A stretch of 64,000 nucleotides of DNA from an uncultured Verrucomicrobiae bacterium (GTDB taxonomy: Bacteria > Verrucomicrobiota > Verrucomicrobiia > Limisphaerales > UBA11358), in assembly GCA_963755455.1 (NCBI GenBank), contig CAVWJH010000004.1, positions 204,948-268,947 on the forward strand. The letters are read 5' to 3'. Under the pieces are notes generated by a model. The model was not told the origin of the DNA. It saw nothing but the letters and a program-made list of their open reading frames with translations, and did not search any database. A program made the translations under genes and the position numbers. Positions within the stretch are counted from its first letter, which is position 1, and every line of letters starts with the position of its first letter. Below, one piece after another: positions 1-64,000 of this stretch.

Positions 1-59
1 ATTGACATCGCCTCCCGAATTGTTCACGGTGGAACCCGCAAAATCATCCAAGCATAAAC

Positions 60-2755
60 ATGAACAAGTATGTCACCACCCGCCGGCATTTTTTGAAGCA
101 AACCTCAATCGGTCTGGGCCTGGCCGGGCTTGCCATGACTGAAATTTCCTGCCGGACTTTTTCCAGAGATGCGAGCGGTGTCACGATTGTCACGTTCGAC
201 AACGATGCCATCGCATCAGGTGTCCCTCCTCAATGGGCGCTCACCCAACTCAAGCAGGCTTTCGAATCCCTGGGCGTCAACGTGCGTCTGGTTTCAGCCG
301 TCTCCCAGGCTTCCGCCGGAGATAACGTGATCGTAGTGGCCTGTGCCAGTCATCCTGTCGCGCAAGAAGTGATGGGCGGCGCGAAAATTACCATGCCCGC
401 GACCGCCGAGGCGCTTCTTCTTGCGCGAGGCACCGCTTCCGGCCGATCGGTGCTGCTGGTGAGCGGCAACGATGCGCGTGGATTGGTTTATGCGCTGCTC
501 GAACTTGCGGATCGTCTGCTTTATTCAGACTCTCTGACGACGGCCCTGACTGTGAATCCGGCGATCGTCGAACAGCCCCACAACAGAACCCGGTCAATGT
601 GCCGCTCGTTTCAGAGCGAGGTGGAGGATAAACCTTGGTTTAATGACCGGTCATTCTGGACGGAATATCTTTCCATGCTGGCGGCAGAACGATTCAACCG
701 CTTTAATTTATGCCTTGGGCTGGCCTACAATTCGACGCCCGGCGGCAGTCCGGAAGTTTATCTTTTCTTTGCCTATCCATTCCTGGTTTCGCTGCCGGAG
801 CACAGCGGGGTTTCCGCCCGGAACCTGCCGCCGCAGAGCGGGATGCCAACTTGCAGATGTTGAAGTTCATCGGCCAGGAGTGCGCGCGGCGGGGACTCGA
901 ATTCCAGTTGGGGCTTTGGTCGCATGCTTATGCCTACGGTGCCGGCGCCAATTATCCGATTGAGGGGTTGTCGAAGGCCAATCATGCGCCCTACTGCCGT
1001 GATGCTTTGGAGGCAATTTTGAAGGCGGTCCCGGAGATCACGGGAGTCACTTTCCGCGTTCACAGCGAGAGCGGCATTCCCACCGGCAGTTATGATTTTT
1101 GGAAAACCCTGTTCGAGGCGTTTCCGAAAACCGGGCGGATTCTTGAAATTGATATGCACGGCAAAGAGTGTTATCAACAACACATTGACGCCGCCGCCGC
1201 GACGGGAATGCGCGTGGTCGTCTCTCCCAAATACGTCGCCGAACATCAGGGGTTGCCCTATCACGAGGCTTCAATTCGCGCGAGCGAACGAAGCAGGAGT
1301 CCGGACACCACGATTCTGAACGGGCAAGCCTCTCGTTACGGATACGCAAATTTCCTGAAGGAGCACCGGAACTTCGGGGTCCTTCATCGTATTTGGCCGG
1401 GAACCCAGCGGATGCTCCTCTGGGCCGACCCGGTCTTCGCGGCTGGTTTCGGTCGCGCCTCCAGTTTTTGTGGCAGTGACGGGGTGGAGTGGTTTGAGCC
1501 GCTGTCGTTCAAAGGCCGCGAGGGTAGTGGAATTCCCGGTGGCCGGTGCGGCTATCTCGATGCCACTTTGAATCCCGCTTACGATTATCAGAAATTCCTT
1601 TATACCTACCGGGTGTGGGGCCGGCTGCTTTACAATCCAGATGCCGATCCTAAAACTTGGCGGCGCTACCTGGCCAAGGAATTTGGCGCGGCGGCCCAAC
1701 AGCCGGTGGAAGATGCCTTGGGCAACGCCAGCCGCGTGCTCCCGCTGGCCCTCATGTATCACGGCGTGGGTGTTGCCAACCAGGTGTATTGGCCGGAGAT
1801 TTATACGAACATCGCGATCGTCGCCGGAGGTGGAATCCTGTCGGACAACAATACGCTGACGGGAGCTTCCACCTCGTTTGATCCCCAACTGTTTCTGGGA
1901 ATTGATGCCTATGCCGAACATCTTCTGAATGGAACCGCCTTTGACCAGAACAAATACTTTCCCATCGAGGTCGCACAGTGGCTCGAAGATTGGGGAAACG
2001 CGGCGATGACGAATCTTGCCAAGGCAAAAAACCGCGCTTCCAAGACAAACGATCCTGCCTTTCGCCGTCTTGAGGCTGACGTCGCCATTCAGGGAGGCAT
2101 GGGTTTGTTCTTTGCCGGCAAATTCCGCAGCGCGGTGTTGTGGGCGATTTACCAAAAGACCGGCGATGTCGCTGCCAAGACGGCGGCACTGGCCCAGTAT
2201 AACCGCGCGCGGCAGGCCTGGTCTGAATTGGCTGCGGTGGCGACACCCATTTACAAAAGCGATCTCACTTATGGCCACGGTGCCCGTCTTCGCGGACACT
2301 GGAAAGATCGGCTACAAGGAATTGACAACGACATTGCGGCCATGAAGCAAGGCGGGGTTGTTGGAACGCCAACTCATCCCGGCTCCGCTTCTGAAGCCAT
2401 CGCCACGATCCAAAGGCGCCTGATGCGGCCAGCCGCCAATTGCCATCATGCGGCACCGGCTACGTTTGCCGCCGGCGAGTCCCTGCCGCTCGTCTTAAAC
2501 ATGGACGGTGCGGACACAAAAGGTGTGAACCTCTATTATCGGCGCGTGAATCAAGCGGACGCCTGGCAGGTTGCGCCCATGGAAGCGGTGAGCGGTCATT
2601 TTCAAGCAACCATCCCGGGTTCTTACACCCATACGGATTACCCGCTGCAATACTATTTTGGTTTGGCCAAAGGAAAGTCCGGGTCGGTTCTGTTTCCCGG
2701 GTTCGACGCGAACCTGGCCAACCAGCCCTATTTTGTCGTGCGACTCAGGACTTGA
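60..2755 (+). pseudogene. Secreted glycoside-hydrolase-like protein with a Tat-type signal; frame broken once near 830-850
   Basis: ORFs 60..863 and 710..2755 read as the N- and C-terminal parts of one protein. The N-terminus MNKYVTTRRHFLKQTSIGLGLAGLA looks like a twin-arginine signal. Sensible sequence changes frame around GAACCTGCCGCCGCAGAGCGG. I cannot assign the family by eye. Confidence 0.5.
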
Positions 2756-2811
2756 GCCTGCAGGAGTTTGGAATGAGAAACTAACCAGGAACGTGAAGGG
2801 GTTCATTCCTC

Positions 2812-3099
2812 ATGCACTGGATTCGCTTCGTGCTGACTGAAGACCAGGCGAACCGGCAGAAACTCGGCAGCACTTCCGGCATCTACGAAGTGGATGAGAC
2901 TTTTGTCGGAAAACCGCGTCCAGGTGATCCGCGAACCGTGCTGCCCGGCTATTCCAAGAAGCTGGAAAATCTGGAGCATAACGTCGCGCTGCATTTTATG
3001 AATTACAACTTTTGCCGGATTCATCATACGCTGCGCGTGATGCCCTCGATGAAAGCGGTGGCACGTTTGGGATTTGTCGGAAGTTGTCGCGCTGATTGA
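2812..3099 (+). pseudogene. Transposase remnant (IS1/IS1595-like, internally deleted)
   Basis: The 95-aa ORF keeps EVDETFVGK and the tail KKLENLEHNVALHFMNYNFCRIHHTLRV, which are typical of DDE transposase fragments. It is far too short to be intact, and no terminal repeats were seen. Confidence 0.45.
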
Positions 3100-3181
3100 C
3101 GCGGCGGAAGAATCGGTCAAATTGGCGGCTTGAAATCCAGCCTTGCAATCGTCCGGCGGCTTCCCGGCGTTGCCATTCAGT

Positions 3182-3850
3182 TCAGCGGCTCGATGAATAT
3201 TTTCGAAGTTCCCACTCGCCGCCTTCGCTCTGCATGGCAATCGCGCCCGAATTGACGTTCAGCCCGGCCACCCCGTTCATCAATTTGCCGTTGACATAAT
3301 TCGTCACCGTGTCGCCGCGGCAAGTGATTTCGAAGGTGTTCCATTCGCCGGCCGGATTCTCGTTTTGCGGCTGATGCATATTGATGAAATGCAATTGCGG
3401 TCCTTTATGGGCGGTGTCGGTCACGCCGCCCGTGAGAATAATATCACCCTGATGATGGTATTGGCCCTGGTTTTCAATCTCTTCCGGCCAGACCGCGTCC
3501 GGCGTGTGCAGATGCACAAACACGCCGCTGTTGTCCGCGCGTGGCGTGACCTTCACGAACCGCCATTCCACCGTGAGCTTGTAGTCGCGATAGCTCTGGT
3601 CCGTGCGCGCGTAGCCGAAGGGCTGGCCGGTGCAGTGCATCAGGCCGTTGGTGACGGAAAACGTGTTCGCCGGTTCGGCATTGCTGCGCAGGCAAAATGT
3701 CCAGCCGGAAAAATCCTTGCCGTTGAAAAGGTCAATGCGCGTCGTCGGCGTGACAGGCGCGGGCAGGTCCGCCGCAAGGCTGTTTGAGGCCAGGGCGGCG
3801 GCCAGGATGAAACCAGCGAAGTTTATTCTGATGACCGTGGAATTTTTCAT
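3182..3850 (-). CDS. Secreted DUF1080 (3-keto-disaccharide hydrolase-like) domain protein
   Basis: There is a signal peptide, then LFNGKDFSGWT...YRDYKLTVEWRF...NSGVF...EIENQ...WNTFEI...NGKLMN, which matches the DUF1080 pattern as I recall it. Confidence 0.7.
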   Translation of the reverse strand: MKNSTVIRINFAGFILAAALASNSLAADLPAPVTPTTRIDLFNGKDFSGWTFCLRSNAEPANTFSVTNGLMHCTGQPFGYARTDQSYRDYKLTVEWRFVKVTPRADNSGVFVHLHTPDAVWPEEIENQGQYHHQGDIILTGGVTDTAHKGPQLHFINMHQPQNENPAGEWNTFEITCRGDTVTNYVNGKLMNGVAGLNVNSGAIAMQSEGGEWELRKYSSSR

Positions 3851-4011
3851 TGGCGCAGTCTGTCATCCTCTGGATGGCGCGTCAAGCGGGCGGCAAGCTT
3901 TCCAAAATGGTTCCACAAAATCATTCCTTCTGCGCGCTGGGAAGGTGCGGTATGGTGCTTTGACCATCATTGCCACTTGACAAATCACGCCTGGTGAACA
4001 AATTTACAACC

Positions 4012-4389
4012 ATGACAAACAGTCTTTTCGGTCGTTATTCAATGCTGCTCGCCACCCTTCTCCTAGCATTTGGCCTCGTGTCTCGCGGGCAGGCGCAATC
4101 TACCGGCAACTTCGCCTTGCTGGATGACGCCTACGCGACCCTTGCCCATGCCGACCATGATTACAAGGGCCATCGCGTAGATGCCATGAAGCAAATCAAG
4201 GCAGCTCTCGGTGAAATCGGTGCGAAAGTCAGCGGCAAAGGCAGGGGACGTGAACCGCAAGGCACTTCCGACGCACAGTTAAGGGCCGCCAAGGAACTGC
4301 TCCAGCAGACATCCGGGCTTCCCGCCAAAGCCCTTAAACATGTCAACAAAGCCATCAGCCAGATCAACGTCGCGCTGGACATAAAATAA
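4012..4389 (+). CDS. Small secreted hypothetical protein
   Basis: The ATG at 4012 gives MTNSLFGRYSMLLATLLLAFGLVSRGQAQ, a signal-like N-terminus. No recognisable domain. Confidence 0.45.
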   Translation: MTNSLFGRYSMLLATLLLAFGLVSRGQAQSTGNFALLDDAYATLAHADHDYKGHRVDAMKQIKAALGEIGAKVSGKGRGREPQGTSDAQLRAAKELLQQTSGLPAKALKHVNKAISQINVALDIK

Positions 4390-4668
4390 GACGCACGCGG
4401 CTTGGTCGTCCTCTCCTGATTTGCAGGATGACGTGAGGAGGCCCTGACTGAAAATCTGAAACCGGGGATTATAAGTTTTCCGCGCGAAATGAACGAAATC
4501 AGGCAGCATGGGCTGACCAGTCGGATTAACTGTAATTCTGCCAAAAAGAGATCAGTCGTTGTCTTTCAAACCAATCCGTTCGCGTGATTGGCGTGGTTTG
4601 CGGTTCAAAATTTGTGTCCATCTGTGGCTGACTTCATCCGGCCTGACGTTGAAGCCATGTAGTCTGCG

Positions 4669-5910
4669 TCACGGCGCGGTAATTAGATAAATTTCGCCAT
4701 CCTGGGTCAGGACATAAAGTTCGCCGTCCGCGTCCTCGGCGAAGCTGGTGATGTTTTTCGGCTGCTCAAGCAGCGTGCCTTCGGTGGTGACTTTGTGCGC
4801 GGCGCGGTCGTAGCGGAAACCCCAGATGGTGCCGAGGTTGTAATCGCCATAAACATAAACGCCGTCGAGCGACGGATATTTTTTGCCGCGATAAACGTAG
4901 CCGCCGATCACGCACAGGCCGATGCTGTGGTCGGGAAACATTCCCTCGGATTGAAGATTTGTCCGGTGCGTGTATTCCATGACGGGATCAACATAGCGGG
5001 CGCGGCCGTCTTGGGACTGGTCTTTGAAGCCATGCGCGCCTTCGCGTTCGCTCCAGCCGTAGTTGCCGCCGTTGGTGACAAGGTCAACTTCCTCCCATAA
5101 ATCCTGTCCGACGTCGCCGACCCACAAATCGCCGGTTTTGCGGTCGAAGCTGTAACGCCACGGATTGCGCAGGCCGTAGGCGAAAATTTCCGGGCGCGCG
5201 TTGGTCGCGTTTGCAAACGGATTGTCGCGCGGGATGCCGTATGTCAGATTTCCAGTGCGCGCATTGACGTCAATGCGCAGCATCTTGGCGAGCAGTGTGG
5301 AACGGTTCTGGCCGTTGTTAACGGGTCGCCGCCGCTGGGTGGGCCGCCGTCGCCGAGGCCGATGTAAAGATAACCGTCCGGGCCGAAAGCAAAGTTCGCC
5401 GCCCTTGTGGTTCCAAAACGGCTCGGGCACTTGCAAAAGGATGCGCTCGGAATTCGTGTCGGCCTTGTCAGGGTCGGTCGCGGAAACTTTCATTTCGCTG
5501 ACGATGCTGCGATAGGGAAAATCCTGCATCTTGGCCTGTTGTTCCGCGCTGTTTTCCTGCGTGTAATAAATGTAAAACAATCCGTTTGTTTTGAAGCCCG
5601 GATGAAACGCGATGCTCAACAGGCCGTCTTCATTGTCGAAATTGGGATTGCGGTCCTCGATGTTCAAAAATTCCTTTGCGCCGCCGCCGTCGGAGCCTTT
5701 TTTCACGATGTAAACGATCCCGGACTGCGTGACGAAGAAAAGACGCCCCGAACCGTCCGGCGCCTCGCTCATCCAGAGGGGGCGGTCCATGATGTTCAAA
5801 TTTGAAAACACCTGCCGGAGTTCGATTTTCGGAAGCGGCTGCGCCGGGGCTGCGCCGGCAAAAACCAGCGAACAAAAAACCTGCGCGAAAAGAAACATGC
5901 GTTTGCTCAT
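4669..5910 (-). CDS. PQQ-dependent sugar dehydrogenase (soluble aldose/sorbosone dehydrogenase family)
   Basis: Signal peptide plus beta-propeller motifs: LLSIAFHP, NGQNRSTLLAKMLRIDV, GLRNPWRYSFD..GDLWVGDVGQDLWEE, NYGWSEREG. The ORF is intact, but codons encoded by about 5318-5392 are read out of frame (see findings). Confidence 0.8.
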   Translation of the reverse strand: MSKRMFLFAQVFCSLVFAGAAPAQPLPKIELRQVFSNLNIMDRPLWMSEAPDGSGRLFFVTQSGIVYIVKKGSDGGGAKEFLNIEDRNPNFDNEDGLLSIAFHPGFKTNGLFYIYYTQENSAEQQAKMQDFPYRSIVSEMKVSATDPDKADTNSERILLQVPEPFWNHKGGELCFRPGRLSLHRPRRRRPTQRRRPVNNGQNRSTLLAKMLRIDVNARTGNLTYGIPRDNPFANATNARPEIFAYGLRNPWRYSFDRKTGDLWVGDVGQDLWEEVDLVTNGGNYGWSEREGAHGFKDQSQDGRARYVDPVMEYTHRTNLQSEGMFPDHSIGLCVIGGYVYRGKKYPSLDGVYVYGDYNLGTIWGFRYDRAAHKVTTEGTLLEQPKNITSFAEDADGELYVLTQDGEIYLITAP

Positions 5911-6012
5911 TTCTCAAATCAAAACGCAACCGGCGAAAAAAGTAAAGCCGGTGTTCGGGATATTTTCAAATCGCGTTGCAACATTTCCGTGCTAACATGA
6001 CCGCCGCAACAA

Positions 6013-7300
6013 TTGAAAGCGCTCGTCCTGACCACTCGCAAACGCTCCGAACGGGTTTTTCTCGTCGGCGTCGAACTCAAGCCGCGCGGCCGCGCGGAAC
6101 GTGCGCGAGTCGCTCGACGAACTTGCCGAACTCGCGCAGACCGCCGGGGCGGAAGTCGCCGGCGACGGGATTCAAAAAATGGAATCGCTCAACGCGGCAA
6201 CCTTCATCGGCAAGGGCAAGGCGGAGGAATTTGCAAAATTTTGCAAGTCGAATGACGTGGACACGGTGATTTTCGATGACGAGCTTTCGCCCGCGCAAAG
6301 CCGAAACCTTGAAAAGATTTTCGACTGCAAAATTCTGGACCGCACGGCGCTCATTCTCGACATTTTCGCGCAGCGCGCCCGCACGCGCGAAGGCAAGATG
6401 CAGATTGAACTCGCGCAATTCCAGCATTTGCTTCCGCGACTCACGAAATTCTGGGGACACCTGTCGCGTCAGGCCGGCGGCATCGGGATGCGCGGCGGCG
6501 AGGGCGAGTCGCAGCTCGAAGCCGACCGCCGGAAAGTCGGCGAGCGCATTGACAAAATTGAAAGTGAACTCGACAAAGTCCGCCGCCAGCGCGCCACCCA
6601 ACGCGCCGGACGCCAGCGCAGCCAGTGGCCGCTCGCCTCGATTGTCGGCTATACGAACGCCGGCAAATCCACGCTGCTCAACGCGCTCACCGGCGCGGAC
6701 GTTCTGGCAAAGGACATTTTGTTCGCCACGCTCGACCCGACGACGCGGCGGCTGAAACTGCCGACGAACCAGAATGTTTTGCTGACGGACACGGTTGGTT
6801 TCATCAAAAAACTGCCGCACGGACTTGTCGAGGCGTTCAAGGCCACGCTTGAGGAAGTCGTGCAGGCGGATTTGCTGCTGCACGTCGTGGACATCAGCCA
6901 TCCGCAGGCCGAGGAACAGATTGCCGCCGTGGATTCCGTTTTGAAGGAAATCGGCGCGGAAGGAAAACCCGTGCTGATGGTTTTCAACAAAATGGACAAG
7001 CTGGACGGCAACGGCGCGCTGAACCGGTTGCAGGAAAAATTTCCCCACGCGGTCGGAATTTCCGCGACGACCGGCGAGGGTGTTTCACATTTGCTCGCCG
7101 AACTCGGAACGCAATTGCGCCCGACGCGCGAATTTCTGGAATTAAAAATCCCGCACGAGCAGTCCGCCGTCATCGCGCGTTTGCACAAAGTCGGGCAGGT
7201 CATCGAACGGCGTTACAACGGCAGGAATGCGCGCTTCAAAGTCCGCATTCCGCCGCAGTTTCACGATGAGTTTGCGCCGTATATTTTGCGCGAAACGTAA
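6013..7300 (+). pseudogene. hflX: GTPase HflX; frame broken once near 6085-6097 (possible assembly indel)
   Basis: The N-terminal ERVFLVGVELKPRG lies in the frame of ORF 6013. The rest lies in ORF 6101..7300: RESLDELAELAQTAG..IGKGKAEE..LILDIFAQRARTREGKMQIELAQ..GYTNAGKSTLLN..DTVGFI. Confidence 0.85.
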
Positions 7301-7302
7301 AG

Positions 7303-7605
7303 TTACTGAACTTCTTCAGTCGTGAATTCTATTCCGCCAGTCCATTTGGCAACCAGATTGTAAATGAAAGCAGCAATCACTCCGCCAATAAATCCGATAA
7401 CCGCGTAAATAATTGGCAGAAAAATCACGAATACACCCGTAAAAATGGCGGGAAGCGCTTGCGCGCCGGTTCGTGCGCTGGCGGCGCCAATTATCGAAAA
7501 AATGAGGAAAAACGGGACGGCAAAAATAAGTGACATAATGCCGTAAATAACCGCCAGCGTAATTCCAAGTTTGAGCGGAGCGATGTAAGCCAGTCTTTTT
7601 TTCAT
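7303..7605 (-). CDS. Small integral membrane protein, hypothetical
   Basis: 100-aa ORF with three hydrophobic helices. It is tightly placed 2 bp after the hflX stop on the opposite strand. Confidence 0.5.
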   Translation of the reverse strand: MKKRLAYIAPLKLGITLAVIYGIMSLIFAVPFFLIFSIIGAASARTGAQALPAIFTGVFVIFLPIIYAVIGFIGGVIAAFIYNLVAKWTGGIEFTTEEVQ

Positions 7606-7755
7606 AGTTTTATCGGGTTAAGATTTTTTTTAACTTCTTAAACAGCGTTTCAGTATTATTGGATGAAGTCAACCGCCGTAAAACAGGGCGGTGATGCGCA
7701 TTTCGTTATCCGGCTTGGCGCGTTTGCTTGCGCTTGCCGCGCAATTCCGTGAAAC

Positions 7756-8628
7756 TTGGCCGTGATGAATGACGCGACACATTGGAAAATTCCAAAATGG
7801 CCGTTTCTGCTCGGCGACGCACTGCTGCTCGCCATCGCGTATTTTTTCATCCTGCACTCGCCACACCCGGTTGGCCGCTGGGAAATCGCCGCCGTTTCCG
7901 CCTGCGTCGCGCTTGGCGCAATTCTTGGTTGCGTGCCGTTCATCTTGGATTATCTCGCGATTGTCAAAGTGATTGAAGCCGGCGCGCTCGGTTCAATTTC
8001 CGAAAAAATCCAGAACCTCGAAAAACTCGCCGCGCAAATCTCCGGCGCGACGAACGAATGGACGAACGCGCAGGCGCAGGCCGATAAAACCTCCGCCGGC
8101 GCGAAGGAAATTTCCGACAAAATGGCCGGGGAAGTCCGGCAATTCACCGCGTTCATGCAGAAAATGAACGACAGCGAGAAATCCGCGTTGCGTCTTGAAA
8201 TTGACAAATTGCGGCGTGGCGAGGCCGAATGGCTGCAAGTCCTCGTGCGGATTCTGGACCACGTTTTTCTGCTGCACGCCGCCGCCGCGCGTTCCAAACA
8301 GCCGAAAGTGGCCGGGCAGATTTCTCAATTTCAGGACGCCTGCCGCGACGCCGTGCGGCGCATCGGGCTGACGCCGTTTGTGGCCGCGCTGGACGAGCCT
8401 TTCAACTCCGAGCGTCATCAGACTGTTGACGAATCAAAACCGCCCGCCGACGCCGTCGTCGCCGAGACCGTTGGCGCAGGCTACACGTTTCAGGGAAAAC
8501 TGCTCCGCCCCGCGCTCGTGAAATTGCGGGAAAAAGCCCCCGTTGCGGAAAATGCAGAATTGCCGGAGCGAACCGGAGAAAAGTCCGACGACGAAGCCCG
8601 TTCTGCGGGACAACCGCCGCCGGATTAA
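7756..8628 (+). CDS. Membrane-anchored coiled-coil protein with a GrpE-like C-terminal region
   Basis: Two N-terminal TM helices, a long coiled coil, then RRIGLTPFVAALDEPFNSERHQTVD...VVAETVGAGYTFQGKLLRPALVKL. That last stretch resembles the GrpE beta-domain. Confidence 0.45.
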   Translation: MAVMNDATHWKIPKWPFLLGDALLLAIAYFFILHSPHPVGRWEIAAVSACVALGAILGCVPFILDYLAIVKVIEAGALGSISEKIQNLEKLAAQISGATNEWTNAQAQADKTSAGAKEISDKMAGEVRQFTAFMQKMNDSEKSALRLEIDKLRRGEAEWLQVLVRILDHVFLLHAAAARSKQPKVAGQISQFQDACRDAVRRIGLTPFVAALDEPFNSERHQTVDESKPPADAVVAETVGAGYTFQGKLLRPALVKLREKAPVAENAELPERTGEKSDDEARSAGQPPPD

Positions 8629-8694
8629 ATTTGCGGGGTTACACCACCGCGCAGCCTCAATTTCACGGACAAGCGGCAGCTTGCGCCCGCCAAT

Positions 8695-11600
8695 TCAAAT
8701 TTCCACGTCCACCGTTTTCCGCGCCGATAAAAAATGCAGCCAGCAGTTCGTGACCGGGCGCAAATAAATTTTCGCCAGCGCGCTTGCGTAAAGTTTTAGC
8801 TGCGGTGCATAAATCCTTGTCTTGTCCGCCAAATCGTTTGAGCGAACCTCGTCCGTCTTGAAATCCACCAGCCAGATTTCATCCGGCAGCAGCACGGCCA
8901 AATCCGCCACGCCCTGCACGACAACGAATTCATCTTCCAGTTCCGGCGATGATTTTGTCCCGGTGATTTCCGACAATTCCTGCCGGACTGAACTTCGCCG
9001 TGAACGCCAGTTCGCGTCTCACGCTCGCCGCGTGTCGCCGGATTTTTTGCCCAGCATCCGAATTCCAAAACGCCGCCAGCGCGTTCAAATCCAAAACCGC
9101 GCGTTCGTCCGCCGACAAAAAATTTTCCCGCTCCAGCCGTTCCGCCCCGGCTTCAAGCGCCGCCAGTTCACCCGCATTTTCCAGCGCGATATGCTGGAGA
9201 AACTTGTGGTGCGCCGTGCCGGAATCCGCCGCGCTCAATTTCCGATTTTGCCCCGGTTTCGGGCGTGCGTCGCCCGCGAGCCATTTTTCCGAAAACTCAA
9301 TACTGAAAATTTGTTCCGCTTCGTCATCCAATTCTTCCGCCGCCTGCCGCCGCAATGCCGTGACCGACGACTTGGCCTTTCGTTCGGTCGCCGCGCCGAA
9401 GCCATATTCCCACGCTCAAAGTTTCCTGAAGCTTTTCGCAAAGTTTCATCGTCGAGCTCCGGCAGTTCCGTTTCTGTTTTCTGCTTTCCACTTTCCGCTT
9501 TTTCCGCCGCAAGTTCCGTGTCGTCCACAATCCGCCAGCGCAGATGCGGCAGTTCGCCTTGCGTTTCGCTTTGGCCTTTGGACTTTGAACTTCGGAGTTG
9601 GTTCGCAAACCACAAGCCCAGCCAGTCCGCGAAACTTTTCGCCGCCAGAATTTTTTGCGGCGTGATTGGCCGGTTTCGATGCAAAACTCCGTCCCATTTT
9701 TTCTCCGTGACGCTGGCGGTCAAAATCAGCTTGTCGCGCGCCCGCGTCATGCGCGACGTAAAGCAGCCGCAGTTCCTCGCCCGCGCAGTTCGCGGCGCTG
9801 CTGCCGTTGCGCGAGCCAGTGCGGCAGACTCGGATAACGCCCGCCCGCGTGCGGCGGTTTCACTTTCGGACAAAGCCCGAATTCCTCGTCAAAAATGATT
9901 TCGCCGCGCAGATCCTGCGTCGTTGAATTTTTTTGCAAGATCGGCGAGGGCGACGACTGGAAATTCCAAGCCCTTTGCTTTGATGAATGCTCATCAGCCG
10001 CACGGCATTTTCGTCCGCGACCGGCGAAACTTCCGGTTCAACTTCCGCCTCGCGCTGCGCCTCGATGAATTTCAAAAAACGGAACAGTCCCTGCCGCTGA
10101 AACTGGTCGAACTTTTGCGCGAGATTCAAAAACCGCTCGAATGTTCGCGCGCCCGCTGCGCGCCGCGCGGACGCGTCCGCAGCCAGTCGGCGTAAAGTGT
10201 TTCCGCCAGCATCGCTTCCAGGCATTGCGAGAGCGAGTATTGCTGCGCCAGTTTCCGCCAGCGCATGAAAACCGTTCGAGAAAATTTCCGGTTTTCGCGC
10301 GCGTGTCATTTTTAATTTTTAATTTTGACTTTTGAATTCGAGTTGAGCGCCGTCCAAAAATGTTCATCCCTTGCCGCCAGCCGGATTTCCGCCAGTTCGT
10401 CCAGCGAGCAGCCGACGAGCGGCGAGCGCAGCACCGCGATGCACGGCACATCCTGCAACGGATTGTCGAGCAGTTGCAGCAGGCTTAACAGATCGAGAAT
10501 TTCGCTGCCGTCGAAAAAACCGCCGCGCTCGACCACGCAGCGGCACGCCGGCCGCTCGAATTGTTTCGCAAAAATTTCCGCCTTGCCCGCCGGCGAACGC
10601 AGCAGCACCGCCACGTCGCGCCATTCGACTGCGCGGAAAATCTTTTGTTTCGTCGTCCCAAATTTCATGCTGTTCTGCGTTTTAGTTCTTTCAGTCGCGC
10701 CGCGAGCAGCCGCGCTTCCTTTTCCGATTCGTCCAAATCCGCCAATTCATTTGCGCCGGATTCATCTTCTGGGTCAACCTCGTCGTTGCGTCCGGCTTTG
10801 AGCCGCAAAAGCAGTTCCGTTCGCGGCGACGGATCTTTTGCCGCGCTGAAATCTTCGCGCGTTTCCGGCGAGCCGAATTTCAATTGTGCGTCCGCGTCAT
10901 AATTCACGCCGCCGATTTCCTCGCGCATGAGCGGCTGGAAAACGGAATTGACGAAATTCAAGCAGCGATTCGCGGCTGCGGAAATTTTCGGCAAGCGGAA
11001 TCGTCTGGCCGTTTTCGTTCGCGCCAGTTTTTTGCGTAGTCGCGGAAGATTTTCGGGTCGGCGAGCCGGAAACGGTAAATGCTCTGCTTCACGTCGCCGA
11101 CAAGGAAACGGTTCGCGTCCGCGCCGTCGCGGGAAAGCGCGGCGATGATTTTGTCCTGCGCGGCGTTGATGTCCTGATATTCGTCCACGAAAACGAAGCG
11201 TAATTTTTCGCGCCAGATTTCGGCGACGGCGGTTGGTTTGTTCGCGGAAAAATCCCAGAGCAGTTTCAGCGCGAACTGTTCGAGGTCGTGAAAATCCAGC
11301 ACGCCGTCGGCGCGTTTGCGCGTCGGAAAAATTTTCCGGCAAATTCCTGCGCCAGCCGCAGCAAAGTTTCCATGTGGCCGCGAACCCAGTTCCAATCTTC
11401 CGCGAGCGGATCGCTGCCGTTTTTGACCGGCGCGAGCGCGGCGAGAAAAGCGGCTTCGTCGAACAAATCTTCCAGCGGCTTGCGCAAAATGGTTTTGCGT
11501 TTGGCCGGCCAGTTGCCGTCGGCGGAAACGATTTGTTCCAGAACTTCCGCCGCAAGTTCGCGCGTGAAGTTTTTTTCAAGACGCGACAAAATGCCCGTCA

Positions 11601-12332
11601 ATTCAGCGGCTTTTTCATTTCCGCTTTTCAGGTTTTCCAGAACCGGCAGCCATTCGTCGCGCCAGTCTTCAATCGCGGCGAGCAGCCAGTTTTGCCATTC
11701 AATGGGTTCAGGCGCGGAGAATTTTTGGATTTGTTCCGCGAGCCAGCCGGCGGCGTCGGGGCGCGTTTGCGAATAATGGTGCAGCCGCAAAATGAGCGTG
11801 CGGATTTTTTCGTCGCGGCCGTTGCCGTGAATTTGGATCAAATTTTGGACGGCCGGCGAAAATTCATCTTCGCCTTCGTAATGCGAATTGAAATTGTTCG
11901 TCCAGCGTTTCGTCGGCGAGCTCGCGTCTTCGCCTTCGTCCAGAATGGCGAGCTGCGGGTCGAGGCCGAGTTCGTGAAAATGTTCGCGCACGAGCTTGAG
12001 GCAAAAACCGTGCAGCGTGCCGATGTGCGCGAGCGTCGAACAGCGCCAGTTGTTCGGCGCAATGAGAATCGTCCGGCGACGCGGCGGATTTTTCTTCCAG
12101 TCGCGCGGCGAAGACGCTGGCGCATTTCGGCGGCGGCGGCTTCGGTGAAGGTGACGATGAGCAATTCGTCGAGCGACGCGCGTTCGCGGTCGAGACAATC
12201 GAGGCAGCGGGCGACGAGCGTCTTGGTTTTGCCGGTGCCGGCACCGGCCATGACGAGGACGTTGCCGCGCGCGGCGACCGCCTGCCGTTGGGACGGCGTG
12301 AGCGAATCAGTTTTTTCTGGCGCGGATTCCAT
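8695..12332 (-). pseudogene. AddA-like UvrD-family helicase with a C-terminal PD-(D/E)XK nuclease, heavily disrupted
   Basis: At least seven consecutive minus-strand ORF fragments carry ordered motifs. These are VLVMAGAGTGKTKTLV (Walker A), FVDEYQDIN, LVGDVKQSIYRFR, VRLMSIHQSKGL, MTRARDKLILT, and the nuclease tail GVADLAVLL..WLVDFKTD. An AT-rich insert at about 10306-10335 carries two in-frame stops. Confidence 0.8.
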
Positions 12333-12339
12333 GCGTGCG

Positions 12340-12350
12340 GAAATTTTAGC
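12340..12350. repeat. 11-bp direct repeat GAAATTTTAGC, left of the DUF6884/GIY-YIG pair
   Basis: It matches 13535-13545 perfectly. Confidence 0.5.
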
Positions 12351-12380
12351 CACAGATGAACACAGATGAAACACAGATTT
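12348..12380. repeat. Repeat family D, half copy
   Basis: AGCCACAGATGAACACAGATGAAACACAGATTT, immediately upstream of the addA-like start. Another right-arm half (TGTGTCCATCTGTGGCTGA) lies at 4613-4631. Confidence 0.6.
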
Positions 12381-12485
12381 GTCGTGCTGGCTCAATCTCG
12401 TCGAAATCCGAAGGAGATTGCCGCCCAATTTTTCAGGGCAAACCATCTTGCCATCGCTTGCGTCGTTTGTTAGCACTAGCAAACC

Positions 12486-12914
12486 TTGAAAAAAGTAGTC
12501 CTGATTACCTGCGTTAAGAAAAAGTTGCCTCATAAAGCGAAGGCTGAACATTTATACATCAGTCCTCTTTTTAAGGGCAACTTGCGATATGCCAGAAGCC
12601 TAAAACCTGACAGCATCTTCATCCTTTCGGCGAAGCACGGGCTGCTCGAACTGGGCAGGGAAATTGAGCATTACAATTCCACGCTCAAGGATATGTCGGT
12701 TGTTCAGGTCAGAGCATGGGCTGACAATGTGCTTGAACAACTCAAACGACAAGCAGATTTACAAAATGACCATTTCATCTTTCTTGCTGGTGAAAAGTAT
12801 CGAAAATTTCTCTTGCCACATTTGAAATCTTTTGAAGTGCCATTTCAAGGAATGTCATTTGGCAAACAACTTCAATATCTTGCGAATCAAACGCATGAGC
12901 CAAATGTGCCATAA
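12486..12914 (+). CDS. DUF6884-like protein of unknown function
   Basis: TTG start. KKVVLITCVKKK...HLYISPLF...IFILSAKHGLL...IFLAGEKY...PFQGMSFGKQLQYL matches my recollection of the DUF6884 family. The gene is AT-rich relative to its flanks. Confidence 0.6.
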   Translation: MKKVVLITCVKKKLPHKAKAEHLYISPLFKGNLRYARSLKPDSIFILSAKHGLLELGREIEHYNSTLKDMSVVQVRAWADNVLEQLKRQADLQNDHFIFLAGEKYRKFLLPHLKSFEVPFQGMSFGKQLQYLANQTHEPNVP

Positions 12915-13536
12915 TCTACATCTTCTTTTTTCAGGACTCTCCCAATTTGCATTTCCCTTTGACGCAAATAGAATCCCCCGAAACGGGATTTATATTCTTT
13001 TTGAAAAGGGTGAGTTCGCTCACAAAACGGACAGGATTGTCCGAGTTGGGACTCACACCGGAAGCAACCAATTGCCATCACGATTGAAACAGCACTCTAT
13101 CAAGGAAAATAAGGATCGAAGTATTTTTCGGAAAAATATAGGCCGGGCAATTCTGAGCAAGGATCAAGATGCTTTTCTTGAACAGTGGGAAATTGACCTG
13201 ACTACAAGAAATGCCAGACAAAAGCATGGGGGGAAAATTGACCGGCGAAAGCTCGTGGAAACAGAGAAACGGGTTACAGAATACATCCGGCAGAATTTCC
13301 GTTTTGTCGCGTTCAGAGTTGATGATAAGTCACAGCGATTACACTGGGAGTCAAAAATAATTTCCACCGTTTCTCGATGTGATGAATGTCGCCCGTCACA
13401 AAATTGGCTTGGGTTACATTCACCCAAAAAGAAAATCCAAGAGAGTGGGCTTTGGCTTGTCAACGAGCTTTACACACAGCCTTTGTCTGAAAGTGATTGC
13501 GAGTTGTTGAAAATAGCCGTCTTGAGCACGGCATGA
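12895..13536 (+). CDS. GIY-YIG nuclease family protein
   Basis: NGIYILFEKGE...RIVRVGTHTG..LPSRLKQH...SIFRKNIGRAIL is a GIY-YIG core. The C-terminal CDECRPSQNWLGLHS..ESGLW region recurs in this family. An ATG at 12895 or 12904 overlaps the stop of the upstream gene (12912-12914). Confidence 0.75.
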   Translation: MSQMCHNLHLLFSGLSQFAFPFDANRIPRNGIYILFEKGEFAHKTDRIVRVGTHTGSNQLPSRLKQHSIKENKDRSIFRKNIGRAILSKDQDAFLEQWEIDLTTRNARQKHGGKIDRRKLVETEKRVTEYIRQNFRFVAFRVDDKSQRLHWESKIISTVSRCDECRPSQNWLGLHSPKKKIQESGLWLVNELYTQPLSESDCELLKIAVLSTA

Positions 13537-13545
13537 AATTTTAGC
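13535..13545. repeat. 11-bp direct repeat GAAATTTTAGC, right of the DUF6884/GIY-YIG pair
   Basis: It matches 12340-12350 perfectly and overlaps the GIY-YIG stop codon. Confidence 0.5.
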
Positions 13546-13589
13546 TTCTTCTTCAATGTTTTCATTTTGAATTCGATTGCAAATCGCTT

Positions 13590-14360
13590 ATGTCTCAAAA
13601 TCTTCGACTTAAAGACCAGCCGGTGAGCGAGCGTCCGCGCGAACGGCTCGTGGCGCGCGGGCCGGATGCGCTGACGCACGCGGAGTTGATCGCGATTCTG
13701 CTGCGGACGGGCTTGCAGGGCGCGAACGTCGTTCAAGTCGCGCAAAACATTTTGCAGAAGTTCGGCTCGTTGAACGCGCTGGCGCTGGCGACGGTGGACG
13801 AGTTGAAGCAGATTGCCGGCGTCGGCCCGGACAAGGCGGCGACGCTGGTGGCGGCGTTCGCGCTGGCGCGGCGGATGGAGCAGGAGCGGCGCGAGGAATC
13901 GCCGGTGCTGGACAATCCGGTGACGGTCGTGAACTTCATGCGCGAAGAGAACCGGCTGGAAAATGTGGAATCGTTTCTGGCGCTGCTGCTCAACGTGCGG
14001 AAAAAACTGATCCGCGTGGAGAAAATTTCCCACGGTTTGCTGGACACGATTTTAGTTCATCCGCGTGAAGTTTTTCGCGCGGCGATTGCGGCGAACGCGG
14101 CGGGAATTGTTTTGGTTCACAATCATCCGAGCGGCGACCCGACGCCGAGCGACGCGGACATCAAGGTGACGCGGGATTTGATCCGCGCCGGGCAGCTTTT
14201 GAAAATCGAGGTGGTGGATCACGTCATCATCGGCCGCGCGACGGCGGAGCGGGCGAAGGATTATTCGTCGTTGCGCGAGCTGGGATATTTTCATGCTGTG
14301 AAGGAACATCCGTTACACCGTGAATCGTTGGATTGTTGCGCCAACAAAGACTGGATTTAA
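13590..14360 (+). CDS. radC: RadC-family JAB-domain protein
   Basis: RPRERL...GPDALTHAELIAILLRTG, the helix-hairpin-helix ELKQIAGVGPDKA, and the JAMM motif LVHNHPSGDPTPSDAD. Confidence 0.85.
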   Translation: MSQNLRLKDQPVSERPRERLVARGPDALTHAELIAILLRTGLQGANVVQVAQNILQKFGSLNALALATVDELKQIAGVGPDKAATLVAAFALARRMEQERREESPVLDNPVTVVNFMREENRLENVESFLALLLNVRKKLIRVEKISHGLLDTILVHPREVFRAAIAANAAGIVLVHNHPSGDPTPSDADIKVTRDLIRAGQLLKIEVVDHVIIGRATAERAKDYSSLRELGYFHAVKEHPLHRESLDCCANKDWI

Positions 14361-14388
14361 CAGTGCAACAATGCGACGATGTGGCGAA

Positions 14389-15189
14389 ATGATTCACAAA
14401 ACAGCGATCATTCATCCGAAGGCGAAGCTGGACGCGACCGTCCAGGTCGGTGCGTATTCCGTGATTGATGAGGGCGTGGAAATCGGCGCGCATTGCGTCA
14501 TCGGGCCTCACACTTATTTCACGGGCAACACAAAAATCGGATCGCACAATCAATTCCACGCCGGCTGCGTCATCGGCGACGCGCCGCAGGACACCAAATA
14601 CAAGGGCGAGCCGACGCGCCTCCGCATCGGCGACCACAATGTTTTCCGCGAACATTTCACGGCGCACCGCTCAACCACGATGGACGGGGAGACGGTCATC
14701 GGCTCGCACAATTTTTTCATGGCCAGCTCGCACGTCGGTCACAACGCCGTCGTCGGCGACCACGTCATCCTGGTGAACGGCGCGCTGCTGGGCGGGCACG
14801 CGCGGTGTTTGACCGCGCGTTCATTTCCGGCAACTGCCTCGTGCATCAGTTTTGCAGCGTCGGCACGCTGGCGATGATGCAGGGCGGCGCGAGCGTCACC
14901 CAGGATTTGCCGCCGTTCACGACGGCGGCATACGGCGTCAACAAGCTGTGCGGGCTGAACATCGTGGGATTGCGGCGCGCGGGCTTCACGCCGGAGCAGC
15001 GGCTGGAATTGAAAAAAATCTACCACCTGATTTTCCGCCGCAAAAATCACTTGGCTGCGGCAATCGAAGATGTGCGGAAAAAATTCTCCAGCCATGAGGC
15101 GAAAGACCATCGTGGATTTCGTCGTCAGGTCAAAACGCGGCGTCTGCACGGGAACGACGCGTTCGATCACCCAGACCAAGGATGAATAG
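14389..15189 (+). pseudogene. lpxA: Acyl-ACP--UDP-GlcNAc O-acyltransferase LpxA; two frame breaks (about 14804 and about 15100), probably assembly indels
   Basis: MIHKTAIIHPKAKL followed by hexapeptide repeats in ORF 14320. It continues as VFDRAFISGNCLVHQFCSVGTLAMMQGGASVTQDLPPF in ORF 14493. The tail AKTIVDFVVRSKRGVC is in the third frame. Confidence 0.85.
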
Positions 15190-15197
15190 GCCAAGCC

Positions 15198-15695
15198 ATG
15201 TATAAAATCATCGGACAGGACGGAAAAGAATACGGGCCGGCCACCGCCGCACAGTTGCGGCAGTGGATTGCGGAAAACCGCGTCGAAAGCCGGACGCCGG
15301 TTTTCGCGGACGGCGCGAAGGACTGGACTTTCGTCGGGCTGCTGCCGGAATTCGCCGGGCTGTTTCCAGCAGGTGCGCCGCAAGTTCCGCCGCCGATTTC
15401 TGGAACTTCTACTGCGGGGCAAACCGGAAGGACAAATTCCCTTGCGATCACCGGTTTTGTTTGCGGCATTTTGTCGCTGACACTTTGCTGGTGTTGTGGC
15501 GGATTTCCATTCAACGTCCTCGGACTGATTTTTTCCATCGTCGTGCTTTTGCAGATCAATGAAAATCCGCAGCTTCATGGCGGGCGCGGCCTCGCCATCG
15601 CCGGGATCATTTTGACCGCCGCCAGCTTCCTGATTTTTCTGGTGTTGCTGTCATCAGGGCACGCGCACGTCAACATCAACAACGGACATTTTTGA
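15198..15695 (+). CDS. GYF_2 (DUF4339) plus DUF4190 membrane protein
   Basis: MYKIIGQDGKEYGPATAAQLRQWIAENRV..TPVFADGAKDWTFVGLLPEF is a GYF-like domain. The C-terminal Cys-rich TM region resembles DUF4190. Confidence 0.6.
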   Translation: MYKIIGQDGKEYGPATAAQLRQWIAENRVESRTPVFADGAKDWTFVGLLPEFAGLFPAGAPQVPPPISGTSTAGQTGRTNSLAITGFVCGILSLTLCWCCGGFPFNVLGLIFSIVVLLQINENPQLHGGRGLAIAGIILTAASFLIFLVLLSSGHAHVNINNGHF

Positions 15696-15704
15696 CCCGA
15701 AACC

Positions 15705-16148
15705 ATGCCCGCCGCGTCACAGGCCGTTCCGCCGAAAATTAGAAGCGCCCCGCCGCCGTCGCTGGCGGTTTTCACGGGCGTCGTTTTGGGAATGGCGATT
15801 GTCGGCGCGAGCGCGGTCATTTTTTTCTTCAATCCCGGCACAAACGGCTTTTATCCCGAATGTCAGTTCCACAAAGTGACCGGCTTGAACTGTCCCGGCT
15901 GCGGCGCGACGCGCGCTCTTTACGAACTGTTGCACGGAAATCTTCCACTCGCGTTGAAGGACAACGCGCTTTTCATTTTATCGCTCTCGGCTCTGGCGGT
16001 GCGCGGCGCGTGGTGCGCGGCGAGGCAATTTTTCCGCAAACCCGCCCGACCATTTCTTCCGCCTTCAATCTTGTGGAGATTCCTTGCCATCGCGCTGGTT
16101 TTCACGGTGGTCAGAAATTTGCCGGGATTTGAATGGCTTTCGCCATAG
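15705..16148 (+). CDS. DUF2752 domain membrane protein
   Basis: CQFHKVTGLNCPGCGATRALYELLHG is the DUF2752 signature, with flanking TM helices. Confidence 0.6.
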   Translation: MPAASQAVPPKIRSAPPPSLAVFTGVVLGMAIVGASAVIFFFNPGTNGFYPECQFHKVTGLNCPGCGATRALYELLHGNLPLALKDNALFILSLSALAVRGAWCAARQFFRKPARPFLPPSILWRFLAIALVFTVVRNLPGFEWLSP

Positions 16149-16326
16149 GAACACGGACAACTTGAAACAGGTTAATTAACACTTCGGAAATGACTGCCGG
16201 CATGGAAGAAATTTTCAATCGAATCGGAAAGACATCTGGAAAACATGAAGCCGGAATTTTGGAGCGATGAATCCCCGCCACCGAATTTGTTTTTCCATCC
16301 GGCATTCTTCCTTCATCATTTTCCCG

Positions 16327-17007
16327 ATGACGCCGCCCAACGCAGAACTGCTCCGCTCGCTTGGCAAACTTGTGCGCGGACTGTCCGCGCTGTTCTGGGG
16401 ACTGCCTGCGTCGCTGATCATCTGCGCGGAAACGGCGCGGATTGAATTGCTCAAACCCGTCGGCATCGTCCCCGCGCTCGTCGTGAACGGGCTTCTGCTC
16501 TTCGGCCTCTGGCAGATGGGCGATTTTCAAAAACAGGAGCGTCCGTGGCGCAACGCGCTCGACCGCGCGAAACTGCTCGGCCTTGTCAACCTCGGCCTCT
16601 CGCCGTTTTTGTTCTGGTTCAGCCGGATGCCCGAACAGCCGTTCTTTCGCGACGCAATTTTCGTTTTGATTCTGTCCGCGCTGCTGTTTCTGTTCAACCT
16701 GAACGTGGTTCTCAAACAGCTCGGCGCGATGCTGCCGGACGAAACATTGCGACATGAAACGCGTCAATTCACCTTGCTCAACCGCTGGCTGCTCGTGGGC
16801 TGGCTGGTTTTCGTCGGCGCTGCCATCGCCGTTCCGCAGATTTTTGACCTGCCGGCGCTGTTCAGTCCGACAATTGTATCATGGATTCAACGCGCGGAAA
16901 TCGCCGGCGTGCTTTTCCTCGGCCTTGCGCCGCTCGCGATCACGATGGCGCTGATCTGGAAGACCAAGGAAACCATCCTCGACGGCGTTTTCGGTTCGCG
17001 GAATTGA
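16327..17007 (+). CDS. Multi-pass membrane protein, hypothetical
   Basis: Several hydrophobic helices. The opposite-strand ORF 16111..16767 is Arg/Gln-rich and looks like an antisense shadow. Confidence 0.45.
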   Translation: MTPPNAELLRSLGKLVRGLSALFWGLPASLIICAETARIELLKPVGIVPALVVNGLLLFGLWQMGDFQKQERPWRNALDRAKLLGLVNLGLSPFLFWFSRMPEQPFFRDAIFVLILSALLFLFNLNVVLKQLGAMLPDETLRHETRQFTLLNRWLLVGWLVFVGAAIAVPQIFDLPALFSPTIVSWIQRAEIAGVLFLGLAPLAITMALIWKTKETILDGVFGSRN

Positions 17008-17086
17008 TTTGAAGCGCGCCCGTTCACTTCGGGCGGTGAAATATTTTTAATCCCGGCGGAATCGTGTTTGGCTGACTGTAAATGAA

Positions 17087-17800
17087 TCAGGCGTGACTGG
17101 CGGCGGATTGCCCGCGCCAGATGCCGGCTCCGCAAATGCCAAGAAGTCCGAAGGCGGAAATCAAGCCCCACCCGGCGGGTTCGGGAATGGGCGCGATGCA
17201 AGCGTCTGCGTTAAATTGGATGTTGTCGAAGTGATCGCTGCCAGTCGAAGATGTGGCTCCTTTCAAGATCAGTTCAATTAAAATTGAAGAATCATTGTCA
17301 ATGGCGGAAGAAAAATCCACAGTCGCCGTTGCAAACCCGCCTGAAATTGAAGTGATTGCGGAGCTTGAATTAAATGTCACCCCGCCGTCCGTGCTGTAGC
17401 TCCAATCCTGTTCGTTAAAACCGTAGCTTGATCTGTCAGTGGCGTAAGTGAGCACAAGGTTTTTGTAGCCGGACATATCCAGCGAAAAAATTACTGATTT
17501 CCCATTTTCAACATTGCCTGTCCCGCCCACGATGAAGAGAGATTCGCCGGTTGCGTCACCGGTGATTCTATTAACGCTTGTTCCGCTGGAGGAGCTTCCT
17601 ATGGTTGCATCGGCACTGGAAGCCAAATGAGACAAATCAAGAGATGCTGTGCCAGCCTCTGCGCCACCTGAAGCCGCTATTGGTGTGGGTGACGGAGCGG
17701 CGGGTGTTTGATTAAAATTCCAATCGGCGACCAGATCGGCTCTGGTCAAAAAAGTTGCGCTCATCAGACACAATGTTAATGCGATTTTTTTCATGGTCAT
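17087..17800 (-). CDS. PEP-CTERM sorting-domain secreted protein
   Basis: Signal peptide MTMKKIALTLCLMSATFL. C-terminal PIPEPAGWGLISAFGLLGICGAGIWR (PEP motif, TM helix, basic tail). AT-richer than neighbours. Confidence 0.65.
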   Translation of the reverse strand: MTMKKIALTLCLMSATFLTRADLVADWNFNQTPAAPSPTPIAASGGAEAGTASLDLSHLASSADATIGSSSSGTSVNRITGDATGESLFIVGGTGNVENGKSVIFSLDMSGYKNLVLTYATDRSSYGFNEQDWSYSTDGGVTFNSSSAITSISGGFATATVDFSSAIDNDSSILIELILKGATSSTGSDHFDNIQFNADACIAPIPEPAGWGLISAFGLLGICGAGIWRGQSAASHA

Positions 17801-18105
17801 ATTCTCCTGATAGGATACGTCAGGGTTCACCTGACTTTATTGATTCTGAAACAATCAATTTGATTCAAAGAACACTCATGCAACTTCCAAACTTCCTGCA
17901 AAAAACGCGAATGAAAGGTCATGCAAAGTGTTTTTTTCAACTTGACATTCAGCATCGTTTTTTTCTCAACACCATTTATCTTCAAACAACGGATGGGAAT
18001 ATGCTCACCATTTCTTGCCAAACACCAAGCGTCAAATGCCATGTAAAACTGTGAAATTCTTGCCTGCCATGTGCAATCCCTGCTAACATTACCGTCCTTT
18101 TTCAC

Positions 18106-19482
18106 ATGAAATCAAACGTCCTGTCCAAATTGGGCCGCCGCACCGCGCTGCCGCCGATCTCGTGGCTCATGCAAGCCGCGCTCACGCGGCCAAAACTCAT
18201 TTCTCTCGCCGCCGGGTTCACGGACAACTCCACTTTGCCGGTCGAAATTTCGCGCAAGCTGCTAAATGAAATTTTGCGTTCGCCAAAAACCGGCCAGCCC
18301 GCGCTGCAATACGGCATCACCGCCGGTGAAATGAATTTGCGCGAACTCACGGCGAAACATCTGCACAAATTGGATTCAGAGTCCTCCTCGTCCTCGTCCC
18401 TCGTCCTCGAACAAATATCGAGGACGAGGACGAGAACGAGGGACGAGGCCGAAAAAAACTATTCGCCGGAACGCGTCATCATCACCGGCGGCTCGCAGCA
18501 GTTGCTTTACATGACGCTCGAAGCGCTCTGCGACGAAAGCGACATCATCCTCGTCGAAGACCCGACGTATTTTGTTTTTTTAAGCATCCTTCAAAGTCGC
18601 GGCATCAAGGCGCGCGGCGTGAAATTGGAACGCGATGGGATTGATTTGTCGCATCTCGAAAAAGTTTTGGAACGGCTGAAAAAATCCGGCGAACTCCGCC
18701 GCGTGAAGGCGCTTTATCTCGTCACCTATTTTCAAAACCCGACCGGCGCGACGACTTCACTCGCGAAAAAATCCGCCGCGCTGAAGTTGTTGAAAAAATT
18801 CGGGCGCGCCGCCGGACATCCGATTTATCTGCTCGAAGACGCCGCGTATCGTGAACTGTCTTTTCCCGGTAGGGCTGACCTGCCGGTCAGCCGGGCGGAG
18901 CCGCAGCTCCGCCCTGCCACGCCGCCTACTGCGCTTACGCTGCCCGGCGCGTCGGAGCGTGTGATTTACACCGGCACTTACAGCAAGCCCTACGCGCCCG
19001 GCGCGCGAATCGGCTTCGGCATTTTGCCGGAACCGATTTTCACGACCGTCCAGCACATCAAGGGCAACCATGATTTCGGCTCGGCGAATTTGCTGCAGCA
19101 ACTTTTGGCGCACGCGCTCGAAACCGGACTTTACGACAAACACGTCGCGAAGGTGCAAAAAAATTACGCCCGCAAGGCGCGCGTGATGAAGCTCGCGCTC
19201 GCGGAACATTTTCCGGCCAGCGTGAAGATCTGGGAATCCGGCGGCGGACTTTATTTCTGGGCGCGATTGCCGAAGGGAATTTCCGCCGGCGTGAAATCAA
19301 AAATGTTTCAGACCGCGCTGAAGAACGACGTGCTCTATGTTCCCGGCGAACTCTGCTACGCCGACGATCCGTCGCGCGCCAAACCGGACAACGAAATGCG
19401 CATCAGCTTCGGCAGCGCGAACGAGGAAAACATCCGCAAAGGAATCGCGCGGCTGGGCAAGGTGTTGAAGAAATTTGTTTGA
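18106..19482 (+). CDS. PLP-dependent aminotransferase (class I/II fold) carrying two in-frame repeat insertions
   Basis: LAAGFTD..LQYG...ITGGSQQLLYM...LVEDPTYF...YLVTYFQNPTG...YTGTYSKPYAPGARIGF...MRISFG. Repeat-derived insertions lie at 18381-18448 and 18868-18918. Confidence 0.8.
   Translation: MKSNVLSKLGRRTALPPISWLMQAALTRPKLISLAAGFTDNSTLPVEISRKLLNEILRSPKTGQPALQYGITAGEMNLRELTAKHLHKLDSESSSSSSLVLEQISRTRTRTRDEAEKNYSPERVIITGGSQQLLYMTLEALCDESDIILVEDPTYFVFLSILQSRGIKARGVKLERDGIDLSHLEKVLERLKKSGELRRVKALYLVTYFQNPTGATTSLAKKSAALKLLKKFGRAAGHPIYLLEDAAYRELSFPGRADLPVSRAEPQLRPATPPTALTLPGASERVIYTGTYSKPYAPGARIGFGILPEPIFTTVQHIKGNHDFGSANLLQQLLAHALETGLYDKHVAKVQKNYARKARVMKLALAEHFPASVKIWESGGGLYFWARLPKGISAGVKSKMFQTALKNDVLYVPGELCYADDPSRAKPDNEMRISFGSANEENIRKGIARLGKVLKKFV
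18381..18448. repeat. Hairpin repeat family F (GTCCTCGTCCTCG type) inside the aminotransferase CDS
   Basis: GTCCTCCTCGTCCTCGTCCCTCGTCCTCGA ACAAATA TCGAGGACGAGGACGAGAACGAGGGACGAGG. It is translated as SSSSSSLVLEQISRTRTRTRDE. Confidence 0.8.
18868..18918. repeat. Repeat family C (GGTAGGGC double hairpin) inside the aminotransferase CDS
   Basis: GGTAGGGCTGACCTGCCGGTCAGCC GGGCGGAGCCGCAGCTCCGCCCTGCC. It is 51 bp, exactly 17 codons, translated GRADLPVSRAEPQLRPA. Confidence 0.75.
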
Positions 19483-19518
19483 TTGCCGCAATCGTGGCCG
19501 CAGGCATTGCAGAGAAAC

Positions 19519-20325
19519 TTACCAGTCTTTCCAATCTACAACACTTTTAACCAAGTCTTGGAATTTTGCCGCGTTCAAAATATTTTCAAAAACCTCGAAC
19601 AAGTCATCTCGTTCAACGGTTTCAATGAAATTTTTGTTTTGGGAATCGAATTCGTTAATTTCTTCTATGCACTTTTTGAGTTCTTTACTGACGAAATTTC
19701 GGTCAAGCGGTTTTTCCGCCCCATCCAAAACACGAATGAATGATTGGATTATTTTTTGACAACCATCTTTGGCCGCTTTAGGTGGATAATCATCCCAAGT
19801 TGGAAACAAATCTTTCGCAAGCAATTCTGAAAAAGAAATTGCGGCGAGATATTTAGTGCGCTTCTGAATCGCTTCTTTTCGTTTTGCCAATTCAAGTTCA
19901 TTTTTTGCTGCATCTTCGGCAAGGACAGCCTCGCGCTCATTGTCCCAACGCCATTGCATTAGCGGTTGCTCCGAAAAATTCCATCCGCCATGCCATGTGC
20001 TATCAATTTTTGTATCCTCCGAAAGCACATCAATAACTCCAAGCAGCCGAAATTCTTTTGGGGGTGGCGATGAGACCCAAATGACTTCTGGCACGTTTTT
20101 CCAATTGTGGTGATTTTTTACAAGGATTTTTCGCACTGCGGGATGGTTTAATGGCGGCGGTTCTTTTGAAATCCAGTCAGAAACAGCAACAAGAGCTACC
20201 GGAATTTCTTTCAACTCTTTTCGTATAACACGACAAACACCTACGCGTCCGCCTTCCGGCGGCATTACAAATACAGTTCCAGCTTCTGGAAAATCTTCGA
20301 GCTTGTATTTTTTACGACGTGCCAT
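19519..20325 (-). CDS. Hypothetical protein in an AT-rich accessory islet
   Basis: Intact 268-aa ORF with no recognisable domain. It is visibly AT-richer than the flanking aminotransferase gene. Confidence 0.5.
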   Translation of the reverse strand: MARRKKYKLEDFPEAGTVFVMPPEGGRVGVCRVIRKELKEIPVALVAVSDWISKEPPPLNHPAVRKILVKNHHNWKNVPEVIWVSSPPPKEFRLLGVIDVLSEDTKIDSTWHGGWNFSEQPLMQWRWDNEREAVLAEDAAKNELELAKRKEAIQKRTKYLAAISFSELLAKDLFPTWDDYPPKAAKDGCQKIIQSFIRVLDGAEKPLDRNFVSKELKKCIEEINEFDSQNKNFIETVERDDLFEVFENILNAAKFQDLVKSVVDWKDW

Positions 20326-20367
20326 ATTAAAATATCTTGCCCGTTAATTTTTCGCACGCCAGCGCGA

Positions 20368-20399
20368 ATTCAACCCGGCGGCCTGGCCATGTGGCGTCC
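20368..20399. repeat. 32-bp direct repeat, copy 1, flanking hicAB
   Basis: ATTCAACCCGGCGGCCTGGCCATGTGGCGTCC differs at 2 of 32 positions from 20888-20919. The minus strand encodes GGRHMARPPG-stop, a HIT-protein tail. Confidence 0.85.
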
Positions 20400-20407
20400 T
20401 CCGTAAA

Positions 20408-20623
20408 TCATAAATCTTCCGGTTCAAGTCCGGTTCGTTTGGCGATGCGGGAAAGCATTTTCGGCCCGATTTCTTCGCCGTCGTGAAATGCAAAAACAAA
20501 ATCCGGCCAGCCTTCCCGCGCAAGTATCCGATGAGATGTGCCGCGCTGTCGTTTGATTGTCCAACCGATGCCAAGCAGCGCAGCCAAAACCTGACGGGAC
20601 TTGCGCGAACCCCATTGGCTCAT
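20408..20623 (-). CDS. hicA: Type II toxin HicA
   Basis: 71 aa. SRKSRQVLAALLGIGWTIKRQRGTSHRIL...HDGEEIGPKMLSRIAKRTGL matches the HicA/YcfA pattern. Confidence 0.8.
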   Translation of the reverse strand: MSQWGSRKSRQVLAALLGIGWTIKRQRGTSHRILAREGWPDFVFAFHDGEEIGPKMLSRIAKRTGLEPEDL

Positions 20624-20823
20624 GCGATGGAAAATAATTCGTCGCCGGCGGGAACCGGCTCGCCGTGTTCAAAACGGTCGGCCAGCACGCGCAGCGCGAG
20701 CGCCTTGGCTTTGGCCAGCGCGTCCGTCCGGGTTTTTCCATAAGCCATGCAGCCGGGCAGTTCCATGACTTCGGCAATCCAGCGGTTGTCCGCTTCGCGC
20801 TCCAGTTCGATTTTCAGATTCAC
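20620..20823 (-). CDS. hicB: Antitoxin HicB (UPF0150-like), GTG start
   Basis: VNLKIELEREADNRWIAEVMELPGCMAYGKTRTDALAKAKALALRVLADRFEHGEP. It overlaps the hicA start by 4 nt. The start codon is inferred. Confidence 0.6.
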   Translation of the reverse strand: MNLKIELEREADNRWIAEVMELPGCMAYGKTRTDALAKAKALALRVLADRFEHGEPVPAGDELFSIA

Positions 20824-20887
20824 GCTTTGATGGTAATTCAAATTTCTGAAATTGTCGAATTCAAACCGCCATCTCCGATTCAACCCG

Positions 20888-20919
20888 GCGGCCAGGCCAC
20901 GTGGCGTCCGTGAGAATGT
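20888..20919. repeat. 32-bp direct repeat, copy 2 (the 3' end of the HIT remnant)
   Basis: ATTCAACCCGGCGGCCAGGCCACGTGGCGTCC. Confidence 0.85.
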
Positions 20920-21038
20920 GGACGTGCAGGTGCGGCACGGTTTCGTCGCCGTCCTCGCCGTTGTTGATGGCGAGCAGGCAGCCAAGATGCGGAAAAGGAA
21001 GCTTTCTCGACAATGCGGCGGCATAGTTTAATTTTTCG
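20890..21038 (-). pseudogene. HIT (histidine triad) family gene remnant, C-terminal half only
   Basis: LGCLLAINNGEDGDETVPHLHVHIL contains the histidine triad. The tail GRHVAWPPG-stop is readable only after a 1-nt shift. The N-terminal half is absent because hemY starts at 21045 on the other strand. Confidence 0.5.
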
Positions 21039-21044
21039 GATTGA

Positions 21045-22424
21045 ATGAAATCCGTCGCAATCATCGGCGCTGGCATCACGGGACTGACCGCCGCGTTTTA
21101 TCTGAAACGCAAAGGTGTGCCAGTCACGGTTTATGAGGCGGGCCGGCGGGCAGGTGGCGTAATTCAATCCGTCCGCAAGGACGGTTTTCTGGCCGAGTCC
21201 GGGCCGAACACAATTCTCGAAACGTCGCCGAAGATCGCGCAGCTTGTCCGCGACGCCGGGCTGGAATCGCGCAAGCTCGCCACCAATCCGAAAGCCGAGG
21301 CGCGCTACGTCGTGCGCGGCGGAAAGCCCGTCGCCATGCCATCATCACAGCTTGGCATTTTCACGTCGGAACTTTTGAGCGCGAAGGCAAAGTTTGCGCT
21401 GGTTCGCGAACCGTTCGTGCCGCCGCGCCGCGATGGAAATGAGGAGAGTGTCGCGGAATTCGTAACGCGCCGGCTGAACCGGGAATTTCTGGATCGCATG
21501 GTGGACGCGCTGGTGGCTGGAATTTACGCGGGCGATCCGCACAGACTTTCCGTCCAGCACGCGCTGCCGAGGTTGAAGGCGCTGGAGGACAAATACGGTT
21601 CGCTCATCAAAGGCCAGATTCGTGGCGCGCGCGAGCGCAAGAAATCTGGCGAAGTGGCGCGCGACCGGGCGCCGAAATTTTCCTTCGACGAAGGCTTGCA
21701 GGTTTTGCCGGACACGCTGGCGGCGCTGCTTGGCGACTCGTTGAAATTGAATTCGCCGGTGACAAAGCTCGCGCAGACGGGCGACGGCTGGCGAGTTTCA
21801 ACTTCGAATGGCGAAGCGGAATTTGGCGCGGTGATTTATTGCGGCACGGCCTACAAACTTGCGGAATTAAAAATCGAATCGCAAAAGGCGTTGGATTTTT
21901 CCGTGTTTTCCGAAATCCGTTATCCGCCGGTGGCGAGCGTGGTGCTGGGTTTTCGCCGCGAAGACGTGGCTCATTCGTGCGAAGGATTCGGGATGTTGAT
22001 TCCGGGAATTGAAGGCTTCAAAATTCTCGGCACGATATTTTCGTCGTCGCTGTTTCCAAATCGCGCGCCTGCCGGCCACGTTTTGCTTTCGATTTACGTC
22101 GGCGGCGAGCGTCAGCCGGAACTGGCGTCGTTGCCGGCGGACGAACTGGTGAAACTGGTCTGCGAAGATTTGCGCGTGCTGCTGGGTGTGCGCGGCCAGC
22201 CGGTTTTCACGCATCACCATTTCTGGCCGCGCGCGATTCCGCAATACAATCTCGGCTACGGCAAATTCAAGGACTTGCTCAACGAAATTGAATCAAAGGC
22301 GCGCGGATTGTTTTTTGCCGGAAGTTTTCGCGACGGCGTTTCGCTGGGCGATTCGATTGTATCTGGCGCGAACATTGCGGAGCGCGTGGGGAAACTTTTT
22401 TTAGCCACAGATGTTCACAGATGA
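21045..22424 (+). CDS. hemY: Protoporphyrinogen/coproporphyrinogen oxidase (HemY type, FAD-dependent)
   Basis: MKSVAIIGAGITGLTAAFYL is the dinucleotide-binding motif, and HemY-like sequence runs throughout. It is followed by hemH. Confidence 0.85.
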   Translation: MKSVAIIGAGITGLTAAFYLKRKGVPVTVYEAGRRAGGVIQSVRKDGFLAESGPNTILETSPKIAQLVRDAGLESRKLATNPKAEARYVVRGGKPVAMPSSQLGIFTSELLSAKAKFALVREPFVPPRRDGNEESVAEFVTRRLNREFLDRMVDALVAGIYAGDPHRLSVQHALPRLKALEDKYGSLIKGQIRGARERKKSGEVARDRAPKFSFDEGLQVLPDTLAALLGDSLKLNSPVTKLAQTGDGWRVSTSNGEAEFGAVIYCGTAYKLAELKIESQKALDFSVFSEIRYPPVASVVLGFRREDVAHSCEGFGMLIPGIEGFKILGTIFSSSLFPNRAPAGHVLLSIYVGGERQPELASLPADELVKLVCEDLRVLLGVRGQPVFTHHHFWPRAIPQYNLGYGKFKDLLNEIESKARGLFFAGSFRDGVSLGDSIVSGANIAERVGKLFLATDVHR

Positions 22425-22486
22425 AACGATGATAAACCGGAAAAGAGTTTTTGAATCTGTGTCCATCTGTGTTTATCTGTGGCTGA
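22401..22486. repeat. Palindromic repeat family D (GCCACAGATG...CATCTGTGGC) between hemY and hemH
   Basis: TTAGCCACAGATGTTCACAGATGAAACG ... GAATCTGTGTCCATCTGTGTTTATCTGTGGCTGAA. It encodes the last residues of HemY (ATDVHR). Confidence 0.8.
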
Positions 22487-22493
22487 ATTTTTT

Positions 22494-23504
22494 ATGAGCA
22501 AGGCAATTCTGCTGGTCAATCTCGGTTCGCCGGACTCCACTTCCGTCGGCGACGTGCGGCGTTACCTCAACGAATTTTTGATGGACGGGCGCGTGATTGA
22601 CACGCCGTGGCTCGTGCGGCGGTTTATCGTCGGAATGATTTTGATCAGCCGCCCGAAAGAGTCCGCGCACGCCTACGAAAAAGTCTGGACGAAGGAAGGC
22701 TCGCCGCTCGTCGTTACCAGCCGTCACGTTCGGGAGCTTTTGCAAAAGCGCGTCAATGCGCCGGTGGAACTGGCGATGCGTTACCAGAATCCGTCCATCG
22801 AATCTGCGGTAAAAAAACTGGCGGCGAAAGGTGCCACGGAAGTTTTGCTCATCCCGCTGTTTCCGCATTATGCGATGTCGAGCTACGAAACCGCCGTCGT
22901 GCGCGTTCAGGAAGTCGTTGCGAAATTTGCGCCGAAAATGAAAGTGGCCGTGCAGCCGCCATATTATGACCGGCCGGATTACATCGTTGCGCTGGCGGCG
23001 AGCGCGACGGACTTTTTGAAAAAAGATTACGATCATTTGCTTTTCAGCTTTCACGGCATCCCGGAGCGGCACGTCAAAAAGTCGGATCCGACCGGCTGCC
23101 ATTGTCTTGTCACGCCGAATTGTTGTGAAACTCCGAGTCCGGCGCACGCGACGTGTTATCGCGCGCAGTGTTTCAAGACGGCGGCTTTGTTCATCGCGAA
23201 AGCCGGCGTGCCGGCGGGAAAATGGTCGGTATCATTTCAATCGCGGCTCGGCAGAGACCCGTGGCTGAAGCCTTACACGGATTACGAACTGCCTCGCCTA
23301 GCGACGGAAGGGAAAAAACGGATGCTCGTCATCTGCCCGGCGTTTGTGTCGGACTGCCTGGAGACGATTGAAGAAATCGGCATCCGCGGCTGCGAACAGT
23401 TCATGGCCGGGAATGGAAAGGAGTTCACGCGCATTCCGTGCATGAACGAGCATCCGCTCTGGATTGAGGCGCTGGAAACAATGGCGCGGAATTTTCTGCG
23501 CTGA
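22494..23504 (+). CDS. hemH: Ferrochelatase
   Basis: MSKAILLVNLGSPDS..VRRYLNEFL.D.RVI...LIPLFPHYAMSSYET...LLFSFHGIPERH...SFQSRLG...WL.PYT. Confidence 0.9.
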   Translation: MSKAILLVNLGSPDSTSVGDVRRYLNEFLMDGRVIDTPWLVRRFIVGMILISRPKESAHAYEKVWTKEGSPLVVTSRHVRELLQKRVNAPVELAMRYQNPSIESAVKKLAAKGATEVLLIPLFPHYAMSSYETAVVRVQEVVAKFAPKMKVAVQPPYYDRPDYIVALAASATDFLKKDYDHLLFSFHGIPERHVKKSDPTGCHCLVTPNCCETPSPAHATCYRAQCFKTAALFIAKAGVPAGKWSVSFQSRLGRDPWLKPYTDYELPRLATEGKKRMLVICPAFVSDCLETIEEIGIRGCEQFMAGNGKEFTRIPCMNEHPLWIEALETMARNFLR

Positions 23505-23505
23505 A

Positions 23506-24111
23506 TCATTCTTCCGTTTTCCCGCGCGGATGGCCGAACTTGAGCTTGACCGTGTCCAGAAACCCGGCGAAACCTTTTTTCTTTTTCAACTGCGCGGCCC
23601 CGATGCGCTCGGCCTTGTGGCTGCACAGTCGGCAAAGAAACAGCGGCTGGCCGCCTTTGCGCCGCATGACCTGGACACATTCGTTGCACATCACGTCAAG
23701 GCAGTGCGTGCATTTGTAGGTCGCCGGCGTTTGCGGGTGGCGCGAGCAGGCGACCATTCCGTCGGGCAGGACGACCGGCGGCTTCGGGCGGTCGCGCTCG
23801 AATTTCGGGATCGCCACATTGACGCCGGTGCTTTCGACGACCAGTTCCACGTCGCCCAGCCGCACTTTCTGTCCGGCAACCAGCCACGCTTCCGTGACGG
23901 GATTTTCGTTGACGAACGTGCCGTTGGTGGAATCGCAATCGCGGATGTAAATGCCGTCGGACGACAGCGCCAGCTCGCAATGGAGGGACGAAACCGTTGG
24001 GTGGTCAATGCGGAATTCGCAGTCGCGGTCGCGGCCGACGCGGCTGACGCCAAGGCGCAATTCCAGAACCTGGTTTTCCAAACCCGCCGTTTTGATGAGC
24101 AGCCTGGCCAT
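23506..24111 (-). CDS. FHA-domain protein with a C-terminal Cys-rich (B-box-like) zinc-binding region
   Basis: RVGRDRDCEFRIDHPTVSSLHCEL..IRDCDSTNGTFVN is an FHA core, followed by CSRHP...YKCTHCLDVMCNEC...CRLCSH. Confidence 0.7.
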   Translation of the reverse strand: MARLLIKTAGLENQVLELRLGVSRVGRDRDCEFRIDHPTVSSLHCELALSSDGIYIRDCDSTNGTFVNENPVTEAWLVAGQKVRLGDVELVVESTGVNVAIPKFERDRPKPPVVLPDGMVACSRHPQTPATYKCTHCLDVMCNECVQVMRRKGGQPLFLCRLCSHKAERIGAAQLKKKKGFAGFLDTVKLKFGHPRGKTEE

Positions 24112-24186
24112 AAATTCTCTGAAATTGCCTGAACTTTGCGCGACGGCAAAATGGAAGTCGAGCGGAAAATAAAAATCGCGAAACCG

Positions 24187-24537
24187 TTATTCCACAGCAG
24201 AAGGCTCTGGAACAACTTCAACTTTTGGACGGAAGACGGGCGTTTTTGGATCAACCTCTCGCTGCGCTTCCACTTCGCAATCATCATTTGCAGGCTGTGG
24301 CACAACGAGAGTCATGGCGTAAGGATAAGTTTGATAAATCCCCGGTTTCAGTGATTGTGCCGGTTGCGCGCCATCAAGCAAAACCGGACCGGCTTTTGAG
24401 AGTTGTAAATTCTGATTTGTCAAAATGATGAAAGGCGGCGGTGAAGCCATTGACGGTTGCCGGTCCGTTTGCGTGGCTGCCTTTTGCAGGAAAACCGTGA
24501 CAAAAGCCGCCGCCAGAACGATCACGACAAATTTCAT
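24187..24537 (-). CDS. Small secreted hypothetical protein
   Basis: Signal-like MKFVVIVLAAAFVTVFL. No recognisable domain. Confidence 0.4.
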   Translation of the reverse strand: MKFVVIVLAAAFVTVFLQKAATQTDRQPSMASPPPFIILTNQNLQLSKAGPVLLDGAQPAQSLKPGIYQTYPYAMTLVVPQPANDDCEVEAQREVDPKTPVFRPKVEVVPEPSAVE

Positions 24538-24574
24538 TTGGATTTAGACCTAGACCTGATTTCCATGTAAATGT

Positions 24575-24937
24575 TCATTCAAGCGGATTTTTTGCGAACG
24601 CAAACTCCTTCACGATTTTTCCGCCGATCAAATGTTCCTGGATGACGCGCTCCAAAACTTCCGGCGCGCACGAATGATACCACACGCCTTCGGGATAAAC
24701 GACGGCAACCGGCCCGCGCACGCAGACGCGCAGACAGTTCGCCTTCGTCCGGTAAACCAGCGGCTCCGCGCCGACCAAATCTAATTCCTTCAGCCGCCGT
24801 TTCAAAAATTCCCATGACTCCAGGGATTTTTCGCGCGGGCAGCATTTCGGCTCCGTCGCGTCGGTGCAAAGAAAAATGTGGCGCCGGAATTTTCCGATGC
24901 CGAGCGTCTCAACGGCGGCCTGTAGTTCGGTTTTCAT
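24575..24937 (-). CDS. Thioredoxin-like [2Fe-2S] ferredoxin family protein
   Basis: HIFLCTD...KCC...[22 protein letters not shown]. The Cys pattern and length fit (2Fe-2S) ferredoxin-like proteins. Confidence 0.6.
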
Positions 24938-25055
24938 AATCTTAATCCTGCTCTTAATTGTAATCGTTTAACTAGGCGGATTAAGATTGGGAAATAAATT
25001 CATCGCCAGAACGCCAGCCCGGTCACTTCGCCGACGGCGATGAGCGCGGCGGCAT

Positions 25056-25385
25056 TTACAATCCGTCGTAAAAATCGTCCGGGGCGAGCGCACCGTCCTC
25101 ACCATCAGGCGCGACGCCGCTTTCCGCGAGGATTTTGGCGATGTCGGGCGAAACCCATTGCGTGTGCTTTTTCTTTCTGGGCACGGGCTTGATGCGAAAA
25201 CGTCCCTGCGAGTCGCTTTCGATGATGCCGCGCTCCTCCATGCGCAGCAAGATCGGCTTGGCCCAGTTCGGGTCGTCGTGGAATTTTCTTTTGCCTCCGG
25301 CGCGGCGGCAAATCTCCGACCCATTGACGTAGTCGGCACCCCAGCTTTTCAGAAACTGGAAAATTTCGCGCTCATCTGTATCCAT
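25056..25385 (-). CDS. Hypothetical protein
   Basis: Intact 109-aa ORF with ordinary composition. No recognisable domain. Confidence 0.45.
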   Translation of the reverse strand: MDTDEREIFQFLKSWGADYVNGSEICRRAGGKRKFHDDPNWAKPILLRMEERGIIESDSQGRFRIKPVPRKKKHTQWVSPDIAKILAESGVAPDGEDGALAPDDFYDGL

Positions 25386-25424
25386 AAATCAAGGCTGGCA
25401 GAATCAAAACCGCAAGTCGAGGAG

Positions 25425-26389
25425 CTAAAGCTTCGCCGCGACGAACCGCGCCAGCTTCACCGCGTCCGCATTGAAAAGACGGATGCCCTCGGAAGTTTTT
25501 TCCGTCGCCATTGCGTCCTCGTTGAGCAGCCAGCGGAATTTCTTTTCGTCCAGCGTCACTTTTTCGATTTTGCTTTCGCGCGCGATTTCGGGACTCAATT
25601 TGCGCGCGAGCGGCGCAGAACTTTTTTGCAATTCGCCGAGCAATTGCGGGCTGATGGTCAGCAGATCGCAGCCGGCCAGTTCCTGGATTTCGCCGACGTT
25701 GCGAAAGCTCGCGCCCATCACCTCCGTCGCGTGGCCGAATTTTTTGTAATACGAATAAATTTCCTTCACGGAAATCACGCCGGGGTCTTCGGCGGGCGCG
25801 AAATCTTTTTTCTCCTTCGCCTTGTGCCAGTCCATGATCCGCCCGACGAACGGCGAGATCAATTTCACCTTCGCCTCGGCGCACGCGACGGCCTGCGCCA
25901 GCGAGAAAAGCAGCGTCATGTTGCAATTGATTCCCTCGCGCTGGAGAATTTCCGCCGCGCGGATGCCTTCCCACGTCGAGGCGATCTTGATGAGGATGCG
26001 CTCGCGCGCGATGCCATGCGCCTTGTAAAGTTCGATGAAGCGATGCGCCTTGGCGACGAGCGCTTCCGTGTCGAAGGACAAATTCGCATCGGTTTCCGTC
26101 GAGACGCGGCCCGGCACGATTTTCAAAATTTCGCAGCCGAACAAGATCAGCAAATCGTCCATGATTTTGCCGATGAGCGCCGCGCCGCCCGCGCCGGAAT
26201 TTTTATTGTCGGCAATCGCCTTGTCCAAAATGAATTTGTATTCCGGCATTGTCCGCCGACTTTCAAAATCAACGACGGATTCGTCGTGGCGTCGCGCGGC
26301 GCATATTGTTTCAGCGTTGCGAAATCGCCGGTGTCGGCGACGACGACGGTGAATTTCTTCAATTGATCCAGTTGATTTTCAGAACTCAT
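25425..26389 (-). pseudogene. tal: Transaldolase; one frame break at about 26249 (likely homopolymer indel)
   Basis: [38 protein letters not shown] lies in ORF 26147..26467. It continues as MPEYKFILD...[36 protein letters not shown] in ORF 25425..26249. Confidence 0.9.
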
Positions 26390-26523
26390 AAATTTTATAC
26401 TCCTCAAAATACGCCGCCGCCGCCCGTTGGCAAATTTTTTTGACGGCGATCTGCGCCGGATGTTCAATCAGGGAACGTTTTTGACACGGCGCGTTCTTGC
26501 CTTAAACTGCGCCGGATTTCATT

Positions 26524-27991
26524 ATGCCCACACATTATCTCGCCTGCGACCTCGGCGCGGACAGCGGACGCCTCATGCTCGGCACGCTCGCCGACGGGAA
26601 AATTGTCCTTCGAGGAACTGCACCGTTTTCCCAACGGCCCGGTCGAAGACTTCCGGCGCGTTGCACTGGAACATTGACGCGCTGTTCAACGAATTGAAAA
26701 ACGGCCTCAAAAAGGCCGCCGCGAAAAATCTGACCATCGCCAGCATCAGCACCGATTCCTGGGGCGTGGATTATGTGCTTTACGACGAGCGCGGACTCAT
26801 CATGCAGCCGGTCTGGTGCTATCGCGATTCGCGCACGGCCGGCGGCGTCGAAAACGTTCGGGCAAAAGTGGACTGGCCGGCGATTTTTTCCGAAACCGGA
26901 ATCCAGTTCATGGCGCTCAACACCATTTACCAGCTCGCCGCCGAGCCGCCCGAACGTCTCGCCCGCGCAAAACAACTGCTGCTCATCGGCAACGCATTCA
27001 ATTATTTCTGTTCCGGCGTCGCGCAAAAATGAAATGTCACTCGCCAGCACCACGCAACTTTACAATCCGCAAACCAAAACGTGGTCGAAGAAACTGCTTG
27101 ACGCGCTGAAATTGCGCGAGGATATGTTCGCGCCGATTTGTGCCAGCGGCACGAAACTCGGCCCGATGAAAAAAAATCTCGCCACGGAAGTCGGCCTGCC
27201 GCAAATCGAAGTCATCGCCAGTTGTTCGCACGACACCGGCGCGGCGGTCGCCGCCGTTCCCGCGAGCGGCGAGAATTGGGCTTATTTGAGTTCCGGCACA
27301 TGGTCGCTCATGGGCGTCGAATGGCCGCAGCCCGTCATCAACGACCAGGCGCGTTCGCTCGCGCTTCACGAACGAAATCGGCTACGGCGATTCCGTTCGC
27401 CTGCTGAAAAACATCGTCGGCCTTTGGATCGTGCAGGAATGTCGCCGGCAATGGGAAAAGGAAGGCAAAAAATATGATTTTCGCGCAGCTCGAACAAATG
27501 GCCGCCGCCGCGCCGCCGTTCGTTTCGCTCATCAATCCCGACGACCCGCGCTTTTTCAGCCCCGACGATATGCCGGAAAAAATCGCCGAGTTTTGCGAAG
27601 AAACCGGCCAGCCTGTTCCTGCAAATCACGCCGCGTTCATGTCCGCTGCATTTACGAAAGCCTCGCGCTATTTTATCGCGCGACGTTGCGCCGGCTCGAA
27701 CGGCTCATCGGCAAAAAAATCGAAAAACTTCACATCGTCGGCGGCGGCAGCAAGGACGCGACGCTCAATCAATTCACCGCCAACGCGCTGAAAATTCCCG
27801 TCCTCGCCGGGCCGACTGAATGCGCCGCGCTCGGAAACATTTTCGTGCAGGCGATTGCGCTTGGCCATTTGCCGTCGCTCGCCGCCGCGCGCGAAGTCGT
27901 TCGCAATTCGTTTGAATTGAAAACTTTCACGCCGCAGGACTCCGCGCAATGGGACGCCGCCGCCGCGCGGTTTGAAAATCTGTTGAGCTAA
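26524..27991 (+). pseudogene. rhaB: Rhamnulokinase-like FGGY carbohydrate kinase with at least four frame breaks
   Basis: MPTHYLACDLGADSGR, SISTDSWGVDYVLYDERG..YRDSRT, TGIQFMALNTIYQL, SLASTTQLYNPQTKTW, SCSHDTGAAVAAVP, YLSSGTWSLMG and HIVGGGSKDATLNQFTANA are spread over three frames. Confidence 0.75.
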
Positions 27992-27996
27992 AATTT

Positions 27997-28022
27997 GGTG
28001 GGGCGAGCGTCCTCGCGAGCCG
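27997..28022. repeat. Repeat family E, single arm between convergent rhaB and the aminotransferase
   Basis: GGTGGGGCGAGCGTCCTCGCGAGCCG is the reverse complement of the right arm at 55083-55108. Confidence 0.65.
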
Positions 28023-28027
28023 TCTCA

Positions 28028-29203
28028 TTATTTCTGCGCGGCGAGATTTTGCACGTGCCGCTCAATGCGGTTGCTCGCTTCGATCAGTTGCTCGTAGCTC
28101 GTCGCAAAACAGGCACGGCAAAAACCTTTGCCGTTTTCGCCAAAGGCCGAGCCGGGAACAATCGCCACTTTTTCCGCTTGCAACAGACCAATGGCAAAAT
28201 CTTTTTCGTTCAGCCCGGACTTGCTCACGTCAGGAAACGCGTAAAACGAGCCGCGCGGCAGATGGCATTTCAATCCGATTTCATTGAACCGGCGCACGAT
28301 GAAATCGCGGCGGCGATGATACTGGTCGCGCATCTTTTTCATCGCGTCCTCGCCGCGCACGAGCGCTTCGATGGCGGCTTCCTGCGCGATGATGGACGCG
28401 CAGAGCATCGAGTATTGATGCACCTTCATCATCGCCTCGATGAGCGCCGCCGGGCCGCACGCGTAGCCGATGCGCCAGCCGGTCATGGAAAACGCCTTGG
28501 AAAATCCGTGCAGAAAAATCGTGCGCTCCTTCATGCCGGGCAAACTCGCGATGCTCGTGTGAACGCCCTCGAACGTCAGCTCGGAATAAATTTCGTCGCT
28601 CAACACGATGAGATCTTTTTCCACCGCGAATTTCGCGATGGCCTCGATCTGCGCGCGGTCGCATGTGCCGCCGGTGGGATTGCACGGCAGATTGAGCATC
28701 AGAATTTTGCAGCCGGGCTGCCACGCGGCGCGGAGCGCGTCCACGGTGAGCGCGAAGCCATCTTTCGCGAACGTCGGCACGGGCACGGCGATGCCATGCG
28801 CGAGCGTGATGCTCGGCGAATAGCTGACGTAGCACGGCTGGTGATACATCACCTTGTCGCCGGGATTGATGAGCGCGCGGCAGGCGAGGTCGAGACCTTC
28901 GCTGACGCCGACGGTGATGATGACTTCGTTTTCCGGCGCGTAGCTGACGGAATAATTTTTCTCGACGTATTTATTGATGGCGCGGCGCAATTCGATGAGG
29001 CCGAGGTTGGACGTGTAATGCGTCTTGCCCTTTTCGAGCGCGTAGATGCCGGCCTCGCGGATGTGCCAGGGCGTGTCGAAATCCGGTTCGCCGACGCCGA
29101 GCGAGATGGCGTCCTTCATCTTGGCAACGATGTCAAAAAAGTCGCGGATGCCCGACTTGGGCAGGTTGACGACGTGCTTGGCGATGAAACGTGATTGGTC
29201 CAT
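28028..29203 (-). CDS. Class I PLP aminotransferase (aspartate/alanine aminotransferase-like)
   Basis: LGVGEPDFDTP, YTSN.G, NPGDKVM, NLPCNPTGG, LSDEIYSEL, FSKAFSMTGWRIGY and the tail RACFATS. Confidence 0.85.
   Translation of the reverse strand: MDQSRFIAKHVVNLPKSGIRDFFDIVAKMKDAISLGVGEPDFDTPWHIREAGIYALEKGKTHYTSNLGLIELRRAINKYVEKNYSVSYAPENEVIITVGVSEGLDLACRALINPGDKVMYHQPCYVSYSPSITLAHGIAVPVPTFAKDGFALTVDALRAAWQPGCKILMLNLPCNPTGGTCDRAQIEAIAKFAVEKDLIVLSDEIYSELTFEGVHTSIASLPGMKERTIFLHGFSKAFSMTGWRIGYACGPAALIEAMMKVHQYSMLCASIIAQEAAIEALVRGEDAMKKMRDQYHRRRDFIVRRFNEIGLKCHLPRGSFYAFPDVSKSGLNEKDFAIGLLQAEKVAIVPGSAFGENGKGFCRACFATSYEQLIEASNRIERHVQNLAAQK
29157..29203. repeat. Direct repeat copy 1: the authentic 5' end of the aminotransferase gene
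   Basis: TTGGGCAGGTTGACGACGTGCTTGGCGATGAAACGTGATTGGTCCAT. The minus strand encodes MDQSRFIAKHVVNLPK. Confidence 0.8.
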
Positions 29204-29281
29204 TTAATTTTTCGAGGATAAAAAACTTAACCGCATTCAGCAAACGAATTGAAAAATCCTGGGTGTTACGCGCTTTGGGAT

Positions 29282-30115
29282 TTAATCCTTCTTCGCGCCC
29301 GGCAATGCCTTCAGATTGGATGAAGTCAAAACCTGCATCTGGCGGATGGCGATTTGGTTCAGCCGTTTCAGCCGTTCACCTTGCGGCAACCCCATGTGGA
29401 TGAATTCCGCATTCATCCCTTCCATGTTCGCGAGCACCAGCAACTGGTCGATGCTCGCATAATCACGGACATTGCCTTCCAACTTGGGATTGGCGTCACG
29501 CCACTGCTTCGCCGTCTGGCCGAAGAGCGCGACGTTGAGCAAATCCGCCTCGGTCGCGTAGGTGATGGCTGTCTGGGTCGGCGTGATTTCCGGCGGCATC
29601 AGGTGCGCCTTCACCGCACCGGTGTGGATGCGGTAATTCAACTTCGACAACGTGCGGTTGAGATTCCACGCGAGCGAGAGCCGACGGTTTTCGTCGTCCT
29701 TCAATCGCTGGAATTCTTTGATGAGGTAGATTTTGAATTCCGCGCTGATCCACATGCCGAACTCGAAGGCGATGTCTTTGTGCGCGAAAGTGCCGCCATA
29801 CCGGCCAGCCGTGGCTTTGAGTCCGATGGCATTGGTCTTTTCCACCCAATCCTTGACGCTGATTTTGTAGCTGTTCAGCCCGGCCTGACTTTTAATTATG
29901 GCGAATTCGCCATAATTAAAACGTGGGTTGTGAACGGATTCCCAAACACCGAGGAATTCCACGGTATTCCGATTGCGCAGCCAGTCGGAAATGAAAAAGT
30001 CGCCGTCTTTGGCCTTGAGTATGTCCGTCAGCGAAATGAAATCCTCGTCTTTGTAAGACAAGACGGCGATGGCCGTGCCTTGCACTTCAATGACGGTTTT
30101 CTTTGGTTTGCTCAT
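29282..30115 (-). CDS. KilA-N domain-containing protein
   Basis: ISLTDILKAK...ISDWLRNRNTVEFLGVWE..NPRFNYGEF...GRYGGTFAHKDIAFEFGMWISAEFKIYLIKEFQRLK matches the KilA-N family as I recall it. AT-richer than the flanks. Confidence 0.7.
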   Translation of the reverse strand: MSKPKKTVIEVQGTAIAVLSYKDEDFISLTDILKAKDGDFFISDWLRNRNTVEFLGVWESVHNPRFNYGEFAIIKSQAGLNSYKISVKDWVEKTNAIGLKATAGRYGGTFAHKDIAFEFGMWISAEFKIYLIKEFQRLKDDENRRLSLAWNLNRTLSKLNYRIHTGAVKAHLMPPEITPTQTAITYATEADLLNVALFGQTAKQWRDANPKLEGNVRDYASIDQLLVLANMEGMNAEFIHMGLPQGERLKRLNQIAIRQMQVLTSSNLKALPGAKKD

Positions 30116-30126
30116 GGCAAAATTTT

Positions 30127-30174
30127 TTGGGCAGGTTGACAGAGTGCTTGGCAATGAAAATAGGATTAGTCTGG
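30127..30174. repeat. Direct repeat copy 2: a diverged duplicate of the aminotransferase 5' end, upstream of KilA-N
   Basis: TTGGGCAGGTTGACAGAGTGCTTGGCAATGAAAATAGGATTAGTCTGG. The minus strand reads QTNPIFIAKHSVNLPK. About 36 of 48 nt match copy 1. Confidence 0.75.
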
Positions 30175-30177
30175 AAA

Positions 30178-31017
30178 TTAGATGCTCGTGAAATAATCTT
30201 TTTGAACTTTAATTTCTTCGACAACTTTCTGCTTCACCTCAACTCCAATTCCCAATTCTTTCAGCTTTTGAACCAGTTCTTCTCCGTCAATTAAATCAAT
30301 CGGCATAGCACCGTCTCTTTGAGCTTCAGCCCGAGCGTCGCGAGAAAATCTTCCGGTAGTTATCAGCAATCCCTTATCAGCCCGACCGTCCATCGCACCT
30401 CGAAAATCTCGCACTGTAGATGGAGGAACAGTTCCTTTATATCTTTTGCACTGAAAACTTACTCGAAAAGTTAATAATCCTCCGATTCGCAAAACTCCTT
30501 TTCCATCAATGCCGCCATCGCCAGATTTGCCGGTTACTTCAACTTGGATAAATCCAGATTCGCGCAATAGTAATTGGCAAAGCCGTTCAAAACTTTCAGC
30601 CGGCATTTCTTTCACAACTGAAAGTAATTCGTCCTGCCAACTATCACGTTCTGGCTCAATTTCAAATTCAGTTTGTTCGACTTTTAATTTTCGCTCTGCC
30701 TTGTCTTGATTTCTGACCGCACGTTTAACTTCCTCAATATTGACTGGATATTTTTTGCGGCCTTCAAGTGTCAGCGTCCAGACTCCACGCGCAGAATTTT
30801 CGAGAAGCCCGAAGCGCTTCATGTAATTTCGCGCCCAAGCCAAACGGTAACTCAATTTCGTTGTGCTGCCGCGATGGATTTCAGCGATGTCCTTCTCGGT
30901 GAGTTTCAAAATCGAAGCTACGGCATCTTCTTGTTCTGAAACAGAAGCAGAGCCACCCAATTGATTCACCGCCTGCAAAAGCGGATTGATCAATTCATCG
31001 TATTTTGGAACAGGCAT
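30178..31017 (-). CDS. mrr: Mrr-family type IV restriction endonuclease
   Basis: Mrr_N-like N-terminus (MPVPKYDELINPLLQAV...YRLAWARNYMKRFGLLE). Catalytic domain FERLCQLLLRESGF..VEVTGKSGDGGIDG...FQCKRY...VRDFRGAM...GLLITTGRFS. Confidence 0.85.
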   Translation of the reverse strand: MPVPKYDELINPLLQAVNQLGGSASVSEQEDAVASILKLTEKDIAEIHRGSTTKLSYRLAWARNYMKRFGLLENSARGVWTLTLEGRKKYPVNIEEVKRAVRNQDKAERKLKVEQTEFEIEPERDSWQDELLSVVKEMPAESFERLCQLLLRESGFIQVEVTGKSGDGGIDGKGVLRIGGLLTFRVSFQCKRYKGTVPPSTVRDFRGAMDGRADKGLLITTGRFSRDARAEAQRDGAMPIDLIDGEELVQKLKELGIGVEVKQKVVEEIKVQKDYFTSI

Positions 31018-31044
31018 AACTGAAGTCGTCGTATTCTAAATTTT

Positions 31045-31527
31045 TCACGGCGCGACCTTTAGCCGTTCCGTTTCCTCGACTTTGCCGCCGAGCAGGAAGC
31101 CGTGTTCCTTGTAGGAGCGCAGCATGAAATGCGTGGCCGTCGAAAGCACGCCCTCGATGGTGGACAGTTTTTCCGAGACGAACGCCGCGACCTTTTGCAG
31201 GCTCGCGCCGTTGACGAACACCAGCAGGTCGTAGCCGCCGGACATGAGATAGCAGGATTCCACCTCGTCGAACTTGCTGATGCGCTCGGCCAGGCGGTTG
31301 AAGCCGCCGCCGCGCTCGGGCGTGATCCGCACCTCAATGACGGCGCGGACGATGCCGGAATCTTCCTCCGCCAGGTTCAGCACGGGCCGGAAGCCCAGCA
31401 GCACGCCGTCGTGTTTCAGCGCGTCGAGCTGGCGGACGATTTCGGCCTCGGACAGATTGAGCACCTGCGCCATCTGCGCCGTGTTCAGGCTGCCGCCTTC
31501 GAGCAAAAGTTTTAGCACCGGATTCAT
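31045..31527 (-). CDS. Lrp/AsnC family transcriptional regulator
   Basis: HTH N-terminus (LLLEGGSLNTAQMAQVLNLSEAEIVRQL) and an AsnC-type ligand-binding domain (RAVIEVRITPE...VESCYLMSGGYDLLVFV). Confidence 0.85.
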   Translation of the reverse strand: MNPVLKLLLEGGSLNTAQMAQVLNLSEAEIVRQLDALKHDGVLLGFRPVLNLAEEDSGIVRAVIEVRITPERGGGFNRLAERISKFDEVESCYLMSGGYDLLVFVNGASLQKVAAFVSEKLSTIEGVLSTATHFMLRSYKEHGFLLGGKVEETERLKVAP

Positions 31528-31734
31528 GGGACGTGAAGTGTCGCAGAAACTGCGGTTAAATCCACACCAAACTTCCCGGCCAAACACGAAGGCAAGTGCA
31601 GGCACAATTGCGGAGTTTAAGTAATTTCAATAAACCAGCACCAGCACCGCCGCTGTTGGTTTCAATAAGGAAAGCATGAAATCAGGAAAAACTTTCCGTT
31701 CCTTGTTTCCTGCCTTCCTTATTCAATAATTTTG

Positions 31735-31793
31735 GTAGGACTCGAGGTGACGAGACTCAAATCAAGTCAGAGACTCCTCACGTCGTCCCCTAC
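31735..31793. repeat. Hairpin repeat family A (GTAGGAGCCGAGGTGACGAG..CTC / GAGACTCCTTACGTCGTCTCCTAC)
   Basis: GTAGGACTCGAGGTGACGAGACTC, a loop, then GAGACTCCTCACGTCGTCCCCTAC. The arms pair over about 24 nt with a few mismatches. Confidence 0.8.
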
Positions 31794-31922
31794 TCAATAA
31801 CGAGCACCAGCACTGCCGCCTCCTGCGCCGACCTCACCACATCCTCAAACTTCGGGGTGGCCGTCTGCAAAGACTTCGGCGCTTTGAGCTTGGCGTCCAC
31901 CTCCGGCACGGATTCCAGAAAT

Positions 31923-31982
31923 GGTAGGGCTGCGGTGCTCCGCAGCCCAAATATCAGGGTGGCGCGGCAGCACCGCCCTACC
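31923..31982. repeat. Repeat family C, intergenic copy
   Basis: GGTAGGGCTGCGGTGCTCCGCAGCCC AAATATCA GGGTGGCGCGGCAGCACCGCCCTACC. Confidence 0.8.
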
Positions 31983-32068
31983 GGCTCTTGACCGCGTAAT
32001 TCAATTGGTGGCCGTCCGCAAGGATCTCCGGCAACGCCCCGCTCGTGCCAGCGCCACCGACTAAAAAA

Positions 32069-32153
32069 TTAACGCAAAGACGCAAAGATGCCAGGGCGCA
32101 AAGAACAGACGGTATTTGCCTTGCGTCTTTGCCGCTTTGCGCCTTTGCGTTAA
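32069..32153. repeat. Palindromic repeat family B (TTAACGCAAAGACGCAAAG...CTTTGCGTTAA)
   Basis: TTAACGCAAAGACGCAAAGATGCCAGGGCGCAAAG...GCCTTGCGTCTTTGCCGCTTTGCGCCTTTGCGTTAA. This copy is on the left flank of the R-M pair. Confidence 0.8.
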
Positions 32154-32320
32154 ATCCGGCCAGCTTGGGCGAAAATCCCTGCAACGACGGGTCGGGAAAA
32201 CCAATCGTCGCCACCGTGCCGCCCAGATGCGCCGTGCGGCTGGGCAAAATGGGCAACAGGGCGAACCGCCAAATGAATACCGGGCGTGACATTCAAATCA
32301 ATATCCGGTTTCATCTCGCC

Positions 32321-33157
32321 ATGAGCGCATATCAAGATTTTACAACGCGGTTGAAACTGCTGATTAGCAAGAATCCGCAGCTCATCACAACCACATTGAG
32401 CAATATCTTCACGATGCGGCTGATTGGGAATAAAACCCATGGTGATTTGGCGGAGATAGCGATTGCGGAGTTCATCAACCAATATATGTATGACTTCAAA
32501 TCTCTTCATGTTGGAAAAGACCTTTATCGCGCCAAACAACATGAGGAGGACATCACAATAACCAATGAAATAACAAAGGCCACATTTCCAGTGAGCTTGA
32601 AAGCTTACGGCGATGGCCCACTCCAATTATCCACGGACAAGAACTTCCAAATGTTCCCGGTGCTCAAAGCGATTGGAGCTGCGATCGAGCATAAGGATGA
32701 CATTGCGCGAATCTGGGCGCACGAAGCGTTTTCAGAATTCAGCACCATGAATGTGCTTCCACTGATTTACGACGAGAAAAAGCAAAGATGCAACATTCTC
32801 GTTTTTAATGCCGAGGCAGCCAAAGCCAATGTCGCCCGCGTCGCTTACGAGGAGGCGGGACGTGGACGGAAACACCCGGTTTTCCGTTTTTATGATGCGG
32901 AAGGTGCCTACATTTGTGAGGTGCGCTATGGCAGCGGAACTGCCAATGCGCTGCAACGCGGTCTCTGGACACATACCAAAAATGGCCTGAAGTATTTCGA
33001 CAGCGTCACCGCTGGCTGGATTGATTACTCGCACAATCATGTGCTGGTGAAATTGTTTTCACACGCGCTGCTTTCCACCAGCAAAGGCCATGAGGCGGCT
33101 TTGCTGAAGTTGAAAGAGGACATCGAAGAACAGAAGCAAAATGCCAGGCTCCGCTAA
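32321..33157 (+). CDS. Putative type II restriction endonuclease (cognate of the adjacent methyltransferase)
   Basis: 278-aa ORF ending 2 bp before the methylase ATG. Possible PD..(D/E)xK-like elements are GDLAEIAI...EEDITI...VSLK. No family recognised, so the role is inferred from context. The ORF-track start at 32045 lies in repeats. Confidence 0.5.
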   Translation: MSAYQDFTTRLKLLISKNPQLITTTLSNIFTMRLIGNKTHGDLAEIAIAEFINQYMYDFKSLHVGKDLYRAKQHEEDITITNEITKATFPVSLKAYGDGPLQLSTDKNFQMFPVLKAIGAAIEHKDDIARIWAHEAFSEFSTMNVLPLIYDEKKQRCNILVFNAEAAKANVARVAYEEAGRGRKHPVFRFYDAEGAYICEVRYGSGTANALQRGLWTHTKNGLKYFDSVTAGWIDYSHNHVLVKLFSHALLSTSKGHEAALLKLKEDIEEQKQNARLR

Positions 33158-33159
33158 TT

Positions 33160-34293
33160 ATGCAGACTTTGAATCTCTTTGATGACTTGGTTGTGGACGC
33201 CCCGGGAACGCAGGGGATTAAATATGCCGGCTCGAAACTCAAGCTGCTCCCTTACATTCTTCAACTCGTTCAAAAAGTGAAGCCGCTTACTGTGCTCGAT
33301 GGGTTTGCCGGCACGACGCGGGTTTCTCAAGCTCTGGCGCAAACTGGGCACTGCGTCATTGCCAATGACATTGCCGTCTGGTCGAAGATTTTTGGAACCT
33401 GCTATCTGCTCAACCCGCATCAAGCCGAACATTACCAATCGCTCATTGACCATCTCAACGCGCTGCCGGGAAAAGACGGCTGGTTCACGGAGAATTATGG
33501 TGGCGATCCCAATAGCGGTTGTTCCGTGGGCGAAGATAATCTCAAGAAGCCCTGGCAAAAGCACAACACACGCCGGCTGGATGCCATCCGCGAGGAAATC
33601 GAGCGGCTCGCGCTCCCGGAAGTTGAAAAGGCAGTTGCGCTGACCAGCCTGATTCTTGCCTTGGATGAAGTGGACAGCACCTTGGGACATTTCGTTTCCT
33701 ATTTGAATGATTGGTCGCCGCGTTCGCACAAGAAGCTGCATCTCAAAATTCCCCGGCTCATTCCGCAAACGGAATCGCATCGCGTGACTCACGGGAGTAT
33801 TTTTGATTTGCTGCCGCAGGTGGAAGTGGATCTCGCCTACTTCGATCCGCCGTATGGCTCGAACAACGAGAAGATGCCGCCATCACGCGTGCGTTACTCC
33901 GCTTATTATCATCTTTGGACGACCGTTTGCCTGAACGACAAACCGCCGCTGTTCGGCAAAGCAAAACGGCGAGAAGACACCTCGGACACGGTGGTTAATT
34001 CCGAGTTCGAGGAATTTCGGAAAAATCCAGCGGGGCGTTTCATCGCGTTGGAGGCAATCGAGAAGTTGCTCGCCGCAACGCGGGCACCACACATCATTCT
34101 TTCCTACAGTTCCGGTGGGCGAGCGACGGCGGAACAGTTACACGACCTTATTGCATCTGTTGGTCGTGTCGTTGAGGTTTTGGAAATTGATTACCGCAAA
34201 AACGTCATGGCTGGCATGAGTTGGACAAACGAATGGATTGCTGATGCTTCAATTCCAAACAGGGAATTCCTCTTCTTGATCGAAAAACATTGA
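33160..34293 (+). CDS. D12-class (Dam-like) N6-adenine DNA methyltransferase
   Basis: IKYAGSKLKLLPYI, the SAM-binding-like LDGFAGTTRV, and the catalytic DLAYFDPPYG. Confidence 0.8.
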   Translation: MQTLNLFDDLVVDAPGTQGIKYAGSKLKLLPYILQLVQKVKPLTVLDGFAGTTRVSQALAQTGHCVIANDIAVWSKIFGTCYLLNPHQAEHYQSLIDHLNALPGKDGWFTENYGGDPNSGCSVGEDNLKKPWQKHNTRRLDAIREEIERLALPEVEKAVALTSLILALDEVDSTLGHFVSYLNDWSPRSHKKLHLKIPRLIPQTESHRVTHGSIFDLLPQVEVDLAYFDPPYGSNNEKMPPSRVRYSAYYHLWTTVCLNDKPPLFGKAKRREDTSDTVVNSEFEEFRKNPAGRFIALEAIEKLLAATRAPHIILSYSSGGRATAEQLHDLIASVGRVVEVLEIDYRKNVMAGMSWTNEWIADASIPNREFLFLIEKH

Positions 34294-34413
34294 ACGGCAC
34301 GCCTTCGCTCCGCGATTACAGACTCCAATCACTCCAATCGTCCATCACTAAACGATTTTGGCACGGCGTTCGTCCCCAGCGCCGTCGGCGCGGCATATTC
34401 GGCGGGGAAATTT

Positions 34414-34502
34414 TCAACGCAAAGACGCAAAGGCGCGAAGTCGCAAGGAATTTTTGCTTTGCGCTCATTGCGTCTTGGCGTCTTTGCGTTAATTCTTTCA
34501 CT
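34414..34502. repeat. Palindromic repeat family B, right flank of the R-M pair
   Basis: TCAACGCAAAGACGCAAAGGCGCGAAGTCGCAAGG...GCTTTGCGCTCATTGCGTCTTGGCGTCTTTGCGTTAA. Confidence 0.8.
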
Positions 34503-34618
34503 GATGATTCCGCTCCTACGGAGCTTGATTCATTTACGCTGCCGTTTCTACAAATATGCCAGTCCTACGGACTTCGCCGCCTTCGCGTCCTTCGCGCGAC
34601 CCGTTGCCCTGGCGTTTT

Positions 34619-34711
34619 GTAGGAGTCGAGGTGACGAGACTCATTTCAATCTTGGACCGGCGAATGCGGATTGCGGATTTTCAATCAGAGACTCCTCACG
34701 TCGTCCCCTGC
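34619..34711. repeat. Hairpin repeat family A, long-loop copy
   Basis: GTAGGAGTCGAGGTGACGAGACTC ... GAGACTCCTCACGTCGTCCCCTGC. The loop itself carries another short motif (TGCGGATTGCGGATTTTCAATC). Confidence 0.8.
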
Positions 34712-34770
34712 AATAAAAAGCCCGCGCATCCTGTGACGCGCGGGCGTGTTCTTCCCGACCCTTCAGCGGC

Positions 34771-35199
34771 TTATGCCGCCTTCTTGATCTGCGCTATTTT
34801 CACGGCGGCTTTGGCCGCTTTCAGCGCGGCCTTGGCTTCCGGCGTGGCTTGCGCGGACGCATCCACGACGTAGCCCCAGTCGCCCAGCTTGTGCTCGCTG
34901 CCCTTGTTCTGCGCCGCCAGCAGGTCGCGCGAGGCGGTCACAATAAACCGCACGGTGCCGGGCGTGTTCGTGTCCGGCCCCAGCGCGTTGTCGCGGGTTT
35001 CGGTCGCCGTCTCCGCCTGACTGGCGAAGTCCTTGGCGTCCGCCTGGCTGCTGTCGGCGGTGTCCACCAGCGCACTGAATCCGGCAATGCCGTCAATGGT
35101 GTTGAGCGGACTGGCCGTGCCCAGCGCGACGTGCTTGTCCCGAACCGCCTTCGCGAGCTTGATCAACTCTTCCGGATTTTTTGGAATTGGTATTCGCAT
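34771..35199 (-). CDS. Hypothetical protein
   Basis: The ATG at 35199 gives MRIPIPKNPEELIKLAK.... There is an Ala/Lys-rich C-terminal helix and no recognisable domain. Confidence 0.4.
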   Translation of the reverse strand: MRIPIPKNPEELIKLAKAVRDKHVALGTASPLNTIDGIAGFSALVDTADSSQADAKDFASQAETATETRDNALGPDTNTPGTVRFIVTASRDLLAAQNKGSEHKLGDWGYVVDASAQATPEAKAALKAAKAAVKIAQIKKAA

Positions 35200-35382
35200 A
35201 AAATCAAAAGTTTGATGGTGATGTTTGTTCCGGCATCCTGTCGCCCGGCGTTCGACCCCGCCCGCAATGGCAGAATGTCCCAATGAGAATTGATTGAACC
35301 GCCGCTGCCAGCGATGAACTCACCGTTTTTTGGCAAAAAGGTGCGTTTTCTTGTCAAAATTGCGGTTTTTAGCGTTTGGCGG

Positions 35383-35634
35383 CTCAATCGGCGCGTCGGA
35401 AGATTGAATCGGCGCGTCCGCCGGCTCAACCGGCGGATGCAATTGTTCAATAGTTGCGTCCGAATATTGAACCGGCGAATGCGATTATTGAGATGGCGGA
35501 CCTGATTGTTGAACATCCCGAACCGGCGTTTGAACCGGCGAATCGGGAAATTGAACCGGCGGATGCGAATGTTGAGTCGCCGGAGCCGCCGGTGGAATCT
35601 GCAAACGCAAATCTTGAGGTGTCGGATGCAAATG
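35383..35634. repeat. Tandem array of a degenerate 21-bp unit (about 12 copies)
   Basis: Units such as TTGAACCGGCGAATGCGATTA / TTGAACCGGCGGATGCGAATG / TTGAATCGGCGCGTCCGCCGG. All six frames are open, giving heptad pseudo-peptides (LNRRxRR, IEPANxx). Confidence 0.85.
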
Positions 35635-35640
35635 AGCGGG

Positions 35641-36262
35641 TCATCCTTCCACCAATTCGCATTCCGCACCCGACAATTGCCGCCACTGACCGGTCGGCAA
35701 TTCCGACAGCCAGAAATGCCCAATCCGCACGCGCAGCAAACGCAATGTCGGATGGCCGATGGCCGCCGTCATTTTACGAACCTGACGGTTCTTGCCCTCG
35801 ATCAATTCCAGACCGATCCAGCAATCAGGAACGCTCTTGCGAAAACGGATGGGCGGATTGCGCGGCGGAATGATGCAGTGTCGGCGCTGTGCGCCGATTG
35901 TTTCGAGACCACAGGCTCGACGCTGCAATTTCCGGCTGCGGCTCCAGCAACCACGCACGGCACGGCAACGTCTTCCGGCCCTGAATCAAAATTCCTCTTT
36001 CCAGTTTCCGCAAACTTTCCGGCGACGGAATTTTTTCGATCTGCGCCCAATACTCGCGCTCGTGCGCGTGGCGCGGGTGCAGCAGTTTTTCGTTCCACTC
36101 CGGTTCGTCGCTCAAGAGCAAAAGGCCTTCCGAATCTGCGTCGAGCCGTCCGATGGGATAAACATTTTTTGGTAAACCAAATTCAGCCAGTGCGCGATTA
36201 GGAGAGCCGTCGCCGGTGAATTGCGACAGCACGCCGAACGGTTTGTTGAATGCGATGAGCAT
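35641..36262 (-). pseudogene. Pseudouridine synthase (RluE/RsuA family); one frame break near 35940
   Basis: MLIAFNKPFGVLSQFT...YPIGRLDADSEGLLLLS...REYWAQIE lies in ORF 35825..36262. The C-terminal [31 protein letters not shown] lies in ORF 35641..35958. Confidence 0.75.
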
Positions 36263-36277
36263 TACGCCGATATTTTT

Positions 36278-36345
36278 GCCACAGAGTCACAGAGAACACA
36301 GGGAAAAATGTCTTGTTTTGCTCCGCGTCTCTGTGTCTCTGTGGC
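36278..36345. repeat. Palindromic repeat family D variant (CACAGAG type)
   Basis: GCCACAGAGTCACAGAGAACACAGGG ... GTCTCTGTGTCTCTGTGGC, between the rluE-like gene and the HAD-Nudix gene. Confidence 0.75.
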
Positions 36346-36394
36346 TGATTTTCCTTTCTGTTGCCTTGAAGCTATTCGCGGTTAAACTGCTGGC

Positions 36395-37477
36395 GTGATC
36401 CGCAACATCATCTTCGACTGGTCCGGCACTTTGGTTGACGATCTGCCCGCCGTTTTGAAGGCGTCGAATTTTGTCCTGACGCAGGCCGGCAAACCCGAAA
36501 TGTCGCTGGAACAATTCCGCGCGGAATTTTCACTGCCGTTCACGAAATTCTACGACCGCCACACGCCGGACGTGCCGATGCCGCAGCTCGAAGAATGGTT
36601 CCACACGGAATTTCGCCGCGCGCAAACCTCGGTCTGTGAATTGCCGCACGCGCGGGCATTCCTGGAATTTTGCCGCGAGAAAAAGTTCCGCACGTTTCTG
36701 CTCAGCACCGTCCACGGCGACCATTTCAAAGCGCAGTGCGCCGTCACCGGCTTCGACGCCTTTCTCGAAAAACCTTACACGGATGTCTGGGACAAGCGGA
36801 AAAAAATCCACGACATTCTGCGCGAAAATAATCTGCTGCCGGAGGAAACGCTGTTCATCGGCGACATGGAGCACGACATCGAGACAGCGCATCACGGCGG
36901 CGTGCATTCGTGCGCCGTGCTGACCGGTTACAACACGCTGGGGCAGTTGCGCGCCGCGCAGCCGGATTTGATCGTCGAGCATCTTTCGGAACTGCGCGGC
37001 CTGCTGGAGAAGAATGATTTCAACCTCAAGCCGCTGATAAAAAAGCTTGAAGAATCGCAGCCGCCGCTCGCGACCGTCGGCGCGCTGGTTTTTAATTCCA
37101 AAAACGAGGCGCTGATGATCCGCACGCACAAATGGTCGGACAAATGGGGAATTCCCGGCGGGAAAATCAAATGGGGCGAAACTTCTGAAAATGCCTTGCG
37201 CCGGGAAATCCTGGAGGAAACCGGCCTGAAAATCTCCGGCATCAAATTCGTGCTCGTGCAGGATTGCATCCACTCGAAGGAGTTTTACCGCGACGCGCAT
37301 TTTGTGCTGCTGAATTACACCTGCCGCTGCACCGGAAAAAATCCGCGCGTGACATTGAACGACGAAGGCCGCGAATTCCGCTGGCTCAAACCGGCCGACG
37401 CGAAGAAATTAAAATTGAACAAGCCGACGCGAATCTTGATTAACGCCGTGCTGACGCGCAAACCTCATAAATCGTAA
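36395..37477 (+). CDS. HAD-superfamily phosphatase fused to a Nudix hydrolase
   Basis: GTG start. The HAD motifs are IIFDWSGTLVDD and FIGDMEHDIETAHHGG. The C-terminal Nudix box is GGKIKWGETSENALRREILEETGL. Confidence 0.75.
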   Translation: MIRNIIFDWSGTLVDDLPAVLKASNFVLTQAGKPEMSLEQFRAEFSLPFTKFYDRHTPDVPMPQLEEWFHTEFRRAQTSVCELPHARAFLEFCREKKFRTFLLSTVHGDHFKAQCAVTGFDAFLEKPYTDVWDKRKKIHDILRENNLLPEETLFIGDMEHDIETAHHGGVHSCAVLTGYNTLGQLRAAQPDLIVEHLSELRGLLEKNDFNLKPLIKKLEESQPPLATVGALVFNSKNEALMIRTHKWSDKWGIPGGKIKWGETSENALRREILEETGLKISGIKFVLVQDCIHSKEFYRDAHFVLLNYTCRCTGKNPRVTLNDEGREFRWLKPADAKKLKLNKPTRILINAVLTRKPHKS

Positions 37478-37494
37478 ATCGCATATCGTAAATC
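37466..37494 (+). repeat. AAATCGT-heptamer motif directly upstream of the folB ATG
   Basis: CATAAATCGTAAATCGCATATCGTAAATC, then TAAA, then the ATG at 37499. It also contains the stop codon of the HAD-Nudix gene. Confidence 0.7.
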
Positions 37495-37498
37495 TAAA

Positions 37499-37843
37499 AT
37501 GTCCAAAATATCCATCGTTGAACTTGGAGTCCTTTATTGCGTCGGCGTGCCGGATGAAGAGCGCGCCAGGCCGCAGCGGCTGCTGCTGACGGTTGAAATG
37601 GAATGCGATTTCTCCGCCGCCGCGCAGACAGATACAATCACCGACACGATTGATTATTTTGCCGTTTCGCAGCGGCTGCTGGGTTTTGGCGAAGGACGCA
37701 GTTGGAAATTGATCGAGAAACTCGCCGACGACATTTGTGAAATGATCCTGGCCGAATTCAAACCGCAAAGCGTCACGGTCGAAGTCAAAAAATTCCCCAT
37801 CCAGCAGGCGCGGCACGTTTCCGTCATCGCCAAGAAATCGTAG
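37499..37843 (+). CDS. folB: Dihydroneopterin aldolase
   Basis: 114 aa. LYCVGVPDEERARPQRLLLTVEM...DTIDYFAVSQRLL....EKLADDI...VTVEVKKF fits the FolB pattern. The stop codon TAG lies inside a hairpin repeat. Confidence 0.75.
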   Translation: MSKISIVELGVLYCVGVPDEERARPQRLLLTVEMECDFSAAAQTDTITDTIDYFAVSQRLLGFGEGRSWKLIEKLADDICEMILAEFKPQSVTVEVKKFPIQQARHVSVIAKKS

Positions 37844-37907
37844 GAGCCGAGGTGACGAGGCTCTGACTAAATTATTTTGAAGTGAGACTCCTTACGTCGT
37901 CTCCCAC
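37840..37907. repeat. Hairpin repeat family A between convergent folB and comEC
   Basis: GTAGGAGCCGAGGTGACGAGGCTC ... GAGACTCCTTACGTCGTCTCCCAC. It contains the folB stop (TAG, 37841-37843) and the last 11 codons plus the stop of comEC. Confidence 0.85.
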
Positions 37908-40307
37908 AAACTTCCGTCCGTCCATCGCCCGCAATTTCCAGCCGTTCGCGTCAGTGACAATTGTCACCGCGCCGGAATCGCGCGTGTAAATGGTTGGAAT
38001 TTCTTTTTGTGCCAACCGCTCCTTTAATTCGCGGCTTGCGCGCCGGTCTGCTGGAAATTCTGAATCGGCAATGACAATTATTTTCGGCCGGATCGCATCA
38101 ATCAACACATTTGCAAGCGGCTCGCCTTCGTTCGGCAAACCTGCGACGACAATGTCCGCGTGCAAATCATTTGTCGTCGCCAGCAACCCGCTTTGTCCGG
38201 CGCGGCTCAAGTCGGAAAGCAGCAGAATCTTTGCGCCGGAAAAATTTCCCAGCAGCACGAGCGCGCCATCGTCGGCGCGTGAAAAATTATTCGTCGCCAC
38301 CGGCCACAAAATTTGCCAGCAGCCGGATTTGTCGCCGCAATCGAAAATTTTGCGGCGCGACGATTTTTCAAATGTGGTAACAATTCCATTGTAAGCACCG
38401 GAGCGAAAATGAACCGGGCTGGTCCAAAGCTCGCCGACACCAAAAAGCCGGTCGAGCAAATCCGCGCCGCCGTAATTTTTCAAATCGCCTTCGGTTAAAA
38501 CGAGTCGCGGAATTGTGTTCACGCCCTGTGCCCGGAGAAAATTCTTGAGCGTGAAATTGACGGCGTCCTCGTTGCCGCAATCAATAAGCCAGTCGTTTTT
38601 GCGTCCGGCGGCGTCCACGAAAACCGAATGACCGCCGTTCAGCGGCAAAACGGTCAGTTTGGTTTCGTCGCGCGAACTTTCCCATTGCCACAAATAAGGC
38701 GCGGCGATAAAAATCAAAGCCGCCGCGCCAAATGCTTTTCTTCGCGCCGTTTTTAACCAGCCGCTCAAGGCAACAATCAGAATCGCGTAATAAATTCCAA
38801 TCGAAATCCACGACGGCGCGGGAACGTAAAAATACGAGCCGGGCATTTGGGTGAACCATTCGCTCACGTCCGTCATTGCCGACATGAAAAACCACGCGGC
38901 GTTGTTGAACAGTTCCGTTGCGAACGGAAACCACGCGCCGCAGATCAGCGCGCCGAGATTGCTCATCAGCGCCAGCGTGCCGAGCGGGACGGCGATGAGG
39001 TTGGCGAACGGTGAAACCGGGCTGAACAAATGGAAATACAGCGCGCTCAACGGAATCGAGCCGAGCCACGCGGCAAGCGAGAGCGAAAAATAACGCGCGA
39101 GAATCCTCGATGTGGAAATGAGAATGCGACGCCATTTCGGAATCAAATCGTCCGGAACCAGCGGATCGTGGCGCAACAGCCCGTCGGAAATTTTATTCAT
39201 TCGCGGCAGCAGCAGGCCGATGACGAGCATGACGGAAAATGACAGTTGGAAGCTGGCTTCAAAAAGCTGGCGCGGTTCCCAAAGCAAAATCACGAAGGCG
39301 GCGGCGGCGAGGGAATTGAGCAGATCGCCCGGACGCTTCAACGCCCAGCCGCCGAGCACGATGGTCATCATCACCGACGCGCGGATGGCGGACGATTCCC
39401 AGCCGGTCGCGGCGGTGTAAAACCAGATGAGCGGAATGGCGATGATGCCGCACCACGCGCGCGAGACTTGCAGCACGCGCAGCAGCGCGACGAGCATTCC
39501 CGCGATGAGCGCGATGCGCAGGCCGTCAATCGCAAACAGGTGCATCGTGCCGGCGCGCAGAAACGGATCGCCGATGTCGCCGGTGAACGCGGTGCGCCAG
39601 CCGAGCGTCATCGCCCAAAGCAGTTGCAATGGCTGGTCTTCGACGGGCAGACCCAATGCGAGCGTGCGTTTTGCCCAGCTTAAAAAGCGGTCGGTGAGCG
39701 GCGGCTGTTGCAAAACCGGCGCGTGCAGCCGCCAGTCGTTCGTGGACGAAGTTTTAAGTTCGTAATAAATGCCGCGCGTTTGGAGATAGCTGCGGTCGTC
39801 GAAAAGCCCTTCGGCCAGAGGCGTTGGCGGTTTTGAAATGACTCCTGAAATTTCAACGGACTGCCCGGCGAAAAAATCCGGCGGAAGTTCGTCCGGCGTT
39901 GCCACGATGATTTTGCCGGGCGCGGGACGCCATTCATCACCGAGCCGGATTTCTGAAACACGAACCTGCGTGAGTGAGTGTTCGGACTGTTCGCCGCCGC
40001 GTTCGGAAATTTTCAGTTGCGGCGTCTGGACCAAGGTTCCACGCACGGCGGCGATTTGAGGTTCGTTGCCGGTCAACTTCCGCAGGTCATCCGGCGAAAT
40101 GTCCGCCGTGTGGACAACCAGATTGATCCAGCCGGCGAGCGCGAGAAGCAGGCAAATCAAAACCGGCCGGAATTTTTCGAGGGCGAGGGCGAGGATGAGG
40201 ACGAAAAAAGAAACGGAAAACAATACAGCAAGCGGCGGCTGGAAAATTTCCGCGAGCAGCAGGCCGGTCGCGTAAAAGGAAACGACGGCGGCAAGCGGGC
40301 GTTTCAT
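37872..40307 (-). CDS. comEC: DNA internalization competence protein ComEC/Rec2 with a C-terminal metallo-beta-lactamase domain
   Basis: 811 aa. It has an N-terminal DUF4131-like region, a polytopic competence domain, and a C-terminal LPLNGGHSVFVD...DCG lactamase-fold region. The last 11 codons are repeat-derived. Confidence 0.9.
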   Translation of the reverse strand: MKRPLAAVVSFYATGLLLAEIFQPPLAVLFSVSFFVLILALALEKFRPVLICLLLALAGWINLVVHTADISPDDLRKLTGNEPQIAAVRGTLVQTPQLKISERGGEQSEHSLTQVRVSEIRLGDEWRPAPGKIIVATPDELPPDFFAGQSVEISGVISKPPTPLAEGLFDDRSYLQTRGIYYELKTSSTNDWRLHAPVLQQPPLTDRFLSWAKRTLALGLPVEDQPLQLLWAMTLGWRTAFTGDIGDPFLRAGTMHLFAIDGLRIALIAGMLVALLRVLQVSRAWCGIIAIPLIWFYTAATGWESSAIRASVMMTIVLGGWALKRPGDLLNSLAAAAFVILLWEPRQLFEASFQLSFSVMLVIGLLLPRMNKISDGLLRHDPLVPDDLIPKWRRILISTSRILARYFSLSLAAWLGSIPLSALYFHLFSPVSPFANLIAVPLGTLALMSNLGALICGAWFPFATELFNNAAWFFMSAMTDVSEWFTQMPGSYFYVPAPSWISIGIYYAILIVALSGWLKTARRKAFGAAALIFIAAPYLWQWESSRDETKLTVLPLNGGHSVFVDAAGRKNDWLIDCGNEDAVNFTLKNFLRAQGVNTIPRLVLTEGDLKNYGGADLLDRLFGVGELWTSPVHFRSGAYNGIVTTFEKSSRRKIFDCGDKSGCWQILWPVATNNFSRADDGALVLLGNFSGAKILLLSDLSRAGQSGLLATTNDLHADIVVAGLPNEGEPLANVLIDAIRPKIIVIADSEFPADRRASRELKERLAQKEIPTIYTRDSGAVTIVTDANGWKLRAMDGRKFVGDDVRSLTSK

Positions 40308-40309
40308 TG

Positions 40310-40771
40310 TTATATTTGCGGCTTCAGTTTCCGGCGGTGAATGATCCAGAGTGCAAACAGGCCGGCTGCGCCGCCGATGGTGTCAATCACAACGTCGTGG
40401 ATGCGCGGCGTGCGAGTGGGCACGAAAATCTGATGGAATTCATCGCTCGACGCATAGAGAAAAACGACCAGCAAAGTGCCGCCGACTTTCGGCCAGGACC
40501 ACGGCGCGAGATGGTTTCTTGAATGGTTCAACGCGCGCCAGACCAGAAACGCGAACACGGCGTATTCCGTCAGGTGCGCGCACTTGCGGGCGATGAAAAC
40601 GATGAGATGCACGGTGTCACCGGACATTTTCGGAAAGAGCCAGTGCAGCAGTGGCGCGATGAGCCGCGAGGAATGTTCAAAGGATTTGGCGTCGCTTGAC
40701 GCCGTGAAAATCACGGCCATCCAAAAGAGAACCGGCAGCCAGTATTTGAGAAATGCGCGCAGTCTGGGCAT
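40310..40771 (-). CDS. VanZ-like family membrane protein
   Basis: MPRLRAFLKYWLPVLFWMAVIFTASS...ARKCAHLTEYAVFAFL...SDEFHQIFVPTRTP...DVVIDTIGGAAG. Confidence 0.7.
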   Translation of the reverse strand: MPRLRAFLKYWLPVLFWMAVIFTASSDAKSFEHSSRLIAPLLHWLFPKMSGDTVHLIVFIARKCAHLTEYAVFAFLVWRALNHSRNHLAPWSWPKVGGTLLVVFLYASSDEFHQIFVPTRTPRIHDVVIDTIGGAAGLFALWIIHRRKLKPQI

Positions 40772-40885
40772 GACGAATGAAAACGAATCTCCGGCGGCGC
40801 GGCAACAAGAAATTCCGTTTGCATTTGCAAATTGCCGTCGCATTTGGCACAGAAAAGCCTCCGATGGAAAAATCATTTTCATTTT

Positions 40886-41701
40886 ATGCTCAAGCTCGGC
40901 GTCAACATTGACCACGTCGCGACTCTGCGCGAGGCGCGGTATCGCGGGCGCGGGTTCGGCGAGCCGAGTCCGGTTGAGGCCGCGCGCATTTGTGAGGCGG
41001 CGGGCGCGCACGGCATCACCGCGCATTTGCGCGAAGACAGGCGGCACATTCAAGACCGCGACATTCTGGAATTGCGCGAGAAAATCGAAACGCGGCTGAA
41101 CCTGGAAATGGCCAACGCGCCGGAAATCATTTCCATTGCGCTAAAATTGAGGCCGGAGATTGTCTGCATCGTCCCCGAACGCCGGCTTGAAGTGACGACC
41201 GAAGGCGGACTGGATGTTGTCGCCGCCGAAAAATCTTTGACCGAGACGCGCAAGAAAATGAACGACGCGAACATCGAAGTCAGTTTGTTCATCACGCCGG
41301 ATGAAAAGCAGATTGAGGCGGCGGCGCGGGTTGGAAGCCAGTTCATTGAATTGCACACCGGCGCGTTTGCGGAGGAATTTTTTAGAAAATGGATTTGTAG
41401 GAGCCGAGGTGACAAGACTCTGACTGAAAAACAGAAAACCGATCAGAGACTCCTTACGTCGTCTCCTACGGATGAAATTGAATTGCAGCGCTTAATTTCT
41501 GGCGCAGAGCAGGCACACGCGCTGGGTTTGAAGGTGAACGCCGGGCACGGATTAAATTTGGAAAATCTTCCGACACTTTTCCGCGTGCCGCATCTGGTGG
41601 AATTGAACATTGGTCACAGCATCGTGAGCCGCGCGGTTTTTGTCGGGATGGAAAAAGCCGTGCATGAAATGCTGGCGTTGATGAAAGATTACTGCGGGTA
41701 A
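40886..41701 (+). CDS. pdxJ: Pyridoxine 5'-phosphate synthase with an in-frame repeat insertion
   Basis: MLKLGVNIDHVATLREAR, GITAHLREDRRHI, LNLEMA, VPERRLEVTTEGGLDV, IELHTG, LGLKVNAGHGL, ELNIGHSIV. An extra segment of about 29 codons coincides with the hairpin repeat at 41397-41469. Confidence 0.9.
   Translation: MLKLGVNIDHVATLREARYRGRGFGEPSPVEAARICEAAGAHGITAHLREDRRHIQDRDILELREKIETRLNLEMANAPEIISIALKLRPEIVCIVPERRLEVTTEGGLDVVAAEKSLTETRKKMNDANIEVSLFITPDEKQIEAAARVGSQFIELHTGAFAEEFFRKWICRSRGDKTLTEKQKTDQRLLTSSPTDEIELQRLISGAEQAHALGLKVNAGHGLNLENLPTLFRVPHLVELNIGHSIVSRAVFVGMEKAVHEMLALMKDYCG
41397..41469. repeat. Hairpin repeat family A inserted inside pdxJ
   Basis: GTAGGAGCCGAGGTGACAAGACTC ... GAGACTCCTTACGTCGTCTCCTAC lies within the pdxJ reading frame. 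Confidence 0.85.
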
Positions 41702-41845
41702 AAGACGTCTCTTGGTTTGGCGTTTTGCGGAGCGCGGCTGTGCGCGAAGCGTCAGCCGCAGCGCGATGAGAATGCTGCGGCTGGTCTCCGACACAGCCGC
41801 GCTCCTTTTACGCCGCGCGGTGCAGCGAGTTTGCTTGCTCCTCAA

Positions 41846-41867
41846 TCATAAATCGTAAATCGTAAAT
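41846..41867 (+). repeat. AAATCGT-heptamer motif directly upstream of the acpS ATG
   Basis: CATAAATCGTAAATCGTAAATC, then AAAA, then the ATG at 41873. Confidence 0.7.
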
Positions 41868-41872
41868 CAAAA

Positions 41873-42250
41873 ATGATTCTCGGCACCGGCATAGACATCA
41901 TCGAAGTGGCGCGCATCCGCGCGTCGCTGGAAAAGTTTGGCGAACGGTTCGGGCAGCGGGTCTTGCTGCCGGACGAGACCGCCTATTGCCTCTCGCACAA
42001 GGATTCCGCGCCATTCGTCGCCGCGCGGTTTGCGGCCAAGGAGGCGGTCTCGAAGGCGTTCGGCACGGGCATCGGCGCGCAACTGGGCTGGCAGGACATC
42101 GAGATTTGCAAAAAGGAATCCGGCGAGCCGTTCGTGGTCTTGCACGGCAAGGGGAAAAAACTTTTTGAATCGCGCGGCGCGAAGGGTTTGCTCATCAGCT
42201 TGAGCCACACGGAACATTACGCGGCGGCCACGGCGGTTTTGGAAGGATGA
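41873..42250 (+). CDS. acpS: Holo-[acyl-carrier-protein] synthase
   Basis: MILGTGIDIIEVARI...AARFAAKEAVSKAFGTG....SLSHTEHYAAATAVLE. The classic pdxJ-acpS adjacency is present. Confidence 0.9.
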   Translation: MILGTGIDIIEVARIRASLEKFGERFGQRVLLPDETAYCLSHKDSAPFVAARFAAKEAVSKAFGTGIGAQLGWQDIEICKKESGEPFVVLHGKGKKLFESRGAKGLLISLSHTEHYAAATAVLEG

Positions 42251-42643
42251 TTATTTCTCCAGCGCCGCGAGCATTGAATCCAGTTGCTTCCGTTCGATGT
42301 CCGTCGCCGTTCCCGCGACGATGTGTCCGGCGATGCTCCGCAAAATGAAAGACTTGTTGGCCGCAAGTTGCAACTCTTCGATTAAATCGCGCGCGATGGC
42401 GGCAAAAGTGTTTCCGTTGTAAAAACAAAATGGCGCGAGCCGGTGACATTGCAGGCAGACTTGAAGCGCGTCGGTCAAGGAAAGTTCCGCAAATTGATTT
42501 TTCTCCCAGAGAATTTTTGCAGGTTCGTGGCCGTCAGAAGTTGGCTTGTGCAGCGCATTTTTCTGGCTGCAAAGGCCGCGATTGATTTCAGTGACAATTT
42601 TCCAGTCAAACGGGGCGAGCCAGGGTTTGACAAGGCGCGACAT
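42251..42643 (-). CDS. Hypothetical protein with a degenerate Fic/Doc-like motif
   Basis: 130 aa. CHRLAPFCFYNGNTFAAIARDLIEEL followed by ...IAGHIVAGTAT...LDSMLAAL resembles the helix layout around the Doc motif HxFxDxNKRTA. The catalytic His and the K/R are replaced. Confidence 0.35.
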   Translation of the reverse strand: MSRLVKPWLAPFDWKIVTEINRGLCSQKNALHKPTSDGHEPAKILWEKNQFAELSLTDALQVCLQCHRLAPFCFYNGNTFAAIARDLIEELQLAANKSFILRSIAGHIVAGTATDIERKQLDSMLAALEK

Positions 42644-42649
42644 GGAAGA

Positions 42650-42826
42650 TTAATGCGCGGCGGATTTTCTCAAGCCGGCGTTGATGCGCTGCAATGTCCC
42701 GACGCCCTCGCTTTTGAGGTAGCCTTTGCCGGTGCGCGCGAGAACCGGCTCGGCGGCAAAACGGTCTTGAATGCGCAGCGCATCCTTCATGATTCGCTTC
42801 AACCGCTTCTGTTGAGCTTCCGTCAT
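42650..42826 (-). CDS. Unlisted 58-aa ORF, possible antitoxin-like partner
   Basis: My own translation is MTEAQQKRLKRIMKDALRIQDRFAAEPVLARTGKGYLKSEGVGTLQRINAGLRKSAAH. Its stop lies 6 bp upstream of the 130-aa gene start. It is below the 60-aa cutoff of the ORF track. Confidence 0.3.
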   Translation of the reverse strand: MTEAQQKRLKRIMKDALRIQDRFAAEPVLARTGKGYLKSEGVGTLQRINAGLRKSAAH

Positions 42827-42895
42827 GGTTCAAAGATAACTAATCATTTCCAAAATCGCAAATCGAAAAGCTTGCGTTGAAGATTCTCGGATTCG

Positions 42896-43624
42896 TCAAA
42901 TTTCGTTGGATTGTTTGTTTAAGATTGTTTCAATATTGCTGTGAATTTTCTTGTTGCACGCCTCAAATAACTTTTGAATTTCATTATACAACCATCCTCC
43001 AGCCTTTCCGGTTCGGTTTGCTTGTTCATCTGTGACGCAGAATGTCAAAAACGATTTTGGGTGCATCAACTGATGCCTTAATTCAAATGTCTCACAAAGT
43101 GAGGAAAATCCATCCTGGTTAAAATCGGTTGGACATTGGAAATTATTAACTTGAGCAAATAGTCTGAAAGTTTGCTTAAAATTATCCTTAAAAACTAGAT
43201 GCTTTGACCTTTCTCCAATTTGTAAATTCGCCTTACCCTCAAGAAGAAATTTATTTTCATCGTCATTTAATTCAAATTTATTGAACCCTGCTGAAGCATG
43301 GGTCAATTCTTTCAAACAAAAAACAATTCCATCAACGGCTGCGGCAAACGCTCGTATTGCTGTCCTTCGCCAAAATTGATTATTAAAATTCTTGTGTAGT
43401 TCGACACTTACTTCTTTCAAATCAGACATCAATACGACTTGTAATAGTTTTGCATTTTGTATCCTTTTTAGAAAAATTTTCGCGTCTTCTTGGACATCTT
43501 TTGCTAATGCAGCGATGGCTTTTTCACGAACCGACGAATCATCACTAAATACGCCAAGTTCTCTGAATTGTTCTCTTAATTCAGCAATTTTTTCCTGTGT
43601 TTCGATTTCATTCATAACAACCAA
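42896..43624 (-). CDS. Hypothetical protein with an Rx4H (HEPN-like) motif; passenger of the IS1595-family transposase
   Basis: Very AT-rich 242-aa ORF that begins 5 bp after the transposase stop. The C-terminal FELRHQLMHP fits the HEPN R-x4-6-H signature. Otherwise unrecognised. Confidence 0.45.
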   Translation of the reverse strand: MVVMNEIETQEKIAELREQFRELGVFSDDSSVREKAIAALAKDVQEDAKIFLKRIQNAKLLQVVLMSDLKEVSVELHKNFNNQFWRRTAIRAFAAAVDGIVFCLKELTHASAGFNKFELNDDENKFLLEGKANLQIGERSKHLVFKDNFKQTFRLFAQVNNFQCPTDFNQDGFSSLCETFELRHQLMHPKSFLTFCVTDEQANRTGKAGGWLYNEIQKLFEACNKKIHSNIETILNKQSNEI

Positions 43625-43629
43625 TGTGC

Positions 43630-44586
43630 TTATCCCGTTGGCTCCCGTCCAATCATTTTCTCGAAACCGACCGGGGCTTTGTGAGCAGCCAAGCCCAATA
43701 ACGTTTGGAATGCTGCCATCGGGGTCTTGCGGCGGTTGAAGCGAAAGACAAATTCATCGAGATAGTTTTGTAAATACTTCGGGTCAACTCCATGGTGCGT
43801 GCCGTTGAGCCACGTCTTGAGATTGCCGAAAGCGCGGTGAATATGCAGCGCATGAGTCGCGATCGGCTGCAATGCGTGGCGGTAGTCGGCCAAAGCGGTT
43901 TTGGAATAGCCTTTCCAACCATCCGTATAAATTTCACTGCCCGGCTCCACATGGGTCGTAAGAAAATGGCGAATCGAAAGGGCGTCTGCCCGTTGCGTCA
44001 CCGCCAGCCGCAGCCGCCCAGCTTTCTCCAAACGGCCTCCCCGCTTGTCGGTAAACGCCACCACTTCTACTGCGCCAAAGACCAGCGTGCTCTTTTCATC
44101 CTTGGTAACGCCACGGCCGGTCTTGCCGCTGACAGGCCCGCCAATAATGACCTCATCAGCTTCCACACGCCCGCTGAGTAGCGCCCGCTTTTCATTCACC
44201 ATGCTGCGTCGCAGCCGGTGGAGCAAATACCAAGCAGTCTTATAGCTGCAGCCCATCTGCCGTTGTAGTTGGGTGCCGCTCATGCCTGGGGTATGTGTGG
44301 CTACCAAGTAAGCGGCCCAAAACCACTCGCGGAGCGAAAAGTGTGTGCCGTGAAGGAGGGTTCCGGCCGTAACGGAAGTTTGCTGACCACATTCGGAGCA
44401 TTCGTAAACATACCGCCGAGCTTTGACCCAATACTTCCTGCCGGAGCATCGTGGACAAGCAAAGCCAGCGGGCCAACGACTTTGCCCCAGATATTCAAAA
44501 CAAGCCGCTTCCTCTGAAAATTGCTCACGAAACTCTTTCAAAGTTGTTGGAAACTTCAGCTTGTCCATCAACCAAACTCGCGCCAA
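43630..44586 (-). CDS. IS1595-family (ISXO2-like) transposase
   Basis: N-terminal zinc ribbon (RWPAGFACPRCSGRKYW...YECSECGQQTSVTAGT), then VEADEVIIGG....TDGWKGY and the C-terminal HRAFGNLKTWLNGTHHGVDPKYLQNYLDEFVFRFNRR. Confidence 0.85.
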   Translation of the reverse strand: MARVWLMDKLKFPTTLKEFREQFSEEAACFEYLGQSRWPAGFACPRCSGRKYWVKARRYVYECSECGQQTSVTAGTLLHGTHFSLREWFWAAYLVATHTPGMSGTQLQRQMGCSYKTAWYLLHRLRRSMVNEKRALLSGRVEADEVIIGGPVSGKTGRGVTKDEKSTLVFGAVEVVAFTDKRGGRLEKAGRLRLAVTQRADALSIRHFLTTHVEPGSEIYTDGWKGYSKTALADYRHALQPIATHALHIHRAFGNLKTWLNGTHHGVDPKYLQNYLDEFVFRFNRRKTPMAAFQTLLGLAAHKAPVGFEKMIGREPTG

Positions 44587-44726
44587 ATACTACGGGAGTC
44601 AACGGGATAAGCATAACAACCAAATACCTTTTTCAAATCCGCATTCAAGACTAGAGTGACGATTAAGTTAATCGTTTCGGCTGCTTTCTCCTTTTTCCCG
44701 CGCCGTTTTTCCGGCACACTCCGCGC

Positions 44727-45947
44727 GTGGAAACGGCGATAACGGCGATTTTTGTCTTCGCGGGCGCGAGTTTCTTTTTCGCGCTGGCGGAAACGGCGCT
44801 GTTTTCGCTCGGCAAATGGCAGGTGGCGCTCCTCGCGGAAAAAAATCCGCGCGCGGGCAAAACCGTCGCCCGGCTGCTGGAACATCCGCAGGATTTGCTG
44901 GCCACGCTCGCGCTCGGCAACACCTTCGCCAACGCCGCGATGCTCGCCGTCGCGCTCCGCATGGTCTTCAACGCGCACTGGACAATAATTTTATTGACGA
45001 TGACTGCGCTGGCGGCGCTGGTGCTGCTCGGCTGCGAGGTTTTTCCGAAAACCCTTGCCGTGCGTCAGCCGGAACGCTGGGCGTTGCGCGTCGCGTGGCT
45101 GCTTTCCATTTTCCAGAAAATTTCCAAGCCGCTGTATCGCGCGGCGCAATGGCTGAACGCGGCGCTCCTGAAAAAAGCCGCGTCGCAGGCCGCCGCGCCG
45201 CCGACGATGACGGACGCGGAATATCACGAACTGCTCGACATGGCTTTCCGCCAGGGCACGCTCGCGGAATCTGAAAAGGAAATCATCCTGCAAATCATCA
45301 GCCTCGACCAGCGCACGGCGCGCGACGTGATGCGCCCGCGCGCGACGATGTCGTGCATTTCCGACGACGCGACGGTGGATGAAATGATTTCTGCCGCGAA
45401 AAAATTCAAGCATCGCCGCCTGCCAATCTTCGATGAAACGCCAGACACAATCGTCGGCATTTTGAACACGCGCGCGTTGCTGCTCGACCCGAAAATTGAT
45501 CTGTCGGAGGTGATTGAATTTCCGTCGTTCGTGCCGGAGACGATGAACTTGCTCCAGCTTTTTCACAGTTTGCAGAAACAGCGTCGCGGCCTCGCCGTCG
45601 TGCTGGATGAATTTGGCGGCGTCGCGGGTTTGGTGACGATGGAGGACATTCTCGGCGAACTCGTCGGGAAAATCCGCGCCGAATCGCAGCCGGAAGGTTT
45701 CGTGATGGAAAAAATCGCGCCCGGCCGCTGGCGCGTGAATGGCACGATGCGGCTGGATGATTTCCGCCGCGAATTTCCCGCGCTCGGCGACGTTGCCGAA
45801 GTGGAAACGATGGGCGGATTGCTGACGCATCTGCTCGGCGTTGTGCCGGAATCCGGCGCGTCGGCAAATTTTTCCGGCTTGAAACTGACCGCGCAAATCG
45901 CGGACGAGCGGCGCGTGCGCGAATTGCTGGTGCAACGGATGAAATAA
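44727..45947 (+). CDS. CNNM/HlyC-CorC family transporter (DUF21 + CBS pair + CorC_HlyC), paralog 1
   Basis: GTG start. The DUF21 TM region contains AETALFSL...LGNT, followed by CBS-pair sequence and the C-terminal RVNGTMRLDDF...GGLL. Confidence 0.8.
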   Translation: METAITAIFVFAGASFFFALAETALFSLGKWQVALLAEKNPRAGKTVARLLEHPQDLLATLALGNTFANAAMLAVALRMVFNAHWTIILLTMTALAALVLLGCEVFPKTLAVRQPERWALRVAWLLSIFQKISKPLYRAAQWLNAALLKKAASQAAAPPTMTDAEYHELLDMAFRQGTLAESEKEIILQIISLDQRTARDVMRPRATMSCISDDATVDEMISAAKKFKHRRLPIFDETPDTIVGILNTRALLLDPKIDLSEVIEFPSFVPETMNLLQLFHSLQKQRRGLAVVLDEFGGVAGLVTMEDILGELVGKIRAESQPEGFVMEKIAPGRWRVNGTMRLDDFRREFPALGDVAEVETMGGLLTHLLGVVPESGASANFSGLKLTAQIADERRVRELLVQRMK

Positions 45948-45948
45948 A

Positions 45949-46938
45949 ATGGAAACGGGAATTTTCAACGGATTGATTTTGATTTTTTGCCTGCTGCTGT
46001 CGTTTTTGCTGTCGGGCATGGAGGCGGGCGTATTTGCGCTGAACCGGCTGCGCGTGCGGCGGCTCGCGCGCTCGGGCAAGCCATCGGCAAAACTGCTGAA
46101 CGGCTTCCTCGAAAAGCCGGAGAAATTTCTGTGGACGATCCTTGTCGGGAACACGCTCGCTAATTTTTTGATCCTTGGTTTTACGCTCGTGAAGATTCAC
46201 GAGTGGCTTTTCGGCAATACAATTTTAATTGTCGCAATTTTCGCCGTCGCAGTTTTTTTATTTTATGCGTTCTTCGATTTGTTGCCGAAAATACTTTTTC
46301 GGACGTTTCCAAACCGGTTATGCCTTGCCGCCGCGCGCATTTTCCGGCTCGTGAATTTTATTTTGGGCCCGCTCGTTTCGATTGTCGAAGGCGTTTCGCA
46401 GGCGATTTTGCGAGTGACCGGCGGGCAGGCTTTCACCGGGCGGCTGTTCGGCAACCGCGAGGAAATGCGCGCGGTGATGCGCGAATCCGCGCCGCAATTC
46501 ACGAGCGCCGAACACGCGATGATCAACCGCGTGCTGGATTTGCAAAATTTCACCGTGCGTCAAATCACAACGCCGCTCGCGCAACTCGTGACCGTCGAAT
46601 CCCCAGTGCCGCTCGGCATCGCGTTGAATCTGGCGCGCGAACGGAAATTTTCGCGTCTGCCCGTCTGGGAAATGCGCGACGGGAAAAATCGCATCGCCGG
46701 ACTGCTGATGATCGGCCCGCTGCTTTTCCGCGACGATCTGGATTTGCAAAAACCCGCCGCCGCGCAAATGACGCCCGCATTGTTTATTGGCGAAGACACG
46801 CGGCTGGAAGTTGCGCTGCGCCGGATGCAGCGGGCAGGGGAACGATTGGCGATTGTGCTCGCGCGCGACGGAAAAGAAATCGGCGTCGCGTCGCTCGAAG
46901 ACATTTTGAAAGTCATGTTCGGCGAGGTGAAATTGTGA
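45949..46938 (+). CDS. CNNM-like DUF21 + CBS-pair protein, paralog 2 (no CorC_HlyC tail)
   Basis: SGMEAGVFALNRLRV...LVGNTLAN, then a CBS region. It starts 1 bp after the paralog 1 stop. Confidence 0.75.
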   Translation: METGIFNGLILIFCLLLSFLLSGMEAGVFALNRLRVRRLARSGKPSAKLLNGFLEKPEKFLWTILVGNTLANFLILGFTLVKIHEWLFGNTILIVAIFAVAVFLFYAFFDLLPKILFRTFPNRLCLAAARIFRLVNFILGPLVSIVEGVSQAILRVTGGQAFTGRLFGNREEMRAVMRESAPQFTSAEHAMINRVLDLQNFTVRQITTPLAQLVTVESPVPLGIALNLARERKFSRLPVWEMRDGKNRIAGLLMIGPLLFRDDLDLQKPAAAQMTPALFIGEDTRLEVALRRMQRAGERLAIVLARDGKEIGVASLEDILKVMFGEVKL

Positions 46939-48245
46939 ACAGCTTCATTTTAATCGCGTTGAAAATCCTGGCCGTGCTCGCGCTCGTGCTGTTGAACGGA
47001 TTTTTCGTGGCGGCGGAATTCTCGCTCGTGCGAATCCGCGAAACGCAGCTCGAAACGCTTGTCGCCAAAAACTGGCGGCGCGCGAAGATGGCGCGGCACA
47101 TCGTCCGTCATCTCAATTCTTATTTGAGCGCGACGCAGCTCGGCATCACGATGGTCAGCCTTGGCCTCGGCTATCTGGGCGAGCCGATTTTTTCTTCGCT
47201 GCTTGGGCCGGTTTTTAATCTGTTCGGCCTGGAATCCACAGAATGGATAAAAACAATTTCGCTCGTCGTCGGCTTCAGCGTGCTGACATTTTTGAGCGTC
47301 GTCGCGGGCGAACTCGCGCCGAAATGGCTGACGATCCAGAAGCCTTTGCCCATTGCGCTGTGGTCGGCGTATCCGCTGCACTGGTTTTACATCGCGCTGT
47401 ATCCGTTCAACCGGCTGCTCAATCACGCCGCGCGGTTTCTTCTGGAACAAATCGGCATCTCGCCCGACGACAAGGCGGATGGCGCGCATTCCGAGGAGGA
47501 ATTGCGCCTCGTGCTCGCGTCCACGCAAAACACGGCGGGCGGGCGCAACATTGTCATGAACGCGCTCGACCTGCGCCATCGCGTCGTGCGCGAAATCATG
47601 CGCCCGCGAAATGAAATCACCGCGCTCAACGACGAGGCGAGCTTTGCAGAATGCCTGGAAATCGCGGAGAAGACGCGCTACTCGCGCTTTCCGATCTGCG
47701 ACGGCGGCGACCTGGACAAAACGCTCGGCGTCGTCCACATCAAGGACATTTATCCGCTGCGGCAAAAGGCGCAATCGGCGGCGGACTTGCTGTTCGTCGC
47801 GCGAAAATTGATTTTTGTTCCCGAAACCGCGCGGCTGGAGAAATTGTTGCAATTGTTTCTGGAGCGGAAATTGCATTTTGCCATTGTCGTGGACGAATTT
47901 GGCGGAACGCTCGGAATCGTCACGCTCGAAAACGCGCTGGAAACGCTCGTCGGCCAGATTCAGGACGAGTTTGATTCGGAAAAATCAGATTTGGTTCGGC
48001 TCGGCGAAAATATATGGGAAGCCGCCGGCACTTTGGCGCTGCACGATCTGGAAAAAATCACCGGCGAAGTGGCGCACGACGAAAATGTGACGACCGCGAG
48101 CGGCTGGCTGACGGAAAAGCTCGGAGGCTTTCCGAAGGCCGGCGATTTGCTGACGGTTGGAAATTTTGAATTGCGCGTGGAGGAAATGGACGGCCCGCGC
48201 GTGGCGCGGCTGAAAATAATGAAAGGCACGTCAAAAAACCAATAG
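46935..48245 (+). CDS. CNNM/HlyC-CorC family transporter, paralog 3
   Basis: The GTG at 46935 overlaps the paralog 2 stop (GTGA). NGFFVAAEFSLVRIR...QLGITMVSLGLG, a CBS pair, then WEAAGTLALHDL...GWL...VEEMDGPRVARLKI. Confidence 0.8.
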   Translation: MNSFILIALKILAVLALVLLNGFFVAAEFSLVRIRETQLETLVAKNWRRAKMARHIVRHLNSYLSATQLGITMVSLGLGYLGEPIFSSLLGPVFNLFGLESTEWIKTISLVVGFSVLTFLSVVAGELAPKWLTIQKPLPIALWSAYPLHWFYIALYPFNRLLNHAARFLLEQIGISPDDKADGAHSEEELRLVLASTQNTAGGRNIVMNALDLRHRVVREIMRPRNEITALNDEASFAECLEIAEKTRYSRFPICDGGDLDKTLGVVHIKDIYPLRQKAQSAADLLFVARKLIFVPETARLEKLLQLFLERKLHFAIVVDEFGGTLGIVTLENALETLVGQIQDEFDSEKSDLVRLGENIWEAAGTLALHDLEKITGEVAHDENVTTASGWLTEKLGGFPKAGDLLTVGNFELRVEEMDGPRVARLKIMKGTSKNQ

Positions 48246-48358
48246 GTAAACGTAGAAATTAGTGGCCAAACATAAATTTAATTACCATCAGAAATTAAAT
48301 TAAACATTTTGAGAAGTCCCACGAATAGGCAATTTTAGGAATGGTAGTCGTCATTAGA

Positions 48359-49258
48359 TTATTTCTCCCGCTTCAATAAAAATTCCGCCAGCGCTTCAAG
48401 CGCAACCGCCTTGCCTTTGAAAATTTTCAGCGCGGCAAACGCCCTGGCCGTCAGTTGCGCCGCGATCTGCCGCGATTTTTCCAGCCCGACAATCGCCGGG
48501 TAGGTCGCCTTTTGGACGGCCACGTCCTTGCCCGCCGTCTTGCCGAGCTGCTCGCTGGTCTGCGTCACGTCCAGGATGTCGTCAATCACCTGGAACGCGA
48601 GGCCGACGTGATGGCCGAAATCCGTGAGCGCGCGGAGTTGCGCGGGCGTGCAGTTCGCGCTCATGCCGCCGAGCCGCACGGAACAGCACAGCAGCGCGGA
48701 GGTCTTGCGCTCGTGGATGAATTTCAATTCGGCGATGGAAAGTTTTTTGCCTTCGCCTTCCAAATCGGCAACTTGCCCGGCAATCAATTGCAGCGAGCCG
48801 GATGCTTTGGCGATTTCCAGAATGATTTGGTCGTGCGGATAGCGCGGAAATTTTTTGCATTGCGCGGCGATCTCAAACGCCTGCGTCAGCAGCGCGTCGC
48901 CGGCGAGCACGGCGACGCCTTCGCCGAAGACTTTGTGGCTGGTCGGCTTGCCGCGGCGGAAATCGTCGTTGTCCATCGCCGGCAAATCGTCGTGGATGAG
49001 CGAATAAGTGTGGATGCACTCGACGGCACAGGCGAGCGGAATGGCGTCGGCTTCCTTGCCGCCGCATGCCGCCGCCGCCGCGAGCAGCACGGCGGGGCGC
49101 ATCCGCTTGCCACCGGCAAAAAGCGAGTAGCGCATCGCCTTGTGAATCGTGGCGGGTTTGGTTTTTTCGCGGGGCAGGAATTTATCGAGCGCGCGGTTGA
49201 CGGTTTCGGTGCGCGTGGCGAGGAACTGGTTCAAATCGAATTTGGTTTTCGCGGGCAT
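48359..49258 (-). CDS. Polyprenyl (farnesyl/geranylgeranyl) diphosphate synthase
   Basis: GGKRMRP, the first DDxxD IHTYSLIHDDLPAMDNDDFRRGKPT, and the second GLAFQVIDDILD. The ATG at 49258 is the plausible start. The ORF-track N-terminal extension is antisense to rpoZ. Confidence 0.85.
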   Translation of the reverse strand: MPAKTKFDLNQFLATRTETVNRALDKFLPREKTKPATIHKAMRYSLFAGGKRMRPAVLLAAAAACGGKEADAIPLACAVECIHTYSLIHDDLPAMDNDDFRRGKPTSHKVFGEGVAVLAGDALLTQAFEIAAQCKKFPRYPHDQIILEIAKASGSLQLIAGQVADLEGEGKKLSIAELKFIHERKTSALLCCSVRLGGMSANCTPAQLRALTDFGHHVGLAFQVIDDILDVTQTSEQLGKTAGKDVAVQKATYPAIVGLEKSRQIAAQLTARAFAALKIFKGKAVALEALAEFLLKREK

Positions 49259-49369
49259 AAAATTAAACCCAGAAAATGCCCGAAAGCAGGGCAAGTTTGA
49301 AGGGAATTTTTGTTGTTGCCTTCGCGCGTGCAACACATAAACTATGCGGCTTGATTTGAACAGAAAAAC

Positions 49370-49624
49370 ATGAACGCTGAACTCTGCAAAAAAGCCAATG
49401 AAAAAGTTGGCAACCCGAATGTCCTCGTGAACCTCGTGTCGCGGCGCGTGCGCCAGTTGAATTCCGGCGGCGGCGGCTTGAGCCGTCCGCTGATTGACAA
49501 CGTGGGCAACCTCGGCGCGGCGGATATCGCGTTGCGGGAAATCATCGAGGACAAAATCGGCTGGGATATGCCGGAGATCGTCGCCCTGACCCGCCCGCAG
49601 GCCAAGAAGCGCAAGAAACGGTAA
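49370..49624 (+). CDS. rpoZ: DNA-directed RNA polymerase subunit omega
   Basis: 84 aa. NPNVLVNLVSRRVRQL......ADIALREI matches the RpoZ-like pattern in this kind of genome. Confidence 0.65.
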   Translation: MNAELCKKANEKVGNPNVLVNLVSRRVRQLNSGGGGLSRPLIDNVGNLGAADIALREIIEDKIGWDMPEIVALTRPQAKKRKKR

Positions 49625-49665
49625 AAAAACCATCCGCAGATTGCGAAGGTTTACGCAGATTCAAA

Positions 49666-49692
49666 AGCCCGCTTCACGGCGGGTTTTTATTT
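49666..49692 (+). terminator. Rho-independent terminator downstream of rpoZ
   Basis: AGCCCGC-TTCAC-GGCGGGT stem-loop followed by TTTTTATTT. It is embedded between inverted CGCAGAT-type repeat arms. Confidence 0.55.
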
Positions 49693-49753
49693 CATCTGTC
49701 GCGCGCCATTTTTTATCTGTGAAATCTGCGTAATCTGCGCATAGACTTGAATC

Positions 49754-50209
49754 ATGGCCGACATCGTGACCAACCACAAAGCCCGGCGCGATTACCACAT
49801 CCTCGAAACCTTCGAGGCGGGCATCGTGCTGCACGGCACGGAGGTCAAGGCGTTGCGCGCGGGCAAGGGGCAGATCGCCGACGCCTTTGCGCGCGTCGAG
49901 AAGGACGAAGTCTGGCTGCACAACGCGCACATTGACGAATACTCGCACGGCAATCTCCAGAACCACGTTCCCAAAGCGTCGAGAAAATTGCTGCTCCACA
50001 AATCCGAAATCCGTAAATTATTCGGGCTGATCGCGGTCAAGGGCAATGCGCTGATCCCGCTTTCGTTTTACTGGAAGAACGGAAAAGTGAAGGTCGCGCT
50101 CGGCGTCGGCAAGGGCAAGCACGAATTCGACCGGCGCGACGACATCAAGAAGCGCGACTCCGACCGTGAACTCAAACGCGCGACGATGAAATTCTCCAAA
50201 GGAAGGTAA
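49754..50209 (+). CDS. smpB: SsrA-binding protein SmpB
   Basis: NHKARRDYHILETFEAGIVLHGTEVKALR.GK..I.DAFA......WLHNAHI..Y.....N.....RKLLLHK.EI. Confidence 0.9.
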   Translation: MADIVTNHKARRDYHILETFEAGIVLHGTEVKALRAGKGQIADAFARVEKDEVWLHNAHIDEYSHGNLQNHVPKASRKLLLHKSEIRKLFGLIAVKGNALIPLSFYWKNGKVKVALGVGKGKHEFDRRDDIKKRDSDRELKRATMKFSKGR

Positions 50210-50212
50210 AAT

Positions 50213-51079
50213 TTGGAAAATTCGATCCGAAAAAGAGAATTCGTGAAATCGCCGCCGCCGCTTTCAAATGCGGAGTCGAACTCGAAACTGGCGGCGTGGA
50301 CTTATTGGCTGGTCAACGCATTGCTCGCGGCGGCATTTGCGCTCGTGCTCGCGGCCATTCTTGTGCCGTCGCTGCATTTTCCAGGCAATTCCAGCGCGCC
50401 GGAAGCCGTGCTGCTTTTGACGGCGACAGCCGGCACGATTCTTTCGCTGGAACGGCAACTGCCGCTGCAAAATGTTTTGCTCGCATCGTCTGTCATCGCG
50501 CTCATCGGCGGCGCAATATCGGCAATCGGCGCAACCGGCGGAATTCCATTCGGCCCGTTCACGTTCACCGGCGAACTCGGCCCGGAACTTTTCAAAACGC
50601 TTCCGTGGGCGATGCCATTGATCTGGGTTGTCGTTGTTTTGAACTCGCGCGGCGCGGCGCGGCTGATTTTGCGTCCATGGCGGAAGATAAAAACCTACGG
50701 CTTCTGGCTCATCGGCTTGACGGCGGTGCTGACGATGCTGTTCGCCCTTGCGTTCGACCCGTTCGCATCGCGTGTGAAACATTACTGGTTCTGGACGCTG
50801 ATGAAATTTCCGCTGACTTGGCAGGGCACGCCGCTCGTGAATTTTTTAAGCTGGGGAATCGTGACGCTGTTGATCCTCGCGTTCGTCACGCCCGCGCTCA
50901 TCAACAAACAATTGAGCAGGCCCAGCACGCCGGATTTTCATCCGCTGTGTGTCTGGCTCGGAGGCATTTTGATTTTTGGAATCGCGTGCGCACGGAACGG
51001 ACTCTGGCTCGCGGTCGTCGTTGATACGGCGATTGGAATTATCACAATTGTATTCGCCATTCGCGGGGCGCGGTGGTGA
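50213..51079 (+). CDS. Polytopic membrane protein, possibly DUF422 (carotenoid biosynthesis protein family)
   Basis: GATGGIPFGPFTFTGELGPELF..LPWAMPLIWVV resembles the DUF422 core. TTG start inferred. Confidence 0.45.
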   Translation: MENSIRKREFVKSPPPLSNAESNSKLAAWTYWLVNALLAAAFALVLAAILVPSLHFPGNSSAPEAVLLLTATAGTILSLERQLPLQNVLLASSVIALIGGAISAIGATGGIPFGPFTFTGELGPELFKTLPWAMPLIWVVVVLNSRGAARLILRPWRKIKTYGFWLIGLTAVLTMLFALAFDPFASRVKHYWFWTLMKFPLTWQGTPLVNFLSWGIVTLLILAFVTPALINKQLSRPSTPDFHPLCVWLGGILIFGIACARNGLWLAVVVDTAIGIITIVFAIRGARW

Positions 51080-51227
51080 AATTTATTTTTGAAAGTGTTG
51101 TGCGTGCGTATTAGGCATTTCTGATTTGGAAAGACGTCTTTGGTAGAGGATGCTAGCCCCGCCGTTAAATTGCTGTTTGCAGCAAATCTTTTCCATGATA
51201 TTTTTGGTGACTGTTCATTATTTTGCC

Positions 51228-52070
51228 ATGAAGAAATTCTTATTGTTTGCGGTTACAGCGGCGGTCTTGCTGTCCGGCCTGAACGGATTTGCCGACGGGA
51301 CCAACGCCGTCATCACCGACCTCACCGCGCTGGTCTCCAAAGTCAACGCGGAGATTAAGAAAGGCGGGACGACGGAAAAGGATTATGCGGACGAACTGAA
51401 GGACTTCGACGTTTTATACGCCAAATACAAACACCTCAAGACGGAGGACGTGGCGCAGATTCTGATGATGAAAGCCCAGTTATACCTTCAGGTGATAAAC
51501 GCGCCCATCGGCGATCCTGAAAAAGCGGCGGAAGCGCTCCAGCAAATCAAGCGCGACTTGCCCGAAACGGAATCCGGCAAAAGGGTGGACGCAATCCTCG
51601 ATTCGCTGAAAGGGCCGATCGAGGCGGAACGGATCCGGGACACGCTCGTCGTGGGCGCGAAATTTCCGGGCTTCGACGAGAAGGACGTGGCGGGCAAGCC
51701 GCTTTCGCTCTCCAGTTACAAGGGCAAGGTCGTGCTGGTTGATTTCTGGGCGACATGGTGCGGGCCGTGCGTGGCGGAACTGCCCAATGTCATCGCCACC
51801 TATCAAAAATATCACGACAAGGGATTCGATATCATCGGCGTGAGCCTGGATACTGACCAGGCGACGCTCGAAAGATTCCTCAAGGAGAACAACATTTCAT
51901 GGCAGCAGTTTTACGACGGGAAAAAGTGGGACAACAAACTGGCTGTGAAATATGGCGTGAACGCCACGCCCACCGACTACCTGCTGGACGGCGACGGCAA
52001 AATCATCGGCATGAACCTGCGCGGCCCGGACTTGGAAGCCGCCGTCGCCAAGGCCCTGGCCAAAAAATAA
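51228..52070 (+). CDS. TlpA-family thiol:disulfide oxidoreductase (thioredoxin fold) with an N-terminal helical domain
   Basis: Signal peptide MKKFLLFAVTAAVLL. GKVVLVDFWATWCGPCVAELP...GFDIIGVSLD...YGVNATPTDYLLDGDGKI. Confidence 0.8.
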   Translation: MKKFLLFAVTAAVLLSGLNGFADGTNAVITDLTALVSKVNAEIKKGGTTEKDYADELKDFDVLYAKYKHLKTEDVAQILMMKAQLYLQVINAPIGDPEKAAEALQQIKRDLPETESGKRVDAILDSLKGPIEAERIRDTLVVGAKFPGFDEKDVAGKPLSLSSYKGKVVLVDFWATWCGPCVAELPNVIATYQKYHDKGFDIIGVSLDTDQATLERFLKENNISWQQFYDGKKWDNKLAVKYGVNATPTDYLLDGDGKIIGMNLRGPDLEAAVAKALAKK

Positions 52071-52254
52071 ACTTCGCGGCGCAAAATCGCGCCCGGCTGC
52101 TTCATCATTTCGCCGGGCGCGGGGTTCATCGCGTCCGCCAAAATTTGCGTTCGGATGCAGCAGACCCGGCATGACGGCTTCGGGCACGCGCTTTTCACGA
52201 CGAATCCGGAAAATAATCTGTTCGCTTTTCGCGCCGGTGTAAATATACCTGTAA

Positions 52255-53868
52255 ATGATGAGCGATGACGCGACGCTGCTGCGGGAATATGCCGGGCGCA
52301 ATTCCGAGGAGGCATTCTCCGCGCTCGCGTCCCGCCACGTCAACCTGGTTTATTCCGTCGCCCTGCGCCGCGTCCGCGACCCGCATCTGGCGGAAGAAAT
52401 CACGCAGGCGGTTTTCATCATTCTGACGCGCAAGGCGAAATCACTTGGCGACAAAACCATTTTGCCCGGCTGGCTTTGCCGCACGGCGCGGTATATTTCC
52501 GCCAACGCATTGACAATCCAGCGCCGCCGCCGGCACCGCGAACAGGAGGCTTATATGCAATCCATTTTGAACAGTGGCGGCGACGCCCCGTCGCAACCAG
52601 TTGACGAAGAAATTTGGAATCAAATCGCGCCGTTGCTGGACGACGCGCTGTCGCAACTCGGACAAAAAGATCACGACGCCATTGTGCTGCGATTTTTTGA
52701 AAACAAAACTCTCGGCGAAGTCGGCGCGGCCATCGGCGCGAGCGAGGACACGGCGCGGATGCGGGTCAACCGCGCGCTGGAAAAATTGCGGAAAATTTTC
52801 ACGAAGCGCGGCGTTGTTTCCACGACCGCAATCATCGCCGGGGCGATTTCCACCAATTCCGTTCAAGCCGCGCCGGTTGGACTGGCGAAAACAATTTCCG
52901 CCGTTGCAATTGCCAAAGGCGCGGCGGCTTCAACTTCAACCTTAACCCTCATCAAAGGAGCATTGAAAATTATGGCATGGACAAAAGCAAAAATGGCAAT
53001 CGTCGTCGGTGTGGGCGTTTTGCTCGCAGTCGGAACCACAACCGTCACCGTCAAAGAATATCAGGAGCACCGGACTTATCCGTGGCAACTTCCCAATTTC
53101 GTTTACAAAGCTGACAACTCACGTGTCGTTGCCCCAAGCGTTATAGAGAAAACACCACCTCAAGTTCGGATTGTGCCGACCATTCATCCTCGAGGCGTAA
53201 ATGGCTTTCCCTTTTCGGAGGGGGATTCTGCGGATTGGATCGGTGGAAAATGGCTGGTTCACACCAATCAATCGAAAAGCATCGGGCTTGGTGCCACCCT
53301 GGACGAAATGATTCAGACTGCATACGGCAGTGAACGCCGGAACACGATTTATTTAACGCAACTGCCCACCGGCCGATATGATTACATCGCAAATTTGCCT
53401 CATGGCGCGTTTCAAGTCTTGCAAGAACAGATTAAAAAGAAATTTCGTGTGATCGGAAGGTGGCAGCCTGTGGAAACAAATGTCCTCTTGCTCAAACTCG
53501 CAAATCCAGACGCTCGGGCATTCAAGCCGGCCGGCAGTCTGATGCGCAGCATGGACATTACGAATATAGAACCCCGTTTCGTGTCGGTTTACGGCGGCGC
53601 AGTCGTTGGCGATGCGTATTTAAATCAGACCATGGCTCATTTTATAGAGGGGCTGCAGGGCACCTTTCAACTTCCAATTGTTGATGACACCGGAATCACA
53701 AACCAGTTCGATTGCATTTACAAAGCCCCGCAATGGAATCGCAGTTGGACTGGCAACCCCGATGCTCCCAAACAAGCCACAAGAGATGCTTTATACAATC
53801 AGCTTGGTTTGGAACTGGTTCCCGGCACCGCGCCGGTTGAATTTTTCGTGGTCGAAAAGTCAAAATAA
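52255..53868 (+). CDS. ECF-type sigma-70 factor fused to a TM helix and a TIGR03435-like extracytoplasmic domain
   Basis: Region 2 (LVYSVALRRVRDPHLAEEITQAVFI) and region 4 (AIVLRFFENKTLGEVGAAIGASEDTARMRVNRALEKLR). These are followed by a hydrophobic helix and a tail ending LYNQLGLELVPGTAPVEFFVVEK. Confidence 0.7.
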   Translation: MMSDDATLLREYAGRNSEEAFSALASRHVNLVYSVALRRVRDPHLAEEITQAVFIILTRKAKSLGDKTILPGWLCRTARYISANALTIQRRRRHREQEAYMQSILNSGGDAPSQPVDEEIWNQIAPLLDDALSQLGQKDHDAIVLRFFENKTLGEVGAAIGASEDTARMRVNRALEKLRKIFTKRGVVSTTAIIAGAISTNSVQAAPVGLAKTISAVAIAKGAAASTSTLTLIKGALKIMAWTKAKMAIVVGVGVLLAVGTTTVTVKEYQEHRTYPWQLPNFVYKADNSRVVAPSVIEKTPPQVRIVPTIHPRGVNGFPFSEGDSADWIGGKWLVHTNQSKSIGLGATLDEMIQTAYGSERRNTIYLTQLPTGRYDYIANLPHGAFQVLQEQIKKKFRVIGRWQPVETNVLLLKLANPDARAFKPAGSLMRSMDITNIEPRFVSVYGGAVVGDAYLNQTMAHFIEGLQGTFQLPIVDDTGITNQFDCIYKAPQWNRSWTGNPDAPKQATRDALYNQLGLELVPGTAPVEFFVVEKSK

Positions 53869-53871
53869 ACC

Positions 53872-53948
53872 GTAGCAGCCGACGTGAGGAGGCTCTGACT
53901 TTCTTCCTTTTCACTTTTCAATTTGAGCCTCGTCACCTCGGCTGCTAC
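53872..53948. repeat. Hairpin repeat family A, inverted orientation, just after the sigma-fusion gene stop
   Basis: GTAGCAGCCGACGTGAGGAGGCTC ... GAGCCTCGTCACCTCGGCTGCTAC. Confidence 0.8.
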
Positions 53949-54063
53949 GAAACCAAAGCACTCGAAGATTCTGACCGAGATGTCCGTCGTCAAGCTGCCG
54001 CCGCGCTCAAACGCATCAATTCTGGAACTTTCGTAGAATAAATCCAATTGCACAAAATAATTC

Positions 54064-54868
54064 TTATGTGCTCGCGCTCGTGTAGCGGCTCAACGAAAAA
54101 CGCCAGAACCATTCCGAAATTGCCGCCCAAACAATTCCGAGGCGCGAGCAGCAGCAGCCACATCGACGGCGAAGTCAGCTTGTCCGCCAGCACGCGCACC
54201 GGCACGTTGCTCACCAGCAGCATCGGCAGCGCGAACGTGAACACCGCCTTGAACGCGCCGCTTGAAACGCCTCGTCCGGCATCCGCGCGATGTTGAACAG
54301 ATTGTAGTAGCCATAAACAATTCCCTGCGCCCGCACCGTCCAGAAACTGATCGCCGCCAGCATGAACATCAGCGAGTAATGGATCAAAATTCCCGCGACG
54401 CACAGCCCGGCGAAACCGGCCAGTTGCCCGAACGATCGGATGCAAATTTAATTTCACCGCCGCAATAAACCATCACGCACACGGCGAAAAGCGCGTTGAC
54501 AAACGCGCCCAAATCCACCTGCCGCGTGCGAGACGATGAAGCGCGTGTTGACCGGCAGCGCCAGCAGGAAATCCATCTTGCCCGTGCGGACGAGTTCCGA
54601 AAGGCCCGTGCAGTTCGTCAGGAAAAACGCCTGGTAGATTTGCTGGATGAAATTGCTCGCGCCGACCAGCAGCACCATCTGCCATTTCGTCCACGTGCCG
54701 ACGGAATTCGTCTGCGAATAAACGCACGCCGACAAAAGCCAGTTGCAAACCGAACCAGAGCAGCTCGACGACGATCCACAAGATGAAATTGCCCTTGAAC
54801 GACATCTCGCGCGCGACGGAATTTTTCCACAGCGCGGCGTAAATGGTGAGGTAGCGTTTCAGGTTCAT
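54064..54868 (-). pseudogene. ABC-2 type transporter permease (DUF990-like) with at least two frame breaks
   Basis: MNLKRYLTIYAALWKNSVAREMSFKGNFILWIVVELLWFGLQ is the N-terminus. The middle (GKMDFLLALPVNTRF) and the C-terminal parts (FALPMLLVSNVPVRVL, tail LSRYTSAST-stop at 54064) are in other frames. Confidence 0.55.
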
Positions 54869-55027
54869 CGTGCCGCGTCAATTTAACACGACAAAAAATC
54901 GAGGCAAGGCCACCGAGTCGAGAACTTTTTGGGAATTTTCAATCCAATACGTTCAGCGCCGTAGGCGCGGAATCTTTGTAGAAACCGGAGCCAATCAAAT
55001 CCCAAGCCCCGTCGGGGCGGCATATCC

Positions 55028-55108
55028 GGTGGGGCGAGGCTGCTGACGAGCCGGGGCTTGCACGCGGACGCCATTTTATTTTCGGCCCGCGAGGACGCTC
55101 GCCCCACC
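55028..55108. repeat. Palindromic repeat family E (GGTGGGGCGAGCGTCCTCGCGGGCCG type)
   Basis: GGTGGGGCGAGGCTGCTGACGAGCCGGGG ... CGGCCCGCGAGGACGCTCGCCCCACC. Confidence 0.7.
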
Positions 55109-55386
55109 TAATTTGCGGATGATGTCGCTCCTAAACGGAGCTTGGGCAATGTTTTTCGTTTGTGGTCTGTCTATAACGATTCCGCACCTACGGTGCTTGG
55201 AAAAACAAAGTCGAGATTGCCAAACAAATGAAAATTCCGCCACTTCACGCTTCGACGGCTTCCATGTCCGTCAATTCACCGGCGAATTCCAGGCAGGCGC
55301 GGATGTCGGGCTGAATACGCCCGATTCAAAACCGAGTCGGGAATTTTTTGACGGCAACATCAACTTTGTTCCGCATATTTGTCGTT

Positions 55387-55444
55387 GGTAGGGCGGTGCT
55401 GCCGCGCCGCCCAAATATGGGCTGACCGGCAGGTCAGCCCTACC
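55387..55444. repeat. Repeat family C, intergenic copy
   Basis: GGTAGGGCGGTGCTGCCGCGCCGCCC AAATAT GGGCTGACCGGCAGGTCAGCCCTACC. It shares both sub-hairpin types with the other two copies. Confidence 0.8.
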
Positions 55445-55930
55445 GTCATTTGCTTCACCACCAAGACATCGAAATCAAAACTTGCTGTCTTCGTGCCTTG
55501 GTGGTTGAAAATTCAAGGCCAATGCGCCAGAGGACTGGCGCACTACAAGACGCTTCGCGCAATCCGGTTGCCATCTAAAGAGCGCGCCAGCGTCTTGGAC
55601 TGCGGCGGCCCTCCGCCGCTCTTCCCCCGGGTGCATCTGGACATTGTTCTTATTTCTGAACCAGTAGCGCAGATTTGCAATCTGCTGTATCGCGGATTTT
55701 CAATCCGCAAGGCGTCGGCGGTTCAATGGGCTTGGGCTTGGCGGCGCGCTGCCGAATGCAATTCGGCGATACGGCAGATTTCAAATCTGCGCTACCTCTG
55801 CTGGCCGCAAGAACAGTGTCCAGATGCACCCTCTTCCCCAAGAAGCCGGAAAACCCCGCCGGACGGCAAATATCCCTTAAATCGCTCATTTTGAACCCAT
55901 ACGAGCCGTTCCAGCCCATTTTTGTCGGCC

Positions 55931-56414
55931 TAAAAACTGCCGTCGAACCGTTCGACGGGTATCAAAAACTTATTTTAGGTGGCGTCGAACAGCCCGGCCT
56001 CCCCTAAAAACTCTTTTTGAGAGGCGTCGAAGGCTTCGACAGTGTTCCGAGGCTTCCAAAAAAGCCGTCGAACGCTTCGATGGGTCTAAAAAACTTATTT
56101 TGGAAGGCATCGAAGGCGTCGAACAAGCCCCAAAACTCCTTAAAATAGCCATCGAACGGTTCGACGGGTATCAAAAACTTATTTTGGAAGGCGTCGAACG
56201 GTCCGAGCAAGTCCCGAGGCTCCCCAAAAAGCCATCGAACGGCTCGACGGGTCTGAAAAACTTATTTTGGGAGGCATCGAACGGTTCGACGGGGTTGAAA
56301 ATATCCTTTTGAAAGGTGTCGAACAGCCCGGTCTCATATAAAAACTCTTTTTCATGGCCGTCGAATGCTTCGACGTGCTCAAAAAACTTGTTTCAGGAGG
56401 CGTTGGACGGCGGT
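55931..56414. repeat. Tandem array of a unit of about 42 bp (about 11 copies) with a dyad-symmetric GC core and an A/T spacer
   Basis: Units such as GCCGTCGAACGGTTCGACGGGTATCAAAAACTTATTTTGGAAG. Palindromic cores include CGTCGAACCGTTCGACG (55941-55957) and GTCGAAGGCTTCGAC (56026-56040). Stops occur in every frame. Confidence 0.85.
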
Positions 56415-56503
56415 TATTCCATTCCAAGAAGCTTTCGGGATGCCCGTCTCCACCACGCACACCAACAGGACTTCCATCATGGGCACCGGTTGCGCGAAAG
56501 GCT

Positions 56504-57436
56504 TCAATCCAGCCGCCCGCCCTGTTTCAGCGGATGTCCGGCTAAAAATTCCTGCGCGCCCATGCGCCGTCCGCCTTCGCGCTGCAATTCCAGAATCCGC
56601 AGCGCGTTTTTCCCGCAGGCGACAACAATTCCATTTTTGTCCGCCGACAAGACCGTGCCGGGCTGGCCATTATCTCCGGCGACTTCCGCTTTCCAGATTT
56701 TCAGCAATTGCAACTTTGATTCAGTTTTCAAAAATGTGAACGCGCCCGGCCACGGCGTGAACGCACGCAGACGGTTCAAGATTTTCTCCGCCGGCTCGCT
56801 CCAGTCAATCCTGCCGTCCTCCCGTTTTATCTTCGCCGCGTAGCTCGCGCCCTCGGCAGGCTGCGGCTTTGGCGGGATTTTCCCGGCGACGTAATCTGGA
56901 ATTGTCTCAACCAGCAATTCCGCGCCGAGTTGCGCCAGACGGTCGTGGAGCGTTTGCGAGTTGTCTTCGGGCAAAATCGGTGTGCGCGCCTGTGAAATGA
57001 TTTCGCCGGTGTCCAAGCCCGCGTCCATTTTCATGATCGTCACGCCGGTTTCGGTTTCGCCGTTGAGGATTGCGGACTGGATCGGCGCCGCGCCGCGATA
57101 TTTCGGCAGCAGCGACGTATGGACGTTCACGCAGCCAAACTTCGGCAAATCCAGAATCGCTTGCGGCAAAATCTGTCCGTAAGCAACGACGACAATCAAA
57201 TCCGGCTGCAACCCGCGCAGTTCGGAGATGAATTTTTCGTCGCGTGCTTTCACGGGCTGCACAACCGGCAGATTCAATTTCTCCGCCAGAATTTTCACCG
57301 GCGAGAATTGCAATTTAAGATCGCGGCCTCTGGGTTTGTCCGGCTGCGTGACGACGGCAGCGACGGAAAATGTTCCCGCCAGCTTTTCCAGACTGGCGCA
57401 GGACAGTTCCGCCGTGCCCATGAAAACAATCTTCAT
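56504..57436 (-). CDS. fmt: Methionyl-tRNA formyltransferase
   Basis: MKIVFMGTAE...VVTQPDKPRGR........VVVAYGQILP......GCVNVHTSLLPKYRGAAPIQ.AI..G...TGVTIM.MD.G.DTG. Confidence 0.9.
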   Translation of the reverse strand: MKIVFMGTAELSCASLEKLAGTFSVAAVVTQPDKPRGRDLKLQFSPVKILAEKLNLPVVQPVKARDEKFISELRGLQPDLIVVVAYGQILPQAILDLPKFGCVNVHTSLLPKYRGAAPIQSAILNGETETGVTIMKMDAGLDTGEIISQARTPILPEDNSQTLHDRLAQLGAELLVETIPDYVAGKIPPKPQPAEGASYAAKIKREDGRIDWSEPAEKILNRLRAFTPWPGAFTFLKTESKLQLLKIWKAEVAGDNGQPGTVLSADKNGIVVACGKNALRILELQREGGRRMGAQEFLAGHPLKQGGRLD

Positions 57437-57461
57437 TGATGATTTGCGATTTACGATTGAT
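57437..57461 (-). repeat. AAATCGT-heptamer motif directly upstream of the fmt ATG
   Basis: The minus strand reads ATCAATCGTAAATCGCAAATCATCA, followed by the ATG at 57436. An inverted partner (CGTAAATCATAAACCGCAAATC) lies at about 57491-57512. Confidence 0.65.
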
Positions 57462-57523
57462 GATTTTTGCCGCCGCAAAGACCGGCAAAGCGTAAATCAT
57501 AAACCGCAAATCTTAAATCCAAT

Positions 57524-58108
57524 TCAGCCGAGCTTGACGATTTGGCGGAGGACTTTGAGGAAGGTCTGCGGCGGCGTGCCGTCGGTGTTGATGCGGTGGA
57601 CGATTTCCTTGCCGTAAAAATTCAGCACGGGCTTGGTCTCGGCCTCGTAGGTTTTGAGCCGTGCGCGGATGACGTCCATGTTCGCGTCGTCGAGGCGGTT
57701 GTCCTTGAGCGCGCGGCGTTGCAGGCGCTTGACGAGGTTCTCGAAGTTTGCGCTGCACATATAAAACACGGCGACGACGTCGAGAAATTTGTCCAGCATT
57801 TCGGCCTGATGGACGTTGCGCGGGATGCCGTCGAGGACAAGCATGTTGCGTTTGTGGTCGAGGCGTCCGGCGGCGGCGAGGCCGTGCGTGTAATTTTTCC
57901 AAAGCTCGATGGTCGGCTCGTCGGGCACGAGTCCGCCGGTGCTGGAATGTTCGAGAAAAGTTTTTCCCAGCGGCGTTTCGGGGCTGAGGCTGCGGAAGAC
58001 TTCGCCGCAACTGCAATGGACGAAGCCCGGAATCGAGCCGAGGATTTTCCCGTGCGTGCCCTTGCCCGAACCGGGCGCGCCGAACATGAGGATCGTGCGG
58101 TATTTCAA
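57524..58108 (-). CDS. Adenylate kinase family nucleoside-monophosphate kinase
   Basis: P-loop ILMFGAPGSGKGTHG, then LVPDE...VLDGIPRN..QAE and LKTYEAETKPVLNFY. Confidence 0.7.
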   Translation of the reverse strand: MKYRTILMFGAPGSGKGTHGKILGSIPGFVHCSCGEVFRSLSPETPLGKTFLEHSSTGGLVPDEPTIELWKNYTHGLAAAGRLDHKRNMLVLDGIPRNVHQAEMLDKFLDVVAVFYMCSANFENLVKRLQRRALKDNRLDDANMDVIRARLKTYEAETKPVLNFYGKEIVHRINTDGTPPQTFLKVLRQIVKLG

Positions 58109-59044
58109 GCGTCCTTGTGTTTGAGCTGGATTTCCTGGATTTCGGCGAACGGCACCATCTCCTCGCAGCTCGCCTCGCCCTTGACAATCTGAAAATGCAC
58201 ATCGTCCTGCGCGATGCGCGAGATGCGCTGCACGACAAATTCGCCGCGCATCGTTTTCACGGCGAGCACCATGTCCTTGTCAATGTCGCGGCGGACGACG
58301 CTGAAAAATCCGGGGAACTTCGTCTCGAAAAACCGGCGGTTGAACGTGAACTGTCCGCGCTGGAAAACCTGCGCCGGCGGCGCTCCGGACGCGGTCCCCG
58401 CTGCCTGCCACGACGCGGCGGTGATTGTGATTTCTTCTTTCGTCGGCGTGCCCGGCACGCTGAACTTTTGCTCCTCGGACTCGATCACCGACTCGGCCGG
58501 CGCGGCTTGAGGCTGCACAACCGTCGGCAGCGAAAGGATGATGACCGGCCCCAAAACCGGCAGCACCGCCGCCACGCCCATTCCCATGCCCGATTGGGCG
58601 CACGCGGAAAATGGCCGCTTCAAATCCCGCGTAAATGTTCGCCGCGTAAATCAGCAGCAGCGCCACCAGCCCGACCGACGACGAAAACAGCGCGCCAATC
58701 AGGGATTGTTTCGGTGGCAAGTCCAGCCGCGTCACGTCGTTGACTTTGATTTCCGGCCTGGGCGGGCGCTCCGACGCCGGAATTTCGATGAACGGCTCCA
58801 CGAGCGGTTCAATTTTCGGATCCGCCGCCGACAATTGCTTCAGCCCGTCCTGTGAAAATTTCGTCCACGGCATCCGTTCCGTGTATTTGTCGTCCGGCGT
58901 GCGGAAGATGATGCCGACGTCGTTGAACTGCACGATGTCGCCCGTCAGCGACGTGCCGTCGGCCAGCGAGAACGTGGCCGCGTGAACCGCCGCGAGCAGC
59001 CCGCACAGCCAGAGGCCGGAAATTGTCCAAATGAGTTTGCGCAC
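58105..59044 (-). pseudogene. Hypothetical membrane protein; one frame break near 58610
   Basis: ORF 58280..59044 has a signal peptide and a sensible N-terminal half up to the TM segment LIGALFSSSVGLVALLLIY. ORF 58105..58623 reads as its continuation. Confidence 0.4.
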
Positions 59045-59133
59045 GGAAACTTTCTAGCAAAACCCGGCGCGGTGCGAAAGAAAATTCAACGCCCTTCCAT
59101 TGGGCACCTGGCCGGAGACGCGCATTTTTGATT

Positions 59134-59209
59134 TCGTCCTCGTGCTCATTCTCGTCCTCGTCCTCGAAAATAAAGGGAGAATCGAGAACGAGGAGGAGGA
59201 GGAGAAGGA
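59134..59209. repeat. Hairpin repeat family F, intergenic copy
   Basis: TTCGTCCTCGTGCTCATTCTCGTCCTCGTCCTCGAAAATAAAGGGAGAATCGAGAACGAGGAGGAGGAGGAGAAGGA. Confidence 0.7.
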
Positions 59210-59311
59210 TTGGATTTCAGTTGGTTCCGACCAGACACTGCTGAACGGACTTTGCCCTGTTGAAAGCATCGTGCGCTTCACGCCGGTTTGATGACGCTTT
59301 CGACACCCGCC

Positions 59312-61044
59312 TCAAACATCCTCCTTGGAACGCTGGGCCATCATGCTCTGGGCGCGCAGCAAATCGTGCAGGGTCACCAGGCCGACGACCTGTCCGTCCG
59401 GGCGGTCAAGCACCACGACAAACTGCGTGTCCGATTCAATGAGCAACTGCTGCAATTTGCCGATGGTCTGGTCGCGCAGGCAGCCGGTTGCCGGTTTCAG
59501 TTTCACGGGCGCTTTTCGGCGAAGGCTTCTTCCGCCTCCTCGCGCGTGAGCACGCCCGCAATTTATTTTCCAGCACGACGGGAAATTGCCGATACGGATG
59601 GGCGGCCAGCATTTTGCGGAGTTCAGCTTCGGCCAGACTGGAAATGATCACCGGCTGAAAATTGGCGATGGCGGAGACGGGAAACTGCTCCCAGCTTTGC
59701 AGATCGCGCGGCGGGCGGACGTGTTCGATGCGGTGGCCGTCCTGTTCCAGCAGCGCGTCGTAAAAATTGTGCGTGTTCATCCGGCGCGCAATCGTCTGGC
59801 TCACCAGCGCGCCCAGCATGAGCGCCGGGACATAGGAAAATTCCTGCGTCATCTCGAACACGATCAGGATGCCGGTCACGGGCGCCCACACGACCGCGCC
59901 GAGGCACGCGCTCATGCCCACGACCGCCAGCGTCAAAAAATCGCCGCGCGTCACGTCGAACTCCAGGTTCAACAATCCGGCGATGATCATCCCGATCATG
60001 CCGCCGAAAAACAGCGCCGGTGAAAAAATTCCGCCGCAGCCGCCAAAGCCGTAGCAACTGAACGTGGCGACGAACTTGGTGACCAGCAGCACCGCCGCCA
60101 GTTGCCAGCCGATGTCGCCCGCGAGCGCGCTGGACAAGATCGCCGTAACCCAGACCGAACACGCCGAGCTGTCCTGTGCGCCAGAAAATCGCGACGCCCA
60201 AAATCCAGGTGATCAATGCGCCGGCCAAACGGCATCGAGCCACGCCGGAATTTTTTTGATTTGCGTCACTCGCCGGCGCAAGCCGAGCGACGAACGCTGA
60301 AAATAAACGCCGGCCAGGCTGGCAATCGCCGCGACAACCGGCGTCAGCAGATAACCGAGCCACGTCGGCGCTTCCACGCCGGTCAAGGTGAACGACGGCT
60401 GCTTGCCGATGATGCCATGCACGACCAGCGCGCCAAGCACCGAAGCCAGCAGCACGGAGCCGAGCAGCCGGCTGTTCAGGTCGCCGATGATTTCTTCCAG
60501 CACAAAAGTCGTCGCGGCCAGCGGCGCGTTGAAGGCTGCGGCCAGGCCCGCCGCCGCGCCCGCCGCCGAAGCCGCGCGCCGGTTTTGTTTCGCTTCGCCG
60601 GTCAGCCCGGCAAGATTGGAGGCGAGCGTTCCGCCGACTTGCACGCTGGGGCCTTCGCGTCCGAGGCTCGAACCGCCGCCGACGCTGATGATTCCGGCCA
60701 GAAATTTAACCCACGCCACGCGCCACGGCATGAAGCCGAAATCTTTCCAGAAGGCGAGCTTGAGCTGCGGGATGCCGCTGCCGGCGGCTTCCTTGCAAAA
60801 TGAATTCAACAGCCAGCCGACCAGCAGCGATGATCCCGACCAGAATGCCCAGGCTGCCGAAAAGAAAAATGATTTTCGACTGATGCGACAGTTGCACGAG
60901 TCCGAGCCGGTAAAGCCAGTTGATGCCGAGTTGAAACGCGACCGCAGCCGCGCCCGCGCCCAGACCATAAACGCAGGAAATTAAAACCGTCCGGCCGCGC
61001 GTGGGCAGCCGCTGCACCAGATGTTGCAGCTTGGAAAAGCTCAT
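59312..61044 (-). pseudogene. ClC-family chloride channel/antiporter with a C-terminal CBS pair; at least three frame breaks
   Basis: GSGIPQLK, GGSSLGREGPSVQVG, AAFNAPLAATTFVLEEI, GGCGGIFSPALFFG and FEMTQ lie in ORFs 60706.., 60213.. and 59436... The CBS tail lies in ORF 59312..59506. Confidence 0.8.
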
Positions 61045-61319
61045 GAAATGTTCCGCCGCCGGAAACCGGCGCAGGCAGACCCGAAATCCGCCGTCCGCTC
61101 CAAGTCGTCCATTTGTTTGAATTCCGCCCGGGAAAAGTCCGGCAATCCGAAGGACAAACGCCGGCGTGTCCGTCCAATTTTTCCTTCGTGGCATCCGCCC
61201 CCGGTGATTTGGGTTCGCGGATTGAAGCGCGACAACAACACCTTGACAATTAAAATCATGACGAGCTTATCTTACTCCTGAAAGCAGCCAGCGCCAGCAA
61301 GAATTAAGATTGTTGCCCG

Positions 61320-62087
61320 TCAAAGCCCCGGACTGCTCTGCATGATGCCGCCGTCGGCAAAGATGGTCGTGGCCGTGATGTAACTGGCGCCGTCACCGGC
61401 GAGAAACGCCACGACGCTCGCGATTTCTTCCGGCTTGGCCATGCGGCCCAGCGGAATGGCGTTGTCCAACTTTTTCAGCAGCTCCGGATTTTGCATCGTG
61501 GACAAATTGATCGGCGTCGCAACCGCGCCGGGCCCGACGCCGACGACGAGAATGTTGTGCGGCGCGAGTTCCACGCCCGCCGTGCGCGTCAACATCCGCA
61601 TCCCGCCTTTCGACAGGCAATACGCGGTGTTGCCGGGCATCGGCCAGTCTTCGTGGACCGAGGTGATGTTGATGATGCGTCCGCCGCCGCCCTGCTTGAT
61701 CATCTGCTGCGCGGCGAGCTGCGTGCCGAAAAACGCGCTCTTGAGATTGATGTTCATCACCTTTTCATATTGCGCCTCGGTCGTGTCGAGAATGGACGTG
61801 CGCGTCTCGACGCCGGCGTTGTTGACCATGATGTCCACGCGGCCAAATTCCTTCACGGCGGCGGCGAACAGGTTTTGCAGATCGGCGACCTGGCTGACGT
61901 CGGCCTTCACGCCGATGACGCAATCGCCCAGCGCGTGGACTTGTTTTTCCAGTTCCTCCGTCGCCTCGGGATGCGCGACGTAATCAATGACGATGTTCGC
62001 GCCCTGCCGCGCGAGTTCCAGCACGATGGCCATGCCGATGCCGCTGTTGCCGCCGGTGACGATGGCGACTTTGCCTTTCAGACTCAT
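61320..62087 (-). CDS. Short-chain dehydrogenase/reductase (glucose 1-dehydrogenase-like)
   Basis: MSLKGKVAIVTGGNSGIG, NNAG and the catalytic S...YCLSK. 255 aa from the ATG at 62087. The ORF-track extension to 62516 is an out-of-frame read of the MFS gene. Confidence 0.85.
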   Translation of the reverse strand: MSLKGKVAIVTGGNSGIGMAIVLELARQGANIVIDYVAHPEATEELEKQVHALGDCVIGVKADVSQVADLQNLFAAAVKEFGRVDIMVNNAGVETRTSILDTTEAQYEKVMNINLKSAFFGTQLAAQQMIKQGGGGRIINITSVHEDWPMPGNTAYCLSKGGMRMLTRTAGVELAPHNILVVGVGPGAVATPINLSTMQNPELLKKLDNAIPLGRMAKPEEIASVVAFLAGDGASYITATTIFADGGIMQSSPGL

Positions 62088-63313
62088 AATTTTTCTCCTT
62101 GGTTGATGATGTTGATGGTTGAATTGAAATTTAATCCGTCGCGTGCAATTTTCTGCGTGACGACGAAAGACAACACGGCCATCGCGAGCGCGACAACTGC
62201 CGTTCCGCCGTAAATGGCGCTCAAATCCAGTCCCGCCCGCGATTGCAACGGGCCGACGCCGAACGCGGCAATGCCGTAGCCAATTTGATAAAACGCGATC
62301 AGTCCGCCCGCCACCGACGCGGCGATGGTCGTCAGTTCTTTCTGGCCAAAACTGATGGTCAGCGGCAGCAGCGCCGAACAGCCGAGTCCGGCCAGACCAA
62401 AACTGAACAAACCCAGCAACGGATTGGTTTTCGGCACCAGCGCGCTGGCAACGAAAGCAGCCGTGACCACGAGCGGCAAAACCGGCAGACCAGTTGTTCC
62501 GGAAACCATTTTTCAATGGCGGCGAACAGAATGCGTCCGCCGGTCACCGTCGCCCAAAAAATTGTGAGCGCGAGCGATGCCACCGATGTGTTCGCGCCAA
62601 AATGTTTCGTCAGGTAAAGCGCCGCCCAGTTGCCGTTCATGGTTTCGCACACGCCGTAGAGCAGCGCGAACGCGGCGAAAATCCAGAACCGCGCCGGGAA
62701 TTTCATTTTCTGCTTTTGGACGGCGGGTGGCTCACCTTCGTTCAATTGTTGACTGAAACTAAACAGCAGCAGCCCAAGAATCAGCGCGCCGACCAGCACA
62801 GGCAATCCCCACCAAATGCCGAAGCCGACAAAAATCGCGACAAAAACCGGGGCCAGCGCCGTGCCCAATCCGAGCAGCGCGTTCAGCGCCAGCACGGCCT
62901 TGTCCACTTTCTGCGGAAAAAATGCGGCGGCAAATGTGTTGAGTGCCGGCACCGTCAGGCCAAATCCGATTCCCATGCAACTCGTGGCGGCCAGCAGAAT
63001 TCCGTAAGCCACGGAATGATTTCGTCATCGCAAACCGGCTTACGACGAGCAGTGTCATTGCCAGCAGATTGGCGAACAGTCCCAGCAGATAAATGCGTTT
63101 GGTGCCGAGCCGGTTTCGCAGTCCCGCGCCCGCCAGCGACGCCACGATGGCCATGATCGCCTGCGGCACAAACATGCCGCCGTATTCCGTGCTCGACAGG
63201 CCATATTCGCCGGGACTCGTGAACACCGCGCTCGCCGCCGGAAACGTGACCAGCGCCATGCCTTGCACCACGCCGGCGGCATACACGGTCAAAATTTCGC
63301 TGCGTTGCGCCAT
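62084..63313 (-). pseudogene. MFS transporter with two frame breaks (about 62500 and about 63000)
   Basis: Three consecutive hydrophobic ORFs (62759..63313, 62359..63012, 62084..62509) read as one 12-TM protein. Its stop overlaps the SDR start (ATGA). Confidence 0.7.
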
Positions 63314-63314
63314 T

Positions 63315-64000
63315 TTATTTGAGGCGCTCGAGCAGGTGGTCGCCGACGCGCAGCGCGTTGGCGATGGCGGTCAGCGAAGGATTCACCGCGCCGATGCTGG
63401 GGAAAAAACTTGTGTCCACGACGTAGAGATTGTCCAGTTCGTGCGCCTTGCAGTTCACGTCCAGCACGGAAGTTTTCGGATCGGCACCGAAGCGGCAGGT
63501 GCCGGATTGATGGCCGACACCGGCGAGAGGAATATGTTTTTTCATGTAGGCATTATTTGGAATGAGATGCGGATGCAATTCGAGATGATCCAGCATGGAT
63601 TCCAATTTTTTCCGCAGCCGGTTGAGCGGTTCCAAATTGTTGAATTCGTAGTGCAGTTGAATTTCGCCCTTGTCATTCCTCAACGTCACGCGGTTTTGCG
63701 GCAGCGGCAAATCTTCGCCGGTGAGCCAGAAATCCACGGAATGCTTCGCCATTTCGCCGAGCAAAAATCCCGGCGCAAATTTCGGCGCGTCGTCGTGAAA
63801 CATCGGCCCTTTGGACTTGCCGAGCATCTGGATGTTGCCGAGCGGAAATTCGTAGTCCGGCGCGCACAAATAAAAATCATTCACCGTGAGCGTTTTTTGA
63901 AACACGGTCGGATTCTCGCGCTTGGACAGCGCCACCAGCGCGATGGCGTTGTGAAACATGTAATTCCGGCCGACCATATCGGAGCCGTTCGCGAGGCCGC
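63315..64000 (-). CDS. GMC-family oxidoreductase, C-terminal part (5' end beyond the window)
   Basis: HQSGTCRFG.DP..SVLD..CKAHELDNLYVVDTSFFPSIGAVNPSLTAIANALRV is the GMC C-terminal signature. The frame is open to the window edge. Confidence 0.8.
   Translation of the reverse strand, partial: GLANGSDMVGRNYMFHNAIALVALSKRENPTVFQKTLTVNDFYLCAPDYEFPLGNIQMLGKSKGPMFHDDAPKFAPGFLLGEMAKHSVDFWLTGEDLPLPQNRVTLRNDKGEIQLHYEFNNLEPLNRLRKKLESMLDHLELHPHLIPNNAYMKKHIPLAGVGHQSGTCRFGADPKTSVLDVNCKAHELDNLYVVDTSFFPSIGAVNPSLTAIANALRVGDHLLERLK

Follow-up and report, generated by a model that had tools for sequence, protein, structure and literature searches.

Within the pdxJ gene of a Limisphaerales genome, we find a GTAG-tagged REP that forms a heads-out dimer resembling a REPIN and sits in frame in the coding sequence. 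Our account as a whole, to which we assign a probability of about 0.85, is that a GTAG REP dimer landed in frame in pdxJ, that it is kept up at the nucleotide level, and that the site it entered is a hot spot at which hairpins turn over. The element was found in a stretch of 64,000 nucleotides (the window; Table 1) and compared with related loci and genomes, which are given labels such as L163.

The host gene encodes pyridoxine 5'-phosphate synthase. Its product of 271 residues, read from the ATG at 40886, matches Pfam PF03740 over profile positions 1-234 (E = 4e-92) and PdxJ chains in the PDB (E = 1e-69). Residues D8, H9, H46, R48, E73, T103, T104, E154, H220, G221, G242 and H243, which we take to be the catalytic set of the E. 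coli enzyme, are invariant among 64 homologs. An AF2 model (mean pLDDT 80.8; 90-98 in the barrel core) matched the solved structures 1ho1, 5dlc and 3f4n with target-normalised TM values of 0.89-0.91 in Foldseek. Family profile, modelled TIM-barrel fold and conserved catalytic residues all identify the protein as PdxJ.

Table 1. Positions in the window of the pdxJ element, its host gene and other hairpin repeats.
Feature	Position	Strand	Remarks
pdxJ (pyridoxine 5'-phosphate synthase; host gene)	40886..41701	+	271 aa; Pfam PF03740, PDB, AF2
Left linker codons, A/T-rich, GAATTTTTTAGAAAATGGATTT	41372..41396	+	ortholog comparison
Family-A REP dimer, heads out, in frame in pdxJ	41397..41469	+	codes for residues 171-195
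Left REP monomer GTAGGAGCCGAGGTGACAAGACTC	41397..41420	+	GTAG head, stem, GTGA loop; monomer census, stem covariation
Variable dimer spacer TGACTGAAAAACAGAAAACCGATCA	41421..41445	+	comparison of orthologs and family copies
Right REP monomer	41446..41469	-	minus-strand reading GTAGGAGACGACGTAAGGAGTCTC; stem GAGAC/GTCTC
Right linker codons GGATGAAATT	41470..41479	+	precede conserved ELQRL helix
Family-A copy, intergenic	31735..31793	+	fold z = -3.05; between AsnC-type regulator gene and unassigned ORF 32045-33157
Family-A copy, degenerate right head CTGC	34619..34711	+	downstream of D12 methyltransferase gene
Family-A copy between convergent folB and comEC	37840..37907	+	arm search, gene calls, monomer census
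Family-A copy, GTAGCAGCC subtype	53872..53948	-	4 nt past stop of sigma-70/DUF3738 gene; z = -9.6
58-nt hairpin splitting pseudouridine-synthase gene	35869..35926		deletion restores ORF

The repeat in pdxJ is an imperfect hairpin of 73 bases that begins with GTAGG and ends with CCTAC. Its arms (41397-41423 and 41443-41469) are 78% complementary and lie 19 nt apart. Folded as RNA it reaches -28.3 kcal/mol (z = -4.81), and none of 200 shuffles was as stable. A preliminary description of this DNA had placed a hairpin at exactly this position, and coordinates, inverted repeat and fold all hold. The peptide coded by the hairpin reads CRSRGDKTLTEKQKTDQRLLTSSPT. As also described at that stage, the pdxJ ORF reads through the insert in frame without a stop; since the insertion lengthened the gene by a multiple of three and the used frame is free of stops, the enzyme remains intact. 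An uninterrupted frame in a conserved gene suggests that the insert is translated.

Comparison with other PdxJ proteins shows that the segment is additional. The alignment to E. coli PdxJ (1ho1) breaks into two blocks, in which query residues 2-162 and 197-267 correspond to chain residues 4-160 and 169-239, leaving ∼26 residues in excess. The segment from HTG to NAGHG spans 66 residues, as against 41 in the standard, insert-free form, which is present in ∼60 of 80 species-level genomes, for example L002 (79% identity), L011 and L012. These insert-free alleles, recovered by the ortholog alignment that the preliminary description had called for, bear out its claim of an insertion that is extra relative to the E. 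coli protein, but not its size estimate of about 29 codons: compared with insert-free orthologs, the gene gains a net 25. At the empty L002 site we detected no structure (z = -0.5). That the insert is an assembly artefact, or that this pdxJ copy is non-functional, is extremely improbable. The source contig of 1.2 Mb possibly derives from long reads, and there is an apparent frameshift at a repeat in one nearby gene and likewise in the pdxJ of L061. However, at least four assemblies made independently from other samples place the element at this very position, dozens of protein records do likewise, and the gene around it combines an intact ORF with the invariant catalytic residues and a pN/pS of 0.13.

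In the AF2 model, residues 174-194 have pLDDT values below 50 and lie between a strand (152-156) and a helix (197-211; all numbered from residue 2 of the CDS). This secondary structure, together with the alignment to 1ho1, assigns the linker of 8 codons that hosts the inserts to the beta6-alpha6 position. The modelling step proposed at the outset predicts the insert to be a disordered excursion that leaves the TIM barrel intact.

The pdxJ hairpin belongs to an interspersed repeat family, here called family A. Searching the window with the 5' arm (at most 3 mismatches) returned five matches, at 31735, 34619, 37840 and 41397 on the plus strand and 53948 on the minus strand, where 100 shuffles gave an expectation of 0. 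Four of these five copies lie at gene ends or between genes, as their neighbouring genes confirm for the arrangement reported earlier. In the copy at 37840, the GTAG head supplies the TAG stop of folB and the other arm codes for the C terminus of comEC (VGDDVRSLTSK). A census of 1.93 Mb of related sequence yielded 77 monomers: 32 pairs form heads-out dimers of 58-176 nt, and 13 monomers are unpaired, although some of these may have degenerate partners. Away from the pdxJ site, the sample contains 18 dimers.

In each monomer of 24 nt, the head reads GTAG or GTGG, the stem has 5-7 bp and the loop reads GTGA or GTAA. The structure ....((((((((....)))))))) is supported by a covariation score of 0.247, compared with 0.074 in shuffles; none of 500 shuffles scored as high, and slid controls reached no more than 0.068. 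Seven of the eight pairs vary on both sides; pair 8-21, for instance, is CG in 32, AU in 8 and UA in 3 monomers, and pair 12-17 is CG in 35 and GC in 13. The right-monomer stem GAGAC/GTCTC of pdxJ is GAGCC/GGCTC in L081 and L165, a double compensatory change. Of the 52 distinct monomers retained, at least 90% have A at head position 3 and a few have G. As the census demanded a GT[AG]G head, this conservation is not independent evidence; without the head filter, all five window copies from the 24-nt arm search begin with GTAG. The spacers of the remaining family-A copies are unrelated to that of the pdxJ copy.

A head tetranucleotide, an adjoining stem-loop, inverted pairing and dispersed, mostly extragenic copies are all present, and the element is therefore a GTAG-type REP by each of these features. 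Work on REPINs and RAYT transposases is reportedly due to Bertels & Rainey, Nunvar, Ton-Hoang and Messing. Using phmmer with E. coli RayT, we found four RAYT-like ORFs (in L092, L002, L025 and L003), one of which passes Pfam Y1_Tnp at 4e-9, and a profile search added none. Each is flanked by its own hairpin repeat, which in L025 consists of GTAGGGCG units; a RAYT gene flanked by family-A units (GTAGGAGCC) was not found in the 1.93 Mb of related sequence. We infer that family A is mobilised in trans by a RAYT-type tyrosine transposase.

The element could instead be an IS-derived MITE, moved by a DDE transposase that binds its terminal inverted repeats and duplicates the target site. The sequences flanking family-A heads are A/T-rich (0.636 versus 0.414 at random positions, with no random sample above 0.50), and diverged direct repeats resembling GAAATTC stand on both sides of several copies and of several inserts at a pseudouridine-synthase site discussed below. 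These repeats are short and inconsistent, varying in length and offset, and the one clearly recent insertion, in that gene (35869-35926), shows a duplication of at most 3 nt. A megablast search for recent presence/absence polymorphisms between close loci gave no clean REP case with a target-site duplication. Moreover, GTAG or GTGG heads are the signature of REPs, the arms form separate stem-loops that each show covariation, unpaired monomers occur, and no IS with matching ends was seen in the sequence covered. A MITE origin is thus quite unlikely. The same megablast screen turned up a different recurrent site at a CNNM gene junction.

The REP dimer in pdxJ is shared by relatives. In L163, L164 and L081, which are independent assemblies, the element recurs with its ends unchanged and with a spacer homologous to that of the window, though expanded in L081; in L165 the ends are also exactly kept and the spacer differs. 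The linker codons on either side vary among these orthologs, those on the left in both length and sequence. The insertion is old, being common to Limisphaerales lineages that differ at 27-57% of pdxJ synonymous sites. Whereas the host gene has pS = 0.465 and pN = 0.062, the arms of the element have pS = 0.060 and pN = 0.066, that is, pN/pS of about 1.1, and their raw divergence is 5.6%, compared with 33% at third codon positions in the rest of pdxJ. With pS low and pN/pS about 1, what is constrained in the element is its nucleotide sequence, not its peptide. Selection on the hairpin and gene conversion from other copies predict the low arm pS alike.

This result bears on whether the segment might be a lineage-specific loop selected for a role in the protein, such as oligomer contacts or regulation, with the palindrome incidental. 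Its retention in many lineages, always in frame, would agree with that, as would the 'EEF' just before the linker, which goes with an expanded linker in 28 of 28 cases. Yet the arm pN/pS contrasts with the 0.13 of the host, all three element differences between the window and L163 are non-synonymous, and the insert is predicted to be disordered. Unrelated sequences stand at the same place in relatives, and the same sequence recurs in non-coding positions and in other proteins. We consider selection for the peptide very improbable.

Inserts of 7 or more residues occupy the beta6-alpha6 linker in 41 of 158 orthologs, and blastn resolves them into 12 sequence clusters. Long hairpins make up at least 8 of these clusters, and alleles without an insert are found beside them. 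Among orthologs at 80% or more masked identity, 30 of 47 are occupied, versus 6 of 97 below that value. According to the preliminary description, the same extra segment in close relatives lacking the repeat family would count against an insertion. Relatives do have an extra segment there, but it is made up of other, often unrelated hairpin repeats, and so the insertion reading is strengthened rather than refuted. The pattern suggests turnover in the linker, for which an NJ tree of the 245-residue PdxJ, being poorly resolved, can neither count independent insertions nor give proof. As a targeting signal we considered GGAAWTT in the A-E-x-F codons; its overall association (Fisher p = 2e-5) is gone within the crown clade (p = 0.50), and we rejected it as phylogenetic or protein-level.

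Such occupancy might also mean that a hairpin is selected for at this point, the repeat being retained in pdxJ for a role as RNA or DNA, for example in binding a protein, in the stability or processing of the mRNA, or in pausing translation between beta6 and alpha6. The synonymous rate of the arms is ∼8-fold below that of the remaining pdxJ codons at a pN/pS of about 1, unrelated hairpins fill the linker in those 30 of the 47 closest orthologs, the linker codons are shortened around the intact element in L163 and L164, and the monomer loop and stem are like stable RNA motifs. However, insert-free alleles persist in the same clade (L002, L106, L098, L011 and L014), and the orthologous intergenic folB/comEC copy in L163 (3051-3118) is equally conserved, differing from the window at 2 of 48 arm positions, so that conservation looks like a property of the family and not of the pdxJ site. 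Nor did we find a terminator-like or promoter-like feature at the element, or an Rfam family anywhere in the window, and insertion at a second hot spot, which lies in an unrelated gene, can apparently break the frame. A local role of the hairpin is therefore unlikely.

That second hot spot is the nearby pseudouridine-synthase gene, where 11 of 21 orthologs carry different hairpins at one site. In the window, the 58-nt hairpin that splits this gene is, by comparison with the empty L163 site, clearly a recent insertion, and unless the split reflects a 1-nt assembly error it shows that keeping the frame is not intrinsic to insertion. In-frame family-A dimers are found elsewhere in MutY (L097) and in a pseudouridine synthase (L005), and an aminotransferase of the window has an in-frame hairpin from another family.

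In the reading we prefer, two 24-nt monomers stand tail to tail across a variable spacer, like a REPIN, within an interspersed family. One dimer landed in the A/T-rich stretch of pdxJ that codes for the beta6-alpha6 linker, adding 25 residues that probably form a disordered surface excursion. The element has since been kept as nucleotides, either because the hairpin or a recognition sequence is under constraint or because other copies homogenise it. From then on the tolerant loop may act as a small intergenic spacer within the gene, into which other hairpin families enter, where they replace earlier occupants, and from which they are deleted; entry, replacement and deletion together would make it a hot spot.

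The preliminary description had likened the insert to Rickettsia palindromic elements (RPEs), which are said to have been reported by Ogata et al. in 2000 and 2002. The likeness stands: insertion keeps the frame, non-coding copies are dispersed, and fold-compatible in-frame inserts occur in housekeeping proteins (PdxJ, MutY, pseudouridine synthase, aminotransferase). RPEs, as summarised in PMC10969869, likewise lie in frame within unrelated housekeeping genes, in fold-compatible surface regions, with several families and recurrent insertion. RPE-1 measures ∼100-150 bp whereas the pdxJ element has 73 bp and is of GTAG type, and the RPE host has a reduced intracellular genome whereas this one is free-living, environmental and of ∼55% G+C. 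Since RPE-4 and RPE-6 are of CGTC type (PMC3733652), and the present element, from a host in Verrucomicrobiota, lacks that tag and ends in GTAG/CTAC, it resembles an RPE in behaviour yet belongs to neither of those families. Small non-autonomous repeats with open frames also give in-frame fusions in the case of ERIC in Enterobacteria, QMITE1 in Coxiella and the MITEs of Anabaena (reviewed in PMC10969869); those have the terminal inverted repeats and target-site duplications usual for IS-derived MITEs, whereas we found no consistent duplication here.

The suggestion that such behaviour is undescribed for this kind of genome does not stand. Di Nocera, De Gregorio & Rocco (2013; BMC Genomics 14:522; PMC3733652) described intragenic GTAG-tagged REPs, which are most numerous in Opitutus terrae, a verrucomicrobium (their Additional file 3 has ∼70 rows for it), with intragenic dimers that code for 20-30 residues, and the basic pdxJ finding therefore belongs to a known kind. 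Both sets share the phylum, a short stem-loop next to a GTAG head that can vary to GTGG (as it does in O. terrae GTAG-20), the tail-to-tail dimers with variable spacers, the preference for gene 3' ends and the GTAG head that gives a TAG stop. O. terrae belongs to Opitutales and not to Limisphaerales, and its peptides, of the VGPALAAG or GTGVPPV type, differ in family from RSRGDE...LLTSAPT. Their list (PMC3733652) does not contain pdxJ, and they report no clade-wide hot spot with many families and no conservation relative to host synonymous sites; different REPs at about the same site of Xanthomonas recB are a small precedent for a hot spot. The pdxJ case extends the published phenomenon by a new host gene and repeat family. 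As in REPINs, two inverted monomers make one longer hairpin that behaves as a unit, and orthologous copies persist vertically over the long term (see also PMC3733652 and PMC5581495). Related genomes have RAYT-like Y1 genes with flanking hairpin repeats, as in REPIN/RAYT systems, which differ in that no family-A-flanked RAYT was found in our sample. REPINs are described as extragenic, whereas the pdxJ unit persists inside coding sequence.

In-frame REP insertion is one route by which proteins can gain loops. More use can be made of the comparative pattern: in a single linker of a small essential enzyme, dozens of orthologs carry one of at least eight unrelated hairpin families, or none, and this site and the pseudouridine-synthase site form a natural experiment on target choice and turnover of REP-type elements. 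Because the element lies inside a CDS, the surrounding synonymous rate gauges its conservation directly, and the ∼8-fold difference bears on whether REPs and REPINs decay as parasites or are being maintained. Tentatively, coding loops may become lasting landing pads after a first REP, with unrelated hairpins turning over while the resident REP is actively preserved as nucleotide sequence, by hairpin selection or by RAYT-linked or recombinational homogenisation. If so, REPs and REPINs would have a stable intragenic niche in Limisphaerales, host synonymous sites would serve as an internal neutral yardstick, and the elements would be maintained rather than decaying. For annotation, insertions of this kind explain low-complexity peptides (RSRGDE..LLTSAPT, WGEATDEP..ARPT and similar) scattered in Verrucomicrobiota proteins.

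The pdxJ product of the window gave a full-profile match to PF03740 in Pfam (E = 4e-92) and matched solved PdxJ chains (E = 1e-69). Alignment with E. coli PdxJ fell into two blocks, query residues 2–162 and 197–267 against chain residues 4–160 and 169–239, leaving ∼26 window residues unaligned between them. Within this gap lies an imperfect inverted repeat (41397–41469) with 27-nt arms, 78% complementary, and 19 nt between them. The RNA has a folding energy of −28.3 kcal/mol (z = −4.81), a value not reached in any of 200 shuffles. Further matches to its 24-nt left arm, with at most 3 mismatches, lie at 31735, 34619, 37840 and 53948 (minus strand); by chance, no further copy is expected in the window. 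Inverted repeat, fold and arm recurrence agree with a preliminary description, made from sequence alone, of an in-frame palindrome at this place; its estimate of ∼29 extra codons has to be lowered to a net excess of 25 over insert-free orthologs. Such orthologs exist: the HTG..NAGHG segment has 41 residues in ∼60 of 80 Verrucomicrobiota genomes, among them L002 (L-numbers denote related genome or contig sequences used for comparison), whose PdxJ is 79% identical to the window protein and whose empty site showed no unusual structure when folded (z = −0.5). Sequence comparison shows that the pdxJ segment is an insertion. The closest relatives L163 (92%), L164 (93%), L081 and L165 share it with exactly identical element ends, and its spacer is homologous in L163, L164 and L081; the flanking linker codons differ in length and sequence among the sharing relatives. 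As these are independent assemblies from different samples, local misassembly is excluded as the cause of the insert.

An AlphaFold2 model of PdxJ, built with 64 homologs and numbered from residue 2 of the CDS, gave a confident TIM barrel (mean pLDDT 80.8, core blocks 90–98) with a target-normalised TM of 0.89–0.91 to solved PdxJ structures. Residues 174–194 had pLDDT below 50; they lie between strand 152–156 and helix 197–211 and are preceded by helix 158–173. The putative catalytic residues, which we take to match the E. coli catalytic set, are invariant across the homolog alignment, and pN/pS of the host gene is 0.13. Together, these data support a model in which the insert leaves the barrel as a disordered excursion and purifying selection on the remainder of the enzyme is normal.

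The element belongs to repeat family A, which we characterized in 1.93 Mb of related sequence (80 species-level Verrucomicrobiota genomes, 80 metagenome contigs and 3 contigs that carry the genes of the closest proteins) together with the window. We counted 77 monomers of 24 nt, in each of which a GTAG or GTGG head precedes a stem with a GTGA or GTAA loop. Most are paired, as 32 heads-out dimers (58–176 nt, with variable spacers) beside 13 unpaired monomers. Stems covary among copies (for example AGCCGAC/GTCGGCT, AGCCAAC/GTTGGCT, AGCGGAC/GTCCGCT, CCGCC/GGCGG, GAGAC/GTCTC): across 52 distinct monomers the covariation score was 0.247 versus 0.074 in shuffles (0 of 500 as high) and at most 0.068 with slid partners, and 7 of 8 stem pairs had changes on both sides. 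An Rfam search of the window returned no family. In the copy at 37840, folB takes its TAG stop (37841–37843) from the GTAG head, and comEC takes its C-terminus VGDDVRSLTSK from the opposite arm.

Among five orthologs sharing the pdxJ element, the REP arms (48 nt) showed 5.6% raw divergence, and Nei–Gojobori counts gave pS 0.060, pN 0.066 and pN/pS about 1.1. The rest of pdxJ diverged by 33% at third positions and 7.5% at positions 1+2 (pS 0.465, pN 0.062, pN/pS 0.13); synonymous change is ∼8-fold slower within the element than in the same gene. The pN/pS comparison of these orthologs gave nothing suggesting peptide-level selection on the element, and all three differences within it between window and L163 change the amino acid. 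The intergenic folB/comEC copy is as conserved as the pdxJ copy, differing from its L163 ortholog at 2 of 48 arm positions. The low arm pS, the arm pN/pS and the equally conserved intergenic copy argue that the pdxJ element is kept as nucleic acid. The source of arm conservation is either selection on the hairpin or recognition sequence, or homogenisation of copies.

Di Nocera et al. 2013 (PMC3733652) reported intragenic GTAG REPs, most numerous in the verrucomicrobium Opitutus terrae, together with GTGG head variants and tail-to-tail dimers whose spacers vary; dimers or grouped repeats encoding 20–30 residues account for over half of the intragenic inserts, and in Xanthomonas recB different REPs occupy about the same site. 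Family A has the same anatomy, and the TAG stop donated by the head to folB also has its match there. The preliminary finding is real and its interpretation right in outline, but its impression that such behaviour was undescribed for this kind of genome does not hold: the pdxJ case is a new instance of a published phenomenon. The likeness it drew to Rickettsia palindromic elements stands for behaviour and not for membership, as RPE-4 and RPE-6 are classed as CGTC-type REPs (PMC3733652). The intragenic REP list of that study contains neither pdxJ nor these repeat families. Two features lift the case above the ordinary: a many-family hot spot across a clade, and an intragenic REP maintained at the nucleotide level, as seen directly through the host's own synonymous sites.

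Among 158 intact pdxJ orthologs, the linker was standard in 108, carried short simple-repeat expansions of (GCGGAAA)n type in 9 and had at least 7 extra residues in 41. These 41 inserts form 12 sequence clusters, at least 8 of which fold as long hairpins, including family A and its variants, GGTGGGGCGAG...CTCGCCCCACC types, GGAGTGCGGTGAC, GGTAGGGTCATCGCG, a perfect (GAGGGTCGA)n palindrome, GGGAGCGCCGGCG and GGGAGCGCGGGCAGCC; several of these families are also dispersed elsewhere in the sample. Occupancy was 30/47 at 80% masked identity or above versus 6/97 below, and empty alleles (for example L002, L106, L098, L011 and L014) are interspersed in the PdxJ tree. Within the limits of a tree of one short protein, we read the pattern as probably one early loop opening in a sub-lineage with subsequent repeat turnover, together with probable separate events outside the clade (L013/L022, L110, L120, L129, L132/L151). 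The tripeptide EEF preceded the linker only where it was expanded (28/28); EHF preceded 29 standard alleles, two short (+4 aa) expansions and no large insert. Within the clade, no DNA motif behind this pattern was found, and GGAAWTT did not predict occupancy (p = 0.50). Expansions of 2–4 residues, (GCGGAAA)n-like and encoding KAESGKRKA, occur at this linker in L006, L007, L017, L097, L099, L105 and L108; they may be what is left after deletion of an insert, or may have arisen independently by slippage. In the pdxJ ortholog of L061 (∼10460–10660), a family-A-like insert is followed by a frameshift, with stop codons after ...SRLMPAATVPGG; either this copy is a pseudogene or long-read sequencing introduced an indel.

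Every pair of orthologous ORFs in the sample was compared for in-frame insertions able to form hairpins. A pseudouridine-synthase gene emerged as a second hot spot: in 11 of 21 orthologs a single position is occupied by hairpins that differ between them (empty site, CAGCCGGAAATTCCGCC). Scattered cases were MutY, whose insert CRSRGDEPQT... is read in the same frame as that of PdxJ, a VanZ-like gene and ComEC; other well-sampled neighbouring genes had mostly none or one. The window aminotransferase hairpin is of another family, has (CGAGGA)n-like arms and encodes SSSSSSLVLEQISRTRTRTRDE; the same protein contains another unusual segment, RADLPVSRAEPQLRPATPPTALTLPGA, farther on. The window pseudouridine-synthase gene (PseudoU_synth_2 type) consists of two ORFs split by a 58-nt hairpin at this hot-spot position, and exact deletion of the 58 nt restores the ORF and yields the empty allele CCGGAAATTCCGCC of L163, a 92%-identity relative. 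Either the gene is truly disrupted or the insert contains a 1-nt assembly error. As it splits the ORF, insertions are not intrinsically in frame; the in-frame pdxJ insert is one that selection allowed. Insertions also recur at a third point, the stop/start junction GAGGTGAAAYTGTGAAC of a CNNM-family gene pair, empty in the window (∼46925–46950) and filled in several relatives by 140–180-nt elements of at least two kinds.

Coordinates of genes, hairpin repeats and transposase ORFs in the window and in related sequences
Feature	Sequence	Position	Strand	Remark
pdxJ	window	40886 (ATG)–41701 (stop)	+	ORF, 271 aa
Family-A copy	window	37840–37907		between convergent folB and comEC
In-frame hairpin in class I/II aminotransferase	window	18386–18452, inside 18106–19482	+	z = −6.9
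58-nt hairpin (GCAGCGTCGAGCC...GCCGACACTGC)	window	35869–35926, within 35641–36262	−	splits pseudouridine-synthase gene
GGTGGGGCGAGGCTGCTGACGAGCC repeat	window	55020–55116		type filling pdxJ site in L004 and L008
GGTAGGGCGG repeat	window	55387–55444		in ∼55000–56400 cluster
GTAGCGCAGATTTGC repeat	window	55664–55795		in ∼55000–56400 cluster
CCGTCGAAC units	window	55940–56373		in ∼55000–56400 cluster
Further hairpin repeats	window	32069–32153 and 34407–34499; 22400–22487; 36278–36345; 57435–57518
RAYT-like Y1 transposase ORF	L025	14996–15529		flanked by arrays of GGTAGGGCGCGTCAC...GCCCTACC units
RAYT-like Y1 transposase ORF	L092	19227–19886
RAYT-like Y1 transposase ORF	L002	19682–20476	−
RAYT-like Y1 transposase ORF	L003	18128–18754	−
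Filled CNNM junction	L163	10989–11167
Filled CNNM junction	L164	5695–5858
Filled CNNM junction	L008	15896–16051
Filled CNNM junction	L009	14659–14826
Filled CNNM junction	L081	4845–4986

The sequence flanking family-A heads is rich in A/T (0.636 versus 0.414 at random positions, no random sample exceeding 0.50); pyrimidines occupy −1 and −2, a run of A spans −4 to −7, and an A/T-rich patch of this type is present at both coding hot spots. Target direct repeats flank some inserts inconsistently, and the recent insertion at 35869–35926 has a direct duplication of at most 3 nt. Four related genomes carry RAYT-like Y1 genes, each with its own hairpin repeat on both sides, an arrangement resembling a REPtron. 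No family-A-associated RAYT gene was found in the 1.93-Mb sample and window, so that we infer from family resemblance that a RAYT would mobilise family A.

Further hairpin families in the window are built on ACGCAAAG, GCCACAGATG/CACAGAG and AATCGTAAATC units, and some of their copies overlap predicted ORF starts. At ∼55000–56400, repeats of at least five different hairpin families form a dense cluster in one intergenic region.
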